A DNA stretch of 40,279 nucleotides from a virus (taxonomy: Duplodnaviria; Heunggongvirae; Uroviricota; Caudoviricetes). The stretch lies in IMG/VR virus record IMGVR_UViG_3300028584_001240; one strand, given 5' to 3'. Of this stretch, positions 1 through 40,279 are shown one piece after another. The position numbers and the translations under genes were made by a program. A model generated the notes under the pieces. The model was not told where the DNA came from. It made no database searches and saw nothing but the letters and a program-made list of their open reading frames with translations. The stretch's first letter is position 1. The number at the start of each line of letters is the position of its first letter.

Positions 1-642
1 TTAAGGTTTGAATTTTTTAATGCTTTGTGACGTTTCAGGTTTATCTTCTATTTTAGGTGTTTGCGGTATGAAGATATTATTTAAATAGAATTTTAACTCC
101 TTAATGGATTCTTGAATATCATCAAGTCCTCTATGCGTGTTAGGCTTTTGAAGTTGAGCAGCAATCTCTGGATATTGTCTCCATGCTACTTCTTTAAAAC
201 TACTGACATCAAGTTTACGGTAGTGTAGGAACTTATCAAAAGTAGGCATTTGTGCCGTAATGAAGTTCTTATCAAATCCGACATTATTCCCACAAATAGG
301 ACTGGAACGTGGTGCAATATTAAAGTCTTTTACATAATCTAACATCATCTTTTCAGCCATAGCCAAAGAAAATGGAGAATGCTTAACCTTCTCAAGTAAT
401 CCATTTTTGCTATGCATATCTTTTACATAATCACTCATCAACGCCAATACATCAGATTCTTTATGATGAATAACAATTTCAAAGCCTTTATCAATGATAT
501 TATAGTTGGCGTCAGTTATATGCATTCCGACTTCAAGTATTTTGTGAGTGTGAACACCATTCAGATTGTCATCTTCATCAAGACCTGTGGTTTCCAAATC
601 AATCCAAATCAGCAAATCTTTGCGAAGTTCAATAGGTTCCAT
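1..642 (-). CDS. orn: Oligoribonuclease (DEDDh 3'-5' exoribonuclease, Orn family)
   Basis: Orn-type motifs LIWIDLETTGLD, ICGNNVGFDKNF, FLHYRKLDVSS, HRGLDDIQESIKELKFY. Confidence 0.92.
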   Translation of the reverse strand: MEPIELRKDLLIWIDLETTGLDEDDNLNGVHTHKILEVGMHITDANYNIIDKGFEIVIHHKESDVLALMSDYVKDMHSKNGLLEKVKHSPFSLAMAEKMMLDYVKDFNIAPRSSPICGNNVGFDKNFITAQMPTFDKFLHYRKLDVSSFKEVAWRQYPEIAAQLQKPNTHRGLDDIQESIKELKFYLNNIFIPQTPKIEDKPETSQSIKKFKP

Positions 643-705
643 CTTAAAATCTCATGTTTAATATACTAATTTTAGCATAAAAAATAAATATTAAAATAAT
701 GAAAC

Positions 706-1227
706 CTATTTTTTATCCAAATGGTCATAAAGAATGAATTCAGCTCGTTCTATGGCGTCTTTAACTTCTGTTTTAATGCCCTCTGAGTGGCTGTCTAGAA
801 TTATTCGACTCTCCACAAAGCCAATAGAATGCTCAACGGCCTTATCATTCCTTAATGCAATAGCTTCTTCAATGGTTAAATGCGTTAAATCGTCTAATTT
901 AATGCCATAAGGCTGTAACTCTTCGGCTTTCGTTAAAAAAGTTTTGGTATTATTGATGTAATAACAAGGTAAAGATTGACCAGAAGTCACATGAAGTTCG
1001 GGCACTCCATAAGCTTCGGTGAGTTTAAAGACAATAAAGTCCATGACAATTTGAGGATCTTCGCCTAGCATCCCATAAGGAATAGACAATACATTTTTAA
1101 GGTTAAAACACTCATTGTCTTTTTCCAGTAATGAAGCTCGTTCTTTCGCTTTATTGACTTTAAAGATACCAAGGATTTTCTTGACAGGGGCATTTTCTTT
1201 TAACTGTATCTTAACCACACATTCCAT
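706..1227 (-). CDS. Hypothetical protein
   Basis: Open frame. GGAG 7 nt upstream of ATG at 1227 (MECVVKIQ), and TTGATA...TGTTATATT promoter-like sequence upstream. Confidence 0.7.
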   Translation of the reverse strand: MECVVKIQLKENAPVKKILGIFKVNKAKERASLLEKDNECFNLKNVLSIPYGMLGEDPQIVMDFIVFKLTEAYGVPELHVTSGQSLPCYYINNTKTFLTKAEELQPYGIKLDDLTHLTIEEAIALRNDKAVEHSIGFVESRIILDSHSEGIKTEVKDAIERAEFILYDHLDKK

Positions 1228-1377
1228 AATCATTCTCCACAATATAACAAGTCTCAATATAGTATCAAATATAATTAAATAATCCAGTTTTTTCTTTGTA
1301 AAAATTGACTTTTCTATTCCTTAAGGTATATTTCTTTGCAAAAGGAGATGTTTGAATTTAACTATGCCAATGGTGAT

Positions 1378-1542
1378 ATGACTAAAAATGATGAAAATAT
1401 AACAAGAATACAAAAAGATTACATTAAACAAAAATTTAGAAAAGAGCTTATTGCATTAGGCTATGAAGAAGATAAACCATTCTTTTCATTTCTAGCAGAA
1501 GATAATCTCAACAGAAATGTTTATACCAAAGATAAGAGTATT
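1378..1542 (+). pseudogene. 5' part of a small gene interrupted by the TnpB element
   Basis: Frame MTKNDENIT...YTKDKSI runs into the element end. Removing 1543-3463 rejoins it in frame with 3464-3616. The start could alternatively be 1348. Confidence 0.75.
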
Positions 1543-1700
1543 ATGAACTACCCCGCCCTGAAGGACGGAGTTTCTTTATATTATAGCAAGCTGTTGGTCG
1601 CTGACGTTCATTATCAGCAGACTACCATCATACCAATCCGTCAGCAACCCTTTAACAGCTTGCCTTTTGACTGCTCTTGCTACATATTGACCCTTTTCTA
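1543..1700 (-). ncRNA. Predicted omega/reRNA scaffold of TnpB overlapping the tnpB 3' end and right end (5' boundary uncertain)
   Basis: Nested inverted repeats GCAAGCTGTT(1586-1595)/AACAGCTTGC(1654-1663) and GCTGACG(1600-1606)/CGTCAGC(1639-1645), followed by the right-end hairpin. The position matches known TnpB guide scaffolds. Confidence 0.62.
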
Positions 1701-3318
1701 ATGTATGTAACGAATCTCTAGAAACTTTCGTCCAGATCCTATCATAGATGTTCCGACTTGCGTTTTTATCCGCATCACCTATGAATCCACAAACTAAACA
1801 TTCAAAGTTTCTTCCATTGCGACTTGTGTGTTCTACACACTTGCAATTTGAGCAAGTCTTTGATGTATAACTTGGTGTGGTTACATGCACTCTTATTCCA
1901 CGATGATTAGCTTGTTCTTTAAACCAAGTTTTGATACTTGATAATCTTAACAAGCGAATCATTTTGGAATATTTGATATTCAATCCTTTGTCAATGATGT
2001 GTGAAGCTACACATTGACTAAGATCTAAATCTTCTAAAACAATATCTTCGATACCGTTATTTATAAATTGTGTAATAATTTCGGAGATGAGTTTTTTGAA
2101 ATAAAACTCAACACCCCTAAGTAATTTGCCTAATTCGGCTGTTTGTAAAGCATTGAGATTATTATATCCACGTTTGTTGAATTCAAGTAGTTTATTAACG
2201 ACTTGTTCAACATACGTTCTATCATAATCAATCATTTCTTCTCTGTCATGATAAGCAATCGTACAGAAGTTTGAAGCAACGTTTAAATCTATACCACATA
2301 GTTTCTGTTTATGAATAACGCTATTTTTAGCGAGTGGTTTAAAATATTCATGTTGGTCATCATAGGTTAAACCAATATTAACTCTACCATTTTCGCTCAA
2401 TTTTACATAATGAATAGTATCAAGAGAAATGTTTTTGAATTTCTTATGATAAGCAGAATTGTAGGCCAATGGAATATTAATAGAATCTTTACCAAGTTTG
2501 AAACAGTACCAATACTTATGTCTTAATTCATCATTTTTATAGACATAAGATATTTGTGTTTTTCCGATTCGAGGAATCTTCATGTAAGACCCAGTAGAAT
2601 ACTCAATAAGTTTCACTTTTTGAACTATTCGATCTTTTTTATTAAGAACAAGTTGTTTAAGTCTCGGCCAATATTTAGATTGACGGACTTGTTGAATTTC
2701 TTTATTAAAAGCTTCAATCTTTTTTATTTTCGCTTGATAGAGTGGTGTAGCTTGAATGTCTTCTTTCACGACAGGAAAAGACTTTAAAGCAGAATCAAGC
2801 ATGGAATCATCACAATAGAGTAAGAAATTCAAGACTCTAATAAATGGAGTGTTAGAAGTAAACTCTATTTTCATAGATTTTACATCACCATTTTTAATAA
2901 TCTTACCATTTTTCAATGTGAGATTCTTTTTATAATATTCAAAAGAAATAGAATTATTGTTTTTTATGCCTTCTTTAATACCATTCTCTTGAATTTTAAA
3001 AGATTGATTTTTAATAAGTGTATCAATGGCGTTTGAGTAAAAATCAACTGTTTGTTGAAATATTTTTTGAATTTCCCAAGAATAGAGTTGGTTGTGCTTA
3101 AAATCTTTAAAGTGAGTGAGAAGAATTTTTTTAGATTCTCGATCTAGCAACATTCTTAGATGATTGAAAATATGTCGAGATATTTTGTTTTTGAATTTTT
3201 TAACTCGTTTGAAGTGATTTTTAAGGATCGTCTTTTTGTCTTCGTTCATTGAAGAGTGAGAAGAAATACGTTTAGCGATGAGATTAGTGTCAGCATTTTT
3301 AGTAGAACCGAAAGACAT
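1576..3318 (-). CDS. tnpB: RNA-guided endonuclease TnpB, unusually long (580 aa)
   Basis: RuvC-I CGIDLN, RuvC-II IVLEDL, zinc finger TSKTCSNC...FECLVCG, RuvC-III DADKNASRNI; the D-E-D triad is intact. SD AAGGA and a TTGATT...TGTTATTAT promoter lie inside the left end. Confidence 0.9.
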   Translation of the reverse strand: MSFGSTKNADTNLIAKRISSHSSMNEDKKTILKNHFKRVKKFKNKISRHIFNHLRMLLDRESKKILLTHFKDFKHNQLYSWEIQKIFQQTVDFYSNAIDTLIKNQSFKIQENGIKEGIKNNNSISFEYYKKNLTLKNGKIIKNGDVKSMKIEFTSNTPFIRVLNFLLYCDDSMLDSALKSFPVVKEDIQATPLYQAKIKKIEAFNKEIQQVRQSKYWPRLKQLVLNKKDRIVQKVKLIEYSTGSYMKIPRIGKTQISYVYKNDELRHKYWYCFKLGKDSINIPLAYNSAYHKKFKNISLDTIHYVKLSENGRVNIGLTYDDQHEYFKPLAKNSVIHKQKLCGIDLNVASNFCTIAYHDREEMIDYDRTYVEQVVNKLLEFNKRGYNNLNALQTAELGKLLRGVEFYFKKLISEIITQFINNGIEDIVLEDLDLSQCVASHIIDKGLNIKYSKMIRLLRLSSIKTWFKEQANHRGIRVHVTTPSYTSKTCSNCKCVEHTSRNGRNFECLVCGFIGDADKNASRNIYDRIWTKVSRDSLHTLEKGQYVARAVKRQAVKGLLTDWYDGSLLIMNVSDQQLAII

Positions 3319-3463
3319 AGTAATCCTTAAAAGTTATTGGGATAATAACATAGGAATGAAGAAAAATCAAGGATTAATTACAGATATAGAGAAAGAGAAC
3401 AAGTAAAAATACTTATCCACCACCTGAAGGAAGTGGTTTTGTATTTTTTATATTGATTTCTAC

Positions 3464-3616
3464 ATGATAAAAGTGATTGATGACGGTCATGATAGTAACT
3501 ATATGGATTCTATTAATGTTTATTTTGAAAACAAAGAGGTGAATGACAACCTAAAAACTATTCAAGACATATAGAATGATGAAAAGTTTAAAGAATTACA
3601 AACAATGTTTAAATAA
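3464..3616 (+). pseudogene. 3' part of the interrupted gene, with an in-frame TAG at 3572-3574
   Basis: Reads MIKVIDDGHDSNYMD...IQDI*NDEKFKELQTMFK*. The final TAA abuts the RBS of the next gene. Confidence 0.7.
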
Positions 3617-3631
3617 AATGAGGATTTTAAA

Positions 3632-3949
3632 ATGAGCCAAGATATTAAAGATAAAGAAACATGTTTACATTTAGCAAAAGTTTTAAGCCTAACGTTAGGC
3701 CATAGTCGATCTGAACCACTGACGATAACCAGCCAAAGAACAGGTGTCATTATTGATGATGTGAGCTTCACAGGACAGTCAGCTTCTTTCTATTTTGGAG
3801 AAACACCTTATCCTTTTAATATCATAAAAGACAATGTTAAAGATTTTAACTACGCCAGAGTGGAAGTAATGAACACACTACAAGGAAATAAAATTTCTGA
3901 TTTTGTTGAATTTAAAGATGTGTCGTCATTGATATCAGTTGGCAAATAA
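3632..3949 (+). CDS. Hypothetical protein
   Basis: 105-aa ORF with GAGG SD. Confidence 0.7.
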   Translation: MSQDIKDKETCLHLAKVLSLTLGHSRSEPLTITSQRTGVIIDDVSFTGQSASFYFGETPYPFNIIKDNVKDFNYARVEVMNTLQGNKISDFVEFKDVSSLISVGK

Positions 3950-4124
3950 TAATACTAAAAAAGCACTTTGTGAATCCTTGATAATTTTAGAAGAAAAAGG
4001 ATTTCAAGTCAAACAACCACAGCTATCAACTAATAATAAAAAACTGTACATCACGCTTGTAAAATACGAAATTAAGGTTCAATTTGAAGTAAAAGCTGAA
4101 TTTTATAATTATTCAATGTTATAA
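3939..4124 (+). CDS. Small hypothetical protein
   Basis: 61-aa ORF overlapping the upstream stop, suggesting translational coupling; non-ATG start. Confidence 0.5.
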   Translation: MANNNTKKALCESLIILEEKGFQVKQPQLSTNNKKLYITLVKYEIKVQFEVKAEFYNYSML

Positions 4125-4133
4125 TATTAATTT

Positions 4134-4475
4134 TTATCTATTGTTTTTATCCATAATAATAGATTTTTCAATGTTATAATTGTCATCAATTTGCTTACGC
4201 AGTTCACTTATTAGAGTATCACATTGGGTTATGTTTTTTGTTTTTAAACATTCTCTATGTGCATAATTTAATGTGGTTAATTTAATTGAGCGTTGCTCAT
4301 TCAATGCATGTAAATCTGATGGATTATAAACGCTATACAAAAAACAAAAAAAATAAACAATCCCACAAAAAACAATAATGCCAATAATGACTTCATTAAT
4401 TTTATTAAATATGGGGTCAACTCTAGCATTAACAGTTTCGACTATTTCTTGCCTTGTTTTTTTCTCAATATTCAT
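4134..4475 (-). CDS. Hypothetical single-pass membrane protein
   Basis: Hydrophobic segment VIIGIIVFCGIVYFFCFLYSV. TTTACA...TGTTATAG promoter-like element upstream. Confidence 0.65.
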   Translation of the reverse strand: MNIEKKTRQEIVETVNARVDPIFNKINEVIIGIIVFCGIVYFFCFLYSVYNPSDLHALNEQRSIKLTTLNYAHRECLKTKNITQCDTLISELRKQIDDNYNIEKSIIMDKNNR

Positions 4476-4604
4476 AATTAAAATCCATGTCTAGTATTAT
4501 AAGTCTATAACATAAAAATAAATTGTAAATATATATAAATTAAAATAAATGTTTATTTTTATAACACTCTCTGGTAAAATTCTAACACTACAAGATGACA
4601 ACTC

Positions 4605-4737
4605 ATGAAAAACTGCTCAATTACTAGCTTTCCTTAACATGACAGGTAAGATCTGGACAAAAAGTATGCATGTGCCTTATGAAGAAGATTGTGAGGAAGC
4701 CTTTAATGTTCTGAAAGAAATGTTTAAGAAGTTTTAA
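4605..4737 (+). pseudogene. Internally deleted remnant of a paralog of the 11822-12508 gene
   Basis: MKNCSITS (cf. MKNCAITG) is fused out of frame to FLNMTGKIWTKSMHVPYEEDCEEAFNVLKEM (cf. FLNMVGKEWKKSMSVPYLEDCEDAFTLLKDM). Confidence 0.8.
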
Positions 4738-4767
4738 CGCTCTCATAGGAATAGTTAAGAAATAAAT

Positions 4768-4791
4768 AAAAAACCTCTTCGGAGGTTTTTT
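4768..4791. terminator. Intrinsic terminator (symmetric)
   Basis: AAAAAACCTC-TTCG-GAGGTTTTTT. Confidence 0.85.
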
Positions 4792-4822
4792 CTCTATTTA
4801 AATGGAAATTTCTAATATTTTA

Positions 4823-4831
4823 TGATACAAT
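4823..4831 (+). promoter_or_regulatory. Extended -10 sigma70 promoter (TG-A-TACAAT)
   Basis: The same TATGATACAAT motif recurs at 8863-8873 and 10799-10809 before other family members. Confidence 0.65.
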
Positions 4832-4856
4832 ATGGCAAATATCTGTGGAGAATGCC

Positions 4857-5774
4857 ATGTTTAAAATCTATCCAAATCATCTTGAAGTTAATGGTCTTTT
4901 GAATACGTTTCAAAACGATTTTAAATTCAGTGATTTCAAAGAAGAAAACTACGCTGACAGGCATGGTTATGTCTTTAAAACTGTATATGAAGCCACTTCA
5001 CAAGCAGGTCAACGGGATATTGAAGTGACATTCATGAACCCACTCAAAACACATAAAAATCAAACACAACAGAAACATAAGATTGCCAAGCTAGTCTTTG
5101 TTGATAATGAAGTACAAGTATTCCACTCTGACAAGATCAGAAATGATGTTAGAACTATTGTTCGTATGTTAGAAACCATGTACACACCTAATTTTGATAA
5201 AATTACTGAAATCATGGATTGGTTCATTGAAGTAGGAACCCAAGCTGGCGTTATTAACGTAGTCGATAAAAAATACTACAAAAAAAGCATGGAATCTCAT
5301 GTTTTATCTCATCATTATGACAAAAAAATTCACATGACAGACCAAAACATTGCAGATGTATATTTTAACAATGTCCTACAAAAAGGCGATGGAGTCCAGT
5401 CAAAGCATTTTAAGAAATCTTACATCAATGTGGATTTTATCTACTTGGTGCATTCTGATAACACAATGCACCCTTATTTTAAACTGCGGTTGCCATATTT
5501 TGAAAATAAGAAAATCAGTTGTGTTCTCTCGATGAAAGGAGATAAATGTTATTTCTTTTTGGATGATGGTCATTTAGACAAATACCACATTGACCAACAA
5601 ACACCAGAAGCATTGACTGAATGTAATATCAAAGACCTGTTCACACAACTCTTTGAGAAGCAAATCAAAAATACAATTTCTACTCGCTTGAAAATTAATA
5701 AAACAGATTTGAAAGATTTAAACATTAGTGACTTGAAAGAATATTTTGTTCTTGTTGAAATGGTGAACATTTAA
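4857..5774 (+). CDS. Paralog family A, copy 1 (unknown function)
   Basis: GGAG SD then ATG at 4857. Family motifs YxPNFD, FNNVLQKG, FKKSYINVDFIYLV, PYFKLRLPY; tail DLKEYFVLVEMVNI. Confidence 0.85.
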   Translation: MFKIYPNHLEVNGLLNTFQNDFKFSDFKEENYADRHGYVFKTVYEATSQAGQRDIEVTFMNPLKTHKNQTQQKHKIAKLVFVDNEVQVFHSDKIRNDVRTIVRMLETMYTPNFDKITEIMDWFIEVGTQAGVINVVDKKYYKKSMESHVLSHHYDKKIHMTDQNIADVYFNNVLQKGDGVQSKHFKKSYINVDFIYLVHSDNTMHPYFKLRLPYFENKKISCVLSMKGDKCYFFLDDGHLDKYHIDQQTPEALTECNIKDLFTQLFEKQIKNTISTRLKINKTDLKDLNISDLKEYFVLVEMVNI

Positions 5775-5810
5775 ACTTTTATCGTAATCAATAATTATTT
5801 GGAGCTATTT

Positions 5811-6719
5811 ATGTTTAAAAAATACAAAAATTGTGAAGAGGTTAATAAACTAGTTGAACAAGTTTCAACCACGTTTAATTTTATCACATTTTATGAAGAA
5901 AATCATAAAAGCTATGAGCGAGATATTGGCTCCACTATCTATAGTGCTAACACTGATGATAATTGGAAACTGGTTGTATCATTCAATAACCGTTTTCGAA
6001 GCAAACATGATCAAAAACATTATTATCCTGAAATTAGATTCGAACGCACTGTATCAGATTATCTGACGGCTATAAAACTAGACAAGGTGGCTGAACTCAC
6101 TGAACTATTTCAAAATAACTATGCTCCTGATTTTGATCAAGTTCGTAACCTTATTGATATTTTTATAAAACAAGGCATTGATAGTGGTATGTTTAATCAT
6201 GTGAAATTAAAAGATGAAACGCAACATATCAGCAACTACTTTGGTATGCACAAGTATTATAATAAGATATCATTTAATGACACTAATTATGCGACTGTCA
6301 TGTTAAATAAAGTGCTTCAAAAAAGTAATTGTTCTTTAGGTCGTTCATTCACGAAATCTTACATCAATATAGAAATCATTCACTTAGTCACATCAGATAA
6401 TGAATTGAAACCTTACTTTAAGATTCGACTGCCGTATTCAGCAACAAAGAAAGTGACCTGTATCATTCCATTGAGCAGAAGCTCTAAAATGTATATGGCC
6501 GAAACAGATAATGTGTTAAAAGAAAAATATGTGGACACCATTAAAGAAGAAGTATCAATGGACGACAAAGCTCTATCAGCATTCTTTGAAAAAGAACTAC
6601 AAAACGAAGTCAAGAACGTGATTGTGGGAGCATTAAAAATTAAGAAGTCTGAATTAGATGGTTTATCAAATGGTGAATTAAAAGAGTATTTTATTCTGGT
6701 TGAAATGGTTAATATCTAA
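5811..6719 (+). CDS. Paralog family A, copy 2
   Basis: Same motifs; tail ELKEYFILVEMVNI. Confidence 0.85.
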   Translation: MFKKYKNCEEVNKLVEQVSTTFNFITFYEENHKSYERDIGSTIYSANTDDNWKLVVSFNNRFRSKHDQKHYYPEIRFERTVSDYLTAIKLDKVAELTELFQNNYAPDFDQVRNLIDIFIKQGIDSGMFNHVKLKDETQHISNYFGMHKYYNKISFNDTNYATVMLNKVLQKSNCSLGRSFTKSYINIEIIHLVTSDNELKPYFKIRLPYSATKKVTCIIPLSRSSKMYMAETDNVLKEKYVDTIKEEVSMDDKALSAFFEKELQNEVKNVIVGALKIKKSELDGLSNGELKEYFILVEMVNI

Positions 6720-6802
6720 AATAGTCTATCAAATTAACCGTATACAATAGCATTTATTGTTTTTAATGTTATGATATTTATATTAATAATTTGGAGACTG
6801 TC

Positions 6803-7744
6803 TTGTTTGAAAAACACCATAATCATGAAGAAATAAATCAATTGGTTGAATCATTCAAACCGATATTGAATATTTCTGAATTCGCTGAATCAAAAAATAA
6901 GTGGCATGATTCAATAGCCTATGTGGCAACTACTGACGATAATTGGAGTATTACAGCAACGTTTGAAACAGATAAAACCAGAGGTGATGCTGCTAAATAT
7001 TATTACCCTGTTGTAGAATTTGAAAAAAACAGAAAACAAGATCATTCTGACTACAAAGGTGTTCAAAGACCATCAACACCTGATGAAGAAATCTCTAACA
7101 GACTACAAGCAGAAAAAATAATGGAACACTTTCAGAAAATATATAAACCTGATTTTAAAAGAGCTATGGAGATAATTGAAATCTATATTCAACAAGGTAT
7201 TAACACAGGTATCTATAATAACGTGAAAGTAGTGCCACATAATGGAGACGTTAGGACACAATTTTACAGGTATGAAAACACCCGTATTGGTTACAATAGG
7301 TTATTTTTTAACAGTAGGGTTGCTGCAAAAATAACTTTTAATAATGTGCTGCAAACATTACGAGCAAATGAAACGAAATTTAAAAAATCTCATTTAAGTA
7401 TAGATTTCTTGTATCTCGTTAGCAAAGACAATAAAATTAATCCATACTTCAAAATTAAATTGCCCTACTCATCACACAAAAAAATACACTGCATTCTTTC
7501 TTTTGATTGCTCAAAAATGTATTTTGTCAGTGAAGACAGTCATTTGAAAGAAGACTATATTGACAACCTTAAAGAACACCCAACTGATAATGCTTATTTA
7601 GAATCATTCTTTAAAGATAACTTTAAAAAAGAAATAATAAATGTTATTTCAAAAACATTAAAAATAAAAAGAACTGAATTGGTTAAAATGACCGATGATG
7701 AATTAAAAAGTCATTTCATTCTAATAGAAATGGTAAAGTTTTAA
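6803..7744 (+). CDS. Paralog family A, copy 3 (TTG start after GGAG)
   Basis: Same motifs; tail ELKSHFILIEMVKF. Confidence 0.82.
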   Translation: MFEKHHNHEEINQLVESFKPILNISEFAESKNKWHDSIAYVATTDDNWSITATFETDKTRGDAAKYYYPVVEFEKNRKQDHSDYKGVQRPSTPDEEISNRLQAEKIMEHFQKIYKPDFKRAMEIIEIYIQQGINTGIYNNVKVVPHNGDVRTQFYRYENTRIGYNRLFFNSRVAAKITFNNVLQTLRANETKFKKSHLSIDFLYLVSKDNKINPYFKIKLPYSSHKKIHCILSFDCSKMYFVSEDSHLKEDYIDNLKEHPTDNAYLESFFKDNFKKEIINVISKTLKIKRTELVKMTDDELKSHFILIEMVKF

Positions 7745-7872
7745 CTTAACTTTTATGAAACACAATAAAAGATCTTTAAAAAGGTCTTTATTAAAAAGCT
7801 CGTAATTTACATACGATGGTATTTGTTATTTTTCATGTTATGCTAATTGTATAACCTATATTGGAGTATAGA

Positions 7873-8796
7873 GTGTTTAAAAAATATGATTTTCATGTAG
7901 AAAGTAATAATTTAATTGAGCTATTCAAACCACTTTTAAATTTTGAAAAATTTACCGAAATTGATGCTGGTTTTGATGGGATAAATTATAGTGCTGAAGC
8001 CAGTGACAAATGGAGAATTGTCATCAATTTTCCACCTCGATTTGAGAAACATTGTTGGACTGTCGGAAAATCAGCATCTATTACATTCAAAAATTATGAG
8101 GAAAAATACCGTTATGTCACGTTAACCAACGATGGAGATCTCGATATTAAAAAAGATGAATTAACAGAAGAAGATCGAGCCATAGAAAATAAAAGAGTAG
8201 AAGAATTTATTAATTATTTCCATAAACTTTATAAACCTAATTTTGACAGAATGATAAATATTCTTGAAATTTTTACCAAGCAAGGTTTAGATTCTGGAAT
8301 ATTTCAAAAGATTACTCTAAAAAAATATGAAAGACATTCAAGAACACATATACATGGAGTTTATAATCCAATTTATGCAAGTATAAATTTTAATAACATT
8401 CTTCAAAGTTTAAGATCTGGTGAAACTAAGTATAAAAAATCTGTCATGTCAATAGATTTCATATATCTCGTAGGTAGTGATAAACAAATTATGCCCTATT
8501 TTAAAATTAGGCTCCCTTATACATCACATAAAAAAGTAAACTGTATTATATCTTTTGATTGTTCAAAAATGTATTTTACTAAAACTGATCATGAATTTCA
8601 ACTTAACTTCATTGATCATTTAGAAGCTCATCAAACGGATGATGAGTACTTAAATTTATATTTCAAAAACATTTTTAATATTGAGGTAATAAACTCAATT
8701 TCAAAAACCCTAAAAATGAAAAAAGCAGATCTAAAGAAGTTATCACAAGATGAATTAAAAGATTATTTTGTTATTGTTGATATGATTAAATTTTGA
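7873..8796 (+). CDS. Paralog family A, copy 4 (GTG start after GGAG)
   Basis: Same motifs; closest to copy 3 (LRxxETKxKKS, CIxSFDCSKMYF); tail ELKDYFVIVDMIKF. Confidence 0.82.
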   Translation: MFKKYDFHVESNNLIELFKPLLNFEKFTEIDAGFDGINYSAEASDKWRIVINFPPRFEKHCWTVGKSASITFKNYEEKYRYVTLTNDGDLDIKKDELTEEDRAIENKRVEEFINYFHKLYKPNFDRMINILEIFTKQGLDSGIFQKITLKKYERHSRTHIHGVYNPIYASINFNNILQSLRSGETKYKKSVMSIDFIYLVGSDKQIMPYFKIRLPYTSHKKVNCIISFDCSKMYFTKTDHEFQLNFIDHLEAHQTDDEYLNLYFKNIFNIEVINSISKTLKMKKADLKKLSQDELKDYFVIVDMIKF

Positions 8797-8803
8797 ATAA
8801 ATT

Positions 8804-8831
8804 AAAAGACCTTCCAAAAGGTCTTTTTTTT
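8804..8831 (+). terminator. Intrinsic terminator
   Basis: AAAAGACCTT-CCAA-AAGGTCTTTT plus T-run. A related hairpin follows copy 3 at ~7764-7792. Confidence 0.8.
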
Positions 8832-8897
8832 ATTGTAAAAACAATAGCAATCAATATTTATTTATGATACAATTATTAAATATTTTTGGAGTCTATT

Positions 8898-9827
8898 ATG
8901 TTTAATACCTATCCGAACCACCCAGAAGCCAACCATCTAGTCACTCTGTTTTCAGGCGTGTTTAATTTTGTGGAATTTGATGTAAAGGTTAATTCTAATA
9001 CCGATATGTGTTTTTGTTCTAGCGTCTATACAGCAATAACCGATGATAATTGGGCTTTAATTCTCACATTTTATAACAATAAGAATTCAAAAGAAGATCA
9101 AAAAGTCTATTATCCAGAAATTAAATTTAGACAACTGGGCGAACGTGTTCGTAATTTTGACGAAGAACAACATAAAGAAAGAAGATTAAAAAATAAAGCA
9201 ATTGCTGACTTTTTGCAAAAGAAATATAACCCAGATTTTGAAAGAATGATTAAAGTTCTTAAACTATTCGTTGAAAAAGGAATTGAATGTACTTTATTTA
9301 AAAGTCTTGCAGATAGAAAATATAAAAAAGTGATGAAAACTCACCTTAACATAAATCATTATTCTGGAACTATTACTATAGCTGACAGTAACTTTGGTAC
9401 TGTGACTTTTAACAATATCCTACAAAAAGGAGAGAAGGGTTATCGCGGCGAAACTCATTTCAAGAAATCCTACATTAGTGTATCTATTGACTTTCTTGCT
9501 CACTCAGATAACACAATGCACCCTTATTTCAAAATAAGATTACCGTATTCAGAGTCTAGAAAAGCAACCTGTGTAATTCCATTGACAGGAAAGGCTATTG
9601 TCTACTTCATGGCAAACGATGACAAATTGAAAAGAGAATGCATTGATACGTTGCCTTCAATTTCAATGGATGAAACAGATTTAAAAGATTTTTTTGACAA
9701 AGAGTTTTACAAAGAAATGAAAACGGCTATTTCTAAAACACTGAAAATTAATAAGTCAGATATGGATGGAATAACACCAGAAGAATTGAAAGAGTATTTT
9801 GTGCTTGTTGAAATGTTAAAAATATAA
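8898..9827 (+). CDS. Paralog family A, copy 5
   Basis: Same motifs; tail ELKEYFVLVEMLKI. Confidence 0.85.
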   Translation: MFNTYPNHPEANHLVTLFSGVFNFVEFDVKVNSNTDMCFCSSVYTAITDDNWALILTFYNNKNSKEDQKVYYPEIKFRQLGERVRNFDEEQHKERRLKNKAIADFLQKKYNPDFERMIKVLKLFVEKGIECTLFKSLADRKYKKVMKTHLNINHYSGTITIADSNFGTVTFNNILQKGEKGYRGETHFKKSYISVSIDFLAHSDNTMHPYFKIRLPYSESRKATCVIPLTGKAIVYFMANDDKLKRECIDTLPSISMDETDLKDFFDKEFYKEMKTAISKTLKINKSDMDGITPEELKEYFVLVEMLKI

Positions 9828-9851
9828 AAATGAACTACTTTGGAGATTGTT

Positions 9852-10775
9852 ATGTTTAAGAAATATAAAAACTATGAAGATGCTAACACTATACTCAAAT
9901 TATTTGAACCTTTATGTAACTATGTAAAATATGAAGAAGAATATTACGATGGTTATAGTGGGTATTCCTCGGAAAAATACATAGCACATATACAAGACAA
10001 TTGGAGTTTAGTCACACAATTTTATGGAAAACATCAAAATCATACAATAAAAAAACACTTTTATCCTTATGTCACATTCGAAAAAGATATGAAATCAAAA
10101 ATGTCATATTTTAATAAGGATGCTGTAGCTGAAAGGCATCAAAAAAGCAAAGAGGTTGCGGAATTCCTTCAAAATCTATATACACCTGATTTCGATAAAG
10201 TCTTCGATGTTCTTGATCTTTTTATTGAACAAGGGCTTAATTCTGGAATGTTTAAGTCCGTTAATGTAAAGAGATACAAAAGACACATGACTTCTCATAT
10301 GCATATCAACCATTATCATGGGTCAATTTGCTTGTGGGATAAAAACTATTCCAGTATCACCTTTAACAATGTTCTGCAAAAAGGTGCTGGTAAAAATGGA
10401 ACACATTTCAAAAAATCATTCATCAGCTTAGGTGTCGTTCATTTAGTGGATTCAAACAATGATGTGAAAGCTTACTTCAAAATTAAATTATCCATGTCAG
10501 CCAACAATAAAAACACATATGTTATTCCAATCAGCGGTCAGGACATCATGTATTTGGTGGGTGATGAAGATTCATTAAGAGATACGCCTATTGATAAAAT
10601 ACTATCAATGCCCATAAAAAAAGAAGCGTTAACAGCCTATTTCAAGATAGAAATTGAAGATGAAATAAAAAAAACTATTTCTAGAACATTAAAAATAAAG
10701 AAAACAGAGTTAAATAATTTGTCACCAGATGAATTGAAGGATTATTTTGTACTTGTTGAAATGATTAAAATATAA
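9852..10775 (+). CDS. Paralog family A, copy 6
   Basis: Same motifs; tail ELKDYFVLVEMIKI. Confidence 0.85.
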   Translation: MFKKYKNYEDANTILKLFEPLCNYVKYEEEYYDGYSGYSSEKYIAHIQDNWSLVTQFYGKHQNHTIKKHFYPYVTFEKDMKSKMSYFNKDAVAERHQKSKEVAEFLQNLYTPDFDKVFDVLDLFIEQGLNSGMFKSVNVKRYKRHMTSHMHINHYHGSICLWDKNYSSITFNNVLQKGAGKNGTHFKKSFISLGVVHLVDSNNDVKAYFKIKLSMSANNKNTYVIPISGQDIMYLVGDEDSLRDTPIDKILSMPIKKEALTAYFKIEIEDEIKKTISRTLKIKKTELNNLSPDELKDYFVLVEMIKI

Positions 10776-10832
10776 AATAATGGCTTGTTACATAATTTTA
10801 TGATACAATAAATCATTATTTTGGAGCAGATT

Positions 10833-11735
10833 ATGTTTAAAAAAATGTTAAATAGAACAGAAGTTAACTATTTTGTTAAATCAATGTCACCCACACTTAA
10901 ATTTAATGAGTTTTTTGAAGAAAAACAAGAATCATACAGCAATTTAGGAAATCCTCTTTATACCGCTATCACCGATGATAACAATTGGCGAATGGATATT
11001 ACATTTAATAACAGATTAACCAGCACGCAAGAAAAAAAACATTATCACCCTGAAATTACTTTTAAATCAAATGTAATTGCTATGGGATCAATTGTGAAAC
11101 AAAAAAGAAATGCGTTGGTAATTCATTTTCAAAACGCCTATAACCCTGATTTTGATAATGCATTAAATATTATTGATATATTTATCAATAAAGGACTTGA
11201 TTATGGTTTAATTAATAATGTTGAATTCAAAAAATATACAAAACATATTAGCACTCATTTTGTGACTGACAATAATGATAGTTATATAAGATTCAAAGGA
11301 AAAAATTTAGTTACTGTGGGATTCAATACGTTGCTTCAAAAAGGAACAGGATCTCAAAACAATTATTTTAAGACATCTTATATCAATATCGACATCATTC
11401 ATTTAGTTGAACCTGATGAGACAATTAAACCTTACTTTAAAATCATGCTGCCTTACACTTCAAACAATAAACTTACCTGCATCATAGCAATCAATAACCC
11501 AGAAAAAATGTATATTACTGCCAATGATATCCCATTGAATAACAATTTTTTACGAAAATTGAACAGTGTAGACATGAATAAGAAAGCATTAGAAGATTTT
11601 TTCGAAAATCAATTTAAACATGAAGTCAAAAATGCAATTTGTGAAATATTACAAATGAGACAGTCAGACTTATATGATATGGAAAAAGAAGATTTAAAAG
11701 AATACTTTGTGTTAGTTGAAATGGTCAAAATCTAA
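10833..11735 (+). CDS. Paralog family A, copy 7
   Basis: Same motifs; tail DLKEYFVLVEMVKI. Confidence 0.85.
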   Translation: MFKKMLNRTEVNYFVKSMSPTLKFNEFFEEKQESYSNLGNPLYTAITDDNNWRMDITFNNRLTSTQEKKHYHPEITFKSNVIAMGSIVKQKRNALVIHFQNAYNPDFDNALNIIDIFINKGLDYGLINNVEFKKYTKHISTHFVTDNNDSYIRFKGKNLVTVGFNTLLQKGTGSQNNYFKTSYINIDIIHLVEPDETIKPYFKIMLPYTSNNKLTCIIAINNPEKMYITANDIPLNNNFLRKLNSVDMNKKALEDFFENQFKHEVKNAICEILQMRQSDLYDMEKEDLKEYFVLVEMVKI

Positions 11736-11821
11736 TCAATGCCTTAAATATTTTGAAATTTCAATGTATTTTCGGTTGCCAATATGTTATAATTCGCTAA
11801 TTAAAATATGAGGACGCTTTA

Positions 11822-12508
11822 ATGAAAAATTGTGCTATTACTGGAAAACATTTCTATGATGAGAATCTTGCTATCTTGATTCCTATCTTAATTAAGAAAC
11901 ACCAAGTAGAATCGTTTACAACTAATGATAATGTCATGCCATTTCCGATTGCTGTTCCTATTAAATATGGCTATGAAGACTTTATTTTTACTGATGAGCC
12001 TAAATGCAATATCATGCTGAGCATGGTGTCTGATATTATGGGTCGTGATGTGGATATTAATGGTTTTACCGGAATGCGTGGAAAGGAAAAAGAAGTCGTA
12101 TACAGTGATAAAGAATGTTACCTCGATTATTTCATCTGTCATGAAACAACATTCAATATGATCATGAATGACTTTAAAATGAATACTCGATACAATGAGA
12201 ATAAATCAGATTCTGGTTTTGAGGCTTTTAAAGTAGGATTCACCAATTACATCAACACCAATTCTATTTCACAATTGATGCGGAAAAACAATCCAGCTAT
12301 GCCACTAAGCGAAATCTTACCAGTGGATATTGCATCAGGTTATGTTATTCCATCAAACTTTGATGAATCGCATATTGAACATTTGGCTGAAATTCGTTTT
12401 ATCAATTATTTTTTGAATATGGTTGGTAAAGAATGGAAAAAATCAATGTCCGTTCCCTACCTTGAAGATTGTGAAGACGCCTTCACACTATTGAAAGACA
12501 TGTCATAA
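11822..12508 (+). CDS. Hypothetical protein (intact counterpart of the 4605-4737 remnant)
   Basis: 228-aa ORF with TGTTATAAT promoter (11785-11793), GAGG SD and downstream terminator. Confidence 0.8.
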   Translation: MKNCAITGKHFYDENLAILIPILIKKHQVESFTTNDNVMPFPIAVPIKYGYEDFIFTDEPKCNIMLSMVSDIMGRDVDINGFTGMRGKEKEVVYSDKECYLDYFICHETTFNMIMNDFKMNTRYNENKSDSGFEAFKVGFTNYINTNSISQLMRKNNPAMPLSEILPVDIASGYVIPSNFDESHIEHLAEIRFINYFLNMVGKEWKKSMSVPYLEDCEDAFTLLKDMS

Positions 12509-12528
12509 ACAAGAGTCTCATAATAAAG

Positions 12529-12552
12529 AAGTCCTCTTGTGAGGACTTTTTT
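12529..12552 (+). terminator. Intrinsic terminator
   Basis: AAGTCCTC-TTGT-GAGGACTT plus T-run. Confidence 0.85.
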
Positions 12553-12640
12553 ATCGTTTGCTTATAATAATTCTTGATATAAACACTAGGTTTATGTTAT
12601 AATAGACATCTTTTTACAACAAACTATGGAGAGTAATTGC

Positions 12641-13060
12641 ATGAGTAGACATCATTCATTTGTTAAAATAAATCAAGCCATTCTAGAGATAGAAAATACC
12701 ATTAAATTTAGTAGCTTTTGTGATTTTCAAGACATTGAATGTGTTTTGGTATCCTTGAAAAAGAAACTAAAAAACCAAGACCTATCGGAATCCGAAGCAT
12801 TGCTAACGAAAATGGCGATTGAAGCCTATGTTGAGCAGTTGGATAAGAATAACTATCACCTACTCGTAACAGGCGATGTATTCAGTGCTTTAACACTGGT
12901 GGAGACTATTTTCCTTAAAGACAGCTTCAAGAAAATGAACCCAGACATTGATGTTGACTTTCCAGCTTTCTCGTTGGATGAAAGTTTTTACAAAAACGTT
13001 GCCATTATTGCAATCCCAGAAAGAATTATTGACAATAACCGTTTGAGAAAAGTCAGTTAA
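12641..13060 (+). CDS. Hypothetical protein
   Basis: TTGATA-18-TATAAT promoter (12574-12603) with TG; GGAG 9 nt before ATG 12641. Confidence 0.7.
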   Translation: MSRHHSFVKINQAILEIENTIKFSSFCDFQDIECVLVSLKKKLKNQDLSESEALLTKMAIEAYVEQLDKNNYHLLVTGDVFSALTLVETIFLKDSFKKMNPDIDVDFPAFSLDESFYKNVAIIAIPERIIDNNRLRKVS

Positions 13061-13134
13061 TCATTCATAATTCAATATTAATTGTAAACGCAGGCTAATT
13101 ATGGTATAATTGGCCCTCAATTAGAGGATTAACC

Positions 13135-13821
13135 ATGTCAACCATATCTCAATCCACCACTTTATCAACTGGACAATTTATGTCTTATAAAGAAGAAGTT
13201 CCCGAGTTAGATTGGAAAGCACTGGATATCTCTGCTGAAAATATGACCAAGATGGTAAAGTGTAAAAATTTTTTGGAAAACTTCAAAAATTCAGCATTTG
13301 GTTACTATTTCAATGAATCGTTTTATGATCAATCACAAGGTAAATCACGTTTTGAAAATATTGCCTATGTGTATGGATTTACTATGTTGATTGCGTTTAA
13401 ATGGACAGATATTAACTTTGATAATGCTAATAACCCAATGGCTATCTATGCCCGTCAATATGAAGAAATTGCAGACATTGAAGAACTCACTTTTATTTTT
13501 GAATGTGCCTTTAATGACGCTAATTTAACACAAGTTAAAAGTAATGAAGATGTTTATATTGAAATTAATCGTTCTGTCACTACAGGAGACAGATCAAGCA
13601 GGGCTGCTGATGTTCATGACATTGATAAATTAAACAAAAGGTTGTGGAATTCACCAGACTATTGCACAAATATTAGAGAACGAGTCATTTATTTTATTTT
13701 CGAAGATGATTATATTGTTAAAAAATACAATATGGACCTTGAAACCGTTGTTAAAGATTACAATGAAACTCAAAAAATCATCAAAGATTTTCAACTCGTT
13801 GACGAAATGCAAAAAATTTAA
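13135..13821 (+). CDS. Hypothetical protein with family-A-like C-terminal tail
   Basis: TTGTAA-17-TATAAT promoter (13082-13110) and GAGG SD; ends IIKDFQLVDEMQKI. Confidence 0.78.
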   Translation: MSTISQSTTLSTGQFMSYKEEVPELDWKALDISAENMTKMVKCKNFLENFKNSAFGYYFNESFYDQSQGKSRFENIAYVYGFTMLIAFKWTDINFDNANNPMAIYARQYEEIADIEELTFIFECAFNDANLTQVKSNEDVYIEINRSVTTGDRSSRAADVHDIDKLNKRLWNSPDYCTNIRERVIYFIFEDDYIVKKYNMDLETVVKDYNETQKIIKDFQLVDEMQKI

Positions 13822-13857
13822 TAAACAGTTCAATTATAATCAATAAAGGATAGTAAT

Positions 13858-14748
13858 ATGTCTACTAGTTTTTCAAATAATAGAGCGGTTAACAACCTAT
13901 TTAAAACATTTAGTAAACATTTTACTTTTACTGATGTGAAAGAATCTCTAATAAAAGACAGGTTCAACTATATTCTGAGAAATGTTTATACCTCTACATC
14001 ATCCGATTCTTATGTCACTGCCCAAGTCATATTCGAGCCACAAGAAAAAACAAAAGATCTGGATAAAAATTATCTAGGTAGGTTAGTTTTTAATACTCCA
14101 TACATGATGAAAGAAGAATACATCAATATTGGTTCAATCATTGAAACAATGTACCAGCCAGATTTTAATAAAATTATCAATGTGATTGATTGGTTTATTG
14201 ATGAAGGCACAAAAACTGAAATTATAAAAATAACTGATAAAAAAGAATATTCTGAAAATATAGAAAATCACCTGCATGCTAATTTTCATACATTTAATAT
14301 TAGCACTACAAGCAAAAATGTTGCTATGATTTATTTTAATAATATCCTGCAAAAAGGAGCAGGGCACAGAGATAAACATTTTAAGAAATCTTACATTAAT
14401 ATTGATCTCATTTATTTAGTGCATTCAGACAACACAATGCATCCTTACTTTAAAATTCGGTTACCTTACTTTGACAACAAAAAAATTAGTTGTGTCACGC
14501 CTATTGGAAGAAGCAATAAAATGTATATCTATACAGATGATAAAACGTTAACAACACAACATATTAATCAAGAAAAATACTGTGATTTAAATGAAACTGA
14601 TATACGACACTACTTTAATAACTTATTTTCAAATCAAATTATAAATGTATTATCAAATCGGTTAAAGATCAGTAAAAAAGAATTGGAATCATTATCGGTT
14701 AATGAATTGAAAGAATATTTTTTGCTTGTTGAAATGGTGAAAATATGA
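13858..14748 (+). CDS. Paralog family A, copy 8 (detached from the array)
   Basis: FNNILQKG, FKKSYINIDLIYLVHSDNTMHPYFKIRLPY; tail ELKEYFLLVEMVKI. Its core is near-identical to copy 1. Confidence 0.85.
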   Translation: MSTSFSNNRAVNNLFKTFSKHFTFTDVKESLIKDRFNYILRNVYTSTSSDSYVTAQVIFEPQEKTKDLDKNYLGRLVFNTPYMMKEEYINIGSIIETMYQPDFNKIINVIDWFIDEGTKTEIIKITDKKEYSENIENHLHANFHTFNISTTSKNVAMIYFNNILQKGAGHRDKHFKKSYINIDLIYLVHSDNTMHPYFKIRLPYFDNKKISCVTPIGRSNKMYIYTDDKTLTTQHINQEKYCDLNETDIRHYFNNLFSNQIINVLSNRLKISKKELESLSVNELKEYFLLVEMVKI

Positions 14749-14795
14749 TAAAATGCAGCTACTTTTAATGCTCAATTAATATAGGAACACACTCT

Positions 14796-15953
14796 ATGAC
14801 TACCCCAAAACGAGTAACAACCGACGATCTAATCTTTAAACTATCAGAAGTGCTTTTTTCACCAGAAGCCGAACAGTTAATTCAAGTTATCAATAAATTC
14901 GAAGCGAATGCTAATTTCAACCTTGACTGCACAATGGAAGAATACCGCAAAATGACAGATGCAGAACAAACTGCTATCTTTGCTAAAATTGAACAAGATA
15001 CAAAAGGTAAAAACAAAGAAGGTAAAGTTGAATTCACTTTGGATGGTGAACGTTATGAGTTGCGTCATAATACTCAAGATAACCGTATCTACCTGTCTCA
15101 TTACAAAACAGAGCCTGTATTTGAAATTCAAGACATCTTGAAGAACAACGTATCAAAAGACCTTACTACCTTTAAAAAGGATCTTACTAAGATTAGTGAA
15201 GTCTGCGACCTTAACCAGTTTGTAACTCCACGAGTTGATCGTCTTGACCCATTTTATAACAATATTATTGCAAGCCGCACATTCCAGTCCGTCAGCATCT
15301 ATTTGAGTGACGAAACATTAAAGGTAATGGTAAAACTAAAATCATTGTTCACACCAGAAGAACAATCAACGATTGAATCATTGCTCACTACTAAATTTGC
15401 TATTCATACACAACGGTTTGATGATGAACTTATTCAATTTTTTGTTAAGTGGATTCCAAAACTGAGAGATGGAAACTATACTGAAGACAATCAACTGGAA
15501 TTCAATGACTTGGATAACCATGCGTATTGTGTAAACAATGAAAAATGCTTAATGATTGTTCAAGAATCACAAAACACTATCTTTGCGTATGTGTTCAATA
15601 AAGAGAACTCTCAAATTAAAGTGTGGAATTGTGCTCAGATTTCTTCAGGTAATCTGGATTATGAAATGAACCATTATGAGACGTATCTCGACTTGATGAA
15701 AAAAATGGGTAATCCATACAGTTATTATAACTTTCCTATTGAAATGAAAGGGATTAGTTACCCTAAATCAGCTAATTACTATATGGATAATTTTGAGGAT
15801 GAAAGTGAATTTCTCGTCTTTGACTCATTCAAAGGATTTAGAGTAAACACTTATTTCTCTGACTGCATGGCAACGGATGTTCCGTTACTGCTTAGTGTGG
15901 TCGCTTATCTTGATAAAGAGAACGAAGAAGATGAAGAAGAAGTCGATGATTAA
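14796..15953 (+). CDS. Hypothetical protein with acidic C-terminus
   Basis: 385-aa ORF with AGGA SD; ends ENEEDEEEVDD; terminator follows. Confidence 0.8.
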   Translation: MTTPKRVTTDDLIFKLSEVLFSPEAEQLIQVINKFEANANFNLDCTMEEYRKMTDAEQTAIFAKIEQDTKGKNKEGKVEFTLDGERYELRHNTQDNRIYLSHYKTEPVFEIQDILKNNVSKDLTTFKKDLTKISEVCDLNQFVTPRVDRLDPFYNNIIASRTFQSVSIYLSDETLKVMVKLKSLFTPEEQSTIESLLTTKFAIHTQRFDDELIQFFVKWIPKLRDGNYTEDNQLEFNDLDNHAYCVNNEKCLMIVQESQNTIFAYVFNKENSQIKVWNCAQISSGNLDYEMNHYETYLDLMKKMGNPYSYYNFPIEMKGISYPKSANYYMDNFEDESEFLVFDSFKGFRVNTYFSDCMATDVPLLLSVVAYLDKENEEDEEEVDD

Positions 15954-15965
15954 TCGGTGACAAAG

Positions 15966-15993
15966 AAAAAGCTCCTAGAAAGGAGCTTTTTTT
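15966..15993. terminator. Bidirectional intrinsic terminator between convergent genes
   Basis: AAAAAGCTCCT-AGAA-AGGAGCTTTTT. Confidence 0.85.
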
Positions 15994-16008
15994 ATAACTT
16001 AAATTTGA

Positions 16009-16410
16009 TTAAAACCAACTAATCACGTTGTAAACTTTTGGTTCACTGATTTCAATCCCTTCCACTGAGTTTTTTAGAACAGTGCTGAGGTCATGAACAA
16101 GTGTCAAGAAGTCAGTAACAGGCTTGCCTTGAACATAAGGGATACCAAAGCCAAAGTACCAAGAACCACTTTCGTCACCATCAGCACCCGCCACGATTTC
16201 AATTTCATGTTCTTGGCAAAGGGCTTTCAGTTCTTTACTCATCGACTTAGTAAAAAGATGTGAGTAGTCTTCACTCAAAATATTAGGCAAGTCATCAGTG
16301 TCGTGTTCAATCTCGAATTTACGAGCAATTGGATACAGTTTTTCTGTCAAGCTTTCTGAATCATTTTTCTGCCAACCAATAACCAATACTGCACTGCGTT
16401 CTGTAGACAT
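16009..16410 (-). CDS. Hypothetical protein
   Basis: AGGAG SD before ATG 16410 (MSTERSAVLVIGW); TTGCAT-17-TATAAT promoter with TG at 16439-16467. Confidence 0.78.
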   Translation of the reverse strand: MSTERSAVLVIGWQKNDSESLTEKLYPIARKFEIEHDTDDLPNILSEDYSHLFTKSMSKELKALCQEHEIEIVAGADGDESGSWYFGFGIPYVQGKPVTDFLTLVHDLSTVLKNSVEGIEISEPKVYNVISWF

Positions 16411-16468
16411 GGGATTAATCTCCTGAGATAAGGTAGATATTATACCATAAAAACTGATTAAATGCAAT

Positions 16469-16825
16469 TTAAGGAAATAGTGGATAAGGTATAGGTTGAA
16501 AAATAACGACACTTAACATACATAAACAAATCATCACAAATAACAAAAGAGACTCACCAGAATCAAATGACCCAGTATGCACATGTCGTTCTTGCGAAGT
16601 TACCATTGAAAACAAAACACCAATGAAAAATAACAACCAAACAGTACACTTAAGTTTTAAATACAACACTGAAAAGAGTGGTTCCCCCATACTAACACTG
16701 TCAGGTGTTAAAATCTCAAAGAAGACTAAACCCGTAAGCGATAACGACAAAAATAAGAGAATAGAGTAAATAACCATCATTATTTTATAGGTAGTCTTTA
16801 ACATGGGCTTAATATTTTTAATCAT
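16469..16825 (-). CDS. Hypothetical multi-pass membrane protein
   Basis: Three hydrophobic segments in 118 aa. Confidence 0.6.
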   Translation of the reverse strand: MIKNIKPMLKTTYKIMMVIYSILLFLSLSLTGLVFFEILTPDSVSMGEPLFSVLYLKLKCTVWLLFFIGVLFSMVTSQERHVHTGSFDSGESLLLFVMICLCMLSVVIFQPIPYPLFP

Positions 16826-16969
16826 AATAGTAAATTCTTTATTGTTGATTATCTAATAGTAGTAGATATTTTCAAATGTTCAAGCGAGTGATTAAAAGAC
16901 AAATCATTATAATAATATTGATTTTAAATCATCAATAAGGTATAATTAGCCTTCAAAAAGGTGTCGTAA

Positions 16970-17344
16970 ATGAATATTCAAAAAATTAAAGATGTGAACG
17001 ATCTTATTGCTGCAATTAAGCCTATCCATGATCTTGATAAATCACCTATTCAGTATAAATGGGTCATCGGTGGAGTAGGTGGTAGCCATGCAGATTATTC
17101 AGATGATCAATTTGAAATCGAAGATGAAGGCGATCCAGAAAGTGAGATCTTTGGAGAAATCCTTGAAGAAGTAGCACCCACTATTAATAATAGCCAATAT
17201 CAAAATTTAATTAAACCCGGTTTATGGGATGAAAGAAAAGGAACAGATTTTGGTCAACATGGTGATTATACCGATTACATTGAAAAAACCTTAAATGTAG
17301 ATATTCTTTTGGAAAGATTAACAGAGATATATACACCAAAATAA
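16970..17344 (+). CDS. Hypothetical acidic protein
   Basis: TTGATT-17-TATAAT promoter (16918-16946) and AAGG SD. Confidence 0.75.
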   Translation: MNIQKIKDVNDLIAAIKPIHDLDKSPIQYKWVIGGVGGSHADYSDDQFEIEDEGDPESEIFGEILEEVAPTINNSQYQNLIKPGLWDERKGTDFGQHGDYTDYIEKTLNVDILLERLTEIYTPK

Positions 17345-17348
17345 TCCA

Positions 17349-18251
17349 TTATTGGTCGATAATTAATGTGTGGACTTTCAGATCCTCACAAATTTCTATC
17401 ATGGTTAAAGATCCTTGTTTGTTTTTCTTCATTCCATACACAGCACCTGTATCTATAAAGAACTGATTACCCAACAGTAATGGTTTCTTAACAGGTGTGT
17501 GTCCATGAAAGGTATAGGCTATATTGTCGATATAACTTTGTGGATGTAATTTTCGTTTAAATTTTTCGATGATGTATCTAAATGAGAATGATATCCCATG
17601 CTTGATGTAAGGTAATGTTTTTCTAGTCGTAATGATTCTGTATAAGGTCGTTCTATTCCATAAGCCATCTTTAATAAATTTAATGTAGGCTTTTCTCGCA
17701 AAAGCGATACCATTCTTTTTTAATTCTCTATAAATACGCTTTCTCCCCCATAACGCATCTCTAATCACACTACCAGAATCAGTAATAGAACTCATTTCAT
17801 ATGATAGGTTAGCTGCAGTGAGATAGTGTTTGAACGCATTCCAGTCATTGAACTGGGTAGGGACTTGGGCATGAACCAATCCAATAGGGCCAAGACTGGT
17901 TTCTATTTCAATAGCAATAGGTAAGGTTTTAATAATATCCAGACATTTTTCTTTTTGTTTCTTGCTTAAATGAGTTACCCAATCTTTTGAATACGATAAA
18001 TGACCAGTGAGCAACATGGTTTCATGATTACCCAATACAGCGAAAAACCAACTCTGGTTATTAAGATAAAGCACTTCCAGTGATTTTGGGCCACGATCTA
18101 TTAAATCACCAACAGAAAATAATCTATCAATGTTTTTATCGAAGTTTACGGATTCGAGAAGTTTCATTAAGGCGTCATACATACCATGTATATCACCCAC
18201 AATGAAGTCTCTGCCTTTTTCATTTTTTGCAAATGATTGTAATTGATACAT
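17349..18251 (-). CDS. Calcineurin-like metallophosphoesterase, PphA/lambda Ser/Thr protein phosphatase type
   Basis: Motifs VGDIHG, VGDLIDRGP, LGNHE, HGHTP, IDTGA; basic ~70-aa insertion. Confidence 0.88.
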   Translation of the reverse strand: MYQLQSFAKNEKGRDFIVGDIHGMYDALMKLLESVNFDKNIDRLFSVGDLIDRGPKSLEVLYLNNQSWFFAVLGNHETMLLTGHLSYSKDWVTHLSKKQKEKCLDIIKTLPIAIEIETSLGPIGLVHAQVPTQFNDWNAFKHYLTAANLSYEMSSITDSGSVIRDALWGRKRIYRELKKNGIAFARKAYIKFIKDGLWNRTTLYRIITTRKTLPYIKHGISFSFRYIIEKFKRKLHPQSYIDNIAYTFHGHTPVKKPLLLGNQFFIDTGAVYGMKKNKQGSLTMIEICEDLKVHTLIIDQ

Positions 18252-18377
18252 TAAACAAACCTTTTCTAGTTTATTTTAATATCTTATGATATTTTTAAGG
18301 ATTGGTCTACAAGAATGTTTTGAATTAATAAGATTTGAGAGAATTTAAAACAAAAAAGAACAACATCGTGTTGTTCT

Positions 18378-18776
18378 TTAAACTTTTGAAGTGATCTTTT
18401 GCTGATTACCCATGAAATTTTTCAAAGTGTTATTGACGTTTACGGTTCTTCGACCATCAAGGTCTTTAGAGTTATAAACATAATAATTACCATCACCATC
18501 TAAAATAAAGATTTCATCAACTTTTTTAGCGTCAATTTTTTTGACAACTTTATTCCAAGATTGATTACCACCAGTAGTGCCTAGTGCAACTTTGTAAGAT
18601 TTTTCATTATCTTTATAACGAGAGCTTTTACACTCCACTTTCTTTAAAACACCATCGGTATCAACAATTAAATCATAATAAGGAGAATGAGTTAAAGGCT
18701 TACTGACAATACATCCTAGTGATGTATAATAAAAGGTTGCAAACGATTCACATGTGTCACCTTGCTCTTTATTCAT
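18378..18776 (-). CDS. PD-(D/E)XK endonuclease resembling group I intron-associated homing endonucleases (I-Ssp6803I type), free-standing
   Basis: QGDTCE...G.IVSKP....YDLIVD......VECKS pattern; GAGG SD before ATG 18776. Confidence 0.72.
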   Translation of the reverse strand: MNKEQGDTCESFATFYYTSLGCIVSKPLTHSPYYDLIVDTDGVLKKVECKSSRYKDNEKSYKVALGTTGGNQSWNKVVKKIDAKKVDEIFILDGDGNYYVYNSKDLDGRRTVNVNNTLKNFMGNQQKITSKV

Positions 18777-18792
18777 AGGCACCTCTATAAGA

Positions 18793-18843
18793 TGGTGGGT
18801 AGCGGATATCGGCTTCTATAAATAAAAACCAACCCTTCTCCCC
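18793..18843 (-). ncRNA. Possible 51-nt tRNA-like minihelix ending in ACCA
   Basis: GGGGAGAAGGGTTGGTTTTTATTTATAGAAGCCGATATCCGCTACCCACCA folds as one long imperfect hairpin with several G-U pairs. It is preceded by the same 'tatGG' junction as the tRNAs. Confidence 0.4.
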
Positions 18844-18849
18844 ATAATT

Positions 18850-18937
18850 TGGCGGAAGCTGTGGGATTCGAACTCACGGGGCTATTACACCCGACAGTTT
18901 TCAAGACTGTTGCCTTAAACCACTCGGCCAAGCTTCC
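18850..18937 (-). tRNA. tRNA-Ser(UGA), CCA encoded
   Basis: Cloverleaf with ACAGT-CTTGAAA-ACTGT anticodon arm, long variable arm and TTCGAAT T-loop. Confidence 0.95.
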
Positions 18938-18956
18938 ATATACGGTATAACTAATT

Positions 18957-19045
18957 TGGTGAACGCACAAGGATTCGAACCTCTCGCCAACCGACCTGTC
19001 TTATAAAGGCGTCCGCTTTACAGGCGGATGACAGGAAATGCGTCC
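18957..19045 (-). ncRNA. Atypical tRNA-Tyr(GUA)-like RNA lacking a conventional D arm
   Basis: 7-bp acceptor GGACGCA/TGCGTTC plus ACCA; TCCGC-CTGTAAA-GCGGA anticodon arm; TTCGAAT T-loop. Only 10 nt lie between acceptor and anticodon stems, and CCTGTC there is complementary to GACAGG 3' of the anticodon arm. Confidence 0.8.
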
Positions 19046-19071
19046 ATTGATGTTACTATTGTATCTAAATT

Positions 19072-19159
19072 TGGCGGAAGCTGTGGGATTCGAACTCACG
19101 GAGCTGTTACACTCGACAGTTTTCAAGACTGTTGCCTTAAACCACTCGGCCAAGCTTCC
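19072..19159 (-). tRNA. tRNA-Ser(UGA), CCA encoded
   Basis: Near-identical to 18850-18937; differs only in the variable arm, including a compensatory G-C/A-T pair. Confidence 0.95.
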
Positions 19160-19180
19160 ATATACTATTTACATCTAATT

Positions 19181-19264
19181 TGGTGGTTAGTGATGGATTC
19201 GAACCACCGTGCCTTTCGGATTGGATTTACAGTCCAACGCAATCAACCGCTCTGCCAACTAACC
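19181..19264 (-). tRNA. tRNA-Tyr(GUA), CCA encoded
   Basis: TTGGA-CTGTAAA-TCCAA anticodon arm, class II variable arm, A73. Confidence 0.95.
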
Positions 19265-19296
19265 ATAAGGTTTTTACATATTTTTTTTCATAAAAT

Positions 19297-19380
19297 TGGT
19301 GGGTGCTGATGGATTCGAACCACCGTGTCTCTCGAAGTCGGTTTACAGCCGACCGCATTCGGCCACTCTGCCAAACACCC
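19297..19380 (-). tRNA. tRNA-Tyr(GUA), CCA encoded
   Basis: GTCGG-CTGTAAA-CCGAC anticodon arm, class II variable arm, A73. Confidence 0.95.
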
Positions 19381-19403
19381 ATAATACTTTTTACAACTAA
19401 ATT

Positions 19404-19491
19404 TGGAGGAAGATGTGAGATTCGAACTCACGGAGCTGTTACACCCTTCAGTTTTCAAGACTGACGCCATCGGCCACTCGACCAATCTTCC
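19404..19491 (-). tRNA. tRNA-Ser(UGA), CCA encoded
   Basis: TCAGT-CTTGAAA-ACTGA anticodon arm and long variable arm. Confidence 0.95.
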
Positions 19492-19544
19492 ATATTCTGT
19501 TACTAAGAGTTTTTCGTTTTGCTTCTCAACTCTTCATGTTTAAC

Positions 19545-19610
19545 ATTCTATCAACTTCTTTCGTCTTTGTCAACAACTATTTTAAATTATTTTCAACTAT
19601 TTTCTTTTTA
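19545..19610 (-). promoter_or_regulatory. Strong sigma70 promoter of the tRNA operon with AT-rich UP-like element
   Basis: TTGACA (19568-19573), 17 bp, TG-A-TAGAAT (19545-19553); A-tracts upstream. Confidence 0.85.
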
Positions 19611-19663
19611 AATCAACAACTTACATTGTTTTAGGTTGAACTTAACCCTGCCACTATGGACAT

Positions 19664-19696
19664 AAAAAAACCCTCTGAAGGTGGCCTTCAAAGGGT
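19664..19696 (-). terminator. Attenuator terminator hairpin
   Basis: ACCCUUUGAAGG-CCA-CCUUCAGAGGGU (12 bp) followed by a U-run. Confidence 0.88.
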
Positions 19697-19754
19697 CTGA
19701 GATAATTACTATCCAAGAATTCGAGGCCATAACTGACCTCTACTCTGGTCAGTT
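19682..19754 (-). promoter_or_regulatory. Mutually exclusive attenuator hairpins (protector, anti-antiterminator, antiterminator)
   Basis: AACUGACC/GGUCAGUU (19731-19754, overlapping the leader stop); GAGGUCA-GUUA-UGGCCUC (19723-19740); UGGCCUCGAA (19720-19729) complementary to UUUGAAGGCCA (19682-19692) inside the terminator. Confidence 0.75.
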
Positions 19755-19803
19755 AACTAGAATATGATGAATAATAATAGGATACAGCAAATGTAGGTTT
19801 CAT
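19753..19803 (-). CDS. Ser/Tyr-rich leader peptide MKPTFAVSYYYSSYSS (16 aa, below the ORF-track cutoff)
   Basis: ATG AAA CCT ACA TTT GCT GTA TCC TAT TAT TAT TCA TCA TAT TCT AGT TAA. GGAG SD 9 nt upstream and its own promoter. Confidence 0.85.
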   Translation of the reverse strand: MKPTFAVSYYYSSYSS

Positions 19804-19837
19804 TTTGTATTTCTCCACAAAGTAAATAATAGTATCC

Positions 19838-19866
19838 ATTATAACAGCCCGCTTAAAAGAATTCAA
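19838..19866 (-). promoter_or_regulatory. sigma70 promoter of the leader transcript
   Basis: TTGAAT-17-TATAAT with extended -10 TG. Confidence 0.82.
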
Positions 19867-19879
19867 GCGGTATGTTAGA

Positions 19880-20803
19880 TTATTTAAAACTTGTTCTCGT
19901 TGGATCATTCGAAGCTTTCTCAATTTCTTTGAATTGAGTGCTATTTAGTCTTTCTCTAAATATATCATCAACCTTAGTCCTTTTAGCAATAGGAGCATAT
20001 AAGGTGTCATACATATTAGCACACGTATCTATACAACGAACCTTCCAGAAATAGGCATTTTCAAAATCATTAATTTCAAGATATACACCAATAATGTATA
20101 GGGCTACTGTTTTGTTAGTAGGGTAAAGTTTTTGATAATAGTCAACAGCCTTAGCTGAGTTTTTGGTATAGACAAATCCTTTCTTATTTTGATAAGCGTA
20201 TAGAAGAATAAGTTCATCATCAAGAGGGTCACCGACTGAAAGTGATTCTGCCATTGTCATAAAAGCGGGTGCATATTTGATTTGTAGTTGTTCTACTTGT
20301 TTTAGATTTTGGGTATCGTTTTTAAAATATGATTTTTTGGAATCATATAGATCAATAAATGCTTTTTTATTGCCATACTGTAAAGAAAGGTTTAAATAAT
20401 TGAACAAATCATTTAATGCTTCTTGATTTTTAGTTAACGTTTCAAGATCATTGTAACCATTATAAGATTGACCATTTCTAAAAGATTCATCCAAAGTCGA
20501 TATAACCGAAAACTTTGATTGTCTTATAACAAAAGACTTTTCTGAGTTTTTGTAAACTATAGGTTCTCGATTTGCATCTGCTCCATAATAAGCGTTCAGT
20601 AATAGAGAGTAAGCTTCATAAGGGTCTTTTTGTTTTGTTGCTTCGTTTAATGTAGCTTCCAGCACCTGATCAAAATAAACCTTCGCTTTTGTTACATCTT
20701 CACGAACCAACTGGTTGCTGTAATCTACATGAGGATCAGAATCATTACATCCAGACAATGCCAGTAATAAGATAAAGCTTAATACATACTTAATATAGTG
20801 CAT
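19880..20803 (-). CDS. Lipoprotein with Sel1/TPR-like repeats
   Basis: Lipobox LALSGC; Sel1-like KGFVYTKNSAKAVDYYQK and DFENAYFW. Confidence 0.7.
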   Translation of the reverse strand: MHYIKYVLSFILLLALSGCNDSDPHVDYSNQLVREDVTKAKVYFDQVLEATLNEATKQKDPYEAYSLLLNAYYGADANREPIVYKNSEKSFVIRQSKFSVISTLDESFRNGQSYNGYNDLETLTKNQEALNDLFNYLNLSLQYGNKKAFIDLYDSKKSYFKNDTQNLKQVEQLQIKYAPAFMTMAESLSVGDPLDDELILLYAYQNKKGFVYTKNSAKAVDYYQKLYPTNKTVALYIIGVYLEINDFENAYFWKVRCIDTCANMYDTLYAPIAKRTKVDDIFRERLNSTQFKEIEKASNDPTRTSFK

Positions 20804-20817
20804 AGATAACTCCTAAG

Positions 20818-21045
20818 TTATGAAAGTTTCCAACTGGTGACGGTTTTTACGGGTTTGAAAGAAAGCTCTTTACCTGAAATAACGCGGAAGATAACATTTG
20901 AACATTCATCATGAATTTCATTGTCAAACTCTTCTTTAAAATCAAGAACTTCTTGTTCAGTATCAAATTCACTCAATTCATAGGTCGGAGACTCGCTTGA
21001 ATCGTAATTGTCGGGTGAAACATAGCCATGATAGACATAAAACAT
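20818..21045 (-). CDS. Small acidic hypothetical protein
   Basis: AGGAG SD before ATG 21045 (MFYVYHGY); TTGACA...TGATATACT promoter upstream. Confidence 0.72.
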   Translation of the reverse strand: MFYVYHGYVSPDNYDSSESPTYELSEFDTEQEVLDFKEEFDNEIHDECSNVIFRVISGKELSFKPVKTVTSWKLS

Positions 21046-21123
21046 AATAATTCTCCTATAATAAAATTCATGCAATAGTATATCATATGACACTTTTTGT
21101 CAATTTAAATATAGGCAACATGT

Positions 21124-21909
21124 TTAAATCAGATACATAGAAAGAATGTCTACTTTTTCACTCAAACGCTCCCTTGGCAACACAATAAGGGATTCTTTAA
21201 TTTCGTCATCATCATCAAGTGTATTAAGAATGTAATTATCAATATACGCATCGACAAAAATATCACCATGATATTCTGGGTTGAACAGTTCATTATTTTC
21301 AAATAGGTCTTCAAAGTAAAATTCTTCATTTCGGATGCGATGAATAGTCTGATCATAAATGTTAAAGGCAAAGATATGCTCATTTTTCTGATGTCCAAAA
21401 AAAGTAATCATAGGAACAATTAAGATGGTGCCATCTTTCGTTATCTTAAAGTGATTCTCTAAGTCACACATAAAATAACTTTTGCTTATCTTAGTAATAA
21501 GATAAGTGCGAGAATGTGTGTTCGCTATGAAAGGTAATGTAAAAGCAGACGTGCTGTCACGTTTGAACGAACAAATTTCAGTAGGAAGAATTTTGTTCTC
21601 CATGTAAAAAATTTTATCAAAATTGCTGTTTGAATTTATGAGAGTAAAAAAATCGTCTATGATCTTAAAGTCACTACGTTTCATCTTATTAATAGACAAA
21701 AGCTTTTTAACTTCTGGAAGATATTTGTTATTGGTTTTTATGGTAGTAATTGAATTTTTCTTAAAAATAAAGTCAACAAATTGTTTTTCTTTATCAAAGG
21801 TCGATTTGAAAATGATAATGTCATTGATCGATGTAGACTCAAATTTGCTTTTCGGATAACGAGAAGCAAATAAGTCAGCAATGGGTTGTGGAATCTTATC
21901 GTCGTTCAT
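21124..21909 (-). CDS. Paralog family B, copy 1 (unknown function)
   Basis: Homologous to 21978-22772 (HQxNExxFAFNIYDQ, FYFED, ESLIVLPRE...SMYLI); own promoter. Confidence 0.8.
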   Translation of the reverse strand: MNDDKIPQPIADLFASRYPKSKFESTSINDIIIFKSTFDKEKQFVDFIFKKNSITTIKTNNKYLPEVKKLLSINKMKRSDFKIIDDFFTLINSNSNFDKIFYMENKILPTEICSFKRDSTSAFTLPFIANTHSRTYLITKISKSYFMCDLENHFKITKDGTILIVPMITFFGHQKNEHIFAFNIYDQTIHRIRNEEFYFEDLFENNELFNPEYHGDIFVDAYIDNYILNTLDDDDEIKESLIVLPRERLSEKVDILSMYLI

Positions 21910-21977
21910 AGATACTCCATAATTTGCTGGATTATATCATAAAGTGCCTAAATGTTCAACAAAGTAATCTTATGCCA

Positions 21978-22772
21978 CTAAATAAGGTACATAGAAATTA
22001 AGTCTATTTTGGCTTTTAAATTTTCTCTTGGTAACATTATGAGTGATTGTCTAATAGAGTCATTTTCGTCAATATTATTAAGAATATGAGCATCAAGGTA
22101 CTCGTCAACTAGAATATCAACATGATAGTTAACATCAAAAAACTCTGCCGCTTCAAAAAAATCTTCAAAGTAGAATAATTTCTTTTTAACTTTGTAAATT
22201 TGTTGATCATAGATATTAAAGGCAAAAACTTGCTCATTGTTTTGATGTTCAAAAATTCGAATCATTGGAATGGGCAAAAATTTACCATTACGAGATAATT
22301 TAAAAGAATTTTCTAGATAAAATTGGCAATAATTTTCTTCTAAGACACTTGTTAATCGAGAAAATCCATGATCTTCTGTAATACATGGCAATATATAAGC
22401 CAGACCACTTTTATAGAAACGAAATATTTTTTTTTGATTTATTCTGTTAAACAATGTAAAAACTCTATTAAAATTAGAATTTGTTGGCAGAAGATTAAAA
22501 AAGACTGGAATGATATTAAATGCATCCACTTTAATCTTATTAAGAGAAAATAATTTATAAGAATTTTTCAAATTTTTATGACTTACTTTGATTTCATTGA
22601 TAGAATTATCACGAATTGTAAAACTTATAAATTTATTACCATCTGCAAAAGAGGACTTAAACATAATAGCATCATCAATATCAGGATTAGTTTTAAATAA
22701 TTTCACATTAACTTCTGGAAATTTGGTAGAGAAAAACTGAGTTAGCTCTCGTTCAACGTCTTTAAGTATCAT
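21978..22772 (-). CDS. Paralog family B, copy 2
   Basis: GGAG SD before ATG 22772; ends LPRENLKAKIDLISMYLI with a TAG stop. Confidence 0.8.
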   Translation of the reverse strand: MILKDVERELTQFFSTKFPEVNVKLFKTNPDIDDAIMFKSSFADGNKFISFTIRDNSINEIKVSHKNLKNSYKLFSLNKIKVDAFNIIPVFFNLLPTNSNFNRVFTLFNRINQKKIFRFYKSGLAYILPCITEDHGFSRLTSVLEENYCQFYLENSFKLSRNGKFLPIPMIRIFEHQNNEQVFAFNIYDQQIYKVKKKLFYFEDFFEAAEFFDVNYHVDILVDEYLDAHILNNIDENDSIRQSLIMLPRENLKAKIDLISMYLI

Positions 22773-22844
22773 AATAAGCTCCAAAATATATTGAATACTA
22801 ACACAAATAATGAATTACATCAACATAAATAATAAAATTAAGTT

Positions 22845-22874
22845 TTGACAAAAAATGGTGTTTTATGTTATAAT
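22845..22874 (+). promoter_or_regulatory. Consensus sigma70 promoter
   Basis: TTGACA-18-TATAAT with TG extension. Confidence 0.8.
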
Positions 22875-22897
22875 ATTTGATAAATTGGAGTCAATAT

Positions 22898-23617
22898 ATG
22901 AGTAAAATTACTACAGAAGATTGCAAAAATTTCATTAAACAAAACTTTGGCTTAACTACAACAGTCAATATCAAAAGAGATCGAAAATATAAAGATGCGA
23001 ATGGTGATATTATTCGTGTTTTTAAAATTAACGATACTGATACCTATCTTATCAAAGAAGACAATCAAGGTCAGCTATCACTTGTCACTGAAGACATGAT
23101 AGAACAAAAAGAAAAAATCTTTAATGCCAAAGCATTCCTCAGAAAGTATCTTAAAAAATTTAGTGATGATGAAGACGATGGCATTGAAAGTATGCACGAA
23201 TTTGTAGCCGAAGGCGAAAAATTATCAAAAGAAGACAAAGTTAAAATAGCTAACGAATTTTACTATTGCTTCCCATTGGTTTATGACAACGATATGGATA
23301 CTGTCACTAATGGTTTAGATACACCTATGTTTAGATCTGACAAATATGGGCCACTCACTTATGGGATTTTCTTTCATAACAGCTTAAAATCTGATCCTGA
23401 ACTCTATCTGGATGAGATTGTGAAAGTTATCATCCCTAAGTTTTTTGAAAAAGTGGACGAAAACATTTTTGAAATGAGGCTAAACAACCAAAATAAAGAC
23501 ATGACAATCAGTGATGTCATAAAATTATTTGATAGTCTTGGTTTCTCCTACAAAAATTGTCCTGAGTTTTATGGTGACGAAGATGATTGTATGCTCAAAC
23601 ACCTAAATTTAAAATAA
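22898..23617 (+). CDS. Paralog family C, copy 1 (MSKITTEDCK N-terminal module)
   Basis: GGAG SD before ATG 22898; homologous to 23649-24392. Confidence 0.8.
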   Translation: MSKITTEDCKNFIKQNFGLTTTVNIKRDRKYKDANGDIIRVFKINDTDTYLIKEDNQGQLSLVTEDMIEQKEKIFNAKAFLRKYLKKFSDDEDDGIESMHEFVAEGEKLSKEDKVKIANEFYYCFPLVYDNDMDTVTNGLDTPMFRSDKYGPLTYGIFFHNSLKSDPELYLDEIVKVIIPKFFEKVDENIFEMRLNNQNKDMTISDVIKLFDSLGFSYKNCPEFYGDEDDCMLKHLNLK

Positions 23618-23648
23618 ACTATCATTAACTACCAATAGGAAAAATAAT

Positions 23649-24392
23649 ATGAGTAAAATTACAACAGAAGATTGCAAAAATTTCATTAAAGAGCAGTATG
23701 GGTTGACAACTACTGTCAAAATAAAACGAGAAAAAAAATATAAAGATGGAAATGACGATGTTATCCGTGAGTTCTCTATTGAAGGATATGCTAACTGTTT
23801 TATCATAGAAAACAAAAATGGGGATCTTTCAATTATCAATGCTGATGAAATTGTTGCGAAACCAGTTAAATCAGAAAGTGTACAAGACTTTAATGCGAAA
23901 AAATTTCTTAAAAAGCACATTAAAAAACTTGAAGAAGATGAGGGTGACGATGACGAAGAAGAAGCACTTTCAGTTTTTATGAAAGAGACAGCAAAGCTAT
24001 CTCCTGAAAATAAAACGAAGGTGGCTAATGAGTTTTGTTTCTACTTCCCCTATGAAACATACAGCAACATGACTAAGTTTATAGTAAATGGTTTAGACAC
24101 ACCAATTATTAGAAAAGGTGAGTTTGGAAAAGAATCATTATGTGTAATTTTTTATGACAGTGTTGACTCTGAACCGGACTTATTAGTCAGTCATATACTA
24201 GAAGAAATATTACCAGAGTATTTTCACAAAGTGGACGAATACCATTTTGAAGTTAGTCTGAATGATATCACTAAAGAACTTACTATCAAGGACATGATAG
24301 AATTGCTTGAAAACTATGGTTTCACTTATAAGAGTAGCACTGAATATCTCGATACGAATGGCTGTATGTTGAAAAAGTTAAATCTAAAATAA
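23649..24392 (+). CDS. Paralog family C, copy 2
   Basis: Shares MSKITTEDCKNFIK, FNAKxFLxK, NGLDTP, GCMLKxLNLK with copy 1. Confidence 0.8.
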   Translation: MSKITTEDCKNFIKEQYGLTTTVKIKREKKYKDGNDDVIREFSIEGYANCFIIENKNGDLSIINADEIVAKPVKSESVQDFNAKKFLKKHIKKLEEDEGDDDEEEALSVFMKETAKLSPENKTKVANEFCFYFPYETYSNMTKFIVNGLDTPIIRKGEFGKESLCVIFYDSVDSEPDLLVSHILEEILPEYFHKVDEYHFEVSLNDITKELTIKDMIELLENYGFTYKSSTEYLDTNGCMLKKLNLK

Positions 24393-24400
24393 GTGTAAAG

Positions 24401-24427
24401 AAAAGCCAGATGATTTCTGGCTTTTTT
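24401..24427. terminator. Bidirectional intrinsic terminator
   Basis: AAAAGCCAGA-TGATT-TCTGGCTTTT. Confidence 0.8.
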
Positions 24428-24430
24428 GTA

Positions 24431-25081
24431 TCAATACACAATGTCTGCAACAAAGACATGGATAATATTGGGAGAGTTATCTTCAAACACCATATTCAAT
24501 ATTTTTGGACCCGGCGTCTTAATGGTTTGTGTTAACACCATATCTTTTGAAAACTCACTGGCAGGTGTCTTCTTACCATCTTTACCTGTGAAGGCTTTAT
24601 TTTTAGTCTTTAAATTATGACTGGAATAGAGCAAGAACTTGTTTTTATCAATATACAAAGCACCCACCGTATTTTGAGATGTTAAAATCATCTCTTTATC
24701 TTCGTATAGCTTATATTCTTGATGAGCTGTAATTGCCATACTGCCATTGTTCAATTCTATATCCGCATAGACAAAGGGTTGTCCAAACTTATTAAGCTTC
24801 CCATACCTACCCAGAACGGTTTTTATGTCGGTACCGGCTTCTAATAAAATATTGGAAGTCCTAATGGCTTCACTGTTCACAATGTAGTTGTTTTCTTTCA
24901 TGCTTTTCTTTGTGGTGGTTTTATACGTCATTTGAGCCACTTCTTTTAAAGCTTCTTTACTGGTTTCTATCTGGTATTCACTAATAACAATGGTACGGAC
25001 AGTGCCACCCACTTCTAATTCACCAGCAAAAACTGATGTAGGGAGTAGTGCCATACATAATACTGAAAATAGCTTAATCAT
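24431..25081 (-). CDS. Exported hypothetical protein
   Basis: Signal peptide MIKLFSVLCMALLPTSVFA. Confidence 0.72.
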   Translation of the reverse strand: MIKLFSVLCMALLPTSVFAGELEVGGTVRTIVISEYQIETSKEALKEVAQMTYKTTTKKSMKENNYIVNSEAIRTSNILLEAGTDIKTVLGRYGKLNKFGQPFVYADIELNNGSMAITAHQEYKLYEDKEMILTSQNTVGALYIDKNKFLLYSSHNLKTKNKAFTGKDGKKTPASEFSKDMVLTQTIKTPGPKILNMVFEDNSPNIIHVFVADIVY

Positions 25082-25107
25082 TATTTATTAATCCTCTTAT
25101 TTTAAAT

Positions 25108-25136
25108 AAAAAAAAGACCTACCGAAGTAAGTCTTT
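25108..25136 (-). terminator. Intrinsic terminator
   Basis: AAAGACTTAC-TTCG-GTAGGTCTTT plus T-run on minus. Confidence 0.78.
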
Positions 25137-25155
25137 ATTCGTGTATCTTTATATT

Positions 25156-25971
25156 TTAGCGACGTTTTTTGAAAATGCTACCACTACGCTTAAACATACT
25201 TGTCTTTTTTGCAGGTTGTGCTGATTGATAACTTGAGCTAGTGGTCTTAGGTTTAGTTACAACCTGAGTTCTGTAAGCATCCTTAGACAACGGGGCACCT
25301 GTTGCTGAGTTTGGTGTTACTGGTGTAAATTTATTAGTTGGTGCATTCGTCACTGGTGTGGTTGGACGAACAGGAGCTTTTGCGGGAGCCAACGCATTAC
25401 GATTTGAGTTCATACCATTGACTGGGGTGAACTTAGAACGGTAGTTGCTCACAGCCGATTGCTTTTGTGCTTGATACGATGAATAAGTACCACGCTTAGT
25501 ATCCATTGGACGATACTGACTATTCACAGCAGCCATGTTACCTTTGTTCTTGTTGAATGCGTTAAACAAAGCACTGGCAGTCAAACCACCCGCCATAGCC
25601 CACATAAATGTGCTAAGACCACTACCACTGGTTGCTTGTTCAACTACATTACCGGCTGCATCCACAACAGAACCTGCTTCTTCTTTGACAAGGTTAAGCA
25701 CTTTTTGACCAGCTTCATCAACACTGTAATAAGCGTCAACAATTGAAGGATCTTGGGCTTTCATTTTAGCAACCATATCTTTCAACTCTTTATCTTCTGC
25801 AGTCTCTGAAACGGCCTGATAAGCTTGGCTATTAGGGGCTGTAGTTTGTGTTTGAGTTGGTGTTGAATGCGAAACACCACGTTCAGACGGTGTTTGGTAT
25901 TCTTTTTGTTCACATCCGACCATGAAAATTGCAGAAAAAATCATAGCATACGAAATTGTTTTCTTCATCAA
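25156..25971 (-). CDS. Lipoprotein with hydrophobic mid-segment and low-complexity basic tail (loosely DUF1190/YgiB-like)
   Basis: Lipobox FMVGC; segment FMWAMAGGLTASALF; tail SSSYQSAQPAKKTSMFKRSGSIFKKRR. The family resemblance is tentative. Confidence 0.65.
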   Translation of the reverse strand: MMKKTISYAMIFSAIFMVGCEQKEYQTPSERGVSHSTPTQTQTTAPNSQAYQAVSETAEDKELKDMVAKMKAQDPSIVDAYYSVDEAGQKVLNLVKEEAGSVVDAAGNVVEQATSGSGLSTFMWAMAGGLTASALFNAFNKNKGNMAAVNSQYRPMDTKRGTYSSYQAQKQSAVSNYRSKFTPVNGMNSNRNALAPAKAPVRPTTPVTNAPTNKFTPVTPNSATGAPLSKDAYRTQVVTKPKTTSSSYQSAQPAKKTSMFKRSGSIFKKRR

Positions 25972-26053
25972 AGTTAAAACTCCATTAGTAATTTATTAAT
26001 TAATTATATCAAACGTGGGTTGGGTTGCAATAGATTTACATCATCTTGAAACA

Positions 26054-26152
26054 TTATGAAACAATAGTAAAACCAACAGCCGTAACAAGAGTAATAAAAG
26101 CAAGCGACAACATTGCAGTTTTGGACTTCTGAGTAATTTGACTAGCTTTCAT
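26054..26152 (-). CDS. 32-aa single-TM micropeptide MKASQITQKSKTAMLSLAFITLVTAVGFTIVS
   Basis: GAGG SD and TTGCAT...TGATATTAT promoter directly upstream; absent from the ORF track. Confidence 0.65.
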   Translation of the reverse strand: MKASQITQKSKTAMLSLAFITLVTAVGFTIVS

Positions 26153-26211
26153 AATATATCCTCTAATTAAGAGACGCTATAATATCATAAAAGGTTTGAC
26201 TATGCAATACA

Positions 26212-26790
26212 TTATAAGGTAAAAGCTGAGAGTATAAGTAAATTGTCATCAGTTAAATCATCAATAGCTTTAAATGGAATGCCAAATTCCTGAGCTTCTT
26301 GGTTAAGCAAAGGAAGTATAAATTGATTTAAAAAGTGTTCATAACAAAAGTATTTAGCACTGTATCCATTTACCTCATCATAACCTATAATTTGTTGGAT
26401 AATTGAATTGTCATCACTAGATACTTCAAAATTCAAACTCAAATAATGACCATTCTCAATTTCAATAACACTTAAAACATTGTTGCGAGTTCTTAATTTT
26501 ATGTTAAATCCTTTGAGAAAACAAAGAGCCATTAGTGCCCGCCAGAAATCATATTCAATATTACTCATTGATTGAATTACAAAAATCTTAGGAAATATTT
26601 TATGAAATGTCGAGTAATGAAATTCAAAGCAATTCAAACCACTAATGATAATGCCAGTGTAAAAACAAGTCCCAGTAATATAAGGAGATTCTGGTATACT
26701 CCAGTTAATAATTTCAATTTCTTTATGTTCTGAGATACACTGTTCAATTACTTTTAATATGGTTGTTTTTTTTAATGACTTCAATTTCAC
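26212..26790 (-). CDS. Hypothetical protein
   Basis: 192-aa ORF ending DDLTDDNLLILSAFTL; start uncertain. Confidence 0.68.
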   Translation of the reverse strand: MKLKSLKKTTILKVIEQCISEHKEIEIINWSIPESPYITGTCFYTGIIISGLNCFEFHYSTFHKIFPKIFVIQSMSNIEYDFWRALMALCFLKGFNIKLRTRNNVLSVIEIENGHYLSLNFEVSSDDNSIIQQIIGYDEVNGYSAKYFCYEHFLNQFILPLLNQEAQEFGIPFKAIDDLTDDNLLILSAFTL

Positions 26791-26803
26791 CGCCCATTAT
26801 AAC

Positions 26804-27733
26804 TTAAAAAGAAGATTGTGATTCATAATTAAAAGGATAATTCATGCCGTTGACAAAAGTGCTGATTGTATCTTCAAATTCCTTGGCAAAAATAAAAGTA
26901 AGGTAATTGCTGAGTGCCTTCGATTTTGTTTTAGTTTGAACCGTATTATGAATTCGACCAAATGAATAGAGATAAGGGCTGACACCCAGTGGAATGTCAT
27001 CAAATTTTGTTCGGCTTACACTGATATCGAAAGTAAATGTAAAATTAGTATTCACAAAACGAACAGTAATATCAGATTCATCAGCTTTTAAGTCAGGTAC
27101 ACTCAAAGACACCTTGAAGCCATTATCTTTAAAATAATGTTGAATATCCCGAAGTGTATTATAGACGACATTTTGTCTAGCCATTTCAAATAATTCAGTC
27201 ATATACTCAGTATTACGACCGTTTTCAACAGCTTCCAGATACTTAATCTTATCGTTATACGAGATAGTCAAATCATTAAAAGGGTAGTTACACGCTTCTA
27301 CTAGATCATTGACCATATTAAAGAAAGATGAAGAAGCCAGTTCATTTTGAAAGTTCATTACATGAGCACTCAATTGATAGGGTGTGTAAACACTCCATTC
27401 AATTTTTTCAAGCTTATACATAATAGAACTAGTACGTTCTGGATGCCATTCGCCTTCTGTTGATCGTTTGATAAGAAATGAACGATAATGTTCTTTCTTT
27501 TTTTCTACCATAATAACTTCAATATGGGGATTGCCAAAACTTGATTCTTTCCATGATGCTCTCACATCAAAGCCAAGGTTCATAAGATGATTTTCAATGG
27601 TATAAAGAGCCTTAGTAACGGTTAGATTACGAGCACTGAAAAAAAGTCTATTAATAAGGTCTTCTTGTAATTCAATGGCTACAGTCAGATCTTTTTTCTG
27701 GTGGAATGTTTTAGCATAGTTATGTTTCATCAA
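26804..27733 (-). CDS. Hypothetical protein with apparent internal duplication
   Basis: The two halves share HxxxxGFxVxxS and NYPFN segments. Confidence 0.75.
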   Translation of the reverse strand: MMKHNYAKTFHQKKDLTVAIELQEDLINRLFFSARNLTVTKALYTIENHLMNLGFDVRASWKESSFGNPHIEVIMVEKKKEHYRSFLIKRSTEGEWHPERTSSIMYKLEKIEWSVYTPYQLSAHVMNFQNELASSSFFNMVNDLVEACNYPFNDLTISYNDKIKYLEAVENGRNTEYMTELFEMARQNVVYNTLRDIQHYFKDNGFKVSLSVPDLKADESDITVRFVNTNFTFTFDISVSRTKFDDIPLGVSPYLYSFGRIHNTVQTKTKSKALSNYLTFIFAKEFEDTISTFVNGMNYPFNYESQSSF

Positions 27734-27742
27734 TAAGTCCTC

Positions 27743-28219
27743 TTAGAATGGAAAAACGTCAGCCATATCATTAATACGTGGATGTTGAAAGTAAGTGAGA
27801 TAAGACATTGTAAAAGAAGATTCAAACTTATCTTCAAATTCCAAGTTAAACTGACCAATTTTCTCATAGACTGGATTCCACTTAATATCTTCACGTCCTG
27901 TTCCAAACAACCATTCCAAATTTGGTTTAGGAATAACAATTTTATGATTACTATTTTTAAGAACCATAACAAAGTGTTTATTTAAATCAAAAGCAGCCCG
28001 CATTGATTTCTTATCAACATAGGTCGAACCACCCACATGTGAACGCAGTTCAATCATATCACTGTCTTCACGGTTAATAACACGGAAGGTGTTGTATTCG
28101 GAATCAATAAAATGTCGAAAAACAAAGTTTTTTGGAGTCGCTAAAATATTAATACTAAACGAACGATAGCAATCGTGAACAATTTCAAATTCGGATGCTA
28201 CCAGTATATTACGTTTCAT
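27743..28219 (-). CDS. Hypothetical protein
   Basis: 158-aa ORF with AGGAG SD. Confidence 0.72.
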   Translation of the reverse strand: MKRNILVASEFEIVHDCYRSFSINILATPKNFVFRHFIDSEYNTFRVINREDSDMIELRSHVGGSTYVDKKSMRAAFDLNKHFVMVLKNSNHKIVIPKPNLEWLFGTGREDIKWNPVYEKIGQFNLEFEDKFESSFTMSYLTYFQHPRINDMADVFPF

Positions 28220-28222
28220 GAA

Positions 28223-28684
28223 TTAACTCCTTAAAAGGTCAAAGCGAGCAATGAAATCATCAACAACAGATTGGTTAAGACCATTCTCGCAAAAAAATAA
28301 CTCGGGTGTATTATACCAAATATCGGCATTGTCGTCAATCGCTATCCATAAGCAATCATAGTGATTAGTTTTCAACCATTCTTGTGCTTCACGTAAACGG
28401 CTTCCTTCTGTATTATCAAAATGATTACGAGTAACACCTACTATCATTTCTTTAACGTCTTTTGAAAAAGGGCTTTTGAGTTGGTCAAACGTTTTGCTAT
28501 CACGCCAAGTGCTGGAAATGACAATTTTGAAATCAATAGTATCAGCGAATGAACGAATGAAACGTTCAAATTGAGGGACAAAATAGAAAAACTGATTTTC
28601 TTCATCAGTGCTATCATCTTGCGGCCAAAAGAAGTGAAGAACTCCATCAAAGTCCAAAAATAAAACACATTCTTTTTTTATCAT
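28223..28684 (-). CDS. HAD-superfamily phosphatase, HAD_SAK_2-like
   Basis: VLFLDFDGVLH, IVISSTWR, IVGVT, WIAIDD. Confidence 0.82.
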   Translation of the reverse strand: MIKKECVLFLDFDGVLHFFWPQDDSTDEENQFFYFVPQFERFIRSFADTIDFKIVISSTWRDSKTFDQLKSPFSKDVKEMIVGVTRNHFDNTEGSRLREAQEWLKTNHYDCLWIAIDDNADIWYNTPELFFCENGLNQSVVDDFIARFDLLRS

Positions 28685-28744
28685 ACTAACACACTCCTAG
28701 GCCAACTTTGAGTATAACAGGTCAATACAGAAATCACAAGCAAC

Positions 28745-28765
28745 AAAAAACTGCCTAAGCAGTTT
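28745..28765 (-). terminator. Intrinsic terminator
   Basis: AAACTGC-TTAG-GCAGTTT plus T-run on minus. Confidence 0.7.
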
Positions 28766-29501
28766 AAAGTGGTCTTGGAACAGTTGACTTATATCGAGAA
28801 ATATACACACAATCTAATGTATCTTCACAAGAGTCATAAGCAACAGGCGTATTAATATCCGATTCCTTTGCAAAGTAATGATAAGCTTCACCATTTTTCA
28901 TTTTAATGGGGGTTAATTCAAGGCGAAGGCTAGTAGACGGCTTGATATTGTTAATTTTATTCAAATTAAAAATGATATGACTCATTGTAGCATGTGCATT
29001 GAAGCCAAAAAAATCTTCATGATCTATTTTTCTAATCAAGTAAATATTATCGACTTTACTTTGATCAAAGTTAATCGCATAGCGAAGAGATGTTTGAGAA
29101 TTAGACGGTTTAAAATACGAAGTATACTCTGGCTTTACATTAAGTGGGGCTGAGTCAGGATGTCTAGAATTTTCATTATAATAAACAACAGTCTCAGCAG
29201 TCAGTGCAGGTAAGTCAGGACGAAGAAATCCGACAGTTCCAATGACCGTAACCAAATGGGTAACATAACCCGTAGGAGCTAGTGTCATGTAAGCACTATC
29301 TGAATTCCAAGTCATTTGATCATCAATATGTTTCAACAACTCTTGTGTCGCTGCAACATCATCTTTAATCAAAGTTTGTGGTTTAAGTGTAAATGTTAAT
29401 ACAGCGAACAGAATAGCAGCAAGGGCACAGAGAACACCTGCAGTAATCATAACTGATACAATCTCAATACCACCTTTAATTTTTATATTTGTTTTTATCA
29501 T
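28764..29501 (-). CDS. N-terminally anchored membrane/exported protein
   Basis: AGGAG SD before ATG 29501; basic N-terminus then hydrophobic helix IEIVSVMITAGVLCALAAILFAVLTF. Confidence 0.7.
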   Translation of the reverse strand: MIKTNIKIKGGIEIVSVMITAGVLCALAAILFAVLTFTLKPQTLIKDDVAATQELLKHIDDQMTWNSDSAYMTLAPTGYVTHLVTVIGTVGFLRPDLPALTAETVVYYNENSRHPDSAPLNVKPEYTSYFKPSNSQTSLRYAINFDQSKVDNIYLIRKIDHEDFFGFNAHATMSHIIFNLNKINNIKPSTSLRLELTPIKMKNGEAYHYFAKESDINTPVAYDSCEDTLDCVYISRYKSTVPRPL

Positions 29502-29597
29502 GAATGCTAACTCCTTCTTTAAGTTAATAATATAAGAAAATAAAGAAAAATCAACCATTAAGATTAAAATAGATTGATTTATCTGTTTTATAAGCTG

Positions 29598-30026
29598 TTA
29601 AAGGGCGTTAAGTTTTTCTTCTAAAATACCGATTTCACGCTCTTGAAACTTATCATGACACCAAACAAGCTGTTCAACACGATCCCACGCATAATGGTCA
29701 TCATCGAGAGCAAACCAAGCCGAAGTCATATCATTGAAGGCACGCCATTGTTGAGCTTCTTCATAACGAACACCGTCACCAATGGTATTGAGAACAGGCG
29801 TAACACCTACCAGCAAAAGAGCAATGTCAGGTGAAAAGAATTTGGATATTTGAGACAAGGTATATTCTCGACGCCAAGTGCTGCTAATGACCAGTTTAAA
29901 ATCAAAACGGTCTTTGTGTTTACGAATGAAATTTTCAAAATTAGGGAGATCCACGAATTTAAGGCCACTGCTCATCAACGGATGAAACACGCCATCAAAG
30001 TCTAAGAACAAAACAACACTTTTCAT
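29598..30026 (-). CDS. HAD-superfamily phosphatase, HAD_SAK_2-like (second paralog)
   Basis: VLFLDFDGVFH, LVISSTWR, LVGVTP, WFALDDD. Confidence 0.82.
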   Translation of the reverse strand: MKSVVLFLDFDGVFHPLMSSGLKFVDLPNFENFIRKHKDRFDFKLVISSTWRREYTLSQISKFFSPDIALLLVGVTPVLNTIGDGVRYEEAQQWRAFNDMTSAWFALDDDHYAWDRVEQLVWCHDKFQEREIGILEEKLNAL

Positions 30027-30077
30027 ATAATACTCCCCTTTTAGTGTAACGATTATAGCATAAACAATAGAAAAGGA

Positions 30078-31535
30078 CTAGCCTTTTCTAAGTTTCTCAA
30101 TGGCTTTTGTGTAACGAGCAATGGCATCATCCACTTGGGCTTTGGTGAATCCATCACCACGTCTACCTGTTTTAAACAATTCAATTTGAGATTCAAGATC
30201 AAGCTCCAACGACTCATAATGGATTCTAAATTTAGCGTCAACCATCATGTCTAAAATAGGTGGTGATACAATGCCCATACTAAATCTGGCTCCGAAATAA
30301 CCAACTTCATTCATATATTTAGCGTATTTATACATCGCATCATGAATGTCTTGTGCAATATTAGGATTACTAAAAGGGTCAGGATCATCCATCATCATGT
30401 GTAGCGTTAAAGCTGAGCGAACTTTATCATTGAGAATATTCCTGTATGTATCCAACAAGTTTCTTTCAACCAGAACAGACATCAGCATTTGATTCTCTAC
30501 TGGGCTAGCTTTCTTGAAATCATATTTACCCTGTTCAAGCAAGTAAGTGAGATAATCAAAAGGATGACCAAGAACACCATCAGAAACAGCTTCTGCCCAT
30601 ACAGGGTTGCCAGAATATTTAACACCTTTTGCTAAATTAGGTTCATGTTTAACCAAGACTTTAAAACAATTAACAAGGTTGTTTTGCATACAATAAACCA
30701 ACGGAATAGCTTTCTTATATTTAAAATTCAGTAGACCACCATTAGAAAGAGCTTCATCAAGTACATCGCCATCATCTGTTTTTATAGCTTGTTCAAATGC
30801 AGCTTTAACATCAATCAACGAAGATGATTCAACTTTAATCACTTCATTGACAAAATCAAGCTTACTAATGGTGTCCGCAAGGAAACAATCGTCTTTACTG
30901 TAGATAAATCCAGCACTTGCCATTTTCTGAGCCATTTCTTTGATACTGATAGTTTTTTCATAGCTGAATTCAAACGTACATTCCATTGCCTCACCATCAT
31001 TTTCTGGTAAAAATGAACCAATAAGATAGTCCATGTGTTCATTGTATTCGCCCACTGCTGGGAAAATTTCGAGACAGAACCTATCCAACGTAGCGTTATA
31101 ATCACCAGTCGCGTTAATAGCGTCAAGGATGACTTTATAGTCACCATCCAGAATACTAAAACGATAGATAACTTGGGAGGGGATAGCAATAAAGCCTTTA
31201 TTGTCATCGGAGATTTCTTCTTCGCCATCACTGTTTACATATTTGCTTACAAGACGTTTGGCATCGGTGATGTCTTTTTTAGAAAAGGATTTCACGATAA
31301 TCGTATTGTCTTTAATAGTGACTGGTGCAACCGCAACAACGACTGATTGTTTAAGTTCAAGCGTGTCATTCACTTCAACAAGTGTTACATCGCCCACGGT
31401 AGGGCTATTAAAGTCTCGACAGACCAGACCATTGGCATCTTTATACTTACTGACACGTTTCCATTTAGTGCGGTTACTGTCAGGGTAAGTCGTCATCAAG
31501 AAATCTTTGCAATCATCAGTTGATATTTTAGACAT
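30078..31535 (-). CDS. Family C N-terminal module fused to ankyrin-repeat-like C-terminal region
   Basis: Starts MSKISTDDCKDFL...KRVSKYKDANG. Ankyrin-like AIKTDDGDVLDEALSNGG, PLVYCMQNNLVNCFKVLVKH. TTGCTA-17-TATAAT promoter with TG upstream. Confidence 0.75.
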   Translation of the reverse strand: MSKISTDDCKDFLMTTYPDSNRTKWKRVSKYKDANGLVCRDFNSPTVGDVTLVEVNDTLELKQSVVVAVAPVTIKDNTIIVKSFSKKDITDAKRLVSKYVNSDGEEEISDDNKGFIAIPSQVIYRFSILDGDYKVILDAINATGDYNATLDRFCLEIFPAVGEYNEHMDYLIGSFLPENDGEAMECTFEFSYEKTISIKEMAQKMASAGFIYSKDDCFLADTISKLDFVNEVIKVESSSLIDVKAAFEQAIKTDDGDVLDEALSNGGLLNFKYKKAIPLVYCMQNNLVNCFKVLVKHEPNLAKGVKYSGNPVWAEAVSDGVLGHPFDYLTYLLEQGKYDFKKASPVENQMLMSVLVERNLLDTYRNILNDKVRSALTLHMMMDDPDPFSNPNIAQDIHDAMYKYAKYMNEVGYFGARFSMGIVSPPILDMMVDAKFRIHYESLELDLESQIELFKTGRRGDGFTKAQVDDAIARYTKAIEKLRKG

Positions 31536-31660
31536 ATAATCTCCAAGAATTAAATACAGCAAGGGCTAGATTATAACAGATGAGAGAGATTTTAGCAATG
31601 ATAGTTTAACTTGATATATAGAGTGTTTTCTGTTAAAATAAGGCATTAAAAGAGGTGCAT

Positions 31661-32491
31661 ATGGAAAAGGAAAAGATTGATAGTCATGCTAAATTAACCA
31701 AAGATGTTATTCAATCTATTGTTGATAATTTAGAAGGTGAATTTGAATACACATACCGACATAATCATCATCTTTTTAGTAAAAATGCACTTGATGAATG
31801 CAGCATCCATGCATTTAAAGAGATTCAATCATTTCATTTTTCAATTCGTTCTAGAACCATAGAAGATCAAGAAAAAATGATGACCGTATTAAAAAAATTA
31901 TATCCTTTTGATATGACATTGTATAAATCAACAATAAACGCATTATCTGATTTGTATCAAGCCCTATCATTTACAGTAGAGCCTTTAAAAACAAAAAACA
32001 TTGAAGATTTTTCATGGTTATCATTCTTTAAAAGAAAGAAAGATCGGCTTAAAGAACCGAAAGATGGTGTGAAAAACTGGGAAAATTTTGACAATTTTAA
32101 TTACGAATTTAAACTGTATCCTTGGAATAAGAGCGTCATTAATCTTTCTGTGACACAAATCATTAAAATGATTATTGTTAAAGATGAATCTAGGAAGAAA
32201 TATATTCCTGTTATGGAAACATCACTACCATTAAACACTTCAAAAAGAACAAAAATTTGTATTTCACTAGACAAAAACTTTCCTAATATTTATGTATTAG
32301 AAAAGAATGGCATCTATGAAATCGAAACATTAGAAAATATATTGAACATGGTTAACAAGACAGTCAGAAACTATATATTCAACATTTTGTATCAACGCTA
32401 TAAAATAGAAATCTCAAAAAGTGATTTCGCTGAGATGAATACAGACAATTTATTAAAGTATGTTGCATTAAATGAAATGGCAGAAATATAA
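31661..32491 (+). CDS. Divergent member of paralog family A
   Basis: PVMETSLPL...KICISL aligns to PYFKIRLPY...KxxCxI; tail ISKSDFAEMNTDNLLKYVALNEMAEI. Confidence 0.72.
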   Translation: MEKEKIDSHAKLTKDVIQSIVDNLEGEFEYTYRHNHHLFSKNALDECSIHAFKEIQSFHFSIRSRTIEDQEKMMTVLKKLYPFDMTLYKSTINALSDLYQALSFTVEPLKTKNIEDFSWLSFFKRKKDRLKEPKDGVKNWENFDNFNYEFKLYPWNKSVINLSVTQIIKMIIVKDESRKKYIPVMETSLPLNTSKRTKICISLDKNFPNIYVLEKNGIYEIETLENILNMVNKTVRNYIFNILYQRYKIEISKSDFAEMNTDNLLKYVALNEMAEI

Positions 32492-32518
32492 CAACTTAAA
32501 AGTCAAGAGGCTTAAAAA

Positions 32519-33145
32519 ATGAATACACAAAATACTGACGTTGACAGTTATGCAAATTTCGAAAACATTAAAACAATGCTGTCTAAGTTTGATATCGAAA
32601 TTAATGATATTAAAAAAACTCATGGAAATCAATTTAATTTGAAAACAAGTCATAAAAAAGCGGTTCTTTTCGCTAACAATAATAATGACTGCTTAAATTT
32701 TGATTTTTTAACCTTTAAAGACGGCAAGATAGAAACACGGTATCCATCTCATCCCATTATTCAGAAAGTGATTGATTATGGTAACCAACAAATTGATTTT
32801 TTTGATGCATTAAGGTTGTTGGATTTAGAAACAAATCAGATGCATTCTTATACTGATTCAATAAGATGCTTTATTGATTTTGAGTTTGAATGGGACAAGC
32901 CAGAGAACCATGAAATTGTTTTAAACTTTTCGCACACTAAATCACAGATGTGCCAACTGGTCAGTAATCAATCAATGATTGCTTCGGGTGCGTATCACAG
33001 TATGCATATTGTGTTTAATTTGGACGGTGACATGACGGTGAACAGGTTGAATGTTCACAGGAAAAGGGTTTTTCAAGCATGGGATAATGTTATTGAAAAG
33101 GATTTCAAAGAATATGGACTGTTAACTGAAATGGCTAGAATCTAG
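32519..33145 (+). CDS. Hypothetical protein with family-A-like C-terminal tail
   Basis: Ends EKDFKEYGLLTEMARI; body not obviously family A. Confidence 0.75.
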   Translation: MNTQNTDVDSYANFENIKTMLSKFDIEINDIKKTHGNQFNLKTSHKKAVLFANNNNDCLNFDFLTFKDGKIETRYPSHPIIQKVIDYGNQQIDFFDALRLLDLETNQMHSYTDSIRCFIDFEFEWDKPENHEIVLNFSHTKSQMCQLVSNQSMIASGAYHSMHIVFNLDGDMTVNRLNVHRKRVFQAWDNVIEKDFKEYGLLTEMARI

Positions 33146-33152
33146 ACTAAAG

Positions 33153-33180
33153 AAAACCCGGTAGCGATGACCGGGTTTTT
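33153..33180. terminator. Bidirectional intrinsic terminator
   Basis: AAAACCCGGT-AGCGATG-ACCGGGTTTT. Confidence 0.85.
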
Positions 33181-33211
33181 ATTTTATTAACATTTTTTAA
33201 CAATGTAATCA

Positions 33212-33919
33212 TTAATGAAATGCATACATCTTTACTACAGTAAGTTCATCTGTATCAAAATCATATAATTTTTTACTAAATTGATGTTCGAAAATCCAAA
33301 CATCCTTGTAACTTATTTTATATTGTTCTAGAAGGACATGAGTAGGATAGTAAAAGATACGAATATTTCTTAAAAATGTAAATCCACGTTGTTCGCCTTC
33401 AAGACTAAAGAATGTTATTTTGAATTGATTATTCTCTTTTGAATTTCTTATATTTTCTGAAACAATAAGATTAGTCCCAATCAACGAAACAATCGAAAAA
33501 GCATTAATGACTAATAGAACAGTAGCCAAACAAATATGTATTTTTTCATAAGACATTGAAACAAAAAAGACAAACATCAAAAAACCTAATAGTTTTAAAA
33601 CCGGGTTTCCCAGTGAATACATGAAAATAGAACGATGTTTATACATGTAAAACGCATAAACAAAAAATAAGAATAGAAAGGAAGTTAAAGGAAAATAAAA
33701 CATATACTTCCACAAAAGATCATCTTCCTTGATGACTGTTATTGTTAAACTTTTAAAAATATTGATAAGATTAAAAAATAAAAGTAGCATAAATGGTGAA
33801 AAAACAAAACTAAATAGAAGGTCAACACGACTGACTGAAGTGTCGGTTCTATTGTCGAATACCTTAGTTAAAAAGGTTTCACCTTTCGTTAGTAAACTAT
33901 TAATGGCTACAATTATCAT
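33212..33919 (-). CDS. Multi-pass membrane protein (about 4 TM) with soluble C-terminal domain
   Basis: Four hydrophobic segments; ends YDFDTDELTVVKMYAFH. Confidence 0.72.
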   Translation of the reverse strand: MIIVAINSLLTKGETFLTKVFDNRTDTSVSRVDLLFSFVFSPFMLLLFFNLINIFKSLTITVIKEDDLLWKYMFYFPLTSFLFLFFVYAFYMYKHRSIFMYSLGNPVLKLLGFLMFVFFVSMSYEKIHICLATVLLVINAFSIVSLIGTNLIVSENIRNSKENNQFKITFFSLEGEQRGFTFLRNIRIFYYPTHVLLEQYKISYKDVWIFEHQFSKKLYDFDTDELTVVKMYAFH

Positions 33920-33927
33920 ACAATAAC

Positions 33928-34755
33928 CTATTCAGATCGAGATTGCTCGAAAAGCTCCCAACGATCATTATCACAAGCAGTCAAAGGAAATCCCAGTTTA
34001 ATCATTTCTTCTTTTACCTTTGAAATATTTTCGCGGTTACGAGGTTTATACGTCAGCACTTCAAAACCTTGTTGATCAATGACCAAATCAAGTTGAAATG
34101 ACTCCATCTCACGAAGCTTAATCATTGGGTCAATACTAAGGTGCTTATCCAAAGATTTTAAAACAGATGACATATCTTGAAATTTAAAAGACATTGGAAT
34201 ATCAACATTATGAAGCTTCTCATCCAAGAAATTCAATACATCATGCAGAGTTCGTAAGTCAGAAATATCGAAGTTGATATCTGATTCAAACGAAGTCTTA
34301 ACGGCCTTAATAAATCCTTTTGAAATAAATTCTTCAATATCTTGAACGTCTTTACCAGAACTGCTCAAAGAAACCACTTCAAGATCTTGTCCACCCACAG
34401 TGCGTTTTACTGCCATGTAAATATTGGAAGCACTTGTGTAATCTTGCATGTCAATGATTTTCATTTCTTTGAAGTCAATCACAACAATACCATATTCAAT
34501 AGGAGCCAAACCACCAAAAGGTTTGGAACCAAACAGCCCAGCATTAGAATCCTTAAACGTTCGAGTGACATGGTTAGCGTCATAATCGGCCATAAGTTCA
34601 CGGTGGTAGTTAACGAAATCCGTCAAATAGGAGAAGTCACCTGCAAGGAATTTAGGGTTTTTAAGCAGTAAAGAAGCCATGCTATTCGTCCACACTGGCA
34701 ATGCAGTGATAGCACCTTCTTTATTGCGAACAACTAGTTGAACAGAACCACCCAT
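33928..34755 (-). CDS. Hypothetical protein
   Basis: 275-aa ORF with AGGAG SD. Confidence 0.8.
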   Translation of the reverse strand: MGGSVQLVVRNKEGAITALPVWTNSMASLLLKNPKFLAGDFSYLTDFVNYHRELMADYDANHVTRTFKDSNAGLFGSKPFGGLAPIEYGIVVIDFKEMKIIDMQDYTSASNIYMAVKRTVGGQDLEVVSLSSSGKDVQDIEEFISKGFIKAVKTSFESDINFDISDLRTLHDVLNFLDEKLHNVDIPMSFKFQDMSSVLKSLDKHLSIDPMIKLREMESFQLDLVIDQQGFEVLTYKPRNRENISKVKEEMIKLGFPLTACDNDRWELFEQSRSE

Positions 34756-34828
34756 GATGACACTCCTATAAATTATTAAACTATATACTTGAAGGCAATA
34801 TAGATACCTTTACAATTAAAATGTTTTG

Positions 34829-35206
34829 TTACTCTTGGGTATTTTTAGCATACCCAAAACCATGTTGAATACACCCTTTTTGAAATTCATCATGAAAGGC
34901 GTCATATTCAGCAGCAGTCATGCTTGAAAGTTCTTCTGGTGTCGGCCAACGTTTATCAATCATAGACAAACAGAATGAGTTCAAAATTAAACTTTCCAAA
35001 TTATCCCAATCTAATGAATTGTTCACAATGGAATTAAAGACGTAATCGTCTTCTTTAATGACTTTAATGAAATCTTCATCACTGATAATGACGTGTGTGG
35101 TGTAACGAACATGGTTCACAGCTCGTGTAATGAATTTATTCACAATTTTGACTCCTGAATGCTGTAATTTGATGTGTATTATATCATTTTTTTTGAGAAT
35201 ATGCAA
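34829..35206 (-). CDS. Hypothetical protein
   Basis: 125-aa ORF; start codon uncertain. Confidence 0.65.
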   Translation of the reverse strand: MHILKKNDIIHIKLQHSGVKIVNKFITRAVNHVRYTTHVIISDEDFIKVIKEDDYVFNSIVNNSLDWDNLESLILNSFCLSMIDKRWPTPEELSSMTAAEYDAFHDEFQKGCIQHGFGYAKNTQE

Positions 35207-35221
35207 ATAATATAAACAGAC

Positions 35222-35249
35222 AAAAAAAATAGTGCCGAAGCACTATTTT
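35222..35249 (-). terminator. Intrinsic terminator
   Basis: AAAATAGTGC-TTCG-GCACTATTTT plus T-run on minus. Confidence 0.85.
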
Positions 35250-35255
35250 AATAAG

Positions 35256-35414
35256 TTATGCAATAGATTCCAACTTGGCAACCATCACTTTAATTCGATC
35301 TTCAATGCGATCTTTAACGTCTGGATTCTTTTCCAGATAGCCCGCATTGGATTTGATTTCAAAACGCAGTTGCTGCAGTTTATGTTCTACTTGCTTTGCT
35401 AGTTTATCTGACAT
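35256..35414 (-). CDS. 52-aa helical/coiled-coil protein MSDKLAKQVEHKLQQLRFEIKSNAGYLEKNPDVKDRIEDRIKVMVAKLESIA
   Basis: GGAG SD, TAGACA-17-TATAAT promoter upstream and terminator downstream; absent from the ORF track. Confidence 0.75.
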   Translation of the reverse strand: MSDKLAKQVEHKLQQLRFEIKSNAGYLEKNPDVKDRIEDRIKVMVAKLESIA

Positions 35415-35479
35415 CTCTGATACTTCTCCATTTAAATAAAAAAAGAATTATACTTGATAATCAAAGCATTGTCTACAGG

Positions 35480-35971
35480 TTATTTCTCTATACTAGGTGG
35501 ATCTGGAATAATTTCTTTCTTTACTTTCGCAATAAAATAGAGTCTATCCTTCTCATTACACTTAACAATCAAATCCTGAGTGTTACCAGACAGTAGATAA
35601 TAACGGTTAGTGTCCATCGAGCCATTCACAAAGCCTTTATAGTCGTCTTTTAATTGTAAGAACAGTTTTCTAGCATCTACATCACAAGCTCCCCAATTTT
35701 TATAGACATCACCATATGCATAGACTGAGTGGACAGTGTTATCTCTGTTTAAGACAATTTGATAATGGTTAAAAAGTTCTGGAAGTGGCTTTTCTGGTGT
35801 GATGTTGATTTTTGTTTTAAAAGGATAACTAATATAATGATAATCTTTATACTCTGAGCCAACCTTAATACCAAATGCATTAAGGGATAGATCAGGAACG
35901 GAAAATCGTTCAGCCATCGAAACAGTTGAAAAAGCTAATGAAAATAACAATATGGGTAATTTTAATAACAT
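35480..35971 (-). CDS. Exported paralog family D, copy 1
   Basis: Signal peptide; FGIKVG, FNHYQIV, VHSVYAYG. Confidence 0.78.
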   Translation of the reverse strand: MLLKLPILLFSLAFSTVSMAERFSVPDLSLNAFGIKVGSEYKDYHYISYPFKTKINITPEKPLPELFNHYQIVLNRDNTVHSVYAYGDVYKNWGACDVDARKLFLQLKDDYKGFVNGSMDTNRYYLLSGNTQDLIVKCNEKDRLYFIAKVKKEIIPDPPSIEK

Positions 35972-36053
35972 AACTAGTCCTTTAATTAAATAGAATATTA
36001 AGCAATTCTAGTATAGTTGATTAATACTAGAATGCAAAATATATTGAATATGA

Positions 36054-36557
36054 TTAAAGGTTATTTTGGATGCCTTCAACTTCAAAAACATTTGATTTAG
36101 GTTCTTCTAAATCTTTTTTCAATCGAGCTTCATAAAAAATAGTATCACCTTCGCAATACATCTTTACTTCCTGAGTTCGACCTACATATTCGTAGAAGCC
36201 ATCTCGTTCCGTGTAAGAAACAATATCAGCCAAATAATTGTTTTTAAACATACCCGCAAGGTTATACGCCATTTCTGGACAAGTATATTCTTTCTTTTTC
36301 ATGTTACCTTGTGCATAAACCGTATGCACAGTGCTTTCTGGTGTTAAAGTTATTTGATACTTATTAAACACTTGTCGCATGTCATTTTGGGGCAAAACGT
36401 TAATCTTAGTGCCAAACATATAATCTGAATAATTATAGTGTTTATAAGGTGCTCCTAGTTCAATGCCGAAGGATTTAATATGCATATCCTGAGCTTGGAC
36501 GGTGCTGATAAGTGCTGATAGGGATAGTGATAGAAACATAAGAACTGATTTAAACAT
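36054..36557 (-). CDS. Exported paralog family D, copy 2
   Basis: Signal peptide; FGIELG, FNKYQIT, VHTVYAQG, one Cys pair. Confidence 0.78.
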   Translation of the reverse strand: MFKSVLMFLSLSLSALISTVQAQDMHIKSFGIELGAPYKHYNYSDYMFGTKINVLPQNDMRQVFNKYQITLTPESTVHTVYAQGNMKKKEYTCPEMAYNLAGMFKNNYLADIVSYTERDGFYEYVGRTQEVKMYCEGDTIFYEARLKKDLEEPKSNVFEVEGIQNNL

Positions 36558-36611
36558 GATTTCTCCTATTTTTAAGAATGAAAAGGCCGAACACAGTATT
36601 CGGCTAATAAA

Positions 36612-37145
36612 TTAAATTTTAATATTGAATTCTTTAAATTTATCAATAGGGACAGGATAACTTGAAAGGTCTTTTTGATAAGCAAAAGTATAACCTAAAT
36701 TTTGTCCAATACACATAATAGAAACACTAACATCTTTACTCATATATATGTATTGACCAACCTTTTGTGGCAAGGGCTTAAACAAACTTGTATCATAGGT
36801 TTTCTCAAATTCCTTACTAAGAAAAGCAGCGGCTTCATTACAGTTATAGGAAGAGTTTTTAATCTCACCTGAAGCAAAAACTTTGTAAACCTTATAATCT
36901 GGTGTGGTTGTAATGTTATATGAGTTAAAAAATTCAATAGGCTGACTAGGTTCAACTGAATATTTTTCGCCCATATTTTGAACCTTAAGAACATTAAGAT
37001 CTGTGACAGGTTGGCCCAGTTTAATACCAAAGGTCGAAATTTCAGTTGATTTCTTAACAACAGGCTCGGCACTAGCAGCTACCGCACTGGTTGAAAAAGC
37101 TAAAACAGATAGCATACTGGTTAATACAAGGTGTCGAATGTGCAT
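36612..37145 (-). CDS. Exported paralog family D, copy 3
   Basis: Signal peptide; FGIKLG, FNSYNIT, VYKVFASG, one Cys pair. Confidence 0.78.
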   Translation of the reverse strand: MHIRHLVLTSMLSVLAFSTSAVAASAEPVVKKSTEISTFGIKLGQPVTDLNVLKVQNMGEKYSVEPSQPIEFFNSYNITTTPDYKVYKVFASGEIKNSSYNCNEAAAFLSKEFEKTYDTSLFKPLPQKVGQYIYMSKDVSVSIMCIGQNLGYTFAYQKDLSSYPVPIDKFKEFNIKI

Positions 37146-37162
37146 GAAAGCTCCTTTAAAAT

Positions 37163-37187
37163 AAAAAGTGTCACCCTAAGATGACAC
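37163..37187 (-). terminator. Intrinsic terminator
   Basis: GTGTCA-TCTTAGGG-TGACAC plus T-run on minus. Confidence 0.7.
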
Positions 37188-37226
37188 GCAAAAACAGATT
37201 GTAGCTCAATTTAGCTTGTAGTTCAA

Positions 37227-37784
37227 TCACTCTTTAAACTTTTCATGAATGTAAGCAATCGCTTTTTCAAACACTTCAAGGTTAGTGGTGGACTTATCAT
37301 CAGGGAAAATAATCTTCTGGCAGCATTCAGTCACCATGCAGTTATCAATGCGATCCAAGTTTTCAATGATTTGACCTTCTGAATCTAAGTAGCAACCGTC
37401 AAGAAAAACAATTTCACCCGTAGCAATAAGCTTTTCAAGGTAAGTGCGATTGTCGATTGAGTAGCCATAAACAGGCTTATGAATCATGTCAGCAGCGGCC
37501 ATTTCAGCAGCAGTACCTACGTCCATGCCTGTGCCACGGAATGGCGACATGTTTGCCACAACGATGTCACACGAACGAACGCCTTCAATACAAGCCTTCT
37601 TACAAATGTCGGCACGTTGAGCATTGTTATAACGTGGGTTAGAAAAGAGATCGTTTGGCAACAGATCCAGTGGGAAAATTCCCACAAAACCATATTTAGC
37701 ACAGATTGCTTTTTTAGCTTCTCCAATTTCAACAGCTCTTGGGTAGAAGACATCTGGGCCAGCAATATAGATTTTTTGAGACAT
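37227..37784 (-). CDS. Nucleoside 2-deoxyribosyltransferase / nucleotide N-glycosidase family protein
   Basis: KIYIAGPDVF, CDIVVANMSPFRG, DVGTAAEMAAA with the conserved Glu, KPV. Confidence 0.85.
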   Translation of the reverse strand: MSQKIYIAGPDVFYPRAVEIGEAKKAICAKYGFVGIFPLDLLPNDLFSNPRYNNAQRADICKKACIEGVRSCDIVVANMSPFRGTGMDVGTAAEMAAADMIHKPVYGYSIDNRTYLEKLIATGEIVFLDGCYLDSEGQIIENLDRIDNCMVTECCQKIIFPDDKSTTNLEVFEKAIAYIHEKFKE

Positions 37785-37815
37785 ATAATAATACTCCGCT
37801 TATTAAAAAATTAAG

Positions 37816-38031
37816 TTATTCAGCTTCAAATTCGCTTGGCATTAAACAAGCAAGCACAATATACAATAAAATGAAAGCCCCTGATGTGAACAAGACTAGT
37901 GCAAGAAATACAAGTCGTGCGAGAAATGGATTGACACCATAAGCTTTACAAATACCACCGATTACACCTGAAATCCACTTATCACTAATATTTGTTTTAG
38001 TGACTTTTTGATTAGATTTTTTGATAGGCAT
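37816..38031 (-). CDS. PspC-domain membrane protein
   Basis: KWISGVIGGICKAYGVNPFLARLVF...LLYIVLACLMP; AGGAG SD before ATG 38031. Confidence 0.82.
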   Translation of the reverse strand: MPIKKSNQKVTKTNISDKWISGVIGGICKAYGVNPFLARLVFLALVLFTSGAFILLYIVLACLMPSEFEAE

Positions 38032-38111
38032 TTTTAATCTCCTTGTTAATGGGCTTATTATACTACAAGCACAAAGAAACATCAAGAATTTAAGACGATG
38101 TAAATTGTTTC

Positions 38112-38141
38112 AAAAAGAAACGGTAGACCAGCCACCGTCTC
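38112..38141 (-). terminator. Intrinsic terminator
   Basis: GAGACGGT-loop-ACCGTTTC plus T-run on minus. Confidence 0.72.
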
Positions 38142-38152
38142 TCAAAGAGCCA

Positions 38153-38398
38153 TTAAACCCAGCGGACGTTCAACAGTTCAGGAGCCATTGATTTATTCAG
38201 TGCTACATGTTCAGCCACTACAACCATCAAATCAAGGTTATGTGTTTGATGATGTTTAATCATGGAAAGGACATCCGTTGAGAAATCAATTTCATCATTG
38301 ATAACCACCAGTGGAATGTTATCGCGTTCGGACTGTGCAACAAATGCTTGAACAGCTTGTTCATTGCAAATAGTGCCCATTACTTTATTCTCTTGCAT
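38153..38398 (-). CDS. Hypothetical protein
   Basis: 81-aa ORF with AGGAG SD. Confidence 0.72.
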   Translation of the reverse strand: MQENKVMGTICNEQAVQAFVAQSERDNIPLVVINDEIDFSTDVLSMIKHHQTHNLDLMVVVAEHVALNKSMAPELLNVRWV

Positions 38399-38424
38399 AC
38401 CAATACTCCTTTTAATAAAGAAGG

Positions 38425-39333
38425 CTACTGAATGTAGCCTTCATGTTTCAAAATCATTACACGAGCAACTTTAATCGCCTCATCAAGCTCGCCTCTAAAC
38501 ATGGTGATAAAAGCCCCTTTATGGCAAAAGAACAAGCCTTTAATACCAGAAGCTTTTTCCAATTCTTCGCCGCTCAATCCCAACCACTCTTTTGGAGCTG
38601 GAACTTTCTTTGAATATTCATCATTCGCATTCAATGGAACGGTTTCGATAGCCCATGCCCCATTACTGTGAGGATAGATTACCATCTTTTTATCAGTCAA
38701 CTGAGCAATACGTTTGGCAGCATCTTTGATGTTACTATCACAGACCACAATGTCTTTGTATTGCTCACTGTTTTTGATAGCTTTTACAATGGATTTCTCT
38801 GCTTTCATATTACCACGAACATAAGCAAAATAGTTAATCAAATGAGACTTTGCTGCTTTCAGAGCATACATGAACTGTTTATCTTGTTCACGAGGATCAT
38901 CGGGCTTACGGTTATACATCACCAAGAAGTTACAATCACTGAATTTTGAAATACCGTTATCTTGCATATCGACACGACGAATAAAATCTCGTTCAAAGAT
39001 ATCCATTGTTTCATCATTCATCTTCTGGTGAAGAATCTTGTTATCACGAAGCCATTTCCAAACCATACCACAAGAAGACAAAGGAACTCCATCAGTCCAG
39101 CAGAGGCTGCTATCATTCTGGTGATGGTCAAAGTTACGCATAGCTGGGTCGTATTTCAAGCCTACGTCAATCACAAAGGTGTTAGCGTCTTCTTGACCTG
39201 CAGCAACAATCGTTTTATCACGGGTGCGAATGAGTGCAAACTTCTCGCCCTTGAATACATACAGATCCAAAAGGGCAACAGCCATCAATTCGTCAAGGTG
39301 AAATTGTTGAGAGTGCGTGATTACTTTAAACAT
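38425..39333 (-). CDS. MYG1/UPF0160-family DHH-type exonuclease
   Basis: THSQQFHLDE, IRTRD, VIDVG..YDP....FDHHQ, LSSCGMVW, VDMQDNG, FCHKGAF; start at MFKVITH. Confidence 0.87.
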   Translation of the reverse strand: MFKVITHSQQFHLDELMAVALLDLYVFKGEKFALIRTRDKTIVAAGQEDANTFVIDVGLKYDPAMRNFDHHQNDSSLCWTDGVPLSSCGMVWKWLRDNKILHQKMNDETMDIFERDFIRRVDMQDNGISKFSDCNFLVMYNRKPDDPREQDKQFMYALKAAKSHLINYFAYVRGNMKAEKSIVKAIKNSEQYKDIVVCDSNIKDAAKRIAQLTDKKMVIYPHSNGAWAIETVPLNANDEYSKKVPAPKEWLGLSGEELEKASGIKGLFFCHKGAFITMFRGELDEAIKVARVMILKHEGYIQ

Positions 39334-39395
39334 TTGATTTAATCCTGTTTGTTTTCTATGTGGAGAGTATAGCAAACATTTAAATTTTGGTCAAC

Positions 39396-39418
39396 AAAAA
39401 AGCCTCCGAAGAGACTTT
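39396..39418 (-). terminator. Intrinsic terminator
   Basis: AAAGTCTC-TTCG-GAGGCTTT plus T-run on minus. Confidence 0.78.
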
Positions 39419-39419
39419 A

Positions 39420-39857
39420 TTAATCGCCACCACCACCACCGCCGCCGCCATCACCGCCACTATCTCCACCACCACTATGACTATGGCTAGAAGAACTATG
39501 GTTGTTGTTACTATCACCATAATTATTATTAGTGTGCGGAGTATAAGCAGGAGCACTGTCAACAAAACCACTATCATGTTTACGATGCTTAGTGGATGTA
39601 TCATCATCATAAAACGTGTTGTTCAATGGGGAGATAGGATTCAATGGATGAAGTGGGTTAGAAAACACATCACTTCCATTATCTGCTGTTCTGGCTCGCT
39701 CACGTTCACGCCTTTCACGATCTGCTCGTTCTTGCCTAGCTTTTGCTAAGATGCGTTCATGATCTTCTTTTTTAGCATGTTCTAATGTAGAAATACTAAC
39801 ACTTTCTTCCACATCTTTAACCTTGAAACCAAACAGCTTTTTAATTGTGGTTAACAT
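39420..39857 (-). CDS. Hypothetical protein with charged coiled coil and Gly/Ser/His low-complexity tail
   Basis: AGGAG SD and TGTTATAAT promoter; RQERADRERRERERAR; tail SSSHSHSGGGDSGGDGGGGGGGGD. Confidence 0.75.
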   Translation of the reverse strand: MLTTIKKLFGFKVKDVEESVSISTLEHAKKEDHERILAKARQERADRERRERERARTADNGSDVFSNPLHPLNPISPLNNTFYDDDTSTKHRKHDSGFVDSAPAYTPHTNNNYGDSNNNHSSSSHSHSGGGDSGGDGGGGGGGGD

Positions 39858-39959
39858 TTAAATCTCCTTTAGATTTATTGATGTTACGCTTTATTAACAT
39901 TTTTGTTGCGGGCTAATTATAACATACCAAATTTCAAAAATCCAGTATATTATCATTAT

Positions 39960-40271
39960 TTATTTTACAAATGAAACAATTTTAAAACGAGAGTTATACT
40001 TACATAATTTATCAGCAACGAATAATGGAACATTGCTTAAAACAAGAATATCTTTTTTGTCATTGTATTGTTCATCAATATGAACTACATGATCGATGTC
40101 TTGAATATTACTAAGTCTATGTGAAATCTGTTCGTAATCCATAAATATAGGGTTAACTTCATCCATTGATTTCATTTGTTCTCGAATTTCATTGAGGACA
40201 GGTGAGCCTTTTTCAACATTCACAGCCTGATTAACGTCAGCAAGAATAAATCCTTTTCTAGCATGTTTCAA
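39960..40271 (-). CDS. Hypothetical protein (5' end near the window edge)
   Basis: 103-aa ORF; start uncertain. Confidence 0.55.
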   Translation of the reverse strand: MKHARKGFILADVNQAVNVEKGSPVLNEIREQMKSMDEVNPIFMDYEQISHRLSNIQDIDHVVHIDEQYNDKKDILVLSNVPLFVADKLCKYNSRFKIVSFVK

Positions 40272-40279
40272 CCATTTCT

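Follow-up and report, generated by a model that had tools for sequence, protein, structure and literature searches.

Nearly every known cytoplasmic tRNA is a cloverleaf with a D hairpin. Among described systems, the allo-tRNAs come nearest to the gene family reported here, together with the (8/4) tRNA-Ser and tRNA-His found in bacteria and alphaproteobacterial phages (Mukai et al. 2017, PMC5389517). Those tRNAs and the family have in common a 12-bp branch made of an 8-bp acceptor stem plus a 4-bp T stem, a long variable arm, a 6-bp D-stem-like helix, and a place in phage tRNA clusters, and both are missed or mis-scored by standard finders (PMC5389517). In allo-tRNAs, an ordinary D hairpin (long stem, tetraloop) lies 5' of the anticodon arm, whereas in the family it is the variable-arm loop that supplies the second helix strand, giving a pseudoknot; no Tyr species is described for allo-tRNAs in PMC5389517.

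Three other systems invite comparison. Bacterial tRNA-Sec (RF01852) resembles the family in its 8-bp acceptor stem, 6-bp D stem, and long variable arm, but its anticodon is UCA and not GUA, and the family is without a D hairpin and has a T stem of 4 bp, not 5. The metazoan mitochondrial tRNA-Ser(AGY) type likewise runs from the acceptor stem to the anticodon stem without a D hairpin; D-armless mitochondrial tRNAs, however, are truncated (about 55-65 nt), have neither a long variable arm nor a replacement helix, and depend on specialized mitochondrial factors (PMC4013460, PMC7609411), while the RNA described here is full-sized (89 nt) with its D stem rebuilt in trans. The BMV TLS-Tyr of plant RNA viruses is a pseudoknotted, non-cloverleaf viral RNA that presents a tyrosine-accepting end to TyrRS, but it is a 3'-terminal element of an RNA genome with no codon-reading anticodon arm (PMC10870377, PMC11791061); sequence and host are unrelated to those of the family, and the resemblance is in principle only.

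Here, we describe a noncanonical gene predicted to encode tRNA-Tyr(GUA), 89 nt long with an encoded CCA, on the minus strand at 18957-19045 of a viral DNA stretch of 40,279 nt (IMG/VR record IMGVR_UViG_3300028584_001240; this whole stretch is called the window). The assignment was made from the sequence and from the score of a covariance model, R1. Canonical class II tRNA-Tyr(GUA), such as that of T5 and a pair of genes on the same array and strand of the window, shares with the window gene the CUGUAAA anticodon loop, G1:C72, A73, a variable-arm stem, the T loop, and an encoded CCA. What sets the canonical tRNA apart from the family gene is its D hairpin, its 7/5 branch, and its small variable-arm loop.

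Layout and neighborhood of the window gene

All parts of the gene are on the minus strand. It begins with the 8-nt 5' strand of the acceptor stem, GGACGCAU (19038-19045), whose partner lies at 18961-18968. The place of the D arm is occupied by CCUGUC (19030-19035), the 5' strand of a helix that we call P, which a single nucleotide, A17 (19029), joins to the anticodon stem. The anticodon arm (19012-19028) has a 5-bp stem, UCCGC/GCGGA, and the loop CUGUAAA, with the anticodon GUA at 19019-19021. Abutting its stem is CGCC (19008-19011), the 5' strand of a variable-arm stem, V, which pairs with GGCG (18985-18988). The variable-arm loop so enclosed contains, in order, a linker, UUUAUAA (19001-19007), which is 7-9 nt long and A/U-rich throughout the family; the 3' strand of helix P, GACAGG (18995-19000); and loop L3, UCGGUU (18989-18994), with a conserved GG resembling G18-G19 of the D loop. 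The V 3' strand is followed by unpaired A62 (18984), the T arm (18969-18983; 4-bp stem GAGG/CCUU, loop UUCGAAU), and the 3' end (18957-18968), made up of the acceptor 3' strand, GUGCGUUC, discriminator A73 (18960), and CCA (18957-18959). The acceptor 5' strand and both strands of P were placed by covariation (for the P 5' strand, also RNAalifold), the anticodon and T arms by sequence and covariation, the V 5' strand by its pairing, the linker, L3, and the V 3' strand by comparison within the family, and the 3' end by sequence.

The gene thus has an end-closed acceptor stem, the discriminator, CCA, a 5-bp anticodon stem, a 7-nt anticodon loop, U33, purine 37, and a UUCGA-type T loop, all of which are canonical; its T stem is 4 bp instead of the usual 5. 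The D hairpin is absent, with only 10 nt between the 7-bp acceptor stem and the anticodon stem, and the strands of helix P are separated by the anticodon arm, the V 5' strand, and the linker. A U8.G78 pair extends the acceptor stem to 8 bp and leaves 4 bp for the T stem. An earlier, sequence-only reading had transcribed the gene without error (an exact match to the reverse complement of 18957-19045) and had reported an intact acceptor stem (GGACGCA/UGCGUUC), A73-CCA, GUA arm, and T loop with no normal D arm, all of which can be read in the sequence. The stems that it drew stand, but its secondary structure left out the variable-arm stem, and hence the pseudoknot, and the 8/4 branch.

The gene belongs to a tRNA array (18850-19491, minus strand; ARAGORN and Rfam) in the order Ser(UGA), Tyr(GUA), Tyr(GUA), Ser(UGA), the odd gene, Ser(UGA). 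Its members are all class II tRNAs with diversified stems, three of them Ser(UGA) and, counting the odd gene, three Tyr(GUA); the canonical tRNA-Tyr(GUA) genes lie at 19181-19264 and 19297-19380 (minus strand). DNA contigs from related phages have joints that skip single repeat units (e.g., 19268 to 19391 in run X2), which suggests that copy number varies. Upstream of the array, at 19545-19573 (minus strand), a consensus scan gave a promoter-like site, TTGACA-17-TAGAAT with an extended -10 TG (11/12, a pattern match only). Directly downstream (17349-18782, minus strand) are genes for a PD-(D/E)XK endonuclease (PF11645) and a calcineurin-like phosphoesterase. PHROG matches of the phosphoesterase include a NinI-like phosphatase and an RNA-ligase family, and the downstream pair may represent a homing nuclease plus an enzyme for RNA end healing, tied to tRNA damage.

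Two further features of the window were noted. A 580-aa ORF (1576-3318, minus strand) with a Cas12f1-like TNB domain (PF07282) and transposase PHROG matches is predicted from these matches to be a TnpB/Cas12f-like protein. Seven tandem ORFs of 304-317 aa, mostly with TTG starts (4845-11735, plus strand), may be a paralogous gene array; the two examined against Pfam and the one examined against PHROG had no match.

Standard tools did not recognize the gene. ARAGORN made no call on 18957-19045, and Rfam RF00005 reported nothing there either at the gathering score or in a permissive scan (E up to 10); the best Rfam match was tRNA-Sec (RF01852), at 19.1 bits against a cut-off of 47. Such a poor finder score had been foreseen from the sequence alone. 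A copy from the bacterium Lacipirellula (see below) was likewise missing among RF00005 matches at E up to 0.001.

Relatives and covariation

Pseudomonas phages Lyrsu01-03 and Rembedalsseter proved, from distant blastn matches, to carry unannotated look-alikes immediately upstream of the gene for the small terminase, the Rembedalsseter copy having CCCCAC/GUGGGG in place of the window's CCUGUC/GACAGG. No close relative of the window itself turned up by blastn among named phages, and two other members, compared with named phages, gave nothing or only Rhizobium phage RHph_N3_2 (MN988526.1:39892-39955, unannotated, a blastn match only, 78% over 72% of the query).

Viral sequences were searched with a pattern constrained only in the anticodon loop, the T loop, and the unusual spacing between them, which gave at least 119 viral loci; among the matches listed, 62 distinct sequences had the same architecture, including the window and two Pseudomonas-phage loci, and R1 was built from this set. 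Bacteria were covered by a single scan of one-genome-per-species contigs, which yielded 86 loci with 78 distinct members, most from Planctomycetota chromosomes and metagenome-assembled genomes and a few from Alphaproteobacteria and other groups; these members are mostly situated in tRNA arrays of Planctomycetota. The relatives thus number 139 distinct sequences among the matches listed (61 from viral contigs or named phages and 78 from bacterial genomes), drawn from many lineages with a GC range of 0.44-0.73. Because the searches fixed the anticodon loop CUGUAAA (GUA included) and the T loop GGUUCGANUCC, sequence conservation in these two loops is not independent evidence. A pattern on the linker motif CTGTAAANNNNNCGNNTTWATAAG was rejected as too narrow (one true match and 12 chance matches). 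The FelixO1-like phages phiEa21-4 and HY02 were also set aside: their weak blastn matches are T-arm similarity only, and R1 finds no member there.

R1 scored the window gene at 80.6 bits (E 6e-24) and the 61 distinct viral relatives, among the matches listed, at 63.7-96.7 bits, compared with at most 36.4 bits for canonical tRNAs of the same loci and only about 34 bits for the window's two canonical tRNA-Tyr. The window copy has every element of the R1 family: the 8-bp acceptor stem, a 2-nt linker, the 6-nt P 5' strand, one nucleotide, the anticodon arm, a V stem enclosing the P 3' strand and a YGG motif, and the 4-bp T stem. The unannotated Pseudomonas-phage copies confirmed by R1 (L001:463-550 in Lyrsu03 and L002:513-600 in Rembedalsseter) adjoin the small terminase gene; a TTGACA-17-TATACT site precedes that of Rembedalsseter.

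Helix P shows changes on both sides at all six pairs, with 99.5% of cells paired in the 62-sequence alignment and 97.6% in the genomic copies, and RNAalifold recovered both it and the 8-bp acceptor stem from a plain MAFFT alignment that had not been fitted to the structure. The pairing of CCUGUC with GACAGG, proposed in the sequence-only reading, therefore covaries, with compensatory changes at nearly every pair, and is kept at 97.6-99.5% across the 139 relatives among the matches listed. For the whole structure, 97.3-97.8% of cells were paired, values reached by none of 500 shuffles, and slid controls were about 48% paired. Seven acceptor pairs and all five anticodon-stem pairs covary. An eighth acceptor pair, between nucleotide 8 and the nucleotide usually numbered 65, is paired in 139/139 copies with five pair types, while the usual T-stem pair 49:65 is unpaired in 53 of 62 copies and formed in only 16%; the acceptor/T branch is thus 8/4, as in allo-tRNAs.

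Stem V reaches at least 4 bp in 95% of the 139 relatives, against 49% with shuffled partners, and occurs in 24 pair combinations; on alignment A4, which was not fitted to V, its third pair (37-67) was CG in 43 sequences, UA in 29, and GC in 4. As the P 3' strand lies inside the V loop, P and V cross, which makes a pseudoknot. RNAalifold also paired columns 18 and 36 of alignment A1 (the nucleotide at the P/anticodon junction and the first V nucleotide) in 48 of 59 sequences, predominantly G.U; the anticodon stem would then reach 6 bp, in competition with the first V pair. The window has A and C at these columns, which do not pair.

Directly after the P 3' strand, 127 of 139 copies have UGG or CGG. 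The P 3' strand together with this YGG resembles the 5' strand of a D stem followed by G18-G19, from which we infer a contact with the T loop; in many members, only 0-3 nt lie between the conserved GG and the V 3' strand, and given this gap the canonical G18/G19-T-loop contact may be geometrically strained. A resemblance noted in the sequence-only reading, 10 of 13 positions shared with the D-arm segment of the neighboring tRNA-Tyr, is real, but about 0.7 such matches are expected by chance (estimated for two 85-nt sequences), and by itself the resemblance counts for little. The broader proposal of rewired connectivity held up: given the D-stem-like strand 3' of the anticodon arm, the YGG that follows it, and covariation in 139 sequences, the RNA is a rewired tRNA rather than the remnant of a decayed one.

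The window's own lineage gave the same picture on a smaller scale. Compared with the window copy, the gene of a relative in DNA runs X1 and X2 has 13 substitutions, which include four compensatory doubles (A7-U79 to C-G, U18-A34 to G-C, C20-G32 to G-C, and C22-G30 to U-A), three of them in the anticodon arm, and a change of G2.U84 to G-C. In its P 3' strand, the substitutions C48>U and A49>G maintain pairing with the 5' strand as G.U.

The window array holds duplicated Ser and Tyr genes, as would suit a decaying pseudogene of a duplicated tRNA-Tyr whose stems arose by chance, and RNAfold on the single window sequence prefers another pairing, a nested fold with an unremarkable z of -1.49. Single-sequence folding is blind to pseudoknots, which lie outside its model, and the nested fold is overruled by covariation; it was therefore set aside. 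The 139 distinct relatives have compensatory changes in every helix, and such changes recur within the window's own lineage. As far as computation goes, the pseudogene reading is refuted by covariation, and we give it practically no weight. On comparative grounds, the family is best described as a conserved, pseudoknotted, and previously unannotated structural class of tRNA. A full-text literature search, mainly of journals open without subscription, found no paper that describes the fold.

A probable tyrosine tRNA

Within the fetched stretches, canonical tRNA-Tyr is missing in all 38 arrays that have at least 14 amino-acid types, the next most frequently missing type being Cys (14 of 38), and six arrays have 19 types with Tyr alone missing. 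A canonical tRNA-Tyr(GUA) occurs at the same locus in 4 of 62 cases of the viral set among the matches listed (L060, L089, L095, and the window) and in 0 of 78 cases of the genomic set. G1:C72 and A73 are invariant (139/139 copies); the established bacterial TyrRS identity set comprises A73, G1:C72, G34/U35, and a long variable arm (see PMC9976931). The family gene is on the strand of its neighbors 99.6% of the time, and it encodes CCA where 95% of neighbors encode CCA and does not where only 5% do. The filling of the Tyr slot, the TyrRS identity set, and the CCA convention point to a working tRNA, and tRNAs with an 8/4 branch are active in Escherichia coli translation (PMC5389517).

Judged on these features, the window gene is probably a functional tRNA-Tyr. 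A point against this is that TyrRS reads the orientation of the variable arm, which the pseudoknot could alter. With two canonical tRNA-Tyr in the window, moreover, the window copy is not needed to fill the Tyr slot there.

In the mechanism that we propose, the window gene would be transcribed together with the neighboring Ser and Tyr tRNAs from one promoter and matured alike. Its acceptor stem (8 bp) and T stem (4 bp) would form one continuous stack of 12 bp, in the manner of allo-tRNAs; two nucleotides, the 6-nt strand, and one nucleotide lead to a normal GUA anticodon arm, followed immediately by a variable-arm stem of 4-5 bp whose big loop holds the A/U linker, the P 3' strand, and the YGG. 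Helix P (6 bp, one strand supplied by the variable loop) would stack on the anticodon stem at the D-stem position, and the product would presumably be charged by the host TyrRS and decode UAY codons. Metatranscriptome contigs X15 and X16 span the neighboring Ser genes and not the window gene; being contigs, they are uninformative on expression.

The sequence-only reading had suggested, as one possibility, a decoy or inhibitor. Such an RNA would be a tRNA-Tyr mimic or sponge that occupies a targeting nuclease or host factor without delivering tyrosine. The window gene does keep a tRNA-Tyr surface (GUA loop, A73, variable stem) on an altered body, it adjoins two canonical tRNA-Tyr that already provide decoding capacity, and overexpressed phage tRNA-Tyr partly shields host tRNA-Tyr from the Septu defense system (PMC13096335). 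Being the sole tyrosine candidate in 38/38 rich arrays is, however, a consistency of replacement unexpected of a decoy, and the gene is also kept in Planctomycetota chromosomal arrays. The G1:C72, A73, and CCA convention serve aminoacylation and not a nuclease that cuts the variable loop, and an anticodon change in a phage tRNA-Tyr abolished rescue from retron-Eco7, from which the authors of that work concluded that decoding was required (PMC11555353). With the Tyr slot filled, the identity set invariant in 139/139 copies, and CCA matched to the neighbors, a decoy is disfavored and, in our estimate, improbable.

As tRNA finders miss the gene, tyrosine is under-counted in tRNA inventories of phages and arrays, and arrays credited with 19 of 20 amino acids may actually be complete. 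The Planctomycetota copies were also considered as housekeeping tRNA-Tyr, and this was rejected for Lacipirellula limnantheis, since its canonical tRNA-Tyr lies elsewhere and the odd gene is inside a tRNA array. The housekeeping tRNA set of this species has one canonical tRNA-Tyr, and the odd gene is part of a separate 29-gene array otherwise without Tyr and Cys (strain I41, genome G001, array L250, C1:5955540-5960638). Dense chromosomal tRNA arrays of this kind in Planctomycetota, with 23-29 genes, stand apart from the housekeeping tRNA set. Neorhodopirellula pilleata (G002, contig C14, 153 kb) has three arrays (L267-L269) with one odd tRNA-Tyr each; the third copy (L269), changed in both its anticodon loop and its T loop, may be decaying.

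Other anticodons occur on the pseudoknotted 8/4 fold in viral contigs. An Arg(UCU) version was found at L293:6418-6504 (minus strand), L302:6391-6478 (minus strand), and L295:3053-3141 (minus strand), and a Trp(CCA) version with discriminator G73 at L290:3512-3603 (plus strand), in a stretch of 11 kb that comes from a 524-kb contig; this stretch has 44 ARAGORN tRNAs and no canonical Trp. Pattern scans found no G34 anticodon other than GUA in the same fold.

Variable-loop nucleases and retention of the fold

Two PtuAB systems, Septu EcB88 and retron-Eco7, cut tRNA-Tyr within its variable loop. Phages get around this with a tRNA-Tyr of their own, either supplied or amplified, and that of T5 withstands retron-Eco7 by virtue of a distinctive, altered variable loop (PMC13096335, PMC11555353). 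The tRNA-Tyr of phage T6 is also cleaved by Septu, so that phage origin alone gives no resistance. Since these PtuAB nucleases cut the tRNA-Tyr variable loop, the idea of a cleavage-resistant tRNA, raised in the sequence-only reading beside the decoy, now has a concrete rationale, with the relevant type of nuclease plausibly acting on the variable loop and not on the anticodon. A remodeled and tied-down variable arm could make the RNA a poor substrate for PtuAB-type nucleases (Septu, retron-Eco7), a prospect that we place somewhat short of an even chance. Tyrosine supply would then persist for the phage once host tRNA-Tyr had been destroyed by nucleases that cut the variable loop.

Several small phages carry the family gene as their sole or nearly sole tRNA (Lyrsu03, Rembedalsseter, L028, L048, L081, and L124). 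Evasion is a plausible fit to these phages, to the window's diversified, class II-only array behind a promoter-like site, and to the PD-(D/E)XK nuclease and calcineurin-like phosphoesterase genes after that array. Against it, Planctomycetota chromosomal arrays carry the fold, and a need for phage counter-defense is not obvious there. Versions of the scaffold with Arg(UCU) and Trp(CCA), though rare, show that its use is not confined to tyrosine.

The family may also be a neutral frozen accident, in which case it would be a functioning tRNA-Tyr that owes its odd fold to inheritance with mobile tRNA arrays, the fold having no role in evasion. It moves with tRNA arrays in phages and Planctomycetota, the rare Arg and Trp versions show that the scaffold is not bound to tyrosine biology alone, and other noncanonical 8/4 tRNAs occur in phage arrays without a known link to defense (PMC5389517). 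Suggestive on the other side, though not decisive, are the maintenance of so deviant a fold across GC contents of 0.44-0.73 and many lineages, its retention as the sole tRNA by several small phages, and its concentration on the one tRNA that nucleases are known to attack in its variable loop (PMC13096335). We consider neutral inheritance unlikely, while taking it as a serious competitor. The most far-reaching reading, which we put well short of an even chance, is that of a new class of elongator tRNA, pseudoknotted and 8/4, for Tyr and rarely Arg or Trp, which would be fully active in translation and selected for escape from nucleases that recognize or cut the variable arm.

The range of shapes known to be accepted by RNase P, the CCA-adding enzyme, TyrRS, EF-Tu, and the ribosome would be widened by a full-sized tRNA whose core is rebuilt as a pseudoknot and which is apparently the sole tyrosine tRNA of many phage and mobile arrays. 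Septu and retron-Eco7 cut within the tRNA-Tyr variable loop, which makes the family a natural test of how the shape of a tRNA body bears on sensitivity to immune nucleases, and the unusual scaffold is of possible interest for genetic-code engineering. Cultivable carriers are Pseudomonas phages Lyrsu01-03 and Rembedalsseter, Rhizobium phage RHph_N3_2 (by its blastn match only), and L. limnantheis I41.

Follow-up and report, generated by a model that had tools for sequence, protein, structure and literature searches.

A compact unit on the minus strand of the 40,279-nt stretch of viral DNA analysed here (hereafter the window) is probably a leader-peptide attenuator that senses the decoding of Ser and Tyr codons, and read-through of its terminator would boost the output of a Ser/Tyr tRNA operon driven by a promoter of its own, P2. 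The source of the window is a huge phage-like element. The original prediction, made from the letters of the window, had proposed this anatomy and had located promoter P1, the GGAG motif, a 16-codon frame, the helices H1 and H2, the antiterminator and P2 correctly. The terminator, originally described as a 12-bp stem followed by a U-run, is also present, and we counted 14 pairs and seven U residues. The hallmarks of a leader-peptide attenuator (a frame, regulatory codons, overlapping helices and a terminator) are thus all found in the following layout.

19849..19870, minus strand: hairpin CCGCUU...AAGCGG, read from the sequence, which lies at the upstream border of the conserved module and overlaps the -35 element of P1
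19838..19866, minus strand: promoter P1 (TTGAAT, 17 nt, TG-n-TATAAT), recognized by sequence, with hexamers kept in relatives
19813..19816, minus strand: Shine-Dalgarno motif GGAG, with the ATG 9 nt further on
19753..19803, minus strand: leader frame MKPTFAVSYYYSSYSS plus stop, 16 codons, with the ATG at 19803 and the stop codon at 19755-19753
19756..19782, minus strand: Ser/Tyr codon run, codons 8-16, with codons 8-12 (19782-19768) as its likely sensors
19741..19764, minus strand: predicted helix X, UAUUCU (codons 14-15) with AGAGUA in the loop of H1, from energy and the RNAalifold consensus
19730..19755, minus strand: predicted helix H1, UAACUGACC/GGUCAGUUA, 9 bp, the stop codon opening its 5' arm
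19723..19740, minus strand: predicted helix H2, GAGGUCA/UGGCCUC, 7 bp, which excludes both H1 and the antiterminator
19682..19729, minus strand: predicted antiterminator, UGGCCUCGAA (19729-19720) with UUUGAAGGCCA (19692-19682), 10 bp with one bulged A, enclosing a small hairpin
19664..19698, minus strand: intrinsic terminator, 14-bp stem (19698-19668), 3-nt loop and U7
19545..19573, minus strand: promoter P2 (TTGACA, 17 nt, TG-n-TAGAAT), preceded by an A/T-rich stretch, between the terminator and the tRNA genes
18850..19491, minus strand: tRNA array Ser(UGA), Tyr(GUA), Tyr(GUA), Ser(UGA), an atypical Tyr-like copy and Ser(UGA), found with ARAGORN and Rfam

The leader frame reads ATG AAA CCT ACA TTT GCT GTA TCC TAT TAT TAT TCA TCA TAT TCT AGT TAA, and its last nine codons all specify Ser or Tyr, as had been claimed; such a 9/9 run occurs a single time across the six frames of the window. 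Both ARAGORN and Rfam recovered three tRNA-Ser(UGA) and two tRNA-Tyr(GUA) genes as the canonical tRNAs between 19491 and 18850, which agrees with the initial description except that the array also contains a sixth, atypical Tyr-like tRNA. Neither program detected a tRNA outside this array in the 40-kb window, and no second terminator is present between 19664 and the tRNA genes. The codon-to-tRNA match is a match of amino acids, not of anticodons: the correspondence between control codons and tRNAs that had been put forward stands for the amino acids, but tRNA-Ser(UGA) does not decode AGU and decodes UCC, a rare codon in the genome of the window (3.6 per thousand), only by extended wobble.

One explanation for these features involves no regulation at all, the terminator insulating the tRNA promoter and both the frame and the Ser/Tyr run being a by-product of A/T-rich low-complexity sequence (TATTATTAT), in keeping with a genome of approximately 30% G+C. 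TAT-rich repeats do yield such runs, as the codon pattern S-Y-Y-Y-S-[S/Y]-Y-S had 39 matches across all IMG/VR, 38 of which proved to be low-complexity repeats. However, none of these 38 precedes tRNA genes (no tRNA within 2.5 kb), whereas the remaining match does and is a homologue of the window locus. Furthermore, relatives retain the Shine-Dalgarno motif and the ATG with which the run is in frame, and conservation of the region exceeds that of the genes next to it, such that we hold this explanation to be very improbable. The degenerate pattern S-Y-Y-Y-S-x-Y-S revealed no further homologue in IMG/VR, and the DNA patterns TCCTATTATTATTCAT and GGTCRGTTAYGGCCTC, which are too broad, returned only chance matches besides the known relative. 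Among 1.6 Mb of further DNA, the selection of which favoured the TCCTATTATTATTCAT word, there are four other 9/9 Ser/Tyr clusters.

The match between the amino acids of the leader and those of the array far exceeds chance. A control screen covered 116 unrelated phage loci with tRNA arrays, in which 22 arrays lie behind a terminator and a small frame, 19 of the 22 carrying tRNAs for at most nine amino acids. The best match of a small frame to the amino acids of its array did not exceed 0.36 in these 19 controls, compared to 0.60 for the whole leader peptide of the window and 9/9 within the run.

We located relatives of the unit through the phosphatase gene found 1.3 kb downstream of it. The three contigs obtained, L130 (1.86 Mb), L128 (604 kb) and L001 (also L129, a 437-kb record), represent two related lineages, namely L130 and L001/L128, and all three carry the whole unit, including P1, the frame, the helices, the terminator, P2 and an array restricted to Ser and Tyr tRNAs. 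From P1 to the first tRNA, L130 and the window share 92-100% identity, compared to approximately 70% for the flanking (upstream) genes. This near-identity extends over the spacer between the terminator and P2, and recent recombination or exchange could be part of its cause. The two genes found directly upstream of the window unit are absent from L001 and L128, and the similarity of L128 starts at window position 19888, at the P1 hairpin, despite different upstream genes. Since similarity to L001/L128 begins at this hairpin, the leader and the array travel as one module. L001 retains a hairpin at P1 with different letters (CAGCUUGAAU...AUUCAAGCUG). The hexamers of P1 are invariant in L001, L128 and L130 while its spacer varies, and those of P2 are likewise invariant in L001, with a divergent spacer. 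The 307-aa protein encoded upstream of the unit has no relatives in viral contigs or among phage records searched by tblastn.

The leader peptide of L130 is identical to that of the window, its frame differing by one synonymous change. In L001 the peptide (MKTTLMTTSYYYSYYSH) has a changed N-terminal half, which contains an in-frame 3-nt insertion, and its Shine-Dalgarno motif is AGGA, at the same spacing as the GGAG of the window. A stretch of 17 nt, AUCCUAUUAUUAUUCAU, is invariant across all relatives. Elsewhere in the L001 frame, a Ser codon (TCA) has become a Tyr codon (TAC) through two base changes, and the position of window codon 16 (AGU) is occupied by His. The kept Shine-Dalgarno motif, the in-frame indel and the retained Ser/Tyr block are signs that the frame is likely translated. 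The array of L130 has the order Ser-Tyr-Tyr-Ser-Tyr-Ser, and that of L001 encodes Ser(CGA), Ser(GCU), Tyr, Tyr, Ser(UGA) and Ser(AGA). The original prediction had asked whether leader codons change along with the tRNA set. In L001 the two correspond at the level of the amino acid: other Ser anticodons are present, the Ser/Tyr block and an array of Ser and Tyr tRNAs are both kept, and His stands at the AGU position in a lineage that has a tRNA-Ser(GCU). In the related 437-kb record, none of the remaining tRNA arrays is preceded by a leader with a terminator, nor did we find a convincing Ser or Tyr leader before its serS- and tyrS-type genes.

The 181-nt leader RNA folds better than 200 out of 200 shuffled sequences (z = -4.9). 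The predicted energies for the window and L001 are, respectively, -12.0 and -12.6 kcal/mol for H1, -10.9 and -11.8 kcal/mol for H2, about -12 to -12.7 and -15.7 kcal/mol for the antiterminator, and -20.2 and -14.9 kcal/mol for the terminator. The helices of the trp attenuator have energies in a range similar to these values (-12 for H1, -11 for H2, -12 to -16 for the antiterminator and -15 to -20 kcal/mol for the terminator). Helix X is weak in the window (-4.3 kcal/mol), and in L001 it comprises 9 bp with an energy of -9.8 kcal/mol. The strand GGUCAG is common to H1 and H2, UGGCCUC is common to H2 and the antiterminator, and the antiterminator overlaps the terminator in its loop and upper stem. 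RNAalifold returned X + H2 + terminator as the consensus. In these folding models, the chain of helices is his-like and has two registers, either X + H2 + terminator or H1 + antiterminator.

The original prediction had proposed to look in related genomes for a conserved Ser/Tyr run and for covarying helices. The run is conserved in L130 and L001/L128, and H1 and H2 covary in L001. The best single piece of evidence for these predicted helices is a triple change: A70, whose predicted partners are U53 in H1 and U75 in H2, is a G in L001, where both of these partners are C. H1 changes in L001 from U-A to C-G and from C-G to U-G, and H2 from A-U to G-C and from A-U to G-U, although this covariation rests on only two really different sequences. 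The L001 change A116G in the terminator arm abolishes the bulge of the antiterminator, and G82U retains pairing in a new register.

For an RNA ending before the 3' arm of the terminator, the minimum-energy fold combines H1 and the antiterminator in both the window and L001. For the full-length RNA, it always holds the terminator, together with either H2 or H1; therefore, the switch would depend on folding kinetics. As untranslated RNA of the window is predicted to adopt H1 + antiterminator, basal read-through may be high, unlike that of trp. The complementarity between the antiterminator and the terminator arm is not unusual compared to dinucleotide shuffles (p ~0.15 for the window and 0.056 for L001).

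The constant presence of the terminator in the full-length fold and the statistically ordinary antiterminator are also points in favour of a stand-alone small gene, coding for a Tyr/Ser-rich peptide of 16-17 residues or a small RNA, whose placement before the P2-driven tRNAs would be incidental or co-inherited. Such a gene would also account for a strong promoter and a strong terminator of its own followed by a separate strong promoter. However, it leaves unexplained why the peptide uses precisely the pair of amino acids that the array serves. It is further at odds with the retention of the Ser/Tyr block alone as the rest of the peptide diverges, with the covariation of both alternative helices, and with an unrelated phage (G002, see below) in which a leader/array match recurs in three units that use other amino acids. 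Nor can a maturase or partner gene be recognized nearby, and taken together these observations make a stand-alone gene unlikely in our view. A RiPP precursor was considered separately and dropped, no maturase-like neighbour having been recognized.

Returning to the attenuator, we examined where a ribosome would sit on the leader, assuming that its 3' edge lies approximately 13 nt beyond the first base of the A site. A ribosome stalled at codons 8-12 would mask the RNA up to nt 46 at most, disrupting helix X and leaving the 5' arm of H1 (nt 49-57) free, whereas one stalled at codons 14-16, or positioned at the stop codon, would cover this arm and favour H2 and termination. The proposal that a stall at the Ser/Tyr codons frees H1 is consequently retained for codons 8-12 but not for codons 14-16, where a stall would act like a ribosome at the stop codon. 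The effectively placed codons 8-12 (UCC UAU UAU UAU UCA) are exactly the invariant block. Since codon 16 lies outside these effective codons, the objection raised by AGU loses most of its weight.

According to this model, transcription from P1 would yield a leader RNA of approximately 165 nt, in which the 16-codon frame would be translated. A ribosome reaching the stop codon would cover the 5' arm of H1, so that H2 would lock UGGCCUC, the terminator would fold and transcription would stop at 19664. A ribosome stalled with codons 8-12 in its A site would instead break helix X and spare H1. Once formed, H1 would leave UGGCCUCGAA free to pair with the emerging 5' arm and loop of the terminator, thereby allowing read-through. 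The transcript would then continue past P2 and through the six Ser/Tyr tRNA genes, supplementing the output of P2, and the additional tRNA-Ser and tRNA-Tyr would restore decoding, closing a negative feedback loop. The sequences document the anatomy, its conservation, the covariation and the match of codons to tRNAs; that the frame is translated, that kinetics decide between the helices, and how large the effect is beside that of P2, are parts of this model that we infer. The caveat of the original prediction that read-through may boost expression rather than switch it on was well founded: P2 is near-consensus and conserved, and since it lies between the terminator and the tRNA genes, the attenuator would provide a boost rather than act as the sole control or as an on-off switch.

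The position of P2 in the path of read-through also leaves room for a true Ser/Tyr attenuator with an output other than tRNA, either interference with or occlusion of P2, or expression of a gene located after the array. A candidate for the latter is the gene for a PD-(D/E)XK protein, which lies 3' of the last tRNA in the same unit, ahead of the next terminator-like hairpin. Yet L130 and L001 lack the PD-(D/E)XK gene and keep both the leader and the array, and one leader of G002 lies 37 nt from its tRNA genes, an arrangement too tight for a promoter and indicative of tRNA as the regulated product. An output of this other kind thus appears quite unlikely to us. The PD-(D/E)XK protein has no relatives in viral contigs. 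We rejected a tRNA-repair context for the locus: the closest matches of the phosphatase are lambda phosphatase (lambda-PPase) and ApaH, and the PD-(D/E)XK protein resembles a homing endonuclease.

Leader units of comparable design occur in two other records. In G001, a related record, a leader with seven Thr codons (MHIVKNTTTTTTTQIEAGLVRYCR) and a terminator precede a ThrRS-type gene, a textbook arrangement showing that the clade uses ribosome-mediated attenuation elsewhere. The terminator of this Thr unit is similar to that of the window (…TTTTTTTATGC), and no promoter separates it from the gene. G002, an unrelated 517-kb phage with terminal repeats, was found by scanning for the T arm of tRNA-Tyr, a procedure blind to leaders, and contains three leader units. 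The first leader, MTFMSYSHSCSYSHSSKGGF (which contains ...SYSHSCSYSHSS...), is followed by two terminators, a short HisRS-like gene and an array of His, His, Tyr, Tyr, Ser, Val, Ser, Ser, Ser, Cys and Ser tRNAs. The second, MFALRLKLLRKWLRRPKGGTV (...LRLKLLRKWLRR...), is followed by a terminator and lies 37 nt ahead of genes for Arg, Leu, Lys and Trp tRNAs. The third leader has 46 codons, is rich in Met, Ile, Asn, Gln, Asp, Phe, Pro, Ala, Val and Thr, and precedes an array of Phe, Ile, Met, Gln, Asn, Pro and Asp tRNAs. The three leaders match the amino acids of their own arrays at 12/19, 13/20 and 23/45 residues, compared to 1-6 residues for the other arrays. The 3' ends of the G002 frames can pair with the 5' arm of the terminator (-16 to -17 kcal/mol), and the ...KGG ending common to two of the leaders is explained by the pairing of AAAGGGGGU-type codons with this arm. 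As no promoter would fit between the second leader and its tRNAs, such units plainly target tRNA genes. Judging from its sequence, G002 is an independent analogue of the leader-to-array principle.

As a textbook mechanism, leader-peptide attenuation is known from operons for amino-acid biosynthesis and from a few synthetase genes. The his leader of enterobacteria (hisL, Rfam RF00514) likewise combines a short frame, a run of regulatory codons and overlapping helices in two registers. The Rfam model His_leader (RF00514) matched the unit with 30.4 bits (E = 0.047 on 5 kb and 0.0028 on 301 nt); as this score is below the gathering threshold of 49 bits, the unit is not a member of the family. While the his leader senses one amino acid and controls biosynthetic enzymes, the window unit would respond to two, precedes tRNA genes in a phage-like genome and has a promoter after its terminator. 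Several amino acids are sensed by one leader through mixed codons in the thr (Thr/Ile) and ilvGMEDA (Ile/Leu/Val) leaders, which are multivalent like the window unit; their output, however, is amino-acid synthesis, in contrast to the decoding tRNAs considered here. Control of synthetase genes by a leader peptide is known from pheM-pheST of E. coli. Both pheM-pheST and the Thr unit of G001 resemble the window unit in attenuating a component of translation and not a biosynthetic operon, although the Thr unit differs in regulating a protein gene and in lacking a promoter after the terminator. T-box elements, like the window unit, are transcription attenuators of translation-related genes tied to tRNA charging or supply. 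T-boxes bind uncharged tRNA directly and translation is not needed, which distinguishes them from the window unit with its apparently translated frame. No T-box was matched by Rfam between 19600 and 19900 with E values up to 10. A full-text literature search returned no publication on leader-peptide control of tRNA genes.

The loop might also serve as an inducible counter-defence, in which destruction of tRNA-Tyr and/or tRNA-Ser by a host nuclease would stall ribosomes on the leader and thereby boost the element's own, sequence-diversified Ser/Tyr tRNAs. Both tRNA-Tyr and tRNA-Ser have a long variable arm in bacteria. As a precedent for phage tRNAs acting against host defences, the tRNA-Lys of T5 counters PARIS. 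Phage tRNA-Tyr expressed from a strong promoter also rescues infection upon degradation of host tRNA-Tyr, as described for T5 and PtuAB of retron Eco7 (PMC11555353). The supply of tRNA in T5 resembles the window in that a strong promoter precedes tRNA-Tyr, as P2 does here. To our knowledge, such anti-defence supply of the T5 type is constitutive, and we know of no sensing element described for it. Nothing in the window points to a defence nuclease as the trigger over plain demand sensing, and the role in counter-defence, which is suggested by analogy, is conceivable but doubtful.

If tRNA genes are gated in this manner, a virus-like genome would gauge decoding at chosen codons and respond with the tRNAs that read them, which would constitute a direct feedback on translational capacity. 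The compact leaders could then serve as tRNA-specific sensors for synthetic biology, and short leaders may be a bioinformatic marker for regulated tRNA blocks. Such gating would also provide a testable reason for the amino-acid-sorted tRNA blocks of giant phages and a handle on the role of phage tRNAs, be it codon supply, host shut-off or anti-defence.

Downstream of the leader terminator and of P2, the promoter between that terminator and the tRNA genes, the Ser/Tyr-only array of the window was compared with the corresponding units of two relatives, L130 (a 1.86-Mb contig) and L001 (a 437-kb record). Four features of the window's unit enter the comparison:

18378-18782, minus strand: PD-(D/E)XK (PDDEXK_5) gene, 3′ of the last tRNA and in a common transcription unit with it
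18957-19045, minus strand: atypical Tyr-like tRNA, called by neither ARAGORN nor Rfam
19505-19537, minus strand: conserved stretch AACATGAAGAGTT, directly 3′ of P2
19849-19870, minus strand: hairpin CCGCUU/AAGCGG overlapping the -35 element of P1, the leader promoter

The slot of the atypical Tyr-like tRNA is occupied in L130 (6224-6307) by a canonical tRNA-Tyr(GUA) flanked on both sides by tRNA-Ser genes and, judging from this shared slot, the window's gene appears to be an ordinary tRNA-Tyr that has diverged. While the window lineage carries the Ser anticodon UGA three times, the sister lineage L001 (1708-2574) has diversified its Ser anticodons into CGA, GCU, UGA and an unusual AGA; tRNA-Ser species with A34 are uncommon in bacteria. 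The protein encoded behind the array resembles PDB 2ost, deposited as a "putative endonuclease", which we take to be the tRNA-intron homing endonuclease I-Ssp6803I. Since L130 and L001 lack the PD-(D/E)XK gene at the corresponding spot, the window's gene is probably a mobile insertion.

In the window as well as in L130 and L001, AACATGAAGAGTT read as RNA would yield the leaderless mini-frame MKS (AUG AAG AGU stop). The leader of the tRNA precursor contains a small hairpin that L001 retains with different letters. Compensatory changes preserve pairing in the hairpin over the P1 -35 element, which in L001 forms a perfect inverted repeat of 10 bp and in L130 includes a G-U pair. This hairpin, which has no U-tract, could be an operator or the RNA 3′-end hairpin of the upstream gene.

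Further loci lie in G001, the related 437-kb record, of which L211, L212 and L402 are stretches:

L211 10448-10521; L212 11162-11237: CUA-anticodon and four-base-anticodon tRNAs
L212 3700-4060, 7100-7370 and 10300-10560: repeated, structured RNA-like modules, immediately 5′ of single tRNA genes
L402 (G001:C1:209700-211300) 250-560, minus strand: seven-Thr leader (MHIVKNTTTTTTTQIEAGLVRYCR) and terminator, immediately upstream of a ThrRS-type gene

The CUA-anticodon tRNA is amber suppressor-like and was called tRNA-Pyl; the four-base anticodon is agaa. One of the repeated modules reads GAGCCUGUC...GGUUGGGUGGUAGCGGUGUCGCGGGC.

No promoter separates terminator and ThrRS-type gene in the G001 Thr unit. 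The unrelated 517-kb phage G002 (IMGVR_UViG_3300034072_000758; loci L360, L361 and L362) contains three leader frames, each composed of the amino acids that the next tRNA block serves, and a short HisRS-like gene lies downstream of one of them. Two of the three end in ...KGG, the codons of which pair with the 5′ arm of the terminator.
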